A DNA stretch of 64,000 nt from Heterodontus francisci (lineage: Eukaryota). The notes beneath the pieces were generated by a model. The model worked only from the letters and a program-made list of their open reading frames with translations, searched no databases and was not told where the DNA came from. This document shows positions 1-64,000 of this stretch, one piece after another (the first letter of the stretch is position 1; every line of letters starts with the position of its first letter). The translations under genes and the position numbers were made by a program. The stretch spans positions 12,072,062 to 12,136,061 of the forward strand of contig NC_090410.1 of assembly GCF_036365525.1 (NCBI RefSeq), given 5' to 3'.

Positions 1-2878
1 TCTCCAAAGCCTCCACGTCCTTCAGGTAGTGTGGCGACCAGAATTGCACGCAATATTGAAAGTTGGGCCTAACTAAAGTTCTGTACAGCTGCAACATGAC
101 TTGCCAATTTTTATACTCTATGCCTCGACCGATGAAGACAAGCATGCCGAATGCCTTCTTGACTACCTTATCCACCTGCGTTGCCACTTTGTGACCTGTG
201 GACCTGTACGCCCAGATCTCTCTGCCTGTCAATACTCCTAAGGGTTCTGCCATTTATCATATACCTCCCACCTGCATTAGACCTTCCAAAATGCATTACC
301 TCACATTTGTCCGGATTAAACTCCATCTGCCATTTCTCCGCCCAAGTCTCCAACCGATCTATATCCTGCAGTATCTTCTGACAATCCTCATCATTATCCG
401 CAACTCCACCAACCTTTGTGTCGTCTGCAAACTTACTAATCAGACCAGCTACATTTTCCTCCAAATCATTTATATATACTACAAACAGCAAAGGTCCCAG
501 CACTGATCCCTGCGGAACACCACTAGTCACATTTCTCCATTCAGAAAAACACCCTTCCACTGTTATCCTCTGTCTTCTGTGACCGAGCCAGTTCTGTATC
601 CATCTTTCCAGCTCACCTCTGATCCCGTGTGACTTCACCTTTTGCACCAGTCTGCCATGCGGGACCTTGTCAAAGGCTTTACTAAAGTCCATATCGACAA
701 CATCCACCGCCCTTCCCTCATCAATCATCTTCGTCACTTCCTCAAAAAACTCAATCAAATTAATAAGACACGACCTCCCCTTCACAAAACCATGCTGTCT
801 CTCGCTAATAAGTTTGTTTGTTTCCAAATGGGAGTAAATCCTGTCCCGAAGAATCCTCTCTAATAGTTTCCCTACCACTGACGTAAGGCTCACCGGCCTA
901 TAATTTCCTGGATTATCCTTGCCACCCTTCTTAAACAAAGAAACAACATTGGCTATTCTCCAGTCCTCTGGGACCTCACCTGTAGCCAATGAGGATGCAA
1001 AGATTTCTTTGGCCCCAGCATTTTCTTCCCTTGCCTTCCTCAGTATTCTAGGGTAGATCCTGTCAGGCCCTGGGGACTTATCTACCTTAATGCTTTGCAA
1101 GACACTCAACACCACCTCCTTTTTGATAATGAGATGACTGAGACTATCTGCACTCACTTCCCTCGGCTCATCATCCACCAAGTCCTTCTCCTTGGTGAAT
1201 ACTGATGCAAAGTACTCATTTAGTACGTCACCCATTTCCTCTGGCTCCACACATAGATTCCCTTCTCTGTCCTTGAGTGGGCCAACCCTTTCCCTGGTTA
1301 CCCTCTTCCTCTTTATATACGTATAAAAAGCCTTGGGATTTTCCTTAATCCTGTTTGCCAATGACTTTTCATGACCCCTGTTAGCCCTCCTGACTCCTTG
1401 CTTAAGTTCCTTCCTACTGTCTTTATATTCCTCAAGGGATTCGTCTGTTCCTAGCCTTCCAACCCTTACGAATGCTTCCTTTTTCTTTTTGACGAGGCTC
1501 ACAATATCCCGTGTTATCCAAGCTTCCCGAAACTTGCCAAACTTGTCTTTCTTCCTCACAGGAACATGCTGGTCCTGGATTCTAATCAACTGACGTTTGA
1601 AAGACTCCCACATGTCAGATGTTCATTTACCCTCAAACAGCCGCCCCCAATCTAAATTCTTCAGTTCCTGCCTAATATTGTTATAATTAGCCTTCCCTCA
1701 ATTTAACACCTTCACCCAAGGACTACTCTTATCCTTATCCACAAGTACCTTAAAACTTATTATGGTCACTGCTCCCGAAATGCTCCCCTACTGAATCTTC
1801 AACCACCTGGCCGGGCTCATTCCCCAATACTAGGTCCAGTACAGCCCCATCCCTAGTTGGACTATCTACATACTGTTTCAAGAAGCCCTCCTGGATGCTC
1901 CTTTCAAATTCTGCCCCATCCAAGCCCCTAGCACTAAGTGAGTCCCAGTCAATATTGGGGAAGTTAAAATCACCCACCACTACAACCCTGTTACCTTTAC
2001 ATCTTTCCAAAATGTGTCTACATATCTGCTCCTCTACCTCCTGCTGACTGTTGGGAGGCCTGTAGTAAACCCCCAACACCGTGACTGCACCCTTCCTATT
2101 CCTGAGCTCCACCCATATTGCCTCGCTGCATGACCCCTCTGAGGTGTCCTCCTTCAGTACAGCTGTGATATTCTCCTTAATCAGTAATGCAACTCCCCCC
2201 ACCCCTTTTACATCCCCCTCTATCCTGCCTGAAGCTTCTAAAGCCTGGAACATTTAGCTGCCAATCCTGCCCTTCCCTCAACCAAGTCTCTGTAATAGCA
2301 ACAACATCATATTTCCAAGTACTAATCCAAGCTCTAAGTTCATCTGCCTTACCTGTTATACTTCTCGCATTGAAACAAATGCACTTCAGACCACCAGTCC
2401 CACTGTGCTCAGCAACATCTCCCTGCCTGCTCTTCCTCTTAGTCCTACTGGCCTTATTTACAATGCCCTCCTCATTTACTTCACTAGCTGTCCTCCTGCT
2501 ATGGTTCCCACCCCCCTGCCACACTAGTTTAAACCCTCCCGAGTGACGCTAGCAAACCTTGCAGCCAGGATATTAGTGCCCTTCCAGTTTAGATGCAACC
2601 CGTCCTCCTTGTCCAGGTCCCATCTGTCCCTGAAGAGAGCCCAATGGTCCAGATATCTGAAACCCTCCCTTCTACACCAGCTGCTCAGCCACGTGTTTAG
2701 CTGCACTATCTTCCTATTTCTAGCCTCACTGGCACTTGGCACAGGGAGTAATCCAGAGATTACAACCCTAGAGGTCCTGTTTTTTAACTTACTACCTAAC
2801 TCACTAAACTCCCCCTGCAGGACCTCATCACTCTTCTTGCCTATGTCATTGGTACCGATGTGTACCACAACCTCTGGT
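1..2878 (-). mobile_element. CR1-clade LINE, young subfamily, 5'-truncated: ORF1 SGNH-esterase C-terminus (2524-2868) and frameshifted ORF2 endonuclease + reverse transcriptase; runs off window start
   Basis: ORFs 2524..2868 (VHIGTNDIG...DGLHLN), 2177..2524/1750..2253 (CFNARS, ITETWL, GDFNFP, SDH endonuclease motifs), 168..1613 (SPGPD, YRPVSLTS, GVPQGSVLGP, FADDTK RT motifs). Confidence 0.95.
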
Positions 2879-2927
2879 CGGTGGGCCGATGGGCCTGTTT
2901 CAGTGCTGTATCTTTTTATGACTCTAT

Positions 2928-3115
2928 ATCACTGTTCCTTCATTGTCACTGGGTCAAAATCCTGGAACTCCCTTCCTAAAAGCACTGTGGGTGTACCAAC
3001 ACCACATAGACTGCAGCAGTTCAAGAAGGCAGCTCATCACCTTCGCAAGGGCAATTAGGAATGGGCAATAAATTCTGGCCTTGCCAGTGACACTTATCCC
3101 AAGAATGAGTAAAAA
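2928..3115 (+). mobile_element. 3' end fragment of a second LINE family
   Basis: Translates to KSWNSLP...LQQFKKAAHHL, followed by a GGGCAATAAA tail also found at the end of the SINE at 9580-9941. Confidence 0.6.
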
Positions 3116-3269
3116 TATAATATTGAAGATCCCTATCAGGTTACCCCTAACCACCTCAGCTGTAATGGGAAAAGTCTTAATTTCTCAAGTTACACCTTTT
3201 TACCAAAGGACCGTTTCCACATGCCCACTGCCCATGGAATCATCCTTCCCCATGAACAATATGTATTAA

Positions 3270-3612
3270 TGGGAAATGTGAGGGTAGATAGAGAGAAACT
3301 CTTTCCACTTGTTGGGGTGTCTAGGACTAGGGGGCGTGGTGTAAATATTAGAACCAAACCTTTCAGGAGTAAAATTAAGGAACACTTCACCACCAAAAGG
3401 ATGGTAGAAGTTTGGAACTCTTCTGCAAGTTGCAATTGATGTTAGATCAGTTGTTAATTTTAAATCTGAGATTGATAGATTTTTGTTAACCAAAGGTATT
3501 AAGGGATATGGAGCAAAGGCAGGTATATGAAGTTAGACCACAGATTAGCCACGATCCCATTGAATGGCGAACAGGCTCGAGAATCGAAACGGCCTCTTTC
3601 TGTTCCTACGTT
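3270..3612 (+). mobile_element. CR1 LINE 3' end fragment
   Basis: ORF 3221..3439 (VDREKLFPL...FTTKRMVEVWNS) plus CR1-type 3'UTR. Confidence 0.8.
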
Positions 3613-3839
3613 CAATATGCCGTTCAGGCTGGTTCTGCTCGAGGTAGTGCAAGACAACAATAGTAATCTTGGACATCACTACCTTTTTCAGGTTGTCCTT
3701 CTTAACCTAACTCCTGGAATGCTGCAGGAATTGTAAAATACTCCCTATGTTGCTGACTTAGAAATAAGCTTCAGCTTCAAGGTGTGCATCCCCCTCCACT
3801 GGAGTGTCTGCACTTACCTAGTTATGTCCCTTTGCTATA

Positions 3840-4145
3840 CCCCTTTCCTCTAGAAAAGAGAAGGCTGAGGAGTGACTTCATCAAAATCTTTAAAATTGTG
3901 AAGGGGTTTGATGAGGTAGGGGTTGAGACTTGTGGGGGAGTGCAAAAAGGAGTGGTCATAAGTATAAGATGGTCACCAATAAATCAAATAGGAAATTCAG
4001 AAGAACACATGAGGGAGAAAGGATTAGAAGAATATGTTGATGGGATGAGATGAACAGGGTGGGAGGAGCTTGCGCAAAAGAAAAACACTGGCAGACTACT
4101 TGGGCTGAATGGCCTGTTTCTGTATTGTGAACTCTATGTAACTAT
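3840..4145 (+). mobile_element. Degenerate CR1 LINE 3' end fragment
   Basis: LEKRRLRSDFIKIFKIVKG motif and GGGCTGAATGGCCTGTTTCTG tail. Confidence 0.7.
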
Positions 4146-4595
4146 GCAACCTAGGAGGCAACACATCATTCAGGACTCTGAGAGTGTGTCTCCATCTCTC
4201 ATGACTTCCCCCATTTTCTATTGAATCTCATTATCTTTGGGCAGCCCTATTTTTCCATGATGCTGTGGCATTTTTTATGCTTGCCTTCCCCTGAGTCATC
4301 AACCTTGGCACAAGTATTTAATACTGAAAACTTATTTATCAAGGCAGGGCTTTCAGGGGACCCCTGCACATTCTATGCATTCCTCCTCCCTCTGCAATGG
4401 ATTCTCACCTACTTCCGGTCCTATTATCACTCTTGTCTGCCTATGGGAGCAAGTGTTTAGGAAACCCAGATCTTAACTATATATTGAATATACAATGATT
4501 TTGACCGTATTCAATAAAAAAAGGAAGACCTGCATTTATATTACACTTTTTGCAACCTCAGAACATTCAAAAGCACTTTACAGCCAATGAAGAGA

Positions 4596-6222
4596 GAGAT
4601 CAGGGAGGGGGATTGTGATATACTTGAACATATTAACATCGAAAGGGAGGAAGTATTAGCTGTTTTAGCGGGCTTAAAAGTGGATAAATCCCCAGGCCCA
4701 GATGAGATGGATCCCAGGCTGTTGTGTGAGGGAAAGGAGGAGATAGCAGGGGCTCTGACACAAATTTTCAAATTCTCTCTGGCCACAGGGGAGGTACCAG
4801 AGGATTGGAGGACAGCGAATGTGGTACCATTATTTAAGAAAGGTATCGGGGATAAACCGGGTAATTATAGACCGGTGAGTCTAACATCAGTGGTTGGGAA
4901 ACTATTGGAAAAAATTCTGAGGGACAGGATTAATCTCCACTTGGAGAGGCAGGGATAGTCAGCATGCTTTGTCAGGGGGCGATCGTGTCTAACTAACTTG
5001 ATTGAATTTTTCGAGGTGGTGACTAGATGTGTAGATGAGGGTAAAGCAGTTGATGTTGTCTACATGGACTTCAGTAAGGCTTTTGTTAAGGTCCCGCATG
5101 GGAGATTGGTTAAGAAGGTAAGAGCCCATGGGATCCAGGGCAATTTGGCAAATTGGATCCAAAATTGGCTTAGTGGCAGGAGGCAGAGGGTAATGTTCGA
5201 GGGTTGTTTTTGCAAGTGGAAGCCTGTGACTAGTGGTGTACCACAGGGATTGGTGCTGGGTCCCTTGCTGTTTGTAGTGTACGTTAATGATTTAGACGTG
5301 AGTACAGGAGATATGATCAGTAAGTTCACAAATGACGCGAAAATTGGTGGTGGTGTAAATAGTGAGGAGGAAAGGACGATTACAGGACGATATAGATGGG
5401 ATGGTAAGATGGGCGGAGCTGTGGCAAATGAATTTAATCCTGAGAAGTGTGAGGTGATGCATTTTGGGAGGACTAACACGGCAAGGGAATATACAATGGA
5501 TGGGAAGTTCAGAAGGACCTTGGTGTACTTGTCCATAGATCACTGAAGGCAGCAGCACAGGTAGATAAGGTGGTTAGGAAGGCATATGGGATACTTGCCT
5601 TTATTAGCTGAGGCATAGAATATAAGAGCAGGGAGGTTATGATGGAGATATATAAAACGCTAGTTAGGCCATAGCTGGAGTGCTGTGTACAGTTCTGGTC
5701 AACACACTATAGGAAGGATGTGATTGCACTGGGGAGGGTGCAGAAGAGATTCACCAGGATGTTGCCTGGGCTGGAGCATTTCAGCTATAAATAGAGACTG
5801 AAAAGGCTAGGGTTATTTTTCTTAGAGTAGAGAAGGCTGAAGGGAGATATGATTGAGGTAGACAAAGTTATGAGGGGCATTGATAGGTTAGATAGGAAGA
5901 AACTTTTTCCCTTGGTGGAGGGGTCAGTAACCAGGGGGCATAGATTTAAGGTAAGGGGCAGGAGGTTTAGAGGGGATATGAGGAAAAAAAAAATTCACCC
6001 AGAGGGTGGTTGGAACCTGGAACGCACTGCATGAAGAGGTGGTAGAGGCAGGAACCCTCACAACGTTTAAGAAGTATTTAGATGAGCACTTGAAATGCCA
6101 TAACATACAAGGCTACAGGCCAAGTGCTGGAAAATGGGATTAGAATAGTTGGGTGCTTGATGGCCAGCACATACAAGATGGGCCGAAGGGCCTGTTTCTG
6201 TGCCGTATAACTCTATGACTCT
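4596..6222 (+). mobile_element. CR1 LINE, 5'-truncated, RT region to 3' tail
   Basis: ORFs 4587..4958, 4998..5546, 5849..6034 with RT motifs; ends GGGCCGAAGGGCCTGTTTCTGTGCCGTATAACTCTATGACTCT. Confidence 0.93.
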
Positions 6223-6224
6223 AA

Positions 6225-6505
6225 GAACTTCTGAGTTTTAGTCATTCTTGTGATGTAGGAAACACGACAGCCAATTTGTGCACAGCAAGCTGCCACAAAC
6301 ATCAATGTGATAACAGCCAGATAACATTTTTTTTTAGTGATGTTGGTTGAGCGATAAATATTGTCCAGGACACTGCGATGAACTTGCCTGCTCTTCTTCA
6401 AAATAGTGCCATGGGATCTTTTACATCCACCTAAGAGGGCAGACAGGGCCTTGGTTTAACGTCTCATCTGAAGGACAGCACCTCCAACAATGTAGCACTC
6501 GCTCA
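6225..6505 (-). mobile_element. DeuSINE (SacSINE1/AmnSINE1-like) partial copy
   Basis: Reverse complement of the Deu core GATGAGACGTTAAACC...GGTGGATGTAAAAGATCCCATGGCACTATTTTGAAGAAGAGCAGG. Confidence 0.8.
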
Positions 6506-6851
6506 GTAAAAATATCAACTCTGTATACTGTGGCCTGTCCCAGTTTAGAAGTAAATTTCCTGTGCAATTTCTTCTCTTGCTGACTTACTGCACTTAGTGC
6601 TGTTTCAAATATTGTGTTCCCAGTATCTTGTAACCTGATGTAGTGATTGCATTGGAGGTTCTTTAATGCAGGATATGTGAACTTTAACACATGAGGCAAG
6701 GAGATATCTCCCAAGGTCTGGAAAAAGCTGCAACGTGTTGTCAGATACTAGTGTAGGAGTGCCTCATATGGTTATGGAATTCCTCCCTCCGCTGCTTTGA
6801 TCAAGGCATTAAGCTGGGTTCAAATAACAGAGGAAGAAATGTCATTGAGAT

Positions 6852-7232
6852 TAAAGGCCTGCTCAAGTCATCAAAAAAAAAACCCAACCCAAACCTGGCG
6901 GCCCGTGTCCCTCCATTTTCACCCCGAGCCTGACCCGACCCAAGCCCGACCAACCACTGCAATGTTCCCTTCACTTACCTTCCGACTCCCAAGCTGCCGG
7001 AAGCTGCAGTATGAGCGTGATGATGTCATAGAGACGCTCACTGCGCAGACTCAGAGTTTCCCTGCTTGACGTCCCAGACTCGCAGCTCAGGTACGTTTTT
7101 AACTTTTGGCACTTACCTTGTTGTGTGCGTCCGATCTGGACCCGACCCGAGCCCGAAGAGCGGCCCGACCCAACCTGAACCCGGCACATGTTGTCGGATC
7201 CTATCGGGTTCGGGTTGGGTAGCAGGCCTTTA
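6852..7232. mobile_element. Non-autonomous hAT-type DNA transposon (MITE)
   Basis: 12-bp TIRs TAAAGGCCTGCT (6852-6863) / AGCAGGCCTTTA (7221-7232); exact 8-bp TSD ATTGAGAT (6844-6851, 7233-7240); subterminal CCCGA repeats. Confidence 0.88.
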
Positions 7233-7768
7233 ATTGAGATACCTTAAGCATTCGTACCGCTGCATCTCACAGTGAGACTTAAAGGTACATGAATTTAATT
7301 TAGGAAACTAATGAAGGAAATAGACTTGCAGGGCTATGGAGATTGAGCAGGGGTGTAGGACTGATTGGATGGAGAGCAGGCATGGACTCGATGGGCCGAA
7401 TGGCCCCCTTCTGTGCCGTAAATGGCTCTATGACTCTATAACTTTAATGCACATTCATCCAAAGCAATTGCTTTGTTGCTCATTTTGTCATGGAATCTGG
7501 TTTGGGAGAGGAGTTGGGGGAACCTGATCACTTTCAGTGTTTTGCACACACTTCAAGGGATCTCTGAAATTCATCCCCAGCTTCTGCATTTCTGGTGGGA
7601 GTGGGGGCGAGAGACTGTACTGTGACCAAGTGTGAACCTGTCAATAAAACATTACAGTTTATTGATTAAACTTAAGAGACTGCGGAGAAATTGAATTTGG
7701 TCCCGAGTGTTAAAATGCATCGTTCAGTTACACCAATGGCCAGCTTATTTTGTCACTCTCAATTCCAG

Positions 7769-7995
7769 CTGTCAAGGTGCGAACGAGGGGGCTGGTGCAT
7801 GCCGTGGGAGATCCTAACCACCTCTTTGAAGATACCAGCGGGAATATGGAATCTCTGAGATCAGGATACGAGGGGACCGCCACAGGCTTTGGCCTCACAA
7901 GAGAGGGCATCCTCAGCGACCCCATGATGTCTAACCTGGCAATGGCTTATGGGAGCAGTTTGGCGAGTCAGGGGAAGAGCATTGTTGATCAAAAT
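7769..7995 (+). CDS. YIF1B: YIF1B coding exon (first one in window; phase-1 start, upstream exon not found)
   Basis: ttccag acceptor, gtaagc donor; VKVRTRG..GDPNHLFEDTS..LSDPMMSNLAMAYGSSLASQGKSIVDQN resembles the YIF1 N-terminal region. Confidence 0.9.
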
Positions 7996-8115
7996 GTAAG
8001 CGGGGGAGTGGGGGCGTGAAGTAGGAATTAACCATTCTCCACATGGCACAAGAATGGTACAGTCCTGATATCCATATAGCAAGAACGATTGAACCTTTTC
8101 CCTTGACTCCTGCAG

Positions 8116-8220
8116 ATTGATCGATTTATTCCAGTCAGCAGATTGAAATATTATTTTGCTGTGGACACTGTTTATGTCGGAAAGAAGCTGGGTCTCCTGG
8201 TTTTTCCCTACATGCACCAG
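8116..8220 (+). CDS. YIF1B: YIF1B coding exon
   Basis: tgcag/gtaagg; [35 protein letters not shown]. Confidence 0.95.
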
Positions 8221-8809
8221 GTAAGGGAGGTGGCCTTTCACTGGTGATTTAGCTTAAAGGGCATTAATCAGGAAAGCAAAGCTGCAGGTTACTCTGGTTA
8301 AAAGTGCATCGTGCTGTAGCCTTGGAACTTACTGGAACCTCCAAGGGTGCAGGGATTCGCAAGTCTTCAATGAGTTGTTAGGGGAGGGGTGTGATGTTAC
8401 ATTTGTCTGTGGTCTGTATGAGACACGCTGAGAGCAGGGTCATCAGCCTGAACGGTTCTCAAATACAGACCTGCAGTTCAATTTAGAATTGTCCCTCGTC
8501 CCTGGGGAGGTGTTCTAATTTGTGGCTCCTTGTGCTCATTTTTATTGCGGAATCGCTTTGTTAGATGAGGTTTCCAGTGGCAAGCAACCCTTTATCTTGG
8601 TTGTTGGAGGTGTTTTGCATATGGTGGCACGAAAATGAAATCACTTCTGGAGGCATATGCACTGTTTCACTTGTAGCCCAGCATTGTCTCTCTCTTGCAG
8701 GTGAATGGTCTTGGTTAGGGGAAGGTGGTGGTGTAATGGCACTGGACTAATACAGAGCCTCAGGCCAATTCCTCTGTGGACATGGGTTCAAATCCAACCA
8801 CGGCAGCTG

Positions 8810-9295
8810 TTCCGCCATTCTATGAAATCGCGGCTGATGCGTGACCTAACTCCTATGCCCCATAACCCTTAGCACCCTTGGACAACAAAAATCTATCAAT
8901 CTTGGACTTAAAATTAACAATTGATCTATCATCTATTGCCGTTTGCAGAAAAGAGTGCCAACCTTCTACCCCGCTGTGCGTGTAGAAATGTTTCCTAATT
9001 TCACTACTAAAAGGTCTGACTCTAATTTTTAGACAATGCCCCCAGTTCTAAACTCTGAAACCAGTGGAAAGAGTTTCTCTCTATCTACCCTATCTGTTCC
9101 TCTTAATATTTTGAAAACTTTGATGAAATCTTAACTTTCTAAATTCCAGGGAATACAGCCCTCGTTTGTGTAATCTCTCCATGTAATTTAATCCCTGGAG
9201 TCTGGGTATCATTCTGGTAAATCTACACTGCACTCCAAGGCCAGTATATCCATCCTAAGGTGTGGTGCCCAGAACTGGTCACAGTAACTCCAGGT
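8810..9295 (-). mobile_element. CR1 LINE 3' fragment, preceded by a SINE head at about 8720-8810 (+)
   Basis: Reverse complement of CR1 C-terminal coding region and 3'UTR. Confidence 0.7.
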
Positions 9296-9483
9296 TTCTC
9301 ACAGTACAAACACATTAAAAATAATGATCGAAGAGCAATGCCACAGGCGATCAACTGTTACTGGGCTGGAGACTGACATACTTACTCCTTCAGTGACATG
9401 AAGGATGTCTTCCCATTCAGCTTGTGTTGGGTTATGCACTGATCTTTGTCTAACTGCTTGTTTACTAAACTCTGTGTTGACAG

Positions 9484-9562
9484 AATTGGGAGGTGCGATA
9501 CCAGCAGGACACCCCCGTGGCCCCTCGGGTTGAAGTGAATGCTCCTGACTTGTATATTCCAG
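9484..9562 (+). CDS. YIF1B: YIF1B coding exon
   Basis: gacag/gtaagt; NWEVRYQQDTPVAPRVEVNAPDLYIP (YIF1 signature NAPDLYIP). Confidence 0.95.
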
Positions 9563-9579
9563 GTAAGTGCTGCCCGTTT

Positions 9580-9941
9580 AAAAAAATTAGTTTGTGGGAT
9601 GTGGGCATAGCTAACATTTATTGCCCATCCCTAATTATCCTTGAACTGAGTGGCTTGCTAGGCTATTTAAGAGTCAACCACATTGCTGTGGGTCTGGAGT
9701 CGCATGTAGGCCAGACCAGGTAAGGATGGCAGATTTCCTTCCCTAAAGGATATTAGTGAACCAGATGGGTTTTTAACAACAATCGGCAATGGTTTCATGG
9801 TCACCATTAGCCTAGCTTTTTAATTCCAGATTTATTAACTGAATTCAAAATTCACCATTTGCCCTGGTGGGATTTGAACGAGCATTAGCCTGGGCTCTGG
9901 ATTACTAGTCCAGTGACATTACCACGACACCACCGTCTCCC
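9580..9941 (-). mobile_element. tRNA-derived SINE with LINE-derived 3' tail
   Basis: Minus strand begins GGGAGACGGTGGTGTCGTGGTAATGTCACTGGACTAGTAATCC...GTTCAAATCCC (A/B boxes) and ends with the GGGCAATAAA tail shared with 2928-3115. Confidence 0.7.
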
Positions 9942-10050
9942 CGCCGCTATGTGATCAGTGCTAACAGTAGTCATTAGCAACCCCATGAATTGTTCCTGCA
10001 TTTGGGGGGTGGGGAGGTGGTGCTCACACTATAATCAACATAATCAACCC

Positions 10051-10185
10051 AGTTCTGATAATAGGTCACAGACCTGAAACATTAACTCTGTTTCTTTCTG
10101 CACAGATGCTGCCAGATCTGCTGCGTATTTCCAGCATTTTCTGTTTTTACTTCAGATTTCCAATATCCACACTATTTTGCTTTTG
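10051..10185 (+). mobile_element. Penelope-like short element (single arm) with degenerate minimal hammerhead motif
   Basis: AGTT-CTGATAA-T-AGGTC-ACA-GACCT-GAAAC-ATT-AACT followed by the same body and tail as 19075-19202. Confidence 0.65.
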
Positions 10186-10274
10186 TATTTATTATCATAG
10201 CATCTTGTAAGGTTCAATAAATGTCTAACAATGACATGCCCCTGCTACTGCAGGGTGACTTTACCCGTACACTT

Positions 10275-10672
10275 CATAGAGTTATAGAGTCATAGAGTTA
10301 TACAGCACAGAAACAGGCCCTTCAGCCCATCGTGTCTGTGCCGGCCATCAAGCACCAAACTGTTCTGATCCCATTTTCCAGCACTTGGCCTGTAGCCTTG
10401 TATGCTATGGCATTTCAAGTGCTCATCTAAATACTTCTTAAATGTTGTGAGGGATCCTACCTCTACCACCCCTACAGGCAGTGCGTTCCAGATTGCAACC
10501 ACCCTCTGAGTGATTTTTTTCCCCCTCAAATCCCCTCTAAACCTCCTGCCCCTTACTTTAAATCTATGCCCCTGGGTATTGACCCCTCCACTAAGTTTCT
10601 TCCTATCTAACCGATCAATGCCCCTCATAATTTTGTATACCTCAATCATGCCCCCCCTCAGCCTTCTCTGCT
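10275..10672 (-). mobile_element. CR1 LINE 3' end (same subfamily as 4596-6222)
   Basis: ORF 10290..10694 (QRRLRGGMIEVYKIMRGIDR...TQRVVAIWNALP) and the same CTCTATGA tail. Confidence 0.9.
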
Positions 10673-10689
10673 GAAGATTATGTCCTATG

Positions 10690-11012
10690 CCCATCCATCT
10701 TCAGCTGCTTCATCAATGACCTCCCCTCCATCATAAGGTCAGAAGTGGGGACCTTCGCTGATTGCACAATGTTCAGTACCATTCACGACTCCTCAGATAC
10801 TGAAGCAGCCCGTGCCCAGATGCAGCATGACCTGGACAACATCCAGGCTTGGGCTGATAAGTGGCAAGTAACATTTGCTCCACACAAGTGGCAGTCAATG
10901 ACTATCTCAAACAAGAGAGAATCTAGCCATCTCCCCTTGATGTTCAATGGCATTACCATTGCTGAACCCCCTACTGTCAACTTCCTGGGGGTCACCATTG
11001 ACCAGAAACTGA
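10690..11012 (+). mobile_element. RT fragment of another LINE family
   Basis: ORF 10745..11044 FADCTMF..DLDNIQAWADKWQVTF..LGVTIDQKLN. Confidence 0.8.
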
Positions 11013-11014
11013 AC

Positions 11015-12135
11015 TTCAGCAAGAGTGAATCGTTAACAAAGTGACTCCTGACCACGCAGTGGCTCGCCGACATCATCAGAGCACTCCAAGCTGCGCGCAT
11101 GCGCAAATGGTCTGCTCTCAGTGAGATGCTGTGCATGCATAGCCTGCGTCTGCCAGAGCTAATTGGCGCCTGTGCGGGAAAACGTCATCAGTTACATGCT
11201 CTCCCCACTCAGCTACTCTCTTCCCCCCTTGGCCATTCGCTGCAGGCCTCGACGCTTTCTCCCGCTCCTCCCTAAAGGCCGCTTCCTCCCCTCAGCCACT
11301 CGCTCTAGACCTTACCACTGCTGTCCCCCATTCCCCTCGGCTGATTGTTCCCCGCTCCTTGCTTCCCACCGGCCACCCCACTCTCCGGCTGCTCGCTGCC
11401 CACTTCTCCCCCTCTTCCCCCATCCAGACGCTAGCTTTAGGCCGCGCCGCTTCCCTCTTCTTGGCCACTCACTCCTGTGTCGCCCCGTCACCCCTCGCAG
11501 CCTGCCTTGCTTCTGCGATCGAATGTGGGAGCGAGTGGCTGGGAGGAGGAAAGTGGTGCGGCATAGAGCTAGCATCTGGAGGAGTGGGGGTGGGGGCGAG
11601 GAGTGGAGAGCGAGCGGCCGGAGAGCAGGAAGCGAGGACTGGGGAACAATCGGCCAAGGGGAAAGTGGGGAGCAATGCCGAGGTCTGGAGTGAATGTGAA
11701 TTGGGAGAATGGGAGATCGGGAGTGGGGCAGCAATTCAGTTATTTCCTCCATAAACTTCAGTGTAAGTGTTGACTTTACCATGCCATAGAAAGTTGCTTT
11801 ACATTCCAAATTTCAATGGCAGTATCATACTGGAGATCTGTCTTTGTCAAAAAAAATCAAAACAGTTGAACAGGAGACATCCAACAAATGAAGCAATGCC
11901 AGGAGGGATCGGGGGACTGTTGGGGGTGGGATGGAGGCAGCGATGGCAACCTTTGAGGGGATTTTCGGGTTGAAGTTGTTTTTCTGTGATAATTTGAGCA
12001 GCGCTATCTTTAATCCTGGCAGCTGCCTGAACGTCATAGACAGTGACGCTTCAGTGGAAGAGGCTGCACTTGCGCATGTGCTGGTACCACACCACCTAGT
12101 GGCTGCGTTGTTAGCAAACGCAGCCAATTGTTAAT
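11015..12135. repeat. Unclassified GC-rich insert with long internal imperfect inverted repeat (about 11297-11697)
   Basis: 11423-11475 matches the reverse complement of 11528-11580 at 42/53 positions; further complementary blocks outward (about 11333-11365 vs 11627-11662). Confidence 0.6.
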
Positions 12136-12910
12136 CGCTTCCTAGTTATAGAGAGGTATCACACTCCCTGAGCAGTATTGATAAGCTCTGCCTCGAAGCA
12201 GTGTGAAACTGGCTTTGTCTTGACCTGTAGAATTTATTGTAACATCATCAGCAAGATTTCCTGAGGTCTCCATTTCTGGTCAATTTGTAAACAAGTCTTG
12301 GGGCTACAGCTCCTTGGGCACTGGCCCGCCCTCTGATATCTCTGTCAATCGGCCACTTCACGTCTGGGAGTGTCAGCAGGTTTCTTGACCATGTATGCCA
12401 TTGTCGCCAACCCTAATCCCGTCCCCACCCTTCATCCACACATGCAGTTTCCAACAGGGGCTATGGCTAAGAATCAGGAGCTGGAACCCTGGCTGCTTCC
12501 TTCACTCGCACTGGATTTTAACATTTCTATCATCATCCTGACTGAGATCTATTAACATGCCACAAACCAGGAATGGAAAGTGAGTCCTTTTTAATCTGTA
12601 CAGCTCAGTCCCACACATGGCTGTGCATTTACTCACTGAGCTCTCAGGATGTGGGAGGAAGCGAGACTCAAGTTACACCTAAGTCAATGATGGTGTATCC
12701 AATGGTGTAAGTCATGTATTTGATGGTGTGACTACGTGTTTCTTTTGATAGGTTTAGGTAAATGCACCTGCATGTGATTACTGTATTGTGAAAGAAGTCC
12801 GTTCAATGAACTTGCAGCAATAACATCACAGGCTGTTTTAATGGGCTGCTGTGTTGTGTCTTAATTCACTGTCCGCGCCCTGTCTAAAGGCCATTTCTCT
12901 CTCATTCCAG

Positions 12911-12968
12911 CAATGGCGTTCATCACATATTTACTGGTAGCTGGGTTTGCTCTTGGAACTCAGAGCAG
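12911..12968 (+). CDS. YIF1B: YIF1B coding exon
   Basis: ttccag/gtgaga; (A)MAFITYLLVAGFALGTQSR, phases compatible with neighbours. Confidence 0.95.
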
Positions 12969-13144
12969 GTGAGAATCCTCTTGTCACAACAGTCATGCGA
13001 TCATTCAGTGCTTTCCCGCTCTCTGTTCTAACCAGGAATATTGTTGAGTATGTTGAAGTAGGATGGCCTTTGGGGTTCAGTGTCATTCATATTTAATTTT
13101 GTGAATTTTCTGCTTGAGATGAGGGACGTTCGCAATATGAAAGA

Positions 13145-13545
13145 ACTTGGCATGACAGCAGGCTGTTCCAAAGTGTCTTACAGTCAGTGAAGTACTTTTG
13201 AAGTGTAGTCACTGATGTAGAAAATGTGGCAGACAATTTATACACAGCAAGCTTCCACAATAATACCAGATAATCTCTCTTTTTTTAATGATGTTGGTTG
13301 AAGGAGAAATATTGGGAAAGCACCAGGAAAGACTTTTTTTTTTTAAAAAATAGTGCCATGGGATCTATTATACCCACCTGAGCGGGCCAGTCGTCATCCA
13401 AAAGACAGCATCTCCAACAGTGTAGCAGTCCCTCTACTGCACTGGAGTGTCAGGCTGGATTTTATGCTCTAGTCTCTGGAGTGGCACTTGTATCCACAAG
13501 ATTCTGACACGGTGGCAAATGCTACCCACTGAACCACAACTGATG
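13145..13545 (-). mobile_element. DeuSINE copy
   Basis: Reverse complement of Deu core and tRNA-like head. Confidence 0.78.
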
Positions 13546-13917
13546 AGCACTTTCTTGTTTCAAGCTTCAAGCACTCCTGTTATTTTTCATTCTTTATTGT
13601 GCTCATTCATTTTTATGTTCATTCCCCCACCAAGACAATGCACCATTCCAAAGCCTAGGGCAACCTTCTTCTGGTTTAATTCTGTTCTTTAGCTGGTTGC
13701 AGGGAAGTGTATAAGAAAGGATTCTGAAATGATTTACCTTTCCTGTTGGCAAGTAGTTCCTTCGCAGAGTGTCTGGGATTGGCCAAGAGTTCAGGCCTGC
13801 ATTTTGTCACTACAGGATAAAGTGTGTCGATCTCCAGCCCGTTATCCTGCCGTGGTATACAGGCAGATGCTTGCCCACACCCAGCATTTACTAACTTCAC
13901 TTTTTCTCTTTCTACAG

Positions 13918-14073
13918 GTTCTCTCCAGAGGTGTTGGGGATGCAGGCCAGTTCGGCATTAATCTGGCTGGTCATTGAGGTGTTTGCTATCCTGCTCAGTC
14001 TCTACCTGGTCACGGTGAACACAGACCTAACCACCATTGACCTCGTTGCCTTTGCTGGGTACAAGTATGTCGG
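13918..14073 (+). CDS. YIF1B: YIF1B coding exon
   Basis: TACTAAC branch point 13889-13895, ctacag/gtgggt; [21 protein letters not shown]...[14 protein letters not shown]. Confidence 0.95.
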
Positions 14074-14194
14074 GTGGGTTTGTGAGCGATAGAGTCGGGC
14101 GGGTTTGTGACGGCAGGGTGGGTCTGGGTGCTGATGTCATCACGGTTAAGTGGGTCTGTAGTCATATGTAAGTTGTCTGATTTTCTACCCACAG

Positions 14195-14288
14195 GATGAT
14201 TACTGGAGTCGTGGCTGGGCTGATTTTTGGGAAAACGGGATATTACATTGCTCTGAGCTGGTGCTGCATCTCGATTGTGGTGTTCATG
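14195..14288 (+). CDS. YIF1B: YIF1B coding exon
   Basis: cacag/gtgggt; [31 protein letters not shown]. Confidence 0.93.
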
Positions 14289-14429
14289 GTGGGTTTAGTT
14301 ATTTAATTTAATCTCCCCTTTCATTTCACAACTCATTAACATTTACACTTTCTAGGAAAAAAAACCTTCTTCACGACCTGCACTGGGACACTGGCTCTCT
14401 CAGGGATATGGTGGTTCCAGAGACACCAA

Positions 14430-15155
14430 CTTGCTCAGGGCACAGGTCCAAGGACACAGACTCTCTCCCTGGGGTAACAAGTCCCTGGACATTGACTGTG
14501 TCCCAGGGTCACAGGTCCATGGACATTGACTCTGTCCCAGGGTCACAGGTCCATGGACATTGACTGTGTCCCAGGGTCACAGGTCGATGGACACTGACTC
14601 TGTCCCAGGGTCACAGGTCGATGGACACTGACTCTGTCCCAGGGTCACAGGTCGATGGACATTGACTCTGTCCCAGGGTCACAGGTCGATGGACATTGAC
14701 TCTGTCCCAGGGTCACAGGTCGATGGACACTGACTCTGTCCCAGGGTCACAGGTCGATGGACACTGACTCTGTCCCAGGCTCACAGGTCCATGGGCACTG
14801 ACGCTGTCCCAGGGTCACAGGTCGATGGACATTGACTCTGTCCCAGGGTCACAGGTCCATGGATGCTGATTCTTTCCTAGGGTTACAGGTGCATGAACAC
14901 AGACTCTTTCCCTGGGGTACGGGTCCATGAACGCTGACTGTGTCCCAGGGTTACAGGTCCTTGGACACTGACTGTCCCTGGGGTATGGGTCCATGGACAC
15001 TGATTCTCTTCCTGGGGCACAGGTCCATGGACACACTCTTTCTGAGATACAGGTACAGGAATACTGATTTTCTCCCTGGGGTTACAGGTACAGGGACACT
15101 GACTCTCCCTGGGGTTGCAGGTACAGAGGTTCTGACTCTCTCTGGGATACAGGTC
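14430..15155. repeat. 34-bp minisatellite (about 20 copies) in last YIF1B intron
   Basis: Unit GGACATTGACTCTGTCCCAGGGTCACAGGTCCAT (e.g. at 14521, 14555), homogeneous centre and degenerate flanks. Confidence 0.95.
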
Positions 15156-15472
15156 CTTGTTGTGGCTACCTTCTGCCATGTGGTCAATTGACATCTGTGA
15201 GTGAACTGGGTATTTAACTGTGAATCTTGCAGTTCCACCAATTCTGACTTATCTGACATCCATGTGTTCACTTTCCTGCAGCAGGAATCCTGCCGAGTTC
15301 CTTTCCCTAACCCAGGGGTACTGAGGCCAACTAGTGACTACTGCTACCCTGGCTGAAATCAGCTAAGTTGGCACTGACCTTCCTGTTCTATACAGCTTAA
15401 TATCACCCGGACAGTGCATTTGGCACCATGCCATCCCATCAGTCTCTTACTTTTAAACATATGTTTTTCCAG

Positions 15473-15628
15473 ATTCGAACGTTGAGACTGAAGATTCTGT
15501 CTGAGGCAGCGGCGGAGGGAGTTCTGGTGCGAGGCACAAGGAATCAGCTACGGATGTACCTGACCATGGCGATTGCCGCGGTGCAGCCATTCTTCATGTA
15601 CTGGCTCACGTTTCACTTGGTCAGATAG
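15473..15628 (+). CDS. YIF1B: YIF1B last coding exon
   Basis: ttccag acceptor; [51 protein letters not shown], a YIF1B-type C-terminus. Confidence 0.95.
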
Positions 15629-16203
15629 GAAAGCTAGACAACCTCTGTGTTTTCTGGGGGCATGGGTGGGTGGGAGGGCAGGGGCAATCCTCCTGTTGCA
15701 GGGGTGAGGGGAGAACACAGGTGGGGAATCTATCTCCCAGAGGGGGGGGCCAGGGGTGGTGGTGGGTGATGAGTGCAGAACAAATTTGTCGCCCTGGGGG
15801 GCTGACCGTCTCCCATGGTGGAGTGGAAAGAGGCATCTCCGCAAGGGGATGGGTATAGAAGGGGTCCAACTCCCCAAATGGTGGAAATGCAAAACTGTCA
15901 TCATATGTGGGAGGGTGGCACGCGGGATTTGTCTGTCTACCAAGGGGGAGGGGGGACGCGCAGGACGGGTCCATCTCCCCAAGGGTGGCTGGGCTGTGTC
16001 CTCTCCCTGCACGATAGAGCTTTTTCTGCTGGGCTGCCTGTATAATAAACGCAACAAGTTCACTGACAGTCGCTCTCTCCATCCTGGGTGACTAATTGGA
16101 TTGGAGGCAATAACCTGATGGACATTTCTGCCCTGTGTTGACTTGCTGCTGTCTACACTGGGAATTTTTTAAAATATCTATTTATAAGCACTGAATTTGG
16201 GCA

Positions 16204-16209
16204 AATAAA
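16204..16209 (+). terminator. YIF1B polyadenylation signal (alternative AATAAA at 16044-16049)
   Basis: AATAAA followed by T/GT-rich sequence about 580 nt after the stop codon. Confidence 0.6.
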
Positions 16210-16286
16210 ATATGTAAAGTATAATATCTTGTTCAGTTTTGTGATTGCTTCAGCAGAAGTACTTAAAGGGAAAGTATCTTCTACTC

Positions 16287-17034
16287 CAGGGCTTCTTGAC
16301 CGGGGGTCCGTGACCCCCTAGGGGTCCACGAGAAGGCTTCATGAAGTCGCCAGTGGCTTCCTGTCTCCACTGTGCCAACAATTTAGTTGTTTTAATGCCG
16401 ATCCCCGAAGGTAAATGCGTTTTACCTTCCAGGCCCGAATCATCAGTCGACACCCTGGCCCTGCACAGGACATGAACTGAAAACCGCAACTTGGCCCCAG
16501 AGGCTTGTGGTCATCGGTCCACCATGTTGTCAAGGAGACAGCATCCAGTTTCAGTGGGTGCATTCCGCTCAGCTTGTAAGGTGGTCGAGAGGAGAAGCGA
16601 GAGCTGGTATGGCCGTTAACATCATTTGTCAAATCAGCACTCTATCAGCTCCATTGACACTTTACCAACCTTAGTAACAATCCACTAATTTCAGTATAAT
16701 TACCAATCTCGGAAACAGTCTGCGAACTTAGGCAACACTCTACCAACCTCGTTAATGGTCTAGTGACTTCAGCATAACCAAGCCAGACTGAATATTGCCC
16801 ATGACGTGCATGTGTGCTTGTCGAAGATACCTCCATGTCCCGACAGAATTGTTGCTCCCACCAGCAACAGGTTTCACATGAAGTAAGTAAAACAAAAATA
16901 ATATATATGTTTAATTTTACAACTAATTTTTATACAGAAAAAATGTTTTCACTGTGTGGCAGGGTGTCTGGAATTTTTATAATGTAGGTGGGGGGGAGGG
17001 GATTGCTCGGAAGCAAAAAGGTTGAGAATCCCTG
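16287..17034 (+). mobile_element. hAT-Charlie-like DNA transposon, internally deleted
   Basis: TIRs CAGGGCTTCTTGACC / GGTTGAGAATCCCTG; 8-bp TSD TTCTACTC / TTCTACTG (7/8); remnant ...QQQVSH near 16860-16880 resembling a Charlie transposase C-terminus. Confidence 0.78.
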
Positions 17035-17298
17035 TTCTACTGCATTGGCCCATTAGCTCTCCCCAGTTATAAGACTGTTGTACTCTTAGTGGTGTCTTGC
17101 AGTTACTCATTTTTTCAAACTGCTAGTCGAGGCAGAATGGAAGAGGTCTGTAGAATTTCTACCCTTTTATACTACTTTCAATAGCTGAGTAAAGGTTAAG
17201 GTAGGGATTTTAAATTGTCGTAGGTAGTGTTTGGAGTAGAATAAGGTCCCTAGCATAATTAGTACTCTAAATTAAAAGGAGTAACTAAGGAGCTTAAT

Positions 17299-17642
17299 AG
17301 TTTAGTTTAGTTTAGAGATACAGCACTGAAACAGGCCCTTCGGCCCACCGAGTCTGTGCCGACCATCAACCACCCATTTATACTAATCCCACGCTAATTC
17401 CATATTCCTACCACATCCCCACCTGTCCCTATATTTCCCTACCACCTACCTATACTAGGGGCAATTTCTAATGGCCAATTTATCTACCAACCTGCAAGTC
17501 TTTGGCATGTGGGAGGAAACCGGAGCACCCGGAGGAAACCCACGCAGACACAGGGAGAACTTGCAAACTCCACACAGGCAGCACCCAGAATTGAACCCGG
17601 GTCGCTGGAGCTGTGAGGCTGCGGTGCTAACCACTGTGCCGC
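17299..17642 (-). mobile_element. HE1-like V-SINE inserted in the CR1 5'UTR
   Basis: Reverse complement of tRNA head, V-domain (TGTGTGGAGTTTGCAAGTTCTCCCTG...CTCCGGTTTCCTCCCACA) and CR1-type tail with (CTAAA)n. Confidence 0.9.
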
Positions 17643-18980
17643 TAATCTAAGACTAAGTCATGGCAGGAGAGCTCGGCCCCGTGAAATGCTCCTCCTGCGC
17701 TATGTGGGCAATCAGGGACACTTCCAATGTCCCTGGTGACCATGTGTGCAGGAAGTGTATCCAGCTGCAGCTACTGACCGCATTGCGCAGCTAGAGCTGC
17801 GGATGGACTCACTGTGGAGCATCCGCGATGCCAAGGACGTTGTGGATAGCACGTTTAGTGAGGTAGTCACACCGCAGGTAATGGCTGCAGAGGCAGAAAA
17901 GGGACAGGTGACCACCAGGAGGAGTAATAGGCACAGGCAGGTAGTGCAGGAGTCCCCTGTGGCCATCCCCCTCTCAAACAGATGTATCTGTGAATCCTGT
18001 TGGGGGGGATGGCCTCCTAGGGAAAAGTAGCAACAGCCAAGTTCGTGGCACCACAGATGGCTCTGCTGTACAGGAGAGGATGAAAAAGAGAGGGAGAGCC
18101 AACTGATAGGAAATTCAAATGTAAGGGCAACAGACAGGCGTTTCTGTGGCAGCAAACGAGACTCCAGGATGGTATGTTGCCTCCCTGGTGCAAAGGGTCA
18201 AGGATGTCTCGGAATGGCTGAAGGGAGAGGGTGAACAGTCAGAGTTCGTGGTACACATTGGTACCAATGACATAGGTAGAAAGAGGGATGAGGTCCTGCA
18301 ACAAGAATTTAGGGAGCTAGGCAGCAGATTAAAAAGCAGGACCTCAAAGGTTGTAATCTCTGGATTACTCCTGGTGCCACGTGCCAGTGAATATACGAGT
18401 AGGAGGATAGAGCTGATGAATGCGTGGCTGAGAAGGTGGTGCAGGAGGGCTTTAGTTTTCTGGATCACTGAGTCTGTTTCTGGCAAAGGTGGGACCTGTA
18501 CAAGTTGGACGAGTTGCACCTGAACCGGAACGGGACCAACGTCCTTGCAGGGAGGTTTACTGGTGCTGTTGGGTGGGGGGTATAAACTAATTTGGCAGGG
18601 GGGTGGGATACAGAGTGGAGGTACAGTAGAGGGTGATGCTCAGTCAAATATAGAAGAGAAAACTGAGTCAGTCTGGAAGGCAGAGCAAATATAGATCTGT
18701 TAAGGCACAAGTGAAAAATGCAAGGCTGGATTGCATCTATTTTAATGCAAGGAGTCTTACTAGTAAGGCAGATGAATTGAGAGCGTTGATTAGCACATGG
18801 CATTATGATATTATTGCTATCACAGAGACATGGTTGAGGCCGCCCTCAAGGACTGGCAGCTCAATATTCCAGGGTATAGAATCTTCAGGCGTGACAGGGG
18901 AAGTGGCAAAATAGGGGGTGGCATTGCACTGTTGATCAAGAAATCAATTACTGCAGTAAGGAGGGATGATATCTTAGAAG

Positions 18981-19202
18981 CAAAAACAAGAAATGCTGGA
19001 ATCACTCAGCAGGTCTGGCAGCATCTGTGGAAAGAGAAGCAGAGTTAACGTTTCGGGTCAGTGACCCTTCTTCCGAAGAAGGGTCACTGACCCGAAACGT
19101 TAACTCTGCTTCTCTTTCCACAGATGCTGCCAGACCTGCTGAGTGATTCCAGCATTTCTTGTTTTTGTTTCAGATTTCCAGCATCCGCAGTATTTTGCTT
19201 TT
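18981..19202 (+). mobile_element. Penelope-like palindromic short element with minimal hammerhead motif
   Basis: Perfect 93-bp inverted repeat (18981-19073 / 19075-19167), 35-nt one-sided tail, 15-bp TSD ATGATATCTTAGAAG (18966-18980, 19203-19217). Confidence 0.8.
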
Positions 19203-21339
19203 ATGATATCTTAGAAGGTTCCTCAAATTAGGCCATATGGGTAGAACTTAAAAACAAAAAGGGGGCAATCACTTGGCTGGCAATGTACTACAGACCTCCA
19301 AACAGTCAGGGAGAGATAGAGGAGCAGATATGTAGGCAAATCTCAGAGAGGTGTAAAAATAATATGGTAATAATAGGGGATTTCAACTTCCCCAGTATCA
19401 ATGGGATTGTCTTTGTGCAAAAGGCTTAAAGGGGGCGGAATTCCTAAAATGCATACAGGAGAGCTTTTTGAGCCAGCACGTAGAAAGTCCTATAAGAGAA
19501 GAGGCAGTGCTGGACCTAATCTTAGGGAATGAAGCTGGACAAATGGTAGAAGTGTCAGTGGGGGAGCATTTTGGGATGGTGACCATTACTCTGTAAGATT
19601 TAAGGTAGTTATGAAAAAGGACCGAGATGGACCGGAAATAAAAGTACTGAATTGGGGGAAGGCCGATTTTAATATGATAAAACAGGATCTTGCCAAAGTG
19701 GACTGAGAGCAGCTACTTGTAGGAAAGTCTACATCAGACCAGTGGGAGTCATTCAAAGAGGAAATAGTGAGAGTTCAGAGCCAACATGTACCCGTTAAGG
19801 TGAAGGGTAGGACTAACAAGTCCAGGGAGCCCTGGATGTCAAGGGATTATAGAGGATTGGATCAGGAAAAAAAAGGAAGCTTATGGCAGATTCAGAGCGC
19901 TGAAAACAGCAGGGGCACTAGAGGAGTATAGAAAGTGTGGGAGGGTACTTAAAAAAGATAATTAGGAGAGCGAAGAGGGGACATGGAAAAAACACTGGCA
20001 GGCAAGTTAAAGGAAAATCCTAAGGCATTTTATAAATATGTGAAGGGCATGAGGGAAAGAGTAATACTCCCTCCCTTTCAAAGCTAATATGTTCAAGTAT
20101 ATTGCAATCCCCCTCCCTGATCTCTACACCTACATCGTCCTTTTCCATAGTGAACACAGATGAAAAGTAATCATTTAAAACTTCACCTAGGTCCTCCAGC
20201 GCCTTACACAAATTGCCACTTTTGTCCCTAAAGGACCCTACTCTTTCCCTGGTTAACTGTGTACAGTTCTGGGCACCACACTATAGGAAGGATGTGATTG
20301 CACTGGAGAGGGTGCAGAAGAGATTCAGTTGCCTGGGCTGGAGCATTTCAGCTATGAATAGAGACTGAAAAGGCGAGGGTTGTTTTCCTTAGAGCAGAGA
20401 AGGCTGAGGAGAGATATGATTGAGGTATACAAAGTTATGAGGGGCATTGATAGGTTAGATAGGAAGAAACGTTTTCCTTTAGCGGAGGGGTCAGTACCCA
20501 GGGGGCATAGATTTAAGGTAAGGGGCAGGAGGTTTAGAGGGGATTTGAGGAAAAAAAATTTCACCCAGAGGGTGGTTGGAATCTGGAACGCACTGCATGA
20601 AGAGGTGGTAGAGGCAGGAACCCTCACAACATTTAAGAAGTATTGAGATGAGCACTTGAAATGCCATAGCATACAAGGCTACGGGCCAAGTGCTGGAAAA
20701 TGGGATTAGAATAGTTGGGTGCTTGATGGCTGGTATAGACACGATGGGCCGAAGGGCCTGTTTCTATGCTGTATAACTCTATGACTCCAATTTGCCTTTT
20801 CTTGTACAAATTCATTGATACTTGGGTCGGTAACCAGATACTGTAGGTTCAAGATAATTGGTAGAGGAACCAGAGAGGAGGTTAATCTCATCCAGTGAGT
20901 TGTTGTGATCTGGAATGCACTGCCTGAAAGGATGGTGGAAGCAGATTTAGTAATAACTTTTGAGAGGAAACTGGATAAATACTTGAAAAGGAGAGATTTG
21001 CAGGGCTATGGGGAAAGAGCAGGGGCGTGGGATTAATTGGATAGCTCTTTTGAAGAACCAGAATAGGCACGACAGGCCAAGTGGCCTCCTGCCTGTTAGA
21101 TTCTAAGAAATGGAGAGTGCTGACATCACCCACTGTTCATACTCCCAATGCCGTAGAATAGTATAGCACAGAAGGAGGTTATTCTGCCCATCGAATTTAC
21201 GTCAGCTCTTTCAAAGATCAATCAGTTTGACCCATTCTTCCCCCATATCCCTTCAACTTTTTTCTTAAGCAATAATCCATTTTCCTTTTGAAGGCTACTA
21301 TTGAATCTGTATCCACCACGTTCTGGCCGAAGACAGGCA

Positions 21340-24300
21340 GAGCGAGAGAGGAGCAGGGAAAAAGTGAAAAGTGGCATCAGAGTAACGTCACAATCGACAA
21401 TGAGAGCAGGGAAACGGAGAGCTGCTGGGGTGAGTATACAGGTAAGCTTTTAATTTAATTTAAATCAAAAATAGCATAACACTTGATTGATTAGTACATA
21501 AACTAAAAACTAAAGCGAATTTTATAATTTATAATAGAGTGAGACCAGCAGTGAGTGTATTAGTTCAAATGAGGACTTAATACATAAGCTGTATTATGTA
21601 TTATTAGGGTTTATCAGTATTTGTAAGGTTTACTAACAGTAGTAAGGTTTATTAGTATTGGCAAAGCTTTATTATCATTGGTAATGTCTAGCAGACTCGC
21701 AGAGTGCAGATTAAAACCTGAGTGTGGAGAGTTCGGTGAAGGGGGCAGAGGTGCTCCATTTTTCCTTTTTTTGGGGTACTCTTTTAACCCTCCAGTATTT
21801 GGTTCTTTCTTCGGTGCAATGGAAGGAGCTGTTTTGTGAGTACCTGGTAAGCTGTGACATCACAGGCAAGCAGGTAGCTGATTGGTTTGGGAAGAAGCTA
21901 CCTGTTTGGTATCTGGTAAGTAATTAAGGTCCATTCTAATCCTAACATTTAAAATAGTTAAGGAACTAGTGGTAAGCTTAATAAAATATATATCAAAAAA
22001 GAGGAAAATAAAATAAATAATTGAATAAAATAATTAAATAGCTAATTAAAACACATTAAGGAGGGCAGGACAGGTGATGTGTCACGGCTGCAGCATGTGG
22101 GAGCACGTGGATTACAGTGTGATCCAGGGCAAACACATCTGCAGTAAGTGTTTGCGGCTCGAGGAGTTTTGGCTCAGAGTCATTGCACTGGAGTCTGAGC
22201 TGCAGACACTGCAACACATCAGGGAGGGGGAAAGTTACCTAGACACTTTGTATCAAGAGGCGGTCACACCCCTTAGGATAGGGTCTTCTGATTTGGTCAG
22301 GAGAGTGTGACTGCAGCTGAGGCAGGTAAGGGGACCCAGAGGGCAGGAGTGCAGGAGCCTCAGCCTTTGCGATTGTCCAACAGGTTTGAGGTTCTTTCAA
22401 CTTGTTTGGATGAGAGTGGGGGCTGCAGGGTGGATGTGCAACCTGACCATAGTACAGAAAGCCATTCAAGTGGAGGGAGAAAAAAGGAATGTATTGGTAG
22501 TAGGGGACAGTAGAGTTAGGGGGATTGACACTGTTCTCTACAGCAAATAGCGAGAGTCCATATGGCTGTGTTGCCTGCCAGGGTTCGGGACATCTGCTCA
22601 GAGCTGGAGAGGAACAGTGGGAGGGGGAGGATCCAGTCATCGTAGTCCATGTCAGTACTAACGACATAGGCAGGACAAAGAAAGAGGGTCTGCATAGTGA
22701 GTATGAGGAACTAGGCACCAAATTTAGAAGGAGAACTTCAAAAGTAATAATCTCTGGATTATTACCTGAGCCATGTGCAAATTGGCATAGGGCAAGTAAG
22801 ATTAGAGAAATTAATACGTGGCTCAAAGACAGGTGTGGTAGAAGTGGGTTCTGGTTCGTGGGGCACTGGCACCAGTACTGGGGAAAGTGGTGGCTGTACC
22901 GTTGGGACGATCTACACCTGAACCGTGCTGGGGCCAGTGTTCTAGCGAGCTGCTTAACTAGGGAAGTAGCGAGGGTTTTAAACTGAATAGTGGGGGCAAG
23001 GGATCAAATTTGGGAAGATATGGTAAATCAAGGACAGAATATAAAAAACAGCAAAGAATGAATAAAAGATTGATCAGGTAAAATTAGAGTATGAGAGAAA
23101 GCTAGCTAGAAATATAAAAACATATAGTAAGAGTTCCTATAGATATTTAAAAAAGAGAAGTTAACAAAGTGAGTGTTGGTCCTATAGAAAGTGAGTCTGG
23201 GGAATTAATAATGGATAATAAGGTGATGGCAGATGAATTGAACAGATATTTTGCATCAGTCTTCACTATTGAGGATACAAGTAACATCCCAATATTAGCT
23301 GTAAGTCAGGAAATGGAAGGGAGGGAGAAACTCAAGAAAATTACAATCACCAGGGAAGTGGTACTGAACAAATTGTTGGAGCTGCGGGCTGACCAGTCCC
23401 CGGGTCCTGATGGACTTAATCCTAGGGTCTTAAAAGAAGTGGCTAGTGAGATAGTTGATGGGTTAGTTTTAATTTTCCAAAATTCCCTTCATTCATGGAA
23501 GGTTCCGTTAGATTGGAAAATAGCGAATGTAACTCCTTTATTCAAAAGGGAGGGAGACAGAAAGCAGGAAACTACAGGCCAGTTAGCTTAACATCGGTCT
23601 TGGGCAAAATGTTAGAAGCTATTATTAAAGGCGTTCTAGCAGGGCATTTAGAAAAATTCAAGGTAATCAGGCAAAAGTCAACATGGATTTGTGAAAGGGA
23701 AATTATGTTTAACCAATTTTTTGCAATTCTTTGATGGAGTTACATGTGCTGTGGATAAAAGGGAACTGGTGAATGTATTGTACTTAGATTTCCAGAAGGC
23801 ATTTGATGAGGTGCCACATCAAAGATTATTGCACAAAATAAAAGCTCATGGTGTAGGGGGTAACATTTTGGCATGGATAGAAGATTGGCAAGCCAACAGG
23901 AAACAGTAGGCATAAATGGGTAATTTTCTGGTTGGCAAGATGTAGCAAGTGGTGTGCCACAGGGATCTGTGCTGGGGCCTCAACTTTTTACAATTTATAT
24001 AAATGACTTTGATGAAGGGACCGAAGGTATGGTTGCTAAATTTGCTGATGACACAAAGATAGGTAGGAAAGTAACTTGTAAAGAGGACATAAGAGGGCTA
24101 CAAAGGGATATAGATAGGTTAAGTGAGTGGGCAAAGACCTGGCAAATGGAGTATAATGTGGGAAAATGTGAAATTGTCCATTTTGGCAGAAAGAATAAAA
24201 AAGTATATTATCTAAATGGTGAGAGATTGCAGAGCTCTGAGATGCAGAGGAATCTGGATGTCCTAGTGCATGAATCACAAAACATTAGCATGCAGGTACA

Positions 24301-24935
24301 GCACGTAATTAGGAAAGCTAATAGAATGTTGTTTATCGCAAGGGGAATTGAATACAAAAGTAGGGAGGTTATGCTTCAGCTATACAGGGCATTGGTGAGA
24401 CCACATCTGGAGTACTGTGTACAGTATTGGTCTCCTTATTTAAGAAAGGATGTAAATGCGTTGGAGGCAGTACAAAGAAGTTTACTAGACTAATCCCTGG
24501 AATGGGCAGACTGTTTTACGAGGAAAGATAGGACAGGCTATGCTTGTATCTGCTGGAATTTAGAAGAGTAAGAGGCAACTTAATTGAAACATATAAGATC
24601 CCGAGGTGTCTTGACAGGGTGGATGTGGAAAGAATGTTTCCCCTTGTGGGAGAATCTAGAACTATTTAAAAATAAGGGGTCACCCACTTAAGACTGAGAT
24701 GGAGAAATTTTTTCTCTCAGTGGAACACTGAGTGGAATTCTCTTCCTCAAAAGGCGGTGGAAGCAGAGTCTTTGAATATTTTTAAGGCAGAGGTAGATAA
24801 ATTCTTGATAAGCAAGGGGATGGAAGGTTATCGGGGTTAAGTGGAAATGTGAGTAATCAGTTCAGCCATGAACTTATTGAAGGCGGAGCAGGCTCAAAAG
24901 GCCGAGTGGCCTACTCCTCCTAATTCGTATGTTAT
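21340..24935 (+). mobile_element. Near full-length CR1 LINE of another subfamily (5'UTR, ORF1, RT, 3' tail) with endonuclease region deleted
   Basis: ORF 22074..22310 (CHGCSMW..HICSKC Zn finger), 22525..22986 (VHVSTNDIG..DDLHLN), 23169-24493 RT motifs (PQGSVLGP, FADDTK). Confidence 0.9.
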
Positions 24936-25021
24936 CAGGCAGTGTATTCCAAATCCTAATCATTCACTGCATTAAAAAAAGTTTTTCCCCTTCTTGCCTC
25001 TAGTACTTTTGCCAATCAACT

Positions 25022-25029
25022 TGTGTCAG

Positions 25030-25066
<37 letters not shown>

Positions 25067-25457
25067 CAGATCCTGGGTTCAAGTCTCACTCCAGGCTTTG
25101 AGCACAAAAATCAAGGCTGACAGTCCAAAGCAGCACTGTCAGAGGCGCTGTCTTATGGATGAGATGTTAAGCCGAGGCCCCATCTGCTTACACAGATGGA
25201 TGTAAAAGATCCAATAGCACTATTCTGAAGAAGAGCAGGGGCGTTATCCCAAGTATCCTGGCCAATATGTATCACTCAATCAACATCACAAAAACAGGTT
25301 ACTTGGTCATTATCACATTGCTGTTTGTGGGAGCTTGCTGTGCACATGCTGGCTGCTGCATTTTCTACATTGCAGCAGTTACTACACAGGTACGCCATTG
25401 GCTAGAAAGTGCCTTGAGGTGTCTGGTGTTCGTGAACGGTGATATATAAATGCAATT
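25022..25457 (+). mobile_element. Full-length DeuSINE copy
   Basis: tRNA head GTGGCTCAGTGGGTAGCAC...GGTTCAAGTCT, Deu core, tail ATATAAATGCAA. Confidence 0.82.
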
Positions 25458-25884
25458 TTTAAAAAATCTGTGCCCTCTGGTTTTTGATCTTTCAGCCATT
25501 GGAAGCAGTTTTTCTTTATTTCTCGATCTAAGCCCTTCATGATTTTAAACATCTCTATCAAATCTCCACTTCACCTTTTCTGCTCTAAGGCAAATAACCC
25601 CAGCTTTTCCAGTCTTCCATATAACTGTATTCCCTTATCCCTAGAACCATTCTAGTCAATCTCTTGTACTGTCTACAAAGCCTTCACATCTTTCTAAAGT
25701 GGGGGTGCCAGAATTGGACACAATAGTCCAGCTGGAGGACAAACTCTACCCAAAGTATCTGATCCCTGGTTCCTCTAACAGCCAGTTCTACTGTATAAAA
25801 CATTAACATAGAACAGCAGAGACCAGTTGCAGCACCGACATCTCTCTCTAATACAGCACTGGAAGCTACGTCTAAGCCAAACAA

Positions 25885-26172
25885 ACCAGAATTAGGATTG
25901 TATTCCCTGGAATTTAGAAGATTAAGAGGTGATTTAATTGAAGTTTATAAAGTATTACAGGGAACAGATAGGGTAGATAGAGAGAAACTATTTCCGCTGA
26001 CTGGGGAGTCCAGGACGAGGGCGCATAGTCTAAAAGTTAGAGCCAGACCTTTCAGGAGTGAAATTAGGAAATACTTCTACACACAAAGGGTGGTACAGGT
26101 TTGGAACTCTTCTGCAGTGAATAGTAGAACAGGCTCAGGGGGCTAAATAGCTTAAACCTGTTTCTACGTTCC
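25885..26172 (+). mobile_element. CR1 3' fragment (a minus-strand CR1 fragment lies at about 25465-25740)
   Basis: ORF 25898..26146 LEFRRLRGDLIEVYK...FYTQRVVQVWNS. Confidence 0.8.
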
Positions 26173-26859
26173 TGGAGATGTCGGGATTGATTTCCAGTCT
26201 GTGCTCAGTTACTGACCTGACTGAGAGTGACTATATTTGCACTGTTAATTTTTATCATCCCCCTCCCCTGCCAAGGGTGCTAACTTGGAAAAAGGTACAT
26301 TTCTATAGAGACTAAGCTCCCTTGAGTACCTTTCCCAATTAACCATTCTTCTGTCGTGATCCTGAATAGTGAATATCAGTAGACTATTTGACTATGGAGG
26401 GATTTACAGCCACGTTCAACCTGAAGTCCCTACACTTGCACCTTCCAACTGATCAAGGACATTGAGGCCCTGTAGCATAAGCTAAGACCATTTCTACAGG
26501 AGGGATACTTGGCAGGTGCTAACTGCAACTTGTATCACCCCCAACTGACTCTCAGTGAGTGATCAACTCCCTGATGTGATCCTAGGCCAGACCACCAAAT
26601 GCCCACTGGCACTAATTGGGCAAATGCCTTTAGTCAGTCAACAAGGGAATACAGTTTGCATGAGTGCCATCCCCTTGTTCTGTGATAGAAACAAGCAAAA
26701 CATTTATACTGATCATTTCTACAACCAGTTACTAAATACTTAAGCAGAGTAAATGATCAAAAGGCTGAAACAGCAGTGGATTTTCAAGTAGCGCTAAGTG
26801 AACCGCAGGGAGTGAGAGCGCAAACCAGGAGAAACCCTTCACTGTCTTATTGCAACTGT

Positions 26860-26865
26860 TTTATT
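26860..26865 (-). terminator. Candidate ACTMAP polyadenylation signal
   Basis: TTTATT on + (AATAAA on -) about 625 nt downstream of the stop codon. Confidence 0.5.
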
Positions 26866-27084
26866 GGTGTAACTGGCTCTGAGCTGGATCAAAAGTGCGT
26901 GTGTGGCGGTGACCTGCGCAGGAGCAGTTTGACAAGTTGAATAACTGGGACAATATCCTTCCAACAGATCAGCACGTTGCCCTTTCGTCCAAATATGGGG
27001 CCTGTGTACAGGTTACGGCAAATTCAATTCTAAACGTATGCTTCCCCGGGATGGAGCTAGTTAAGTCAATGATGGTTTATCAGC

Positions 27085-27445
27085 TCCACTTCACATAATC
27101 CAGGCTGGCTGACAGACACTCTAGTGCAGTGCTGCACTATTGGAGGTGCTGCCTTTCGGATGCAATGTTAAACAGAGTCTGCACTCAGGTGGACATTAAA
27201 GATCCAATGGCACTATTGTGAAGAGCAGGGGAGTTGTCCCTCATGTCCTGGTCAATATTTATCTCTCAACCATTATGACTAAAACAGATGATCTGATCAC
27301 TATCTCATTATTGTTTACAGGAGCTTTCTGTGTGCAAAAAGGGCTGTCCTGTTTCCTACTTTACAACCGTTCCAAAGAATTGTACTTTGAAGAACTTTGG
27401 TGATGTCCTGAGGTCTTGAAAGGTGCTATTTAATTGAATGTTCTT
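27085..27445 (+). mobile_element. DeuSINE copy lying antisense in the presumed ACTMAP 3'UTR
   Basis: Deu core CAGGTGGACATTAAAGATCCAATGGCACTATTG..AAGAGCAGGGG. Confidence 0.75.
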
Positions 27446-27490
27446 TTACAAAGTCAATGCTAGAGGAAGCAGCTAACTTTCGATTTGTTA

Positions 27491-27813
27491 CTAAGACAAC
27501 GGTTGCAGAAGAATCACAGCCCCACACAACCCTGACTCCACGCCCCCATCAGGAACAACATAGACTGTTCCGTCATACTCTCGCTTTGGGCTAAACTCCG
27601 TCAGCTGTACATTGCTCTCGTGCACTCGCTCATACTGCCACAGCTGGTATTTCAGGCTCTTCCCTTGCTTCGCCAGCAGGTGAGTCTCGACAACGCAGTC
27701 CTCAGGGTAGCTGGCTCCAGGTACGTCTGCACGCAGCTGGAAGAGCCCAGGAATATCGGGATCTTCTTCATAGAAATCCTCTGGCAGTCCACACTTCAGT
27801 CCAAGCAGCACTC
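27491..27813 (-). CDS. ACTMAP: ACTMAP (actin maturation protease, C19orf54/UPF0692) last coding exon
   Basis: atgcag acceptor; GVLLG..EDPDIPGLF..LLAKQGKSLKYQLWQYERVHESNVQLTEFSP..YVVPDGGVESGLCG..*. Confidence 0.92.
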
Positions 27814-28205
27814 CTGCATAGCAATCAGAAACAGTATCTAAGCTGATAAATGGCCAGCAAGCACAGGGTATCAACCTATTCACATAAACATTTTGAGTGT
27901 GCACATCATACTCAAAAGGTGCCACAACCATACTGAGTTCGACACAGCCATTTACAAGCATATAGCAATCTGTAAACTAGCCAAAGCAAAATGGATTAAC
28001 CTTGGGGCCTATTTAGATCACCTCTACACAGTGAGAGTACATGAGCATTGGTCTTAAAGTAACAGGCCAGGTTTGCCAAGAAACATTGAAAGGGGGTAAA
28101 TCTAGAATTAAAACCCCAACTGATTCTATGATGCCTTCCTTAATCTGCTGTCCTTACCGGTCTGGCCTATATATGACTCCAGTTCCACAACCCTAACAAA
28201 CTCTT

Positions 28206-28924
28206 ACATAGAACATTACAGCGCAGTACAGGCCCTTCGGCCCTCGATGTTGCGCCGACCTGTGAAACCATCTGACCTACACTATTCCATTTTCATCCAT
28301 ATGTCTATCCAATGACCACTTAAATGCCCTTAAAGTTGGAGAGTCTATTACTGTTGCAGGCAGGGCGTTCCACGCCCCTACTACTCTCTGAGTAAAGAAA
28401 CTACCTCTCACATCTGTCCTCTATCTATCACCCCTCAACTTAAAGCTATGTCCCCTCGTGTTTGCCATCACCATCCGAGGAAAAAGACTCTCACTATCCA
28501 CCCTATCTAACCCTCTGATTATCTTATATGTCTCTATTAAGTCACCTCTCCTCCTCCTTCTCTCCAACGAAAACAACCTCAAGTCCCTCAGCCTTTCCTC
28601 GTAAGATCTTCCCTCCATACCAGGCAACATCCTAGTAAATCTCCTCTGCACCCTTTCCAAAGCTTCCACATCCTTCCTATAATGCGGTGACCAGAACTGC
28701 ACGCAATACTCCAGGTGCGGCCGCACCAGAGTTTTGTACAGCTGCAGCATGACCTCGTGGCTCCGAAACTCGATCCCCCTACTAATAAAAGCTAACACAT
28801 CATATGCCTTCTTAACAGCCCTATTAACCTGGGTGGCAACTTTCAGGGATTTATGTACCTGGACACCAAGATCTCTCTGCTCATCTACACTACCAAGAAT
28901 CTTCCCATTAGCCCAGTACTCTGC
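28206..28924 (-). mobile_element. CR1 (HER1-like) 3' end, young
   Basis: ORF 28421..28798 ([19 protein letters not shown]) and GGGCCGAAGGGCCTGTACTG tail. Confidence 0.9.
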
Positions 28925-29836
28925 AGAGTTGTATTAAATTGCTACTCGAGAGCAATTGGGGTTGAGCAGTAATTGACCGTGATGTCCACTGAGATTTTTT
29001 TTTAAATAGTTTTAGACTACAGGGGATTTGCTACAGATATTAAATATTTTGAACACATTCCTCACAATTCAACACATGAAACTTGTGTTTAAGCTGTGGG
29101 TCAGTTTAAATTCGACTCCAGAGATGAGCATAGTGCTGTACTGTCGAGAGGTGTTGTCTTGTGGATGAGACGTTAAACTGAGGCCCCCCTCAGGTCGGTG
29201 ATGCTATTGGAGGAACAGCAGGTGTGTTCTCGATGTCCTAGTGAACACTTATTCCTCAACCAACAACATTACGCAGGTGGGGGTGGGGGGGGGGAAGCTT
29301 GGCCAATCAGGTGACTTTTAAGGAGGGGCTTGAGTGAAATGCAAAGGTACAGGGCTTTAGGGAGGGAATTCCAGAGCGATTGATCCAGACAGCAGAAGGC
29401 ACAGCTGTCAATGGTGGGGCAAAGGGAAGGGAGATATGTGAAGAGGCCAGAGTCGGAAGAACAATAGAGTTTGGAGGTCATGTTGGCCTGTTAGGTTAGA
29501 GAGATAGTGAGAGACAAGGCCATGAAGCCAGTCTTTTCCTGATGCTTTCGACTGAACTGTAACCTCCAGAAGACAGACAAATGAGATCCTGTGGCCTGAA
29601 AAGGAGATACTACATAATACACAAACCCACCTTTGCAGCAGAATAATACATGGCTTGACCAACCACGTAATGTTAGTGTGTCGTGACTTAGTGTGAGCAA
29701 TTCCACAGGACAGCCACTGACTTAGACTTTATATACAGCAGAGCTATGTTATGGAGGTGGGGGGTGAGGGCAGGCAGTGATATAATGACAGATATAGCCT
29801 CTATATACAAAGATCCACATAGTCTTCAGCTCCCAC

Positions 29837-29907
29837 CTGAAACTACTGCCCAGTGAGCTCTGTGCCCTTTCCGCAGGCAGGGCTCATGGTTGAAATCTTC
29901 GTCATAC
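29837..29907 (-). CDS. ACTMAP: ACTMAP coding exon 5
   Basis: YDEDFNHEPCLRKGHRAHWAVVS; preceded by U12-type acceptor, followed by gtggga donor; phases 2/1 fit. Confidence 0.92.
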
Positions 29908-30717
29908 CTTCTTGTAATTAAGGAGTTGCCTCAATTTATTGTAAACTAGGCCATTAGTGATGTGCTCCCTCTAGCCCAGGCTTGCCGAGGCCAACCAAGC
30001 ATGTCACCTGCTGCCTCAGGTAGCTCGGCACAGATCAGTGATTTAACCTTGAGCATAAGGCCTGCTTGACTCAGTACCATGCTGAGCTGTTGGGTGGAGC
30101 TGACTTTCCCATTAAACCATCAGGGGAGTTGCAGGTGTGGGACTGAATCTACAGACTAGGACGGTCCTAGTTCCGTCCCCAATCTGTGCTGTTCCAGCTC
30201 AAGCACCAGTAGGGACTCCTACAGTTGGCCTCCATGCCCTGGGTTATTGAGAAGGGAAATCAGTCAGAGTTCCAGGCCCTCCTCCTGCTCACTGCCCGGT
30301 GACCTCTAGGTTAGAGAGAAGAGAAATCAGCCAGAGTTCCAGGCCCTGATCACTATCAAAGATCCCTTGGTTCGAGAAAAGGGAACAGCCAGGGTTCTTG
30401 CTTCCAATCGCTGTTCAGTCTAGGAAAGCACACAGCTGTGGATAATGGCTGCAGCCAGGGTCAGGCTTAGCAATGGCACGCACATCTTAGAGGAGACTAC
30501 ATGTAGAATGGGCACTTGGGTAGGGTACAGGAGGACAGCCAGTGCCCAAGGAACTATATCCAGTCCATCAGCTTCCTCGGAGGTAGAGGTTGGGAATTAG
30601 AAGAAGGTTCTGTGATTCTGGGTGCTGCTATAAGCCTGTGCTTGCACAGTCACTGATTTTCAGCCTGCTCTGTACAGGCAGTGGCTATCTTGAATGTCAA
30701 TGTAATTGTAAGGATAC
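29908..30717 (-). other. U12-type (minor spliceosome) GT-AG intron of ACTMAP
   Basis: Donor GTATCCTTAC at 30717; branch site TCCTTAAT (29924-29917) ending 9 nt before the exon; no polypyrimidine tract. Confidence 0.9.
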
Positions 30718-30847
30718 GGTATCAATACAGGATAACCAGCCAGCAGGTGGTGCATTATTCTGGCTTTGTTACTTCCCATTAAGCCTTCATTGAGGAGTTC
30801 ACCATGACATTGAAAAACTTCCTCTGCCAGTTTCACCATATTAGCAC
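30718..30847 (-). CDS. ACTMAP: ACTMAP coding exon 4
   Basis: ttgcag acceptor; ANMVKLAEEVFQCHGELLNEGLMGSNKARIMHHLLAGYPVLIP. Confidence 0.9.
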
Positions 30848-30865
30848 CTGCAATCAGAAGAAAAA

Positions 30866-31325
30866 AGTACTTGTATTTATATAGCGCCTTTCACAACATC
30901 GGGATATCCCAAAATGATTTAAAGCCAATTAAATACTTTTGAACTGTAATCACTATATCAATGTAGGAAATCTTTCAGCCAATTTGGGTGCAGCAAGGGC
31001 AACGAACAGCAATGCAATAATGACCAGACAATCTGTTTTAGTGATGTTGGTTGAGGGATGAGCATTGAACAGGGCACTGGGGAGAAGTCCCCTGCTCCTG
31101 TTCGAATACTGCCGTGGGATCTTTTAATTTTTTACATCCACCTGAAAGAGCAGTTGGGTCCTCGGTTTAATGTCTCATCTGAAAGATGACACCTCCCACC
31201 ATACAGAACTCCCTCAGTACTGCACTGAAATGCCATCCTAGATTTTGTGCTCAAATCTCTGAAGTAGGGACCCATGACCTTCTGACTCAAGCACAAGTGC
31301 TATCAGCTGAGCCACCGCTGACACA
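30866..31325 (-). mobile_element. Full-length DeuSINE filling most of an ACTMAP intron
   Basis: Reverse complement of head, Deu core and tail AAGGCGCTATATAAATACAAG. Confidence 0.82.
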
Positions 31326-31433
31326 GAAAGTAAGGAAAATATCACAAAAAAGAGAGGATAAATCAGATAATAACACAGACTATTTGAAGGAGCAGAGTCA
31401 GGAGATATCTCACTGTTGTGCGTAGAAAGATAC

Positions 31434-31558
31434 CTGAGAACATTTCTCCCTGAACAGTGTAACCTCTGGCCTTTGCACAGCCCACAATCTCTTCCAGACC
31501 CGTCACCTCACACGCATTCAGCAAATGTCCGGCCATCCAGAGAGCAACGAGTCCACAC
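31434..31558 (-). CDS. ACTMAP: ACTMAP coding exon 3 (catalytic Cys motif)
   Basis: tttcag acceptor; (Q)CGLVALWMAG...GYTVQGEMFS. Confidence 0.94.
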
Positions 31559-31602
31559 CTGAAATACAAGAAAACACAAGGAGAGCCAGTGGTTGAGAAA
31601 GA

Positions 31603-31937
31603 GGCGCAGTGGTTAACACCGCAGCCTCACAGCTCCAGCGACCCAGGTTCAATTCTGGGTACTGCCTGTGTGGAGTTTGCAAGTTCTCCCTGTGTCTGTG
31701 TGGGTTTCCTCCAGGTGCTCCAGTTTCCTCCCACAGCCAAAAGACTTGCAGGTTGATAGGTAAATTGGCCATTATAAATTGCCCCTAGTATAGGTAGGTG
31801 GTAGGGGAATATAGGGACAGGTGAGGATGTGGTAGGAATATGGGATTAATGTAGGATTAGTATAAATGAGTGGTTAATGGTCGGCACAGACTCGGTGGGC
31901 CGAAGGGCCTGTTTCAGTGCTGTATCTCTAAACTAAA
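31603..31937 (+). mobile_element. HE1-like V-SINE
   Basis: Near-identical to copies at 17299, 39182 and 39899. Confidence 0.9.
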
Positions 31938-32159
31938 GATGGAGGGGTGCTGTTTACAGATGGGGTGTAGTCCACAGACAGGATGACGTCTAGATGGGTA
32001 ATTTATCCATTATTCCATCAGAGAAGCCCCTCATGTTGAAATTTCATCCAACAGGAGTGAGTGGAAAGGCATTTGGGAACTGTTGGATTACATTCAGAGA
32101 GAAAGGCTCATCTTTATAAGACTTATCGCAGTTCAAAGCACACCGTGTCAAATGAATTA

Positions 32160-32510
32160 CTTTGAAGGCAGTCACTGTTGTTATGTTGGTGAACACAATG
32201 GCAATTTTGTGAACAGTGCAGTCCCAAATGAGATGAATGGATACTCAGTCTGCAGTGGTTGAAGTTTGAATATTGGCCAGAACGCTGGGGAAAGTCGCAG
32301 CTCTTCCAATAGTGCCTTGATTTCCTTGAACAGTGATCTGGACAGGAAGACACGTTAAATTCTTATCCGAAGCATGGCACAGCCTCTCCGAAAGTGCAGC
32401 ACTCCCTCAGTACTGCACTGGTTTGTCAGGCTAAATAATATGTTCATGTGTCTGAGCTGGGGTTTGAACCCACAACCTCCTGACTTCAACGCACCAGTGA
32501 TACTAACTGA
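32160..32510 (-). mobile_element. Degenerate DeuSINE
   Basis: GTGCAGCACTCCCTCAGTACTGCACTG and other Deu blocks in reverse. Confidence 0.65.
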
Positions 32511-32532
32511 GCTCAAAGTGACAGGTTACTTT

Positions 32533-32745
32533 AATACAAAAGCAAAATACTGCAGAAACTGGGAAATGGAAATATGCTGGAAACACTTAATCAGGCAGCA
32601 TCTGTGGAGAAAGAAACAAAGTTAATGTTTCAGGGCGATCATCTGTGTTCTGATGAAAGGTCATTGACCTGAAACATTCACTCTGTTTCTCTCTCTCACA
32701 AATGCTGCCACACCTGCTGAATTTTTCGAGCATTTTCTGTGTTTA
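32533..32745. mobile_element. Older Penelope-like palindromic short element with canonical hammerhead core
   Basis: Imperfect inverted arms of the 18981 family; CTGATGA (32650-32656) A AGGTC ATT GACCT GAAAC ATT. Confidence 0.72.
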
Positions 32746-32789
32746 TGACTGTTATAATTTGATGTAAAATAACAGAATTGGATACTCAC

Positions 32790-32858
32790 TGTGGACCATC
32801 CTGGATCAGGGAGGGGACATATCTATTAATAAGGAGCCACTTCAATTCTTTACTGAAA
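32790..32858 (-). CDS. ACTMAP: ACTMAP coding exon 2
   Basis: atccag/gtgagt; FSKELKWLLINRYVPSLIQDGPQ. Confidence 0.92.
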
Positions 32859-32939
32859 CTGGATAAAAACAAAGATAATCAGAAAAATTCTGTCATTGGA
32901 GACGCATCTATCATGTTACAGTAGGCTGGCTTCTGATAT

Positions 32940-33660
32940 TAACCTATAATAGCACACAGGTATTCTGTTAACCAGTAACACCACACAGGGGTGCACTGTT
33001 AATCTGTAACACCACACAGGGGTGCACTGTTAATCTGTAACACCACACAGGGGTGCACTGTTAACCTGTAACACCACACAGGGGTGCACTGTTAATCTGT
33101 AACACCACACAAGCGTGCACTGTTAACCTGTAACACCACACAAGCGTGCACTGTTAACCTGTAACACCACACAGGGGTGCACTGTTCATCTGTAATACCA
33201 CACAAGGGTGCACTGATAATCTGTAACACCACACAGAGATGCACTGTTAACCTGTAACACCACACAGGGGTGCACTGTTAACCTGTAACACCACACAGGG
33301 GTGCACTGTTAATCTGTAATACCACACAGAGGTGCACTGTTAATCTGTAACACCACACAGGGGTGCACTGTTAATCTGTAATACCACACAGAGGTGCACT
33401 GTTAATCTGTAATACCACACAAGGGTGCACTGTTAATCTGTAACACCACACAGAGGTGCACTGTTAACCTGTAACACCACACAGAGGTGCACTGTTAATC
33501 TGTAACACCACACAGGGGTGCACTGTTAACCTGCAATACCAAACGGGTGTTCTGTTAATCTGTGATAGCACACAGGGGAATGCTGTTAACCTGTGATAAC
33601 ACACAGGGGTGCCTTGTTAATCTAAAAAAAAACTGGGACGCACTATTAACCTGTGATAAT
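32940..33660. repeat. 31-bp minisatellite (about 23 copies)
   Basis: Unit ACCACACAGGGGTGCACTGTTAATCTGTAAC. Confidence 0.95.
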
Positions 33661-35725
33661 CATAGAATGGTTACATTGCAGAAGGAGTCCATTCGGCCTG
33701 ACAGTTCTATGCTGGCTCTCTGAAGGAGCAAATCACCAAGTGCCACTCCCCCACCTTTTCCCCATAGCCATGCACGTTCTTCCTTTTCAAATAATAATCC
33801 AATTCCCTCTCGAATGCCTCGATTGAACCCGTCCCTACCACTCACTGCAATGAAAAAGTTTTTCCTCATGTCGCCTTTGCTTCTTTTGCCAATCTGTGTC
33901 CTCTGGTTCTCGATCCTTCCACCAATGGGAACCGTTCCTCCCTACCTACTCTGTCCAGACCCCTCATGATTTTGAATACCTCTATCAAATCTCCTCAGCC
34001 TTCTCTCCTCCAAGGAAAACAGGCCCAACTTCTCCAATCTATCTTCATAACTGAAGTTCCTCATCATAGAATCATAGAAAGTTTAAGGCACAGAAAGAGG
34101 CCACTTGGCCCATCATATCTGTGCCAGCTGACAAACGATCCACCTATTCTAATTCCACCTTCCAGCATTTGGTCTGTAGCTTACAGCACTTGAGGTGCAT
34201 ATCCAGACTCCTTTTGAATGAGTTGAGGGTCTCTGCCTCAACTACCCTTTCAGGCAGTGAGTTCCAGACCATAACCACCCTCTGGGTGAAAAAGTTTTTC
34301 CTCTCCTCCCCTCTAAATTTTCTACCAATCACTTTAAATCTGTGCCCCCTCGTCACTGACCTCTCTGCTAAGCTGAATAGACCCTACACCTCCACTCTAT
34401 CCAGGCCCCACAAAATTTTGTGCATTTCAATCAGATCTCTCCTCAACCTTCTCTGATCCAAGGAGAACAACCCCAGCCTATCCAATCTTTCCTCATAGCT
34501 GCATTTTTCCATCTGTGGAACCATTCTCATGAATCTCCTCTGTACCCTCTAAAGCCTTCACATCCTTCCTAAAACTAGATGCAATACTCCAGTTGAGGCC
34601 AAACCAGTGTTTTATACAAGTTTAAAATAACTTCCTTGCTTTTGTACTCTATGCCGCTATTGATAGAGCCTAGAATGCTGTATACTTTATTAACCGCATT
34701 ATCAACTTGTCCTGCTACTTTCAATGATTTATGCACATAAACACCAGGTCCCTCTGCTCCTGCACCCCCTTTAGAATTCTACTCTTTATTTTATATTGTC
34801 TCTTTGCGTTCTTTTTACCAAAATGAATCACTTCACACTTCGCTACATTAAATTTCATCTGTCACTTATCCGCCCATTCCACCAACCTGTCTTGTCGTTT
34901 TGAAGTTCTACACTATCTTCTTCACAATTCATACTTCCAAGTTTTGTATTGTTTACAAACTTTGAAATTCTGCCCTGTACACCAAGATCTAGGTCATTAC
35001 TGTATATCAGAAAGAGCAAGGGTCCCAACACTGACCCCTGGGGAACTCCACTACAAACCTTCCTCCATACCAAAAAACATCCATTGACCACTACCCTCTG
35101 TTTCCTGTTACTCAGCCAATTTCATGTCCATGTTGCTACCGTCCCTTTTATTCGATGATCTCTAACTTTGCTCATAAGTCTGTTGGGCAGCACTTTATCA
35201 AATGCCAGCATTACCGTCACCAACCTTCTCTGTAACCTCACCAAAAAACTTAAGCAAGTTAGTTAAACACGATTTGCCTTTAACAAATCCATGCTGGCTT
35301 TCCTTAATTAACCCACATTTGTCCATGTGACGACTAATTTTGTCCCGAATTATCATTTCTGGAAGCTTCCCCACCACTGAGGTTAAACAGACTGGATTGC
35401 AGTTGCTGGGCTTATTTTTACGCCTTTTTTTGAACAAGGGTTTAACATTTGCAATTCTTTAGTCCTCTGACACCAACCTCGAGTCTAAGGAAGTTTCAAA
35501 AATTATGGCCAGTGCCTCTGCAATTTCCACACTCACTTCCCTCACTATCCTTGGATGCATCTCATCCGGTTCTGGTACTTTATCAACTTTTAAGTACAGA
35601 CAGCCTATCCAAAACCCCCTCCTTATCAATTTTAAACCCTTCAAGTATCTGAACTACCTCCTCTTTCACCATGGACTGTGCAGCTTCTTTTTCCGTGGTG
35701 AAGACAAATGCAAGTATTCATTTAA
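33660..35725 (-). mobile_element. Nested CR1 LINE fragments interrupting the 31-bp array
   Basis: Two 3' tails (33660 and about 34064) and RT ORFs 34855..35091, 35198..35437, 35459..35644. Confidence 0.85.
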
Positions 35726-36130
35726 TACCACAGCATGTAATAGTGGACAGGGGTGCACTGTTAATCTGTAACAACGCACCAGGGATGCTTTCACATGTTA
35801 ACAGTGCATCCCGTGGGCTCTTACAGGTTAACAGCCCTCCCCTGTGTATTATCACAGATTAACTGCGCACCAGTGTCTTATTACAGGTTAACAGCGTGCC
35901 CTGTTGGCTCTTACAGGTTAAATACGGCCCTGTGTCTTATCACAGGTTAACAGTTTACCTGTGTCTTATCACAGGTTAAAAATGCATCCTTTTTTCTTAT
36001 CACAGGTTGACAGCACACCCCTGTGTACGATTGCAGGTTAACAGCACACCCCTGTTGGCTCTTACAGATTAACTGTGCGGCCCTGTATCTTATCACAGGT
36101 TAACAGTTTACCCCTGTCTCTTATCACAGG
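35723..36130. repeat. Continuation of the 31-bp minisatellite, then about 10 degenerate copies in inverted orientation
   Basis: Forward unit at 35746-35772; from about 35795 units read ACAGGTTAACAGCACACCCCTGTG (reverse complement). Confidence 0.8.
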
Positions 36131-36309
36131 GATATGGGGCAAAGGCAAGTTTATGGAGTTGGCTCTTGGATCAGCCGTGAACTCAATGAATGTCGGGATT
36201 ACACTGAGCTGCTCTTGTGCATCTCCTACTGATCAGTGTCAGGGTTCAGAGAGAAGCAGTAAGGAAACGGCACTCATTATATTGGCTCACCCTTTCTTGG
36301 ATTGTTTAC

Positions 36310-36530
36310 CTGTCGGGTCTGTTCTGGAGCAGTATCTTCACCTCCTCCCGGTCTCCAATCACAGGCAATCGGTTTTCAGCAAGAACCTGGTACAACTTTT
36401 TTTTTGATGCTACATGAGGAGGGGGGGGAGGAGGAGGAGGCAGTCGTGACCATTCCGAACTGTCAGACTTGTCTTCGCTGGGTTTTTCCCCCATCTCTTG
36501 TGCCATTTTGAAGTGTAGGAGGCTGGACAT
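36310..36530 (-). CDS. ACTMAP: ACTMAP first coding exon
   Basis: Acceptor gacag at 36546, Kozak-like CCCACCATG, poly-Pro then KLYQVLAENRLPVIGDREEVKILLQNRPD, donor gtaaac; six exons join to 939 nt (312 aa). Confidence 0.87.
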
Positions 36531-36839
36531 GGTGGGAGCTGGTTTCTGTCAGTCCATCATTCAATACTTTTGGGCCTCGTGCTGATAAATTTTACTGTCT
36601 CTTGATAGCAACTCTCCTTGCCAGTCAGTTTCCTCAATGATCAGGACATCCAGGGTCACAGACAATGAGTTATGACACTTGTATAGGGAAAAAAATAGAG
36701 TTACTCAGTCCAAAAACTAGTCCTGCATCTTTAATGAGGGAGTTATGGTAGGGGGAAGGAGTGGGGAGGGGTGAAGTGGGAGAGTGAGTGAAGTGGTGTT
36801 GGGGGGGGGGGGGGGGAGGGTGGAGTGGGGGTGGTGTTG

Positions 36840-37780
36840 CTTTAGATTGGAAAATAAAGCTTGTTACTCGCTGTTTGAGAAAGGTGACAGAGGGAATTAT
36901 AAACCAGTTAGCCTAACATCTGTTGTCAGGAAATTGCTAGAGTTTATAATTAAGGATAGGGTTTCTGAATTTTCAGTTGATCAGAGAGAACCAGCTTGGA
37001 TTTCCAAAGGGTAGGTCATGTCTGACAAACCTGATTGAATTTTTTGAAAGGTGACTAAAGTAGCGAACAGGGTAATTGCTATGGATGTTATTTATTTATA
37101 TGGACTTGCAGAAAGCATTTGATAAAGAGACTGTTAACTAAAGTTAATTGGAATTAAAGACAAATTATTAACCTGGTTAGGAAATTAGCTGAGTGGCCAG
37201 AGACAGCAGGAATAATTGACAGTATGTGATTAGTGATATCTCGCAAGGATCTGTGTTGGGGCCTCAACTATTCTCTGTATTTATTAACAACTTGCATGAT
37301 AGGATAGAAAGCCACATATACAAATTTGCAGATGACAAAACGATAGGTGGCATTGTAAGCAGTGTAGATGGAAGCATAAAATTACAAAGAGATATTGATA
37401 GATTAAATCAATGGGCAAAACTGTGGCGAATGGATTTCAATGTAGGCAAAAGTGAATCACCCATTAGACCTAAAAAGGATAGAGCAGGGTACTTTCTAAT
37501 AGTAAAAAGCTAGAAACAGTGGAAGTCCAAAGATACATAGATCATTAAATGTCAAAAAGGCTAATGCCATGTTGGCTTTCATATCTAGAGGACTACAAGA
37601 CAAAAGGCTAAAATTTATGCTACTGGTTAGACCACACCGGGAGTACTGTGAGCAGTTCTTGCTAGAAGAGATACAAAAACTAGGGCTATATTCCCTGCAA
37701 TTTAGAAGGCTCCGGGGTGACTGAAATTTTCAAGATATTATGGGGAACGGATAGGGTAGATAGAAATTATTTCCACTGGT
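36840..37780 (+). mobile_element. Degenerate CR1 RT fragment
   Basis: NYKPVSLTSVV, SQGSVLGPQLF, KFADD motifs. Confidence 0.82.
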
Positions 37781-37782
37781 TG

Positions 37783-38080
37783 GGAGGGATAGGGGTAGGT
37801 TGGGGGGTGGATGGGGAACAGGTGAGGGAAAGGTTGTTTGGGATTTGGGGTGGTTGGATGGGGGAAGGGGGGAGGGAGGATGGGTGGGGGTAAGGATAGG
37901 TTGGGGATTGCAAGTGTTTAGGGTGGATGAGTGGGGGAAGGGGAAGATTGGGGGTTGGCTGCGGGAAAGAGTTAGGGATGGGTGGGGGGAAGGGTAGGTT
38001 GGCGATTGGAAGAGTTTGGGGTCGATTGGGGGTTGGAAGGGGTTTGTGCATGGGTGGGGGGAAGGGTAGGTTGGGTGTCG
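37783..38080 (+). repeat. G-rich low-complexity tract (G-quadruplex-prone)
   Basis: Dozens of G3-G6 runs over about 300 bp. Confidence 0.8.
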
Positions 38081-38119
38081 GTGATAGGCACCCTCATGTG
38101 GACTGGACAGAAAGGAACG

Positions 38120-38760
38120 CCCTCCGCTTGATTGACATCTGAACCAGCCAATCAGCTCAGCACATCGGGTTCGTCACCCAATTAGCCATAAAACGTGATT
38201 AGATTATAAAAACCGGAAAGCAAGCAGCTGAAGCTTTGCGGCCTGAGAGGGACATGAAACCGCCGGAGAAACAAGAACAACCAAGTCTGTGAGGCCGCAT
38301 TCCACCGTTGGCGCGTTTATTTCTTAGTTGACTGACAGTTTCCGAAGCCAATCGGTAAGCGGATTGCTGACAGGATCGGCCAATTAGGAGTGGATGGGGG
38401 CGGAACATCCGGTTGGGGGCGAGGGGGCGGTTTGACGGTTGGAATCCGGGACAATCCGTGTCAATCGGTGAGTTCGCGGCGCTATTGGCGGCGGAGAGCC
38501 CGCGGGGGTGCTTTACCCCAACCGTCCCCGTGTGCGGCGGCCGATTTTGCGATCCGAAACGTGCCCGAAGAGCCGCGATCTTACCGCTTTTGTCCGGAGC
38601 AGGCCTCTGGCGGCCCGCAGCGAGGGGGTCGGGGGGGGTTAAAGGTCTGACGGCCGGCTGGTAGCTTCCGGTTCACGGCCGGCGAGGCGGGGTGAGGCAC
38701 CGATCCTGGCGGCGGGCAGGAGAGAGTGGGGTTGCCTTGGCTCTGGCGGAGGGTGTTCGA
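38120..38760. promoter_or_regulatory. CpG-rich bidirectional promoter ACTMAP/SNRPA
   Basis: High CpG density; CCAAT at 38148, 38178, 38348, 38380, ATTGG 38484; GC boxes GGGGCGG near 38397 and 38424; ETS-like CTTCCGG 38665; candidate first-exon donors at 38584 (-) and 38692 (+). Confidence 0.8.
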
Positions 38761-39181
38761 GCTACCCTAGTGGAGAGGGGAGGTGTGGGCTGCCCACCCT
38801 GTGGGGGAGAGGGGGTTATTTGGGCTGCCCGAGCTCTTGGGGAGGGGAAAAGGGGTCCTAGCCCACATTCCCCTTCTTCTCCCCCCCCCCCCCCCCCCCC
38901 CAAATCACCGGTTTAAGATCCACCCTGTGCTGCAAGCCTTTGAACCCTGGAGGTAGTGTTAGTGGGTCAGGTAGGGATGTACCAGGCAGTCCGGCCTTGC
39001 CCTGAGCAAATCCTCAGGTCTGTTGTCTACTCTCGTATTGGGATGGTTTCACTTGCACATATAGCGCTGGCATGCTGAGCCACCTTGGTGTATTCATTCA
39101 ACTACACGGTTGGCACTTCAGCCAGGTGTGGATGGTAGGCTCCCTTTCTGAAGATCATCAGTGAAACTATCTTTGGTCACA

Positions 39182-39530
39182 GGGCGGCACAGTGGCGCAG
39201 TGGTTAGCACCGCAGCCTCACAGCTCCAGCGACCCGGGTTCAATTCTGGGTACTGCCTGTGTGGAGTTTGCAAGTTCTCCCTGTGTCTGTGTGGGTTTCC
39301 TCCAGGTGCTCCGGTTTCCTCCCACATGCCAAAAGACTTGCAGGTTGATAGGTAAATTGGCCATTATAAATTGTCCCTAGTTTAGGTAGGTGGTAGGGAA
39401 ATATAGGGACAGGTGGGGATGTGGTAGGAATATGGAATTAGTGAGGGTTAGTATAAATGGGTGGTTGATGGTCGGCACAAACTCGGTGGGCCGAAGGGCC
39501 TGTTTCAGTGCTGTATCTCTAAACTAAACT
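39182..39530 (+). mobile_element. Full-length HE1-like V-SINE
   Basis: GGGCGGCACAGTGGCGCAGTGGTTAGCAC head, V-domain, CR1-type tail. Confidence 0.92.
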
Positions 39531-39725
39531 TGTTTGAACCAAAATGTTGCCACTGTTGGGTTTGAATTCAGGACCTCTTGAGTTGAGTTCTGTATGATGA
39601 TTTTTTTGCCCTACTGGAATAAGAGGAACTTAGTCTAGTCACTCTGCAAAAAACAATCAGGCTGTGACTTTCATTTTGTGCTTTTTCTGTCATTTTTGAA
39701 TTTCAGATAACGCCAGTTGACAGCC

Positions 39726-39798
39726 ATGTCTGCCCAAGAGGCCCGTCCAAACCACACCATCTACATCAACAATCTAAATGAGAAGATTAAAAAAGATG
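39726..39798 (+). CDS. SNRPA: SNRPA (U1 snRNP protein A) first coding exon
   Basis: Acceptor at 39706, [30 protein letters not shown], donor gtaatt. Confidence 0.96.
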
Positions 39799-39898
39799 GT
39801 AATTACTCGGGGATGGAGCTGGGGTAGCAGTGTGTTGAGTTAACCAGTTGGACATAAGAGCATTTGGATACAGCGATTACAGAATTTTACAGCACGGG

Positions 39899-40234
39899 GT
39901 GCGCAGTGGTTAGCACCGCAGCCTCACAGCTCCAGCGACCCGGGTTCAATTCTGGGTACTGCCTGTGTGGAGTTTGCAAGTTCTCCCTGTGTCTGCGTGG
40001 GTTTTCTCCAGGTGCTCCGGTTTCCTCCCACAAGCCAAAAGACTTGCAGGTTGGTAGGTAAATTGGCCATTATAAATTGCCCCTAGTATAGGTAGGTGGT
40101 AGGGAAATATAGGGACAGGTAGGGATGTGGTAGGAATATGGGATTAGTGTAGGATTAGTATAAATGGGTGGTTGATGGTCGGCACAGACTTGTTGGGCCG
40201 AAGGGCCTGTTTCAGTGCTGTATCTCTAAACTAA
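39899..40234 (+). mobile_element. HE1-like V-SINE
   Basis: Near-identical to the 39182 copy. Confidence 0.92.
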
Positions 40235-40607
40235 AGAAATGCTATTTGACCCAATTGGTCCATGCAAGTTTCCTCAACCTCTTCGCCTTGCTCTATCAAC
40301 ATGGCCTATTCCTTTCTCCCTCATGCTTATCTACCTTCCCATAATGGCAGTTTGACTCAGCTATTCCCTGTGGTAGCAAATTCCACATTCCAACCTTTCA
40401 CAGTTTAAACAAGTTTCTCCTGAATTCCTCATTGGATTTATTGGTAACTACCTTATAATTATTTTTAAGGCAGAGGTAGCTAGATTCTTGATAAGCAAGG
40501 GGGTGGGAATGTGGAGTAATCAGTTCAGCCATGAACTTATTGAATGGCGGAGCAGGCTCGAAGGGCCAAGTGGCCTACTCCTGCTCCTAATTCGTATGGT
40601 CGTATGG

Positions 40608-40815
40608 ACCAGATAAACTTTTTGTGATGTTGATTGAGGGATAAATATTGGTCAGGACACCAGGGAAAACTCTTTGCTCTTCACAATGGTGCCGTAGGCC
40701 TCAGTTTAACATCTCATCCAAAAGATGGCACCTCCGACAGTGCAGCACTCCCTCACTACAGCACTGGAGTGTCCGGCTTGATTTTTATGCTCAAACCCTT
40801 AAATGGGACTTGGAC
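40608..40815 (-). mobile_element. DeuSINE fragment (adjacent CR1 tail at about 40460-40605)
   Basis: GGCACCTCCGACAGTGCAGCACTCCCTCA block in reverse. Confidence 0.7.
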
Positions 40816-41106
40816 CCAGAACCTTGTTGTTTTGAGCCATGGCTGACACTAGTTCGGGCATAATTCTTATTTTTTTTAGAAAAAAATTTGCACCTTCTCC
40901 AGTGTGTTTTATATTCTTGTAATAAAGACACCAGAACCATACATGGCATGGCACAATATGAGTAATGATATTTAACATCAACCAGATTTACCAGACATTA
41001 ATGAATTTAAATTGTGGTTTTCACTAGTGAATGAAAACTGACCGGAGATATTAAAGTCTGGCTGTACTTGCAGCTATAGGCTGAGTTGAAGCAGAAACCG
41101 ATTTGA

Positions 41107-41376
<270 letters not shown>

Positions 41377-41882
41377 TGATCTAAACATTCCACTGATGCA
41401 GTCAGGCTGTGACTGATGAGTGCATAGAATTTACAATTCTGCCCAATAGGCTGCACGAGAGTCTAACCCCATCAACATATCCTTCTATTCTTTCTCCCTC
41501 GTTCTTATCTAGCTTCCCCTTAAATACATCTATGCCATTGGCCTCAACTGTTCCGTGTGGTAGCAGGTTGTTATTGGAGCAGAGAAAGTCAAGGGGAGAT
41601 TTGATAGCAATTTCAGCTCTGATCGGTCTGACGTCCTCATGCCAGCTGTCAGAGTGAAACTGACTGACTCAGTCCAGCCACTGCTGCTTTACATTTCCTC
41701 ACCGGCATAAATTGTAATCTGTTTGTAGAGGATTTTCTTGGCTGCAGAGCAACTTAAAATGTCTGTGCGTGAGTGGAGGCCCATAGAGTTTGGTCTACTA
41801 GATCGCTCTCTCATGGGATAACCCTCGTGCAAATGGCCTGTGGTGTTCCAGTGGTTTAACGTATCTTTCCCCTTGTCAACAG

Positions 41883-42050
41883 CGGATTCAGTATGCAAAG
41901 ACTGATTCTGATATTATTGCCAAGATGAAGGGCACCTATGTGGAACGTGACCGAAAGAAGGAAAAGAGGAAGGTAAAGGCTCCTGAACCTTCTGGCAACA
42001 AGAAGGCTTCGGCAGCCCCCACAGCCAACTCTGTACCCCCTCCTGTCTCG
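41883..42050 (+). CDS. SNRPA: SNRPA coding exon 3
   Basis: [30 protein letters not shown]; aacag/gtaagt. Confidence 0.96.
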
Positions 42051-42991
42051 GTAAGTCTGATCGTCTCTGATCTGGTTATGGAGATACCCGTGACTGGATG
42101 TGAATGAGCAACTGAAGTAACCTCTTTCCTCATTCAGAAAAGGGGTATGGCACATGTATTGGATGAAGTCTTAATCTGAGGTGGCAACTCTTGTCCGAAG
42201 CATAACCCCAAAGGGATATTGGCTGGGGGTGGGTTATTTGAAGTCCAGACGAATTCTGTCCAGCTGTCTTCCCCGCCCTTCCCCCACACTACTGTCCCGT
42301 GATCCTCAATGAGGGTATTGATTACTGCTGCACTCAATTGGCTAACTCTGAATGAGGCCTTCCTAGTCAGCTTGACATGTACTGCCCTTTCTGGCTCACC
42401 AGTCACTATTTCTTTCCAAATGAATTTGTAGTGTTATTCGCTTGATTTAAAGGCAACATTTGATGTAATAGAAATTGGTTTTAAAGAACATTCCCTACTG
42501 GATTTTTGACGTTCATGTCTTTCTATTACAAGAACTCCCTGTATTTAGTAGTGCCAGTTAAATGGGTCTGCCCTGCCGGTGAATATTCTCCAGTTCAGTT
42601 GCTGGTTTCTCTGTCTCTACAGGACAAGCTAGGCCAAAAGCAATCAAAACATTAGTTTGGCATGTTTACACTTGGCCCTGCCATCCTTTTTTTTACTTTT
42701 GTGTTTCTCCGCATCCCTTTATACCACCGTTGATGGCTGTGTCTTCAGTCACCTAGGTCCCCTGCTCCTTGAGCCCTGTAAAACCCATCTTTGACCTCGC
42801 TTTTGGTCTTGCTCTTTTCTCCTGACGTATCTTGGATGTTGACACAGTTGGGGGGATGCCATGGTAACAGATTCTTCTGTTTGCATCTAGTTGTTCAGGT
42901 ATAAAATGATTATTGACTCTTGGCTATTGTGTAGATATTGGTGACTTGTTCTGTGAGCTAGTGTCTGTTTATTCACTGCTGTTTGTTCTAG

Positions 42992-43165
42992 GGGATGCCC
43001 ATGATGAACCAGGGCCCACGGATGATGCCAATGCCAGGACAGCCTCACTACATGCCACCACCTGGGATGATGCCACCCCCTGGGATGGCACCTGGCCAGA
43101 TGCCACCAGGTTCCATTCCTCCTGGTCAGATGATGCCTGGGCAGATGCCACCCCCTGCTCAGACG
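42992..43165 (+). CDS. SNRPA: SNRPA coding exon 4 (Pro/Met/Gly-rich linker)
   Basis: [40 protein letters not shown]; ttctag/gtaagt; long linker indicates U1A rather than U2B''. Confidence 0.95.
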
Positions 43166-43587
43166 GTAAGTGTTCGGTCAGTGTGGGAGGTGATACGGTG
43201 ATGGAACTGTTGCTGTACCCGCCCTCTGGGAATTGTAGTCACCCGTGTGCAAACTTGGTAGTTTCCTTAAAGAAAAGTCCTCAGTACAGTGGGGTGCTCC
43301 TTGCTGTCTGGTGAGTGCTCACAAGAAATCTCTTCTATCGGTGAGAGTGTTTTAAGTTAAATGCTTGCGTTTGCAGCTCGGCTTAATTCCTGTTCCTGAC
43401 ATCACCCAGCATTCCAGCACATGGTAGGTGCTCAGTGTCTGCTGGATCGCTGAGCAGCTTTCAGAGCAGAGCAATTAGTCTAGAATATGAGTCACTCATT
43501 GGGGATGTTTGTTGAGGGGATTGTTGGGGGGGGGGGGGGGGTTGCACATGATCTATGCCAGTGTGGAAGGGTAGAGTGCATTGTTTC

Positions 43588-46500
43588 TCATCGTTATACA
43601 GTACAGAAACAGGCCCTTCGGCCCATCGTGTCTGTGCCAGCTGTCAAGCACCTATCTATTCTAATCCCATTTTCCAGCACTTGGCCTGCAGCCTTCTATG
43701 CTATGGTGTTTCAAGTGCTCATCTAAATGCTTCTTAAATATTGAGGGTTCCTGCCTCTACCACCCCTTCAGGCAGTGCGTTCCAGATTCCAACTACCCTC
43801 TGGGTGAAAAGATTTTTCCTCAAATCCCTCTAAATCTCCTGCCCCTTATCTTAATCTATGCCCCCTGGTTATTGTCCCCTCCACTAAAGGAGAAAGTTTC
43901 TTCCTATCTATCCTATCAATGCCCCTCATAATTTTGTATACCTCAATCAGGTCCCCCCTCAGCCTTCTCTGCTCTAAAGAAAACAACCCTAACCTAGCCA
44001 GTCTCCTCATAGCTGAAATGCTCCAGCCCAGGCAATATCCTGGTGAATCTCCTCTGCACCCTCTCCAGTGCAATCACATCCTTCCTATAGTGCGGTGACC
44101 AGAACTGTACACAGTACTCCAGCTGTGGCCTAACTAGCTGTATTTATACAACTCCATCATAACCTCCCTGCTCTTGTATTCTATGCCTTGGCTAATAAAG
44201 GCAAGTATCCCATATGCCTTCCTAACCACCTGATCTAACTGTGCTGTTGCCTTCAGTGATCTATGCACAAGTGCACCAAGGTCCCCCTTTACTTCATAGG
44301 GTCCTACCATCCATTGTATATTCCCTTGCCTTGTTAGTCTTCCCAAAATGCATCACCTCTCAGTACCTCTCAGGATTAAATTCCATTGCCACTGCTCTGC
44401 CCATCTTACCAGCCCATCTATATCATCCTGCAATCGAAGGCTTTCCTCCTCACTATTTAGGACAACACCAATTTTTGTGTCATTTGCGAACTTACTGATC
44501 ATACCTCCTATATTCACTTCTAAATCATTAATGTACACTACAAACAGCAAGGGTCCTGGCACTGATCCCTGCAGTACACCACTGGTCATAGGCTTCCACT
44601 TGTATAAACAACCCTTGACCATTACCCTCTGCCTCCTGCCCTAAGCCAATTTTGGTTCCAATTTGCCAAATTGCCCTGCATCCCTTGGGCTCTTATCTTC
44701 ACCAATCTCCCAAGCGGGACCTAATTAAAGCCTTACTGAAGTAGACTACATCAACAGCTTTACCCGCATCTACACATCTAGTCACCTCCTTGAAAAATAC
44801 AAAGAACAGTACAGCACAGGAACGGGCCATTCAGCCCTCCAACCCTGTGCCAATCTTGATGCCTGCCTAAACTAAAACCTTCTGCACTTCCAGGGTCTGT
44901 ATCCCTCTATTCCCATCCTATTCATGTATTTGTCAAGATGCCTCTTAAATGTCTCTATGGTACCTGCTTCCACCACCTCCCCCGGCAACAAGTTCCAGGC
45001 ACTCACCACCCTCTGTGTAAAGAACTTGCCTCGCACATCCCCTCTAAACTTTGTCCCTCGCACCTTAAACCTATGTCCCCTAGTAACTGACTCTTCCACC
45101 CTGGGAAAAAGCTCTGACTATCCACTCTATCCATGCCGCTCATAACTTTGTAAACCTCTATCATGTCGCCCCTCCACCTCCATCGTTCCAGTGAAAACAA
45201 TCCGAGTTTATCCAACCTCTCCTCATAGCTAATGCCCTCCAGACCAGGCAACATCCTGGTAAACCTCTTCTGTACCCTCTCCAAAGCCTCCACGTCCTTC
45301 TGGTAGTGTGGCGACCAGAATTGCACACAATATTCTAAGTGTGGCCTAACTAAAGTTCTGTACAGCTGCAGCATGACTTGCCAATTTTTATACTCTATGC
45401 CCCGACCGATGAAGGCAAGCATGCCATATGCCTTCTTGACTACCTTATCCACATCCATTGCCACTTTCAGTGACCCGTGGACCTGTATGCCCAGATCTCT
45501 CTGCCTGTCAATACTCCTAAGGGTTCTGCCATTTACTGTATACCTCCCACCTGCATTAGACCTTCCAAAATGCATTACCTCACCTTTGTCCGGATTAAAC
45601 TCCATCTGCCATTTCTCCGCCCAAGTCTCCAACCGATCTATATCCTGCTGTATCCTCTGACAATCCTCATCACTGTCCGCAACTCCACCAACCTTTGTGT
45701 TGTCCGCAAACTTACTAATCAGACCAGCTACATTTTCCTCCAAATCATTTATATATACTACAGAGCAAAGGTACCAGCACTGATCCCTGCGGAACACCAC
45801 TAGTCACAGCTCTCCATTCAGAAAAGCACCCTTCCACTGCTACCCTCTGTCTTCTGTGACCGAGCCAGTTCTGTACCCATCTTGCCAGCTCCCCTCTGAT
45901 CCCATGTGACTTCACCTTTTTGTACCAGTCTGCCATGAGGGACCTTGTCAAAGGCTTTACTGAAGTCCATATAGATAACATCCACTGCCCTTCCTTCATC
46001 AATCATCTTCATCACTTCCTCAAAAAACTCAATCAAATTAGTGAGACACGACCTCCCCTTCACAGAACCATGCTGCCTCTTGCTAATAAGTCCGTTTGTT
46101 TCCAAATGGGGGTAAATCCTGTCCCGAAGAATCCTCTCTAATAATTTCCCTACCACTGACGTAAGGCTCACCGGCCTATAATTTCCTGGATTATCCTTGC
46201 CACCCTTCTTAAACAAAGGCACAACATTGGCTATTCTCCAGTCCTCTGGGACCTCACCTGTAACCAATGAGGATACAAAGATTTCTGTCAAGGCCCCAGC
46301 AATTTCTTCCCTTGCCTCCCTCAGTATTCTGGGGTAGATCCCATCAGGCCCTGGGGACTTATCTACCTTAATGCTTTGCAAGACACTCAACACCACCTCC
46401 TTTTTGATAATGAGATGACTGAGACTATCTGCACTCCCTTCCCTCGGCTCATCATCCACCAAGTCCTTCTCCTTGGTGAATACTGATGCAAAGTACTCAT

Positions 46501-49500
46501 TTAGTACCTCACCCATTTCCTCTGGCTCCACACATAGATTCCCTTCTCTGTCCTTGAGTGGGCCAACCCTTTCCCTGGTTACCCTCTTCCTCTTTATATA
46601 CGTATAAAAAGCCTTGGGATTTTCCTTAATCCTGTTTGCCAATGACTTTTCATGACCCCTGTTAGCCCTCCTGACTCCTTGCTTAAGTTCCTTCCTACTG
46701 TCTTTATATTCCTCAAGGGATTCGTCTGTTCCTAGCCTTCCAACCCTTATGAATGCTTCCTTTTTCTTTTTGACGAGGCTCACAATATCCCGTGTTATCC
46801 AAGCTTCCCGAAACTTGCCAAACTTATCCTCCTTCCTCACAGGAACATGCTGGTCCTGGATTCTAATCAACTGATGTTTGAAAGACTCGCACATGTCAGA
46901 TGTTGATTTACCCTCAAAAAGCTGCCCCCAATCTAAATTCTTCAGTTCCTGCCTAATATTGTTATAATTAGCCTTCCCCCAATTTAGCACCTTCACCCGA
47001 GGACTACTCTTATCCTTATCCACAAGTACCTTAAAACTTATGGAATTATGGTCACTGTTCCCGAAATGCTCCCCTACTGAATCTTCAACCACCTGGCCGG
47101 GCTCATTCCCCAATACCAGGTCCAGTACAGCCCCATCCCTCGTTGGACTATCTACATACTGTTTCAAGAAGCCCTCCTGGATGCTCCTTACAAATTCTGC
47201 CCCATCCAAGCCCCGAGCACTAAGTGAGTCCCAGTCAATATAGGGGAAGTTAAAATCACCCACCACTACAACCCTGTTACCTTTACATCTTTCCAAAATC
47301 TGTCTACATATCTGCTCCTCTACCTCCTGCTGGCTGTTGGGAGGCCTGTAGTAAACCCCCAACATCGTGACTGCACCTTTCCTATTCCTGAGCTCCACCC
47401 ATATTGCCTCGCTGCATGACCCCTCCGAGGTGTCCTCCCGCAGTACAGCTGTGATATTCTCCTTAACCAGTAATGCAACTTCCCCACCGCTTTTACATCC
47501 CCCTCTATCCCGTCTGAAGCTTCTAAATCCTGGTACTTTTAGCTGCCAATCCTGTTCTTCACTCAACCAAGTCTCTGTAATAGCAACAACATCATAGTTC
47601 CAAGTACTAATCCAAGCTCTAAGTTCATCTGCCTTACTTGTTCTACTTCTCTCATTGAAACAAATGCACTTCAGACCACCAGTCCCGCTGTGCTCCGCAA
47701 CATCGCCCTGCCTGCTCTTCCTCTTAGTCTTACTGGGCTTATTTACTAGTTCCCCCTCATTTATTTCACTTGCTGTCCTACTGCTCTGGTTCCCACCCTC
47801 TTGCCACACTAGTTTAAACCCTCCCGAGTGACGCTAGCAAACCTCGCAGCCAGGATATTTGTGCCCCTCCAGTTTAGATGCAACCCACCCTTCTTGTACA
47901 GGTCCCATCTGTCCCTGAAGAGATCCCAATGGTCCAGATATCTGAAACCCTCCCTTCTACATCAGCTGTTCAGCCATGTGTTTAGCTGTGTGTTCAATCA
48001 AGTTAGTTAGACGTGAGCTCCCCCTGACAAAGCCGTGCTGACTATCCATGATTAATCCCTGCCTCTCTAAGTGGAGATTAATCCTGTCCCTCAGAATTTT
48101 TTTCCAATAGTTTCCCTACCACTGACAGACTTGCTGGCCTGTAATTACCTGTTTTATCCCTGCTACCCTACTTGAATAATGGTACCACATTCGTTGGCAT
48201 CTCTCTGGCCATAGGATTTGAAAATTTGTGTCTGAGCCCCTGCTATCTCCCCCCTTGCCTCACTTAACGGCCTGGGATACATCTCATCTGGGCCTGGGGA
48301 TTTATCCACTTTTTTATGCCTGCTAAAACAGCTAATACTCCCTCCCTTTCAATTCTAATCTGTTCAACTATATCACAATCCCCCTCCCTGATCTCGATAC
48401 CTACAGCATCCTTCTCCATAGTGAACACAGATGAGAAGTTATCATTTAAAACCTCACCTATATCCTATGGCTCCACACACACATTGCCACTTTGGTCCCT
48501 AATGGACCCTACTCTTTCTCTGGTTATCCTCTTGCCCTTGATATACTTAAAACGCCTTACGATTTTCCTTTACCTTGCCCGCCAGTATTTTTTCATGTCC
48601 CCTCTTCGCTCTCCTGATTACTTTTTTAAGTACCCCCCTACACTTTCTATACTCCTCTAGTGCCTCTGCTGTTTTCAGCGCTTTGAATTTGCCATAAGCC
48701 TCCTTGTTTTTCCTTCTCCAATCCTCTATCACTTGACATCCAGGATTCCCTAGACTTGTTGGTCCTACCCTTCACTTTTAAGGGAACATGTTAGCGCTGA
48801 ACACTCCATTCCTTTTTGAATGACTCCCACTAGTCTGACATAGATATTCCTACAGATAGCTGCTCCCAGTCCACTTTGGCCAGATCCTGTTTTATCATAT
48901 TGAAATCGACCTTCTGCCAATTCAGTACTTTTATTTCTGGTCCCTCTTTGTCCTTTTCCATAACTACCTTTTAAATCTTACAGAATTATGGTCAGTATCC
49001 CCGAAATGCTCCCCCACTGACACTTCTATTACTTGTCCGACTTCATTCCCTAAGATTAGGTCCAGTACTGCCCCTTCTCTTTTAGGACTTTCTACATGCT
49101 AGGTCAAAAAGCTCTCCTCTATGCATTTTAGGAATTCCACCCCCTTTAAGCCTTTTGCACGATGACAATCCCAGTTGATATTGGAGAAGTTGAAATCCCC
49201 TACTATTATTACCCTATTATTTTTACACCTCTCTGAGATTTTACTACGTATCTGCTCCTCTATCGCTCCCTGACTGTAGTAGAGTCCCAGCCAAGTGTTT
49301 GCTCCTTTTTGTTCTTAAGTTCTACCCATATGGCCTCATTTGAGGAACCTTCTAAGATATCATCCCTTCTTACTGCAGTAATTGACTCCTTGATCAACAG
49401 TGCAATGCCACCTCTTTTACACTCTCCCCTGTCACACATGAAGATTCTATACCCTGGAATATTGAGCTGCCAGCCCTGCCCTTCCCGCGACTATGCCTCT

Positions 49501-49635
49501 GTGATAGCAATAATATCATATTCCCATGTATTAATCAACGGCCTCCATTCATCTGCCTTATTAGTAAGGCTCCTTGCGTTAAAATAGATGCAATCCAGCC
49601 TTGCATTGTTAGCTTGTGCCTTAACAGGTCGATAT
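43588..49635 (-). mobile_element. CR1 LINE (older subfamily) split by a nested younger CR1
   Basis: 3' tail near 43590, RT ORFs 43846-44622, resumes at about 47993 and runs through the endonuclease start (ORF 49491..49760 YFNARS). Confidence 0.9.
44798..47992 (-). mobile_element. Young CR1 LINE with almost complete ORF2 (few frameshifts), same subfamily as 1-2878
   Basis: ORF 45818..47809 (663 aa endonuclease-RT), then 45745..46002, 45003..45800, 44872..45099; 5'-truncated in ORF1. Confidence 0.95.
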
Positions 49636-49740
49636 TTGAGGGGCTGCTTGTATTGAGTGCGAGAAGGGGGCTGTCTGGGGGTGGGGCTTGTTGCCATGGT
49701 TTTATGCTGCAATGTTAACTGCCATCCTTCTGGTTTCCAG

Positions 49741-49829
49741 GTGCCTGAGAATCCACCCAATCACATCCTCTTCTTAACTAATCTGCCTGAGGAGACAAAT
49801 GAGCTGATGTTGTCCATGCTTTTTAATCA
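49741..49829 (+). CDS. SNRPA: SNRPA coding exon 5 (RRM2 start)
   Basis: [30 protein letters not shown]; ttccag/gtgagt. Confidence 0.97.
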
Positions 49830-50326
49830 GTGAGTATGGAGAGGGAAAGTGTGAAAGCAGAAACTTCAACTGAGACCTTGAAGGGAGTGGGGGTGCTGAG
49901 TAAATATTGGTCGAGATTCTGCTGGGTGATTTTGGGGTTAAATGTTCCAGACCCTGCCTCTGTTTGCCTGGGCTGTGTGGTTTGGATGGGGTGTATTCTC
50001 TATTGGGGCCCTAGTTCCCTGAGTGATGTTACTTGGGGTGAGGGCAGGATGCAGAGTCCTCCCACTCCAACTGGCTGTCCAGCTTGTCCAGAGAGGTGAT
50101 GTGCCCTTTCATGGTGTGTATTCCATTCTAACCAGGTCACTAACTTTCAGCTGTCTGGCTGCTAGGGACAGTGTAGGCACTGTTCAGAAACTCGGCTGGC
50201 GTGGCCAGAGGTGGAATGAGATAAAACAGTCAAAAGCCTGAGATCAAAGCTGGGGTGGGGGGTTGAGAAGGCAGGGTGGTGCCGGGCTGGCAGGGGAGAG
50301 TAGGATGAAGGACCCAGGAAACGTGA

Positions 50327-50665
<339 letters not shown>

Positions 50666-50771
50666 GGGGTCGGGAGTATTGAACTGGTCAATTCCGGCTT
50701 TGTTTTCAAAAGCTGTTATTTTTGAATTGTGCAGTAACTGGTCTGTATTAGATTTAAAAGTTCTGATGCTT

Positions 50772-50780
50772 CAGGTAAGT
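50772..50780 (+). promoter_or_regulatory. U1 snRNP binding site (5' splice-site consensus) in SNRPA 3'UTR
   Basis: CAGGTAAGT perfect consensus in the terminal exon. Confidence 0.6.
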
Positions 50781-51146
50781 GTCGGGTCAGGAGACTCCTC
50801 AGCTTTCCCCTGCCCTTCGGAGGATCGTTCACACCCAGGTAACCTTCACAGGCGCTCCAGCGACATGCTGGCCCTGTGTGATCAAGGCAAGCTTCTTGCT
50901 TTGCAGTCTGAGGGCTGTTCAGATTGTGTTGTGGATGTTGTATCCTCCCTTTGCCCCAGTCTACCCTGGGTCCCTCAAATCTAAATAATTCACTCCCCTC
51001 TTTCGAATGATATTAGGAACCGATTATGGCCTTGTCCTGACTGGATTTTAACTCTCCAGTGATATTTTAAATTTGGTATCCCCAATTTGGCTGTTTTGAG
51101 TGAATGTGTCTGGCTGAGGCAACAGTTTGGATTAATCGCACTGTAA

Positions 51147-51193
51147 GAAAGCTGTTCACCCAGAGTCTCAGTGACATTGCACCTGGAGCTTTC
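51147..51193 (+). promoter_or_regulatory. U1A polyadenylation inhibition element (PIE) RNA hairpin
   Basis: GAAAGC-TGTTCAC-CCAG-A-GTC-TCAGT-GAC-ATTGCAC-CTGG-A-GCTTTC: three stems, two 7/1 internal loops, canonical AUUGCAC box, 23 nt before AATAAA. Confidence 0.9.
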
Positions 51194-51216
51194 AAACTTA
51201 CTGAACTAACAAGAAG

Positions 51217-51222
51217 AATAAA
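51217..51222 (+). terminator. SNRPA polyadenylation signal
   Basis: AATAAA right after the PIE, followed by GT-rich downstream element (TTGTGAGTGTGTTT). Confidence 0.85.
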
Positions 51223-52724
51223 GAAACTTTTTTTATAACCACCTTGTGAGTGTGTTTATTTATCACCTGAGCTCTAGTACTTTACAAGGTTATGGAGCTT
51301 GGCCTTCAAAACACAGGACCTGCTAATGAGATGTTTCTAATGCATAGAAACAGGCCATTCGGCCCAACTTGCCCATGCTGGTGTTTATACTCCTTCATGA
51401 GCCTCCTCCCAGCCCTCTCCATCTTGCCCCATCAACATCTCCTATTCTTCCTAGTGTTTATCTGACTTTCCCTTAAAGACATCTGTTATTTTCCTCCGCT
51501 CCTCCATAGAGTTCCATATTCAAACTGCTGTCCTAGGTAAAGATTCTCCTGAATTCTCTGTTGGATTTATTAGTGACTTATGGTCCTGAGTGTTGGACTC
51601 CCCCTCTTTTTTTTTTTTCCCCCCCTCCCCACCCACAATAAGATTAGACAGAAAGCTTCCACTATCAAACCCAATCATAAGACATTTCTAAGATCATCTT
51701 AGTTTTTCTAGAGACAAGGAGCTGACACACATGGGGGCTGTACAGTTCCAGATGGGAATGAACTGATCCCTTTTACCTCCTGTGCATTATACAAGAACAA
51801 GAGCTGATGCTGACTTGGTGGTATAAACCTATTGGAACTGATCAATGGGGGGGTGGAAATGGAAATTTGCACTGCCTGCAAATTCTTGCTGAACAGTGGT
51901 ATCTTGTAATGGGGCTGAGGAGGGGCTGGCATGATGTCCCAATAAGTAAGGGAGGGCAGGAAAGAGTGAGTGGACTGTGCACACTGAAAGCTGCTGGAGT
52001 TCTGAAGTGCGGCACCAGCCCTTCACACCTCCATTTATTGAGCATGGTTTAATCAACCTGTTTCTTACAGTGTAAGATGCTCACTCCTGCCGCAGCCACT
52101 GTGAGCAGTCCTTGGAACGGTGTGTTCAGCACAACAGGGACAGAAAGTTTCCAGATTTAGATCAGCTGGTAAAAGGCACCAAGGAGTGTGGTCACAGCTG
52201 TACCTGAAAGACTTGCATCAAATAGGCTTCTGTTGCCTTTTTCTAACCCAGTTCCAAAATAAATTCTGATCCTTAGTGAGGGTTTGGAGTGTTATCCTGT
52301 GCAAGATGAGGTCTTGTTTGTGTTGACTCAGGCAATGCAAGATGGCAGGGTCCAGTTTCTTGGCTGTATTGAGTGGGTCCCACACTGCTGGTGCATGTCT
52401 CTACTGAGACTGAAGTCAACACAGGTGTGTTTAGTACATATGTTCCCTGCTTTGTTTGACGTGGTTCTGGAGAGTTAATGCTAGTAGCTGGTGCTGACTG
52501 GGAATTCGCTGAAAGGGTGGGTGGTAGAGGTACTGGAGTCATACTTTCACCTGAGAGCTGGGTTCATAAACAACATTACCTGATTTAAGGGTCCTACCTG
52601 CAATGGTGGATAGTCTCCATCTGTTCTGCAGCAGCTTTGACCAACAGCAGAAAACTGGCAATTTAACCAGTCATGGGAAAGCTGGTGTGGGAAATAGATA
52701 TCTGTTACACTGGCGTAGTAGGGA

Positions 52725-53312
52725 GAGCGGGACAGTGCAGGGAGTGCTTTTGTCTATCAAAACTACTGTACCTGCCCTAGAAGACTTTGATGGAGCAGTG
52801 TAGAAAGAGCTTTACTCTGCATCTAACCTGTTTTTTTTTTTCCCCTTTATATTCTGAGGGGAGGGAATTTCTCCCATTGGCAGAAATCATGAAGGAACAG
52901 CTTTAATAATCAGTTTGCACCATTTCTCTGGGCTTTCAATAAGTCTTCCAGTGAGGGGACCATGAGAACTGGTGCTGAAATTAGTGATACCAACACAGAG
53001 TTCAGGAGATGACAGTCCTGATCCTAGTGTGGGCACATGGCACCAATCCAGGAGTGACCTCTATCTAACACCTTTTTAAATTTTCTTTCAAAGAGGCCAG
53101 ATCTCACAAATCGCTAATGTCTGAAGGGAAGTGAAGCAGGACAGTAGGGGCACTCATGTTAGGGCATTGTAGAGGGAGCTTTACTGTGTATCTAACCCCG
53201 TTTTCTTTTTTCTCTTTGTAGAGGGTACTTTATATTTAACCCCAAGCTGTATCTGCCCTTCGAGTGTTTGATGGGGACAGTGTCGAGGGAGCTTTACTCT
53301 GTATGTAACGCT
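52725..53312 (+). repeat. Dispersed degenerate copies of a roughly 65-bp repeat unit
   Basis: GTAGAGGGAGCTTTACTCTGTATCTAACC...TGTACCTGCCCT..GAGTGTTTGATGGGACAGT blocks at about 52730-52830 and 53165-53310. Confidence 0.65.
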
Positions 53313-53761
53313 GTTTTTCCCTTTTGTTAACTTTAAGATAGTTTGTACAAAAGTTCAGACCATCTTATGCTTAGTCTTCATCCTGATTGAGCTGGTAGCT
53401 CTCTTTGCTGTTTGCAACTCTGTGAAGTCAGTCACGCAGTTTGTTCTTGCTGAGGTACTACTCAGTGAGGTATTTGCTCTGGGAATGTTTAGCACTGAAC
53501 TTAAGTTTTGAACCATTCCCAGTGCTAGTAAATCTAACAAGTAGTGTGAAAGGGACTGATGTGCTTAAGGATGTCAGGTGTGAGGGGTATTGCCAGTGTG
53601 GTTCATTCTAATACTTCCTAAAGAAGATAAAACCTTTTTTTAAAAAAATAAATAAATAAACCACTCAATATTCCAAACAAGCTTTTCAAATCAAACATCA
53701 GAATTAGAGAAATATTTTTATACCATGTTGAGAAGGTATAAACACAGCCGTGCTTAGAGTT

Positions 53762-53768
53762 TATAAAA
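53762..53768 (+). promoter_or_regulatory. Candidate TATA box of MIA
   Basis: TATAAAAGGG about 210 nt upstream of the MIA start codon. Confidence 0.5.
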
Positions 53769-53976
53769 GGGCGATTGTTCTTGTGATTTGTGCTTCAGGC
53801 CAGTTCCTGTCGGGAAGGACATTCCGCAAAGTTTTTCTGGCTTGCTACACCAATTCATTAAGCTGAGCAAACATTAAGCCGGGGCTCCTGGGAGGCCACA
53901 GACTCAGTATTTTACCCAAAGCTGTCTCTGCTCTCCCTTTCGCTGAGGGTTTAGAATTTCTGGTGGATGCAACAAA

Positions 53977-54112
53977 ATGCAGATTGGGATGTCTCTGACA
54001 GCATCGGCCTTTTGTGTGATTGTTTTCTGCGCTGGTGGTGTCCTATCCACTAGGGGCGAAGTGATGCATAAACTGGCAGACAGAAAGCTGTGCGCCGATG
54101 AAGAATGCAGCC
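53977..54112 (+). CDS. MIA: MIA (melanoma inhibitory activity / CD-RAP) exon 1 with signal peptide; alternative start at 53989
   Basis: MQIGMSLTASAFCVIVFCAGGVLSTRGEVMHKLADRKLCADEECS; donor gtgagt. Confidence 0.92.
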
Positions 54113-54946
54113 GTGAGTAATTCTCAATGCAGCTAAGCTAAACGGTATCTGCTGAACTGTGGGAGTCAGCTTAAATGAAACCTTGGGAGGTAGCAGCATT
54201 ATCGAATAAAAATCTTGTTAAGCCAAGAAATAAACAAATTGCAACAACTGGAAATATATTTTTCATTCCATGTTGCAGGAGGCCATTCGGCCCACTGTGC
54301 CTGTATTGTCTTTGAAAAATCTAGCCAATTAGCCCCACTCTCTGACCTTGTGAAATTTTCCTTTTCAAGTATTCATTTTCCTTTTGAAAGTTGCTGTTGA
54401 ATCTGCTCGTCAGGCAGTGCATTCCAGATCATAACAAACTTGCTGTGTAAAAAGGTCTCATCTACCACCCTCCCCCCAGCTCTTTTGCCAATTCTCTTAA
54501 ATCGGAGTCCTCTATTTTTCAACGTTCTTGCCAATGGGAACAGTTTCTCCTTGTAGTATGAAAACTCGTCATAATTTTGATGGTGAATAAGGTGAGACTC
54601 TTTCCAGTGGTTGGAGAATGAACAGAATTACAAAAAAAAAGCAGCTGATTTCACTTTGACAATCCTTGTTTGTTTGTGTTGATGCGGGCAGCTTTCACTC
54701 GGGGTCGTTGCTGGACATGTCAGTTCATCACTGGCTCCTGTTTCTCTGCTGAAGGTGCAATTTCGTGCCTGGCTTCACTGTTCTTGTCGTGTGGACCTAG
54801 ACACGTAATGTTGGCAGATTTAAAAGAATGGTCACAGCTAAGATCCAAACACGTGCATTGGATAAAGATCAGGACTTCTTCCCCTCAAAAGGCTGATAAA
54901 TAATACCTGGGCTACACTCTATTAAAACATTGTGTTTTCTTTGTAG

Positions 54947-55080
54947 ATCCAATTTCAATGGGCCGAGCACTGGCAGATTACACTGGTCCTGACTGCAGGT
55001 TCATCAACATCCGTCAAGGACAGATCGTTTACGTGTATGGAAAACTGAAAGGGAAGGGATGCAATTTCTGGCAAGGCACT
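54947..55080 (+). CDS. MIA: MIA exon 2 (SH3-like domain)
   Basis: HPISMGRALADYTGPDCRFINIRQGQIVYVYGKLKGKGCNFWQGT; ttgtag/gtgagt. Confidence 0.94.
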
Positions 55081-55255
55081 GTGAGTTTGTTTAGGTGTTC
55101 AGTGCTGGGACAGATTGCTGCCCCTCATTAACTTTTGGCTCTGGGACTGACTTTGGCACTTTTGGTGCCTATTGCCAGTGTCTGTCTGGTGTCTGCGCGA
55201 GACTGACCAGAGCCTGAGAGATGGGCCGGTGAAACTGACCCGTGTCTCTGTTTAG

Positions 55256-55366
55256 GTTCAAGGTGATTATTTCGGGGAACAGTCAGCAGTTCTTGGATTT
55301 TTCCCAAAATCAATTGTGAGGGAGAGCCAACATCTGGCAACAGAACTTGTGGAAATGCCAACAGTG
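55256..55366 (+). CDS. MIA: MIA exon 3
   Basis: VQGDYFGEQSAVLGFFPKSIVRESQHLATELVEMPTV; tttag/gtaagt. Confidence 0.94.
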
Positions 55367-56058
55367 GTAAGTGCACTTGACTTCTTTACACTGTTTTATC
55401 TTTATCTATTGTGTCAGCTGGCACAGCAGAGCACTCAAGATTATGTAATGCTGTTTACATAACAAAGGTGGCTTCTTCTCTCAACACCCCCTCCTGCCAG
55501 CAGTAGTTGGGAATAAGAACAGAAAATGCTGGAAACACTCAAGTCATTTAGCACCAGAGAGAACAGACAAGTTAGTGTTTGTCTGATGGGCATCTCTCCT
55601 GTGTTTCCAGTATACTCCACTATTGCCACACCCAGTGTGGGATTAGGCTATAGCATCCATGAGAACTCCAGACTTGCCTCATGTCTAGGCTGATCTGTGC
55701 TAGGGCAGCAGTAAGTGGAAAACAACTGGCCTTTAGAGAAGAAAATAAAGGCAGGAGGGGAAAATCAACCAGGATTCCAGCTCCTGATCACTGGCCAGGG
55801 ACCCCTGCTCGTAAGGATGTGCGCGCATTGGGTTTGATTGTGATAATGCCTACATTTGAATTGTCTGCTGCCTCTCCAGGGCTCGGCTCGTACATGAAGG
55901 ATGATCAATTAGGTGAGACATCGGAGGCTGACTGATGCTGACGTAAACTGCAGTGGGAGTCAATTGTCAATGGGGGTAGTCGGGGGAGGGGGAAGAATTA
56001 GTGGTCAAAAAGATGAGTTTATTACAAACTGTTTGACAATGCCCACCTGTGTTTGTAG

Positions 56059-56079
56059 GACTGGGATTTCTACTGTTAA
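56059..56079 (+). CDS. MIA: MIA exon 4
   Basis: ttgtag then DWDFYC*; total 402 nt (133 aa). Confidence 0.92.
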   Translation, partial: DWDFYC

Positions 56080-56197
56080 AGAGGAGGATCAGAGAAGAAT
56101 CGTGTTCCCGACAGCAGAAAATCAGCCTACATCATGGAGAATCTTTGCATAGAATTAGTAACGCATAGTAAATTGTATTGACTTTAACTAATACCCA

Positions 56198-56203
56198 AAT
56201 AAA
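56198..56203 (+). terminator. MIA polyadenylation signal
   Basis: AATAAA about 120 nt after the stop codon. Confidence 0.65.
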
Positions 56204-58289
56204 TAGTAATAGAACCGCTGGGCTGCTTACGTCTTTAATATTTCTCTAGTTTACACTCCATGACTGACAGGCAGAGGCATTTATAGAACACGTCAATGGG
56301 TCTCAAAGCACTTCAAATTGCTGGGAGTTTACTGACTAGTCCCACTGGAGAGGGAGTAGGAGGTACGGTCTCTCCCACATTTGCTCTTACACGCAGCAGG
56401 AATTCCGAGGGAAGTATCACTCCATGATTCCAGCAGGTGTTTTTGCTGTTGTGCTCCATCTGCAGCTTGATACTGAGAAACAGAGCCAGCTTCCTGTCAG
56501 TGAACCCATCCTAGTGCAGAGTCTTACCCTCTTAAAAGAAAATGCTGCACTTAAATAAACTACTGCAGATGTTCCAAATAGTCTCTCTACCTTGGGGTAT
56601 TTTATTGTAAACTATTGCCGCAAAGGACAATGGTGGCCTCTCCCCTCCAGACAGAGATAGTTGCAGTCAGATTGCAGCTATTTTAGGGCACTGCGGTGAT
56701 ATCTAACTTCATTGTAGTACTTACCTTCAGTCACAGGATGGCACTTGTGAGTTGTTCGCAGGAACTAGGATTTTTGGTCAAACTGTTTAGATGCCATTTA
56801 GGAACGAGGCAGTAAGAACATGGTATCTGTCTGCTTCCTTCAAGGACTCATCCTAAAATACCCAAGCCTAGAGAGCTTAAGCATAGATTGGCAAAGCAAA
56901 GGGTTAGGGTACTGCTGGAGTTTAATCAGCTATACCTATACAGCACAGAGTACAAGAATAGTTCCTGCAGTTCATCGCCACCCTATTGCTTAGGTCACTG
57001 GCCTGGAAGGTTATCTCCTCTCCTTGTGCATCATTCTGCAGCTGGCAAAGGTTCCTATTGTGATGAAGCAGCTTTGCCCATTCCTCACCCACCAGCATTT
57101 CAGTCACGGCTTCCTTTGGCTGCCTGCAATACCGATCACAATCCAAGGGGATGGGAGTGAGGGACAAAATGAATCTGTGTACCTCCAAGCACACAGCTCA
57201 ACAAGAGCCTAGGGAGAGGGGAGAAATAGGGCAATGGCCTAATGCGAAGATTGCTGTGGAAAGTTCCCTTGCCTTGCCTCTCAGATCATACCACCATAAT
57301 CTACAATATATTAAAATCGGCAAGCAAATCCCATCAACTTTTTCCACTATAAATTCCAATGCAGCTTAACAAATTAACATCTCCAAAATGTCCACTCAAA
57401 CTTTATTTGCAGAAACTGTACAAAAATTGGTAACAGTTAACACACTCAGACCCATTCTCTCTCCCCCACCCCCCCAATGCACAGAACCTCACCTCCTTTC
57501 CCAGTAACCTGAACAATTTGTTTCTACAGATCAGGAACAAAGCTACCCCAAACATTAACTTTATATTTAAAAAAAACTAAACCAGACCCAGGAGACCCCT
57601 TGCACAAAGTCAGACTGAGAATGAGGGAGGCTTCCCAATTCTGGGACTGGTGACTGTGCCAATACATACGCGAAATTATTTTTTTAATAATGTCTGACTT
57701 TTCCTGCAAATGCAAGACTCAGTCAGTGACAAAGGGAAAGCCTCTGTCCAGATTAATCAAAAGACTTGCATTTATAACAGCATTTCATTGCATCTATCAG
57801 GACCTTCTCAAAAGGGCTTCATGTACAGTGAATTATTTATGTAGAAGAAAATGGCAACCACTTTCACACAGCAAGATCCCATAATGAAATAAATCAACAA
57901 GTTGATCTGAACTTTAGCAGTGCTGATCAACTGCTGTGGGATCTTTAACATCCGCCTGGTCAGGCAATACCTCAGCTCTATAGGTCACAATCAAGGAGTC
58001 CTTCCCTTGATGCCTGTGCTGCACTATTTACAGTTCCCACAGCCTAATTAGGGCCTGAACCTCAAGTCTAAATCACACCTTGAACACGACCATGTACTGA
58101 GAAACTCTACGGCTCACAAACTAAGTCCCGCCCACTTGTCACTCCTGCTCTTGCTACAGGTCATGCCAATGCTTAAACTAAAAATTCCCATCCTGATGTT
58201 GAACCTTGCTCCTGGTCAGAAACATGTCTATTTAATTACTGTGAAATCAGTGACTTATGTTGATAATCATTACAACCATATCATGCACT

Positions 58290-58495
58290 TCAAAGTTCCA
58301 CAAAGTGCAGCGAGATGAATCAGCAGCCAACCTGGGTTTTTGTCTGGTGATGTTGATCAAAGGAAGGAAGGTTGACCACATGACTGGGAGAACTCCCCTG
58401 CTCTTCCAACAGTACACTGCTATCCTTAACATTCACCTGAGGGGACAGGCCGGGCCTCGGTTTAAATGTCTCGCCCAAAGGACAGCACTCATGAC
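58290..58495 (-). mobile_element. DeuSINE fragment (another at about 57770-57960) in the presumed CIPC-like 3'UTR
   Basis: GGGAGAACTCCCCTGCTCTTC..CACCTGAG..GGGCCTCGGTTTAA blocks in reverse. Confidence 0.65.
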
Positions 58496-59018
58496 ATTGT
58501 GGTTCTCCCCTGAAAGTTGGATCTTCTGACTGCTGAGCCATGCTAATGCACCACGAGGGAGGGGTCAAGCTGTGTTCTTGTGCACCAGTTAACACCAGGT
58601 CTGCTGCTCTGAACCAAAACCAGCACAAGTAGCATTACGAGTAACTGAGATCTCATCCCAGCAGAACTACCATGGGAACCGGTCAAACAAAAAGCGATGA
58701 CAGTTCTTCAGCCAACTCGGAACTTACAGCAAATAAATACATTTCTGTGGAGACTCAACCGCCTCTGCTAAAATAGCAAAGAGAGTAAAAACCTGTAAAA
58801 AGGAGAATTTTTTTTTTAAATCTGGAGTCTGGGAGAACCCCAGACGCACCCAGTATCCGTGGTCACTTTTGTAGGAGACAGTTACAGGCAAAAGTAGTAG
58901 AGCGTACAGTCCCTCGAGCCTGCTCCATCATTCAATAAGTTCAATTCCATTTTCCTGCCTGATCCCCACACAGCAACCTCCACCAATACAAGGCCTTTCA
59001 TTCACCAAGGTCCCCTGT

Positions 59019-59984
59019 TCAAGGCAGTGGCGCACACTCGGAAGTGGCTTCAAGCGTCTGCTTTGTGGCCGAGGTGGTGGTGGTGGAGAGGCTGCTGTCT
59101 GTCGGCATGTAACCCCCGGAGCATTTCATGGCCTCCTGCAGTCTCAGCAGGGCCCGCGAGTCACTGCTCCGCACGGCGCTGCAGAAGAGCCGGACATGCT
59201 CCTTCAGCTCATCAATTTGCTGCTGGGCGCTGCCGTTCTGTCGGATCAGGTCCTTGGTTTTCAGCGTGATCTCCAGCAGCCCTGACCGGCTCAGGATCTC
59301 CACTGTGTTGCGGAAACGCCGCTGCTTGGCAGCACTGGGGACTGCCCGCCTGGAGACTCTGGTAACTGGTCTTGTGTCGCCACCGGGTGACTGGGCGCTC
59401 GGAGCTCGGGAAAATACGGAGGGGGAGGGGGAGGAAGAAGAGCAGGAGGAGGACGACGACCAGGAGTACAAAGACTCCGAGGATTCAGACTGAGAACCAA
59501 GATTTGGAGAGAGTACCGGCGATGGGGAGACCGAAAGGTCAAACTGACTTAAGTTTGTTACTCCAAACCAGGATGGCTGCTGAGCACTCTCAGCTTGCCG
59601 ACAGTTGCCCACTGGTGCTACATGCGAGGTTTGGTCTTTTCTGGAAGTTTGCTGCAAGGGAATTCCCGCCTCGTCCAGGCACAACCGTGTGCTCTTGCTG
59701 TGATCTGCTGTCCTGTCATCCTGAGCCACACGGTACCCCATCTGAACTTGGCTGCCACTGTCGTCCCGACTTTTGTCTGGGTGAGGGGCTATCCTTGGGT
59801 AGGAGTTTAATATCGGAAGGTAGGTGGCCTTTGCCTCAGTCTTCTGGGATTTCAAAGAAGTTGCCAAAGGCTGTCGGATGAAGACCACTCGGGTCTGGCC
59901 TGCTGGTGCACCAAGCGAGTGTCGACTCCCCCAGGTCTGTAGCTGAGCGCGAACAAGCTGGCTCCTTGTTGGAACGGACAAAGG
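59019..59984 (-). CDS. CLOCK-interacting pacemaker (CIPC)-like protein, last exon
   Basis: gaacag acceptor; motifs YLPILNSYPRIAPHP and KQRRFRNTVEILSRSGLLEITLKTKDLIRQN..Q.QIDELKEH..LF..A typical of the CIPC family. Confidence 0.9.
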   Translation of the reverse strand, partial: PLSVPTRSQLVRAQLQTWGSRHSLGAPAGQTRVVFIRQPLATSLKSQKTEAKATYLPILNSYPRIAPHPDKSRDDSGSQVQMGYRVAQDDRTADHSKSTRLCLDEAGIPLQQTSRKDQTSHVAPVGNCRQAESAQQPSWFGVTNLSQFDLSVSPSPVLSPNLGSQSESSESLYSWSSSSSCSSSSPSPSVFSRAPSAQSPGGDTRPVTRVSRRAVPSAAKQRRFRNTVEILSRSGLLEITLKTKDLIRQNGSAQQQIDELKEHVRLFCSAVRSSDSRALLRLQEAMKCSGGYMPTDSSLSTTTTSATKQTLEATSECAPLP

Positions 59985-61099
59985 CTGTTCAAAACACCAA
60001 TAGGAAAAGCAGAATTAAAATCTAATGGCTTAACGGGATCGCCGCTGCTTGCGACTGTACAACTGGCCCCTGCGCATCCACTCCATGCAAGTCACCCATC
60101 TATTCAATGCGAGTGTGCAACAAGACAGAATTTAACATGAATATTGAATCAGTGCATCTAATCAACATTTGCATGGCAACTGCCAGTGAGCACCCAGTGC
60201 AAGCAGTGAACACACAGAATAACAATAGCTCGGCCAGGATTCCCAGCACTATCGGTAGTAGAGGGTTTTCTCTGGTTTAGTCCAATACAAAGTCAGAATC
60301 CTGGCTCTGGATTACAAAACTGGAACTAGGCAGAGTAGGTCTTGGCCATTTGATCTTTCACTGGCAAGTGTCTTTCTCTTGACAAAACAAATATTCTCTT
60401 TGAAATGAATGTCAATATTGCTTGAACATGCTGAGATGGTTACAACTTACCGAGGTGTTAAACCTTTCACATAACCTGAGTATTACTATTTTCACTCCCA
60501 GTGCTTTGAACAGAAAGTGGAGCTGCCCTTTAGTGAATGGGAACTATTGTCCACAACACTCATTTGCCAGCGTGCAAGCAGAGGATCCACACCATCTACC
60601 CACTCCAACTGTTTCTCATTCGCAAGGCCTTTCCTGCTCCTGTCCTGAAGGCAATCACTCCCACTGGGGTACAGTTCCATAGGGCCACATTTTAATGTGA
60701 ATCTAGACAGCAAGCTTTGGCAAACTATTCTCAATGGGGTGGCATCACAGCCTCCTCACTAGATCAAAGCACAGATGAGAGATCTCCAGTAAGAGGGCCA
60801 CTGTAATGATCAGGAACACTGGCTGATCCATCCCTCCCACTACTAGCCTTGGGCACTGAGGCCAACTCAGGCTCTCCAGAGAACAAGAGCAGTCCACATG
60901 TCATTTATTAAAACCATTTGCTCTCAAAGTGACCTCTGCACTCACCTCTAAGAGTGTATGTTAGGTGAAGCTGCAGAGTCTACCCATGTACGCCCCTTTT
61001 AGACCATGACTGCATGATGTGTCCCTACATTTTTCCTGGCCCGACCCACATCTTAAGAGGGTTTACTATAGAGGACTGTGGAGTAGGGAGGGTCTGTAC

Positions 61100-61266
61100 C
61101 TCTTTCAGAAGGACATTCTTCACAATGTAGACAGGAGTCAAGTTGGAGAGTGAGCTTTGTGCAGCAGTGGTCTTCTCCACATGATTGAAAACTGCTGGCC
61201 TCTTGCGTGAGGACTGATCCTCTGAGTCAGTCTGTTCCAGCGCACTCAGATATTCCGAGCCCGAGT
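61100..61266 (-). CDS. CIPC-like penultimate exon (upstream exon not found in window)
   Basis: tctcag/gtacag; DSGSEYLSALEQTDSED...LTPVYIVKNVLLKE resembles CIPC SECLSSAEQMESED..PMVVMKNVLVKQ. Confidence 0.88.
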
Positions 61267-61369
61267 CTGAGAACAAGGCAGAGAAAAAGTGGCACAGCTA
61301 ACAAAATGATGCAGAGACAATACAAACTAAGTAAGGATCAAATAGCTCCAAAAATCATCATGGAAACTA

Positions 61370-61850
61370 ATCTCTGCCTGCTGACCATGGAACCATACAG
61401 CCCATCATACCTGTGCCGACTCTTTGAAGGGGCAAAACAAAGTCCTACTTTCCCCACAGTCCTGCAATTCTTCCCATTCAAGTATTGATCCAACTCCCTC
61501 TTGAAAGTTACTATGGCATCTACTTCCACCACCCCTTCAGGCAGTGCACTCCAGATCACAACTTGCTGTGTAAAAGAATTTCTCCTCATCTCACCCTGAT
61601 ACTTTTGCCAATTATTTTAAGTCTGCGTCCTCTAGTTATGACCCTCCTACCAGTGGGAAGTTTCTATCAAAGCCCTTCATAATTTGGAATACCTCTATTA
61701 AATCTCCCCTTACCGTCTCTGGTCTAAAGAGAATAATTCAAGCTTCTCTAGTCTCGCCATGTAACAAGTCCCTGTGCCCTGCTAGCATTCTAATAAATCT
61801 CCTCCTGACCCTCTTCAAGGCCTCGACATCGTTCCTAAAGCATAGCTTCC
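61370..61850 (-). mobile_element. Degenerate CR1 3' end
   Basis: ORFs 61338..61589 and 61738..61944 with CR1 C-terminal motifs. Confidence 0.75.
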
Positions 61851-63040
61851 AGAATTCAGCCAACAAACCAAAGAAAAAAAAATTCACTGGCCACTCATTT
61901 AGCTGCCGCCTGTGGGATCTTGCTGTGTACAAAATGGCTGTCATGTTTTCCTACACAGCAGGGACTGCATTCGAAAGTAATTCTTTGTAGGCAATGTGCT
62001 TTGGAATGTTTCTCAGACAAAGTGTTACATAAATGTAGGTTTACTAGGGGGTGCCACAGTCTCAGGATATGGGGTCAGCCATTTTAGACTGAGGAGGATA
62101 GAAATTTCTTCAAGGGTTTGGAATTTTCTACTCCAGAGGGCGGTGGATGCTCAATTGTTGAGTAATTCAAGAATGAGATCGATAGGATCGTTGGACTCTA
62201 AGGGAATCAATGGATATGGGGATTGGGCAGGAAAGTGAAGTTAATGTCAAAGATCAGTCATGAGTTTATTGAATGGTGGAGCAGGCTTGAAGGGGGGACC
62301 ATATGGTCTACTCCTGCTCCAATTCTCTATGTTCTTATGAATACAATACTGCAACTGAAGGTCTAACCAGTATTTATTTATTTTTTTTAAGTTTAGCATA
62401 ACTACTTTGCTTTTGTACTCTATTGCCTCTATGTAATAAAACCAAGGATCCCATAAGCTTTTTTAAAAACAGCCTTATCAACTTGACCAGCCACCTTCAA
62501 AGATTTGTGCTTCTGAACCCCCAGGTCTCTACTCCTACACCCCCTTTAAAATGCTGCCATTTAGTACTGTATACCACAGCATGCTTGCCTTCAGTATGAA
62601 AATGACCATTAACTACTACTCCCTGCCTCTTATCCAAAGTTGTATCCACCTCCCGACAGCCCCTTTAAATCCATGGTCTTTGCTAACAAGTCATTACATT
62701 AAATGCCTTTTAAATCTAATTATGTGACAGACGACAGCACAAGATAGAAGCACATCCATGACCTGCCCTGCAGGAGCAGATGCAAGAACAGCTCTGATCC
62801 TAATATAACCATGGCCTCGAACACAATAGAAAACCACAGGGGATGGGAGGAATCTGAAGTCATGGAAACAGCATTTCTCTGCAATGGGTTATGCAGCTGT
62901 AAGAATTATACACCGACCGTCATGTCTGCAACCTAGAGTGGAGAGTTGTCCGAGGGGGGGGCGCTGAGGGTTGGAGTTAATTCTGCTTTCAGAACAGGTG
63001 AGGGACAGATGTGCTAGATTTTTTTTAAAAAAGGGATAAT

Positions 63041-63238
63041 AGCAAAATCCTGCAGGTATTGGAAAACAGAAAATAATGGAAACCCTCAGTGTGTCAGCCA
63101 ACATCTGTGGAAAGAACGGACAAGTTTGCTTTTCAGGTGTGGAACAGTTTTGAAACGGAGTCCACAGCTGAAACATTAACCTGTCTATACTCTCCACAAA
63201 GGCTGGCTGTGCCAGAGTGCACTTCCAGCATTTTCTGC
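63041..63238. mobile_element. Highly degenerate Penelope-like palindromic short element
   Basis: Arms ACATCTGTGGAAAGA.. / ..GAAACATTAACCTGT..CTCCACA..TTCCAGCATTTTCTG of the 18981 family. Confidence 0.55.
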
Positions 63239-63444
63239 TGTTGGTTATCTCAAAGAAATGTAGAAAATTCTGAAAGGACTTGACAGGGTAGATGCCAAGG
63301 GGCTGTTTCCTCCTGTCTAGAACTAGCGGCTGTTGTCTCAGGATAAAGGATTGACCATTTAGGACTGAGGAGAAATTTCTTCACTCAGGTGGTGTGAGTA
63401 TTTGGAATTCCCTGCCCCAGAGGACATCGGTATATTCAAGAGAT

Positions 63445-64000
63445 CTTTTTTGTGGTATATATCAACGATTTGGACGTAAATGTGGGCATGATCAGATTGT
63501 TTGCAGACGACACAAAGATTGGCTGTGTGGTAGATAGCGAGGATACTGATGGTCTGGTCAGATAGGCAGAAAAGTGGCAAATGGAATTCAACCCGGAGAA
63601 GTGTGAGGTGATGCATTCGGGAGGTCAAACAAGGCAAAGGAATACACGATTAATGGGAAAATACTGGGAGGTGTAGAAGTGAGGGACTTCGGCGTGAGTG
63701 TCCACAGATCCCTGAAGGTAGCAGGACAGGTCAATAAGGTGCTTAAGAAGTCATATGGAATCCTTTCCTTTATTAGCCAAGGTATAGAATGCAAGTGCAG
63801 GGAGGTTATGCTGGAACTGTATAACTCATTAGTTGGGCCACAACTTGAGTACTGTGTGCAGTTCTGGTCACCTCATTACAGAAAGGATGTAATTGCACTA
63901 GAGAGGGTACAGAGGAGATTTACAAGGATGTTGCCGGGACTGGAAAAATGCAGCTATGAGGAAAGACTGGATAGGCTGGGGTTGTTCTCCTTGGAACAGT
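63445..64000 (+). mobile_element. CR1 RT/C-terminal fragment running off window end
   Basis: [39 protein letters not shown] motifs. Confidence 0.88.

Follow-up and report, generated by a model that had tools for sequence, protein, structure and literature searches.

A young head-to-head insertion of a hammerhead-bearing shark repeat, likely a Penelope-like element end primed on both target strands

Insertions of EN+ Penelope-like elements (PLEs) have been described as carrying an inverted pLTR, a tail of 30-40 bp at one end and a palindrome at the junction (PMC3846280, PMC8557442). For PAc (Poseidon, Anolis), the protein cuts and extends both strands in vitro with uncleaved RNA as the template, and two internal start sites of reverse transcription, roughly at least 100 nt downstream of the hammerhead, bracket the tail (PMC11167929). 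The intron of D. virilis Penelope ends at the 5' end of helix I of the hammerhead (PMC4209133).

The window analysed here is a stretch of 64 kb from Heterodontus francisci. At 18981-19202 it holds an insertion that resembles those of EN+ PLEs in its head-to-head copy, junction palindrome, tail at one end, TSD and hammerhead within the repeat (PMC3846280, PMC8557442). In contrast to those insertions, the shark copy has no ORF between the repeats, its arms form a perfect palindrome over their full 93 bp with a spacer of 1 nt, and its TSD is 15 bp long, compared with 8-10 bp in the Adineta examples. The layout is already described for PLEs, and the object is an ordinary one for PLE-rich genomes. 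In our view, the locus probably holds two head-to-head copies of a shark repeat that bears a hammerhead and likely represents the pLTR end of a PLE. The insertion would be young and dead on arrival, and the two copies likely stem from two reverse transcriptions primed on opposite strands.

The left arm (18981-19073, minus strand) is an inverted copy of the element end without a tail, and the right arm (19075-19167, plus strand) is a sense copy; the two are complementary at 93/93 positions and are separated by the single C19074. Only the right arm is followed by a tail, which is 35 nt long (19168-19202, plus strand). Within the 64 kb, 18981-19167 is the sole perfect palindrome with arms of at least 11 nt (spacer 0-10). 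The insertion is flanked by copies of a 15-bp direct repeat (18966-18980 and 19203-19217, plus strand) that are identical at 15/15 positions. The original prediction had called a zero-mismatch 93-bp inverted repeat with the 1-nt spacer C19074, a 35-nt one-sided extension and an exact 15-bp TSD, and all of these coordinates were reproduced. Short primer-template matches are present at both outer junctions: on the right, AT at 19203-19204 is common to the parent element, which continues behind 19204, and to the TSD; on the left, the target end matches the element at 3/4 letters with one possible G-U. The computed energy of the 92-bp hairpin is -186 kcal/mol; if transcribed, this hairpin would be very stable and would keep the ribozyme of the insertion from folding.

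The host is a decayed LINE (18125-20054, plus strand), which we take to be CR1-type, with an esterase-like (GDSL-like) ORF1 upstream and an endonuclease region that is split by the insertion. As predicted, the target lies within the endonuclease region, with weak Pfam matches to Exo_endo_phos on both sides of the insertion and 86% identity to a paralog elsewhere in the window (49638-48528, minus strand). This paralog can be aligned on both sides of the insertion and contains the 15-mer only once, and the direct repeat is therefore a true TSD. In addition, 1165 raw reads of other copies of the LINE pass from 19203 directly into the letters of the left flank (agreement 0.92).

A minimal type I hammerhead-like motif can be read from the sequence at 19071-19105 (plus strand). 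It comprises the core at 19073-19079 (a U4C variant), the unpaired A19080, helix II at 19081-19093 with its G19081-C19093 pair, GAAA at 19094-19097, the palindromic ACGU at 19097-19100, the predicted cut at 19101/19102 and the 3' strand of helix I at 19102-19105. The architecture is that of minimal type I hammerheads of metazoan PLEs, with an unpaired base between A9 and helix II, the G10.1-C11.1 pair, a palindromic minimal helix III and a short helix I (PMC4209133). The shark copy differs from those hammerheads in its U4C core, its 5-bp helix II, its shortened helix I and its burial in a long hairpin, and the excerpted text of that paper leaves sharks unnamed. A scan of both strands of the 64 kb gave three matches to the motif, 3/3 in this shark family. 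Core position 4 is C in this copy, which departs from the canonical CUGANGA, and T in 3534 of 11,664 family reads (30%); up to 70% of family reads thus lack the canonical U. The U4C change reduces hammerhead activity in vitro (PMC3088659). The predicted letters of the motif stood as written. The fold-back point had been placed at the start of the core, which was right for the motif but not for the exact position, since the axis is core position 4 (C3 is 19073). Similarly, the proposed removal of the 5' strand of stem I turned out to be partial, with TT at 19071-19072 common to the left arm and the parent.

Rfam returned no hammerhead match at the locus, as expected for a minimal motif. Its matches to mir-350 and SNORA69 were below the gathering score and reflect the hairpin; they were rejected. 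Single-strand folding of the motif alone was no better than that of shuffles (z from -0.31 to -0.95 in four windows with a recognisable motif), which is expected for a minimal dimer-type motif and hence lends it no support. Covariation in helix II consisted of one G-C/A-U exchange in 7 rows, two of which are the arms of this one copy, and was no stronger than in shuffles (199/500 and 269/500).

Reads and contigs of four public runs, two contig sets and two raw-read runs, were matched onto 19050-19500 at 90% likeness. Both contig sets (X1 among them) come from one sample, which may be the source of the window; the raw-read runs (X21 and X22) bear the same species label and may be low-coverage or from a relative. 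It should be noted that the runs contain at most 0.46 of the sampled words of the locus, and that among the reads and contigs listed from the four runs none spans the insertion locus (18966-19217). The mapped stretch is native only from 19071, so upstream junctions are forced onto this position and inflated there.

Both arms are members of a shark repeat family of very high abundance. In X21, 42,053 of 11,989,820 reads matched, to a depth of ~25,000 on the element, which corresponds to ~40,000-90,000 copies if a genome of 3-6 Gb is assumed; the right arm is homologous to other copies in the window and to tens of thousands of reads. The family has two 3' limits. Among the 24 rows listed of 1075, loose ends lie at 19166 in 2550 X21 reads and 1004 X22 reads, and behind 19202-19204 in 9955 X21 reads. 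These two family-wide ends coincide with both outer ends of the insertion: the tail stops at the distal limit, and the outer end of the tailless left arm is the internal limit near 19166. Upstream of 19071, 9968 X21 reads run on into other sequence, compared with ~11,664 covering 19074, and most enter one common upstream sequence (agreement 0.71), which indicates a longer parent. The upstream consensus ends in CAG in 4/4 runs, giving the parent sequence CAG-TTC-(C/T)GA; the axis of the palindrome therefore lies on a native micro-palindrome, TTC-C-GAA (19071-19077, plus strand). The upstream consensus of X21 resembles what we take to be a branch point, a pyrimidine tract and a CAG acceptor. As a lead, these letters suggest a candidate 3' splice site just upstream of the hammerhead motif, and the match of one shark gene model (XP_067865983.1) starts at the CAG-TTC boundary. 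This 3' splice-site-like consensus occupies the same place as the intron end in D. virilis Penelope (PMC4209133).

Named gene models of Heterodontus francisci have absorbed pieces of the family, which places the family in sharks; in one of them, 43/44 residues equal the translation of 19072-19203. Protein searches with the open frame across the palindrome and with the homologous peptide returned nothing beyond exonised fragments within shark gene models, an unnamed product of 89 aa and an unrelated repeat protein from a bacterium. Exact-pattern scans of viral contigs, metagenomes and prokaryote genomes gave zero matches. Our literature search found nothing on this shark family, repeat databases aside, where it may already be named.

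Three older copies of the family lie in the window. A solo arm with a tail and a CUGA core (10048-10189, plus strand; 84% identity over 121 nt) begins CCAG-TTC. An older head-to-head pair (32533-32745) has a tail on the left arm only and is joined asymmetrically within the 5' half of the hammerhead motif; a decayed head-to-head pair (63038-63246) is likewise tailed on the left arm only, and its arms meet in that half of the motif too. A candidate pair at 55512-55615 is doubtful and too decayed, and was excluded from the count. Among the recognisable pairs of the window, just one arm bears the tail in 3/3, the junction lies inside the 5' half of the motif in 3/3 and is asymmetric in 2/3. Within the window, the breakpoints do cluster at the motif, as anticipated. 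The three older copies show no convincing TSD (best 7/8).

The insertion has every structural feature of EN+ PLEs for which we looked: a head-to-head inverted copy (at this locus and in the two other pairs), a tail of 30-40 bp at one end (here 35 nt), a TSD (15 bp) and a minimal type I hammerhead motif. It is therefore likely a PLE product, a class membership that rests on structure; the partner with RT and GIY-YIG was found neither in the 64-kb window nor among the protein-search matches. The inverted pair, one-sided tail, 15-bp TSD and solo arm also bear out the earlier assignment to target-primed reverse transcription (TPRT) with the inverted-pLTR-plus-tail structure of PLEs, rather than to a MITE. 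As to age, 0/108 paired sites differ (95% upper bound 2.7%), compared with 56/64 and 54/70 aligned positions that are identical between the arms in the two other window pairs. The claim of a recent insertion thus holds relative to the other copies in the window, and the palindromes may have been homogenised after insertion.

In twin priming of L1, cDNA synthesis starts from both strands of the target, and the two products are then joined internally. This process inverts part of one template without double copying, whereas in the shark copy the same 93 nt were copied twice. For the shark insertion, a PLE endonuclease would first cut both target strands, 15 bp apart. One 3'-OH would then prime at the distal site (19202-4) and so yield the tailed arm, while the second would start from the proximal site (~19167) and yield the tailless one. 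Both primers would copy uncleaved RNA up to the 5' edge of the hammerhead, and the 3' ends of the cDNAs would anneal via GAA/TTC and be filled in, leaving the native C19074 as the spacer. These presumed steps parallel PAc in the two start sites bracketing the tail, the cutting and extension of both strands and the uncleaved RNA (PMC11167929). The PAc ORF starts at stem II, however, whereas the shark copy lacks an open ATG frame at this place.

Library chimeras are one possible source of strand-switch reads at micro-palindromes. Among the 15 joints listed of 128, five are strand-switching (19071/19071, 19071/19087, 19071/19153, 19099/19099 and 19101/19171), and 5/5 have one end inside the motif, with the place 19071 inflated by the start of the native sequence. 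The best supported of them, 19099/19099 (45 reads, 37 starts), lies on AACGTT, a palindrome with zero loop. The joint 19071/19087 would fit a 5-nt overlap of the inverted arm with the native upstream letters. Collinear reads over the same axis as in the window have a mean depth of 78 across 19050-19065 in the raw data of another individual; at 19070, the parent G is missing from 139 of 181 reads, and these reads make up ~1% of the family depth. Since the single-copy depth is probably under 0.6, this suggests that the axis recurs at many loci, unless the reads are library chimeras or duplicates.

The alternative that survives best is an intramolecular fold-back, in which one nascent strand primes its own second arm and the tail is left at the resolution of the intermediate. 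Such self-priming has been proposed for the head-to-head junction palindromes of Penelope (PMC3846280), and self-annealing of small hairpins is described for L1 ends (bioRxiv 10.1101/2024.12.14.628481). It gives the perfect identity of the arms automatically, whereas twin priming needs a homogeneous template pool. A weak hairpin with a 2-bp stem and a 3-nt loop is possible at the axis (+2.2 kcal/mol); a fold with a TTCG loop (0.0 kcal/mol) would shorten the left arm by 3 nt, and this shorter form apparently occurs in 4 X1 contigs (depth 1580 of 35,571, ~4%), compared with 0/181 X21 reads, although it could also arise by slippage. However, the dominant symmetric forms have loops of 1 nt or 0 nt, and a spacer of 1 nt is too short to close a 3-bp hairpin primer, so the geometry favours twin priming. 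Furthermore, fold-back alone offers no reason why the second arm ends at the internal 3' end of the family, and 2/3 of the window pairs are asymmetric; the asymmetric junctions (at 32.6 kb, at 63.1 kb and 19071/19153) need no hairpin. We therefore regard fold-back as unlikely, though as the most serious competitor of twin priming.

The locus could also be an inverted dimer of a non-LTR retrozyme that stands alone, derives from pLTRs as a tandem, circular-RNA-based unit and is moved in trans. Like the shark repeat, non-LTR retrozymes are short non-coding hammerhead units related to PLE pLTRs, and they are reported from one chondrichthyan (bioRxiv 10.64898/2026.07.22.740005). Head-to-tail joints from 19202 to 19071/19073 are present in 9 X1 contigs; joints of this kind may also come from partial PLE tandems that form pLTRs. 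However, retrozymes are defined in that preprint by head-to-tail tandems, whereas the shark copy is head-to-head with a tail and a TSD. Copies of the family are unpermuted at the cut site, no tandem head-to-tail units with complete hammerheads occur at the locus and no array within the window, and the common upstream sequence of most X21 reads points to a longer parent. A retrozyme origin is thus quite improbable.

On the original prediction, ribozyme cleavage fixes the 5' end of the element and thus the fold-back point. In favour of this, junctions cluster in the motif, and among the 15 joints listed of 128, one starts at 19101 (19101/19171; 38 reads, 34 starts), within 1 nt of the predicted cut, and one at 19099. 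The axis, however, lies 27 nt upstream of the predicted scissile bond at 19101/19102, and both arms retain this bond, which means that their templates were uncleaved. Read depth increases smoothly over the cut, with no step there (236 reads/nt over 19093-19109, compared with 289-710 upstream), and the 9968 reads that continue upstream speak against the ribozyme as what defines the element ends. The lowered activity of U4C and the large share of reads without the canonical U weigh on the same side, and for PAc hammerhead cleavage is unnecessary for insertion and no RNA ends lie at the hammerhead cut (PMC11167929). Cleavage-set ends are very unlikely, and for this copy they are largely refuted already. 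On the twin-priming reading, the ribozyme is a passenger that provides self-complementary patches and marks the boundary, and its cleavage does not set the ends.

The palindrome could also be an artefact of assembly or of long-read fold-back, given that the locus is unspanned among the listed reads and contigs and that the best runs contain only 0.46 of its sampled words. Yet an artefact would not lead back to the flank through an exact TSD, end at both family limits and carry a tail; the window contains older pairs built in the same way, and another individual has the collinear reads over the same axis. We give this explanation very little credence. A cut-and-paste MITE with long terminal inverted repeats, which a short palindromic element with a TSD might bring to mind, is the least credible of all in view of the 15-bp TSD, the one-sided tail, the solo arm, the variable centres and the ~1% of family reads that cross this axis.

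The insertion offers a clean and completely legible product of a step described as undefined in the PLE literature, namely the origin of inverted repeats and tails; our literature search found nothing on twin priming for PLE inverted junctions. With very many young copies in the family, the choice between twin priming and fold-back is decidable by junction counts in one shark assembly. The perfect 93-bp hairpins of the family may also be relevant to assembly errors and to dsRNA. More tentatively, and with less than even confidence, the PLE stumps of sharks may be a genome-scale record of twin TPRT, in which a PLE dimer makes two run-off cDNAs from the 5' repeat, one per strand and start site, that are joined via hammerhead patches, while an intron acceptor at the edge of helix I, from Drosophila to sharks, sets the stop. 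If this is true, twin TPRT would explain the inverted repeats and tails of PLEs in one step, without an antisense template.

The window also carries a SINE-like repeat of ~340 bp, similar to shark HE1, in four copies (17304-17643, 31600-31939, 39191-39530, and 39901-40237) with a mutual likeness of 93-96%. Two LINE copies (1-2703 and 45278-47988), 94.6% identical across 2.7 kb, contain long reverse transcriptase/endonuclease frames. Minisatellites were found at 14436-15154 (34 bp), 32965-33623 (31 bp), and 35769-36130 (about 30 bp), the latter two being related and in opposite orientation.

On the minus strand, a long coding exon at 59019-60014 matched the Pfam family PF15800 (E 4e-53), which represents CiPC, the clock-interacting circadian protein. 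On the plus strand, 51144-51222 includes a stretch resembling the Rfam U1A polyadenylation inhibition element at 36.8 bits (E 0.00024), under the gathering score of 50, and, on its 3' side, AATAAA (51217-51222). This region may hold the 3' end of a U1A (SNRPA) gene.

A very decayed remnant of the hairpin family, the shark repeat with the hammerhead-like motif, lies at 55512-55615 and is possibly a fourth inverted pair. Nine contigs of the public contig set X1 contained head-to-tail repeats of a ~130-nt family unit with joints from 19202 to 19071/19073, which may represent either partial Penelope-like element tandems or a retrozyme-like array. Three named H. francisci gene models (P0002, P0003, and P0006), predicted calpain-1-like, eosinophil-peroxidase-like, and uncharacterised proteins, incorporated family pieces in both orientations, reflecting either exonisation or annotation error. 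P0005, an unnamed 89-aa product, runs through the antisense arm and the motif into a sense-arm-like stretch, and may derive from a further head-to-head pair with a short spacer.

Upstream of the position equivalent to 19071, the family-read consensus was 3' splice site-like and directly abutted helix I of the hammerhead on its 5' side. The position is like that in Drosophila virilis Penelope, where an intron is reported to stop at the 5' end of helix I (PMC4209133).

Follow-up and report, generated by a model that had tools for sequence, protein, structure and literature searches.

The SNRPA locus and its U1A protein

The window, by which we mean the whole 64,000-nucleotide stretch of shark (Heterodontus francisci) DNA that was analysed, carries an intact SNRPA gene on its forward strand. 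The coding parts of the gene are listed below.

39726..50665, forward strand: U1A (SNRPA) coding sequence for 278 aa in six exons, with an open frame and GT-AG introns
39726-39798, 41129-41301, 41883-42050, 42992-43165, 49741-49829 and 50506-50665, forward strand: SNRPA coding exons

The last SNRPA exon matched human U1A with an E-value of 5.5e-30 (51/52 identical) and matched U2B'' more weakly, with an E-value of 1.4e-25. Among the 120 matches listed, the closest named protein was the sawshark U1A (258 of 278 residues identical) and the second was that of alligator (243 identical). Based on the available text of PMC2203988, G4 of the U1A box is read by N15, N16 and E19 and A1 is read by R52. 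All four of these residues are present in shark U1A. Throughout residues 26-82 the sole difference between shark and human U1A is S48N, which is common to Xenopus and sawshark, and residues 83-112 are nearly unchanged. The gene thus encodes a cognate U1A with the RRM1 readers and the 103-119 PAP-inhibitory segment, of which 103-112 is kept except for R108K, although the segment diverges beyond residue 112.

Several other features surround the gene. A GC-rich stretch with CCAAT and GC boxes at 38300-38700, about 1 kb upstream of the SNRPA start codon, is likely the promoter together with a non-coding first exon. Within intron 4 of SNRPA, on the reverse strand, lies what is left of a LINE (45006-47833), including its endonuclease and reverse transcriptase domains, and further reverse transcriptase fragments occur at 168-2250, 4959-5543, 10631-11041 and 23924-24490. 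Downstream of SNRPA and on the opposite strand, a long exon that matches the CiPC (clock-interacting pacemaker) family spans 59022-60014 (E 4.2e-53). Taken as a whole, the SNRPA 3' UTR outperformed 99 of its 100 shuffled versions in folding (z -2.57), and a long hairpin was predicted in its proximal part (50716-50761) in both the minimum-energy and the centroid folds.

The PIE and its boxes

The 3' UTR of SNRPA contains the parts of a U1A PIE and of a polyadenylation region, given here with a similar word that lies just upstream.

51135..51141, forward strand: near-box AUCGCAC with C in place of U3, probably no site, at chance level and predicted paired
51147..51193, forward strand: PIE orthologue with outer stem, loop 1, middle stem, loop 2, inner stem and 5-nt apical loop, from Rfam RF00460 and the pair list
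51147-51152 with 51188-51193, forward strand: PIE outer stem
51153..51159, forward strand: box 1, UGUUCAC, off canonical at positions 1, 2 and 4, with U3, C5, A6 and C7 kept
51160-51163 with 51183-51186, forward strand: PIE middle stem, 4 bp
51164, forward strand: single A opposite box 2
51165-51167 with 51173-51175, forward strand: PIE inner stem
51176..51182, forward strand: box 2, canonical AUUGCAC, preceded by the closing C-G pair and facing the single A at 51164
51187, forward strand: single A opposite box 1
51217..51222, forward strand: AAUAAA poly(A) signal, 34 nt past box 2
51240..51263, forward strand: candidate CA cleavage site (51240-51241) with a GU/U-rich downstream element, read from the letters only

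The preliminary description had named this element a U1A PIE, and the stems and boxes were all found where it had placed them. The identification held. In an E-value search of 50900-51400, the Rfam U1A_PIE model (RF00460) matched 51144-51212 over its full length (model positions 1-74 of 74) with 36.8 bits and an E-value of 1.9e-6. At the gathering threshold no match was returned anywhere in the 64 kb window, the score of the PIE lying under the cut-off of 50, so that the comparison with the Rfam model, which had been suggested as a check, bore out the homology with a score below gathering. The three stems can all pair, with a 4-bp middle stem and 13 Watson-Crick pairs in total, and the outer stem shows one compensatory pair relative to the Rfam consensus. 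The window has 17 ATTG[CT]AC boxes on its two strands, and only the one at 51176 is surrounded by the PIE stem geometry. A visual comparison was also made with the human 2x U1A aptamer as printed in the accessible text of PMC7102939, an aptamer whose terminal pairs may have been engineered. The middle stem, the inner stem, A51164 and box 2 were identical, and the outer stem again differed by one compensatory pair. Differences from the aptamer affect 7 of 42 positions, and four of the seven fall in box 1 (P 0.009); the difference count of box 1 against box 2 alone was not significant (P 0.07). A gapped PIE pattern found no match in the metagenome contigs. The prokaryote genome contigs gave one weak, irrelevant match.

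Folding energy told less. The 47-mer was not clearly better than its shuffles (z -1.24; with flanks, z 0.96), so the support for the PIE is homology and not folding energy. The predicted minimum fold pairs CAG with the UUG of box 2 and buries the box. Since the same pairing persists with a human-type box 1, we took it as a limit of the folding model. The fold with two 7/1 internal loops lay 5.4 kcal/mol above the predicted minimum and was also not the minimum with a human-type box 1, for which reason the model is regarded as unreliable here. The two 7/1 loops, described earlier as exact, can indeed be drawn, but the folding model favours pairing of U51153 with A51187 (-10.1 kcal/mol against -7.6 kcal/mol with the loop open, 2.5 better), by which loop 1 may shrink to a 6-nt bulge.

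The AATAAA at 51217 is the only AATAAA or ATTAAA from the SNRPA stop codon to position 52000. Its spacing of 34 nt from box 2 compares with 19 nt on the Rfam consensus line; the consensus position of the signal is degraded, and the actual signal lies 15 nt further on. This longer spacing, absent from the preliminary description, could weaken any PIE effect. Judged from its sequence, the stretch is a true orthologue of the known PIE that departs from the family in two sequence features, the pair of boxes and the conserved distance to the signal, and that scores below the Rfam cut-off.

Where the family has two AUUGYAC boxes, the shark element agrees at 7/7 letters in box 2 and at 4/7 in box 1, confirming the earlier reading of box 2 as canonical and box 1 as not. 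The changes in box 1 are A1 to U, U2 to G and G4 to U, and positions 1, 2 and 4 are all written in upper case, as highly conserved, in the Rfam consensus. A match of 4/7 letters has a probability of about 0.07 by chance; the 7-nt length of the loop is kept. Single substitutions in SL2 were reported to cost 5.0 kcal/mol for A1G and 6.4 kcal/mol for G4A, the latter alone raising the Kd from 0.3 nM to about 11 uM, and A1C is said to be similar to A1G (PMC2203988, in the text available). These costs refer to A1G and G4A in a hairpin, whereas box 1 has A1U and G4U in an internal loop. By extrapolation from those other substitutions we estimate the affinity of box 1 as micromolar or worse. Changes at A1 and G4 are this costly, and the protein still has the residues that recognise these bases, so U1A probably does not use box 1 as a specific site. 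An altered RNA specificity of U1A to suit box 1 was considered and rejected, as the RNA-reading residues are unchanged, and for the same reason there is no sign of U1A co-evolving with box 1. Of the three ways in which the preliminary description had thought the loop might work here, namely through one high-affinity site, a cooperative weak site or the upstream box, the first is supported as the likeliest state.

The second of these would have a U1A on box 2 recruit another U1A, by contacts through helix C, to the half-site U3-C5-A6-C7, so that a dimer would require much free U1A and the set point would merely be raised. The preserved loop length, the middle-stem spacing and the four canonical letters are all in its favour, as are the compensatory pair in the outer stem, the near identity of U1A residues 83-112 and the fact that human box 1 is itself imperfect. 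Cooperativity in the human PIE amounts to about 2 kcal/mol. Two U1A molecules do bind the human PIE cooperatively (PMC6884704, from a partial text), but A1 and G4 are both lost in box 1, at 5-6 kcal/mol each in SL2 (PMC2203988), and U51153 is able to pair with A51187. We regard a cooperative weak site as an unlikely explanation.

The third possibility, in which the second U1A would bind the near-box AUCGCAC instead of box 1, is very improbable. Its letters are at 51135-51141 as claimed, 5 nt from the outer stem, with A1, G4 and A6 kept and a single mismatch at a pyrimidine, a class of change that costs 1.6-4 kcal/mol (PMC2203988, text seen in part). Against this, such words are at chance level: 60 nt should contain about 0.08 one-mismatch boxes and 550 nt should contain 0.72, and the UTR has 2. 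The near-box also has no closing C before it, and it is predicted to lie within a small hairpin (51122-51144) in which its CAC end is paired, with an unpaired probability of 0.03-0.39 at the last two letters. From its position, the geometry would be unable to give the head-to-head spacing across the middle stem.

A sequencing error at box 1, which would have undone the description of a variant PIE, is mostly ruled out. All 77 words sampled from 50500-51300 occur in each of four sequencing runs, and 0.99 of them in two runs from a second study, all these runs being from one sample that is possibly the window's own source. The check rests on sampled words and not on the read letters themselves; about 3.4 sampled words are expected over the changed box 1 letters, and the probability that none covers them is 0.026. 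The share of sampled words in runs of other organisms was 0.33-0.52 for B and 0.05 for C, D and E, and these values were not used as evidence. An assembly or sequencing error is unlikely, and we give it next to no weight.

The terminal-exon U1 snRNP site and the proposed mechanism

The preliminary description did not mention a further feature of the same 3' UTR, which lies upstream of the PIE.

50772..50780, forward strand: U1 snRNP site in the terminal exon, a full match to the 9-mer consensus of 5' splice sites, 107 nt past the stop

The word CAGGTAAGT is a perfect match at this position and has the form MAGGUAAGU in a 3' terminal exon by which such sites are defined (PMC2367729, accessible part). 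Perfect U1 9-mers number 2 on both strands of the 64 kb window against 0.73 expected, and about 0.003 are expected on the sense strand of 550 nt. The human U1A gene has a U1 site upstream of its PIE that acts jointly with the PIE and without splicing (PMC3157836 and PMC2367729, as far as their available text goes). In the shark the distance from the U1 site to the PIE is 367 nt, and inhibition by U1 sites has been reported from as far as 1190 nt upstream of where the poly(A) signal lies (PMC2367729, partial text). A U1A-type locus that is 98% identical (L001, from the metagenome contigs treated below) has a similar U1 site about 140 nt past its stop, although no alignment of the two UTRs was obtained around the U1 site. 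The L001 contig ends 284 nt past its stop, before any PIE, and that span contains no box.

Local folds left the U1 site partly paired, no better than in shuffles (z 0.4 to 0.7), and thus gave no significant occluding hairpin. Just past the PIE, ten letters at 51196-51205 are complementary to the U1 site with one bulge; they fall where the Rfam consensus puts the poly(A) signal. As a base-pairing repressor of the U1 site this segment was rejected, since its duplex energy was at chance level, 37 of 130 control stretches being as good. A second, weaker donor-like word with 2 mismatches is found at 50836-50844, 64 nt downstream of the U1 site, and L001 has two donor-like words past its stop (910-930 and 995-1010) in an arrangement like that of the window.

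A different use of the U1 site would be as the true donor of a 185-nt 3' UTR intron with its acceptor at 50959, whose junction 109 nt past the stop would trigger decay and provide a second feedback route. The donor is perfect, and the acceptor-like site, which occupies 50945-50959 at 185 nt past the donor-like site, has 13/15 pyrimidines. Such acceptors are common by chance, however, occurring in 65 of 290 tiles of 440 nt across the window, and the human site is described, in the partial texts cited above, as acting without splicing. A UTR intron is on this evidence a highly improbable explanation.

The reading that we favour, at a probability of about 0.5, is that one U1A binds tightly to box 2, that the PIE by itself would inhibit weakly, and that U1 snRNP at the upstream site would add inhibition. 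Surplus U1A would bind loop 2 through box 2, while loop 1 would collapse to a bulge that is not specifically read and the outer stem would be kept as a scaffold for loop 2. The single bound U1A would inhibit poorly, as in human, and U1 snRNP on the upstream site would supply the remaining inhibition. This reading is based on the gene, the stems, the box letters, the match to the U1 site, the poly(A) signal, the unchanged U1A readers and the kept PAP-inhibitory segment. Counting against it, the length of loop 1, the 4/7 canonical letters and the preserved outer stem would fit some residual use of box 1. Also counting against it, the U1 site is 367 nt off, has no occluding hairpin that stands out and lies in a UTR that does not align with that of L001 around the site. 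PIE-like action through at least one site is predicted, and the feedback would be weaker than usual or would lean on the nearby U1 site.

The state of box 1 is known from one genome. It may be a recent or private decay, in which box 1 degenerated in the species or the individual under relaxed selection and the element no longer regulates, its intact parts being not yet eroded. The clustering of four changes in box 1, the degraded consensus poly(A) position with the actual signal 15 nt on, and the score below the Rfam cut-off are what such decay might leave behind. The review PMC5071671, in the part available, adds that one U1A is insufficient for efficient inhibition in human and that residues 103-119 are the inhibitory motif. 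Decay sits less well with a box 2 and two flanking stems that are as in human and with a perfect U1 site that is kept, and several separate changes in box 1 would be unlikely as one private allele. We consider decay distinctly unlikely; among the rivals of the favoured reading it comes second, behind the cooperative half-site and ahead of the near-box, the UTR intron and an error.

Age of the self-binding boxes and comparison with known systems

The preliminary description had the feedback loop originate in early jawed vertebrates. A last-exon scan over 23 of 64 parts of the metagenome contigs gave at least 103 stretches encoding relatives, of which the best 80 were analysed. With near-duplicates merged, they formed 68 groups with up to 1000 nt past the stop (46,267 nt), the stop being approximate at four loci and the genomic flanks being able to exceed the true UTR. 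Past these SNF-type genes, canonical boxes numbered 38 on the sense strand against 2 on the antisense strand, in 19 against 2 of the 68 groups. Boxes that follow a C in a stem of at least 4 pairs numbered 23 against 0, in 12 against 0 groups. The two-internal-loop form of the PIE was found in 0 of 80 homologue flanks (the best 80 of 103), and L001 was the only U1A-type locus among these 80. Six loci (L004, L013, L034, L007, L015 and L020) have 2-6 AUUGCAC boxes past the stop, many of them within hairpins that resemble stem-loop II and have a 10-nt loop.

RRM1 was visible in 12 of the 16 box-bearing groups examined (of 19), and 12/12 had a VALKT-type loop and none LVSRS. Both U2B'' and the ancestor that predates the duplication in jawed vertebrates are assigned VALKT (PMC4114683, from partial text), and the box-bearing SNF-type loci are presumably non-vertebrate. 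Because strand-enriched boxes follow VALKT-type SNF-type genes, the putative self-binding sites that follow genes of this family predate the jawed vertebrates. The date proposed earlier is thus too young for the feedback loop, with boxes also present after pre-duplication SNF-type genes; the two-internal-loop form alone may date to jawed vertebrates.

A wider interpretation is offered tentatively, and we think it more apt to fail than to hold in full. Sharks would have a natural one-site PIE in which U1A on box 2 and U1 snRNP jointly supply the PAP-inhibitory motifs of the mammalian U1A dimer. On this view the two-U1A rule would be one setting, tunable and particular to a lineage, of a self-binding loop that is far more ancient and that began as stem-loop-II-like hairpins after a single SNF-type gene. 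The U1A PIE is the textbook case of two bound proteins being needed to block poly(A) polymerase. Here nature provides a copy in which one box is intact, the protein is unchanged and the U1 site is preserved, and this makes it well suited for testing both the two-U1A rule and the reported synergy with the U1 site. If box 1 is degenerate across cartilaginous fishes, this would show evolutionary tuning of the strength of the circuit; if the change is limited to the species, it is only a small instance of a decaying motif.

The element itself, its presence in fish and the human U1 site are already known. Conservation of the PIE in vertebrates has been described (PMC5071671, partial text), and a killifish has one annotated copy (PMC5584509, partial text). 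In a literature search that is weak on this point, with subscription papers thinly covered, we found no report of a shark PIE or of a natural one-box PIE, and existing cross-vertebrate alignments may show a degenerate box 1 in non-mammals.

Compared with the human SNRPA PIE (RF00460), the shark element has UGUUCAC in place of AUUGUAC as box 1, a loop 1 that can be collapsed by a U-A pair, and a 5-nt apical loop. Against RF00460 it also differs in the distance from box 2 to AAUAAA (34 nt in shark, 19 nt in the family) and in its score (36.8, with a cut-off of 50). The shark gene is like the bipartite human U1 site (Guan et al. 2007, as presented in the available text of PMC3157836 and PMC2367729) in that its terminal exon carries a consensus target for U1 snRNA upstream of the PIE, and unlike it in that the shark site is 367 nt from the PIE and has no significant occluding hairpin. 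With U1 snRNA stem-loop II and with the stem-loop-II-like hairpins after SNF-type genes, the element shares the same AUUGCAC after a closing C, on the sense strand and in the same gene family. Those elements are hairpin loops, often in arrays, whereas the shark element consists of two internal loops.
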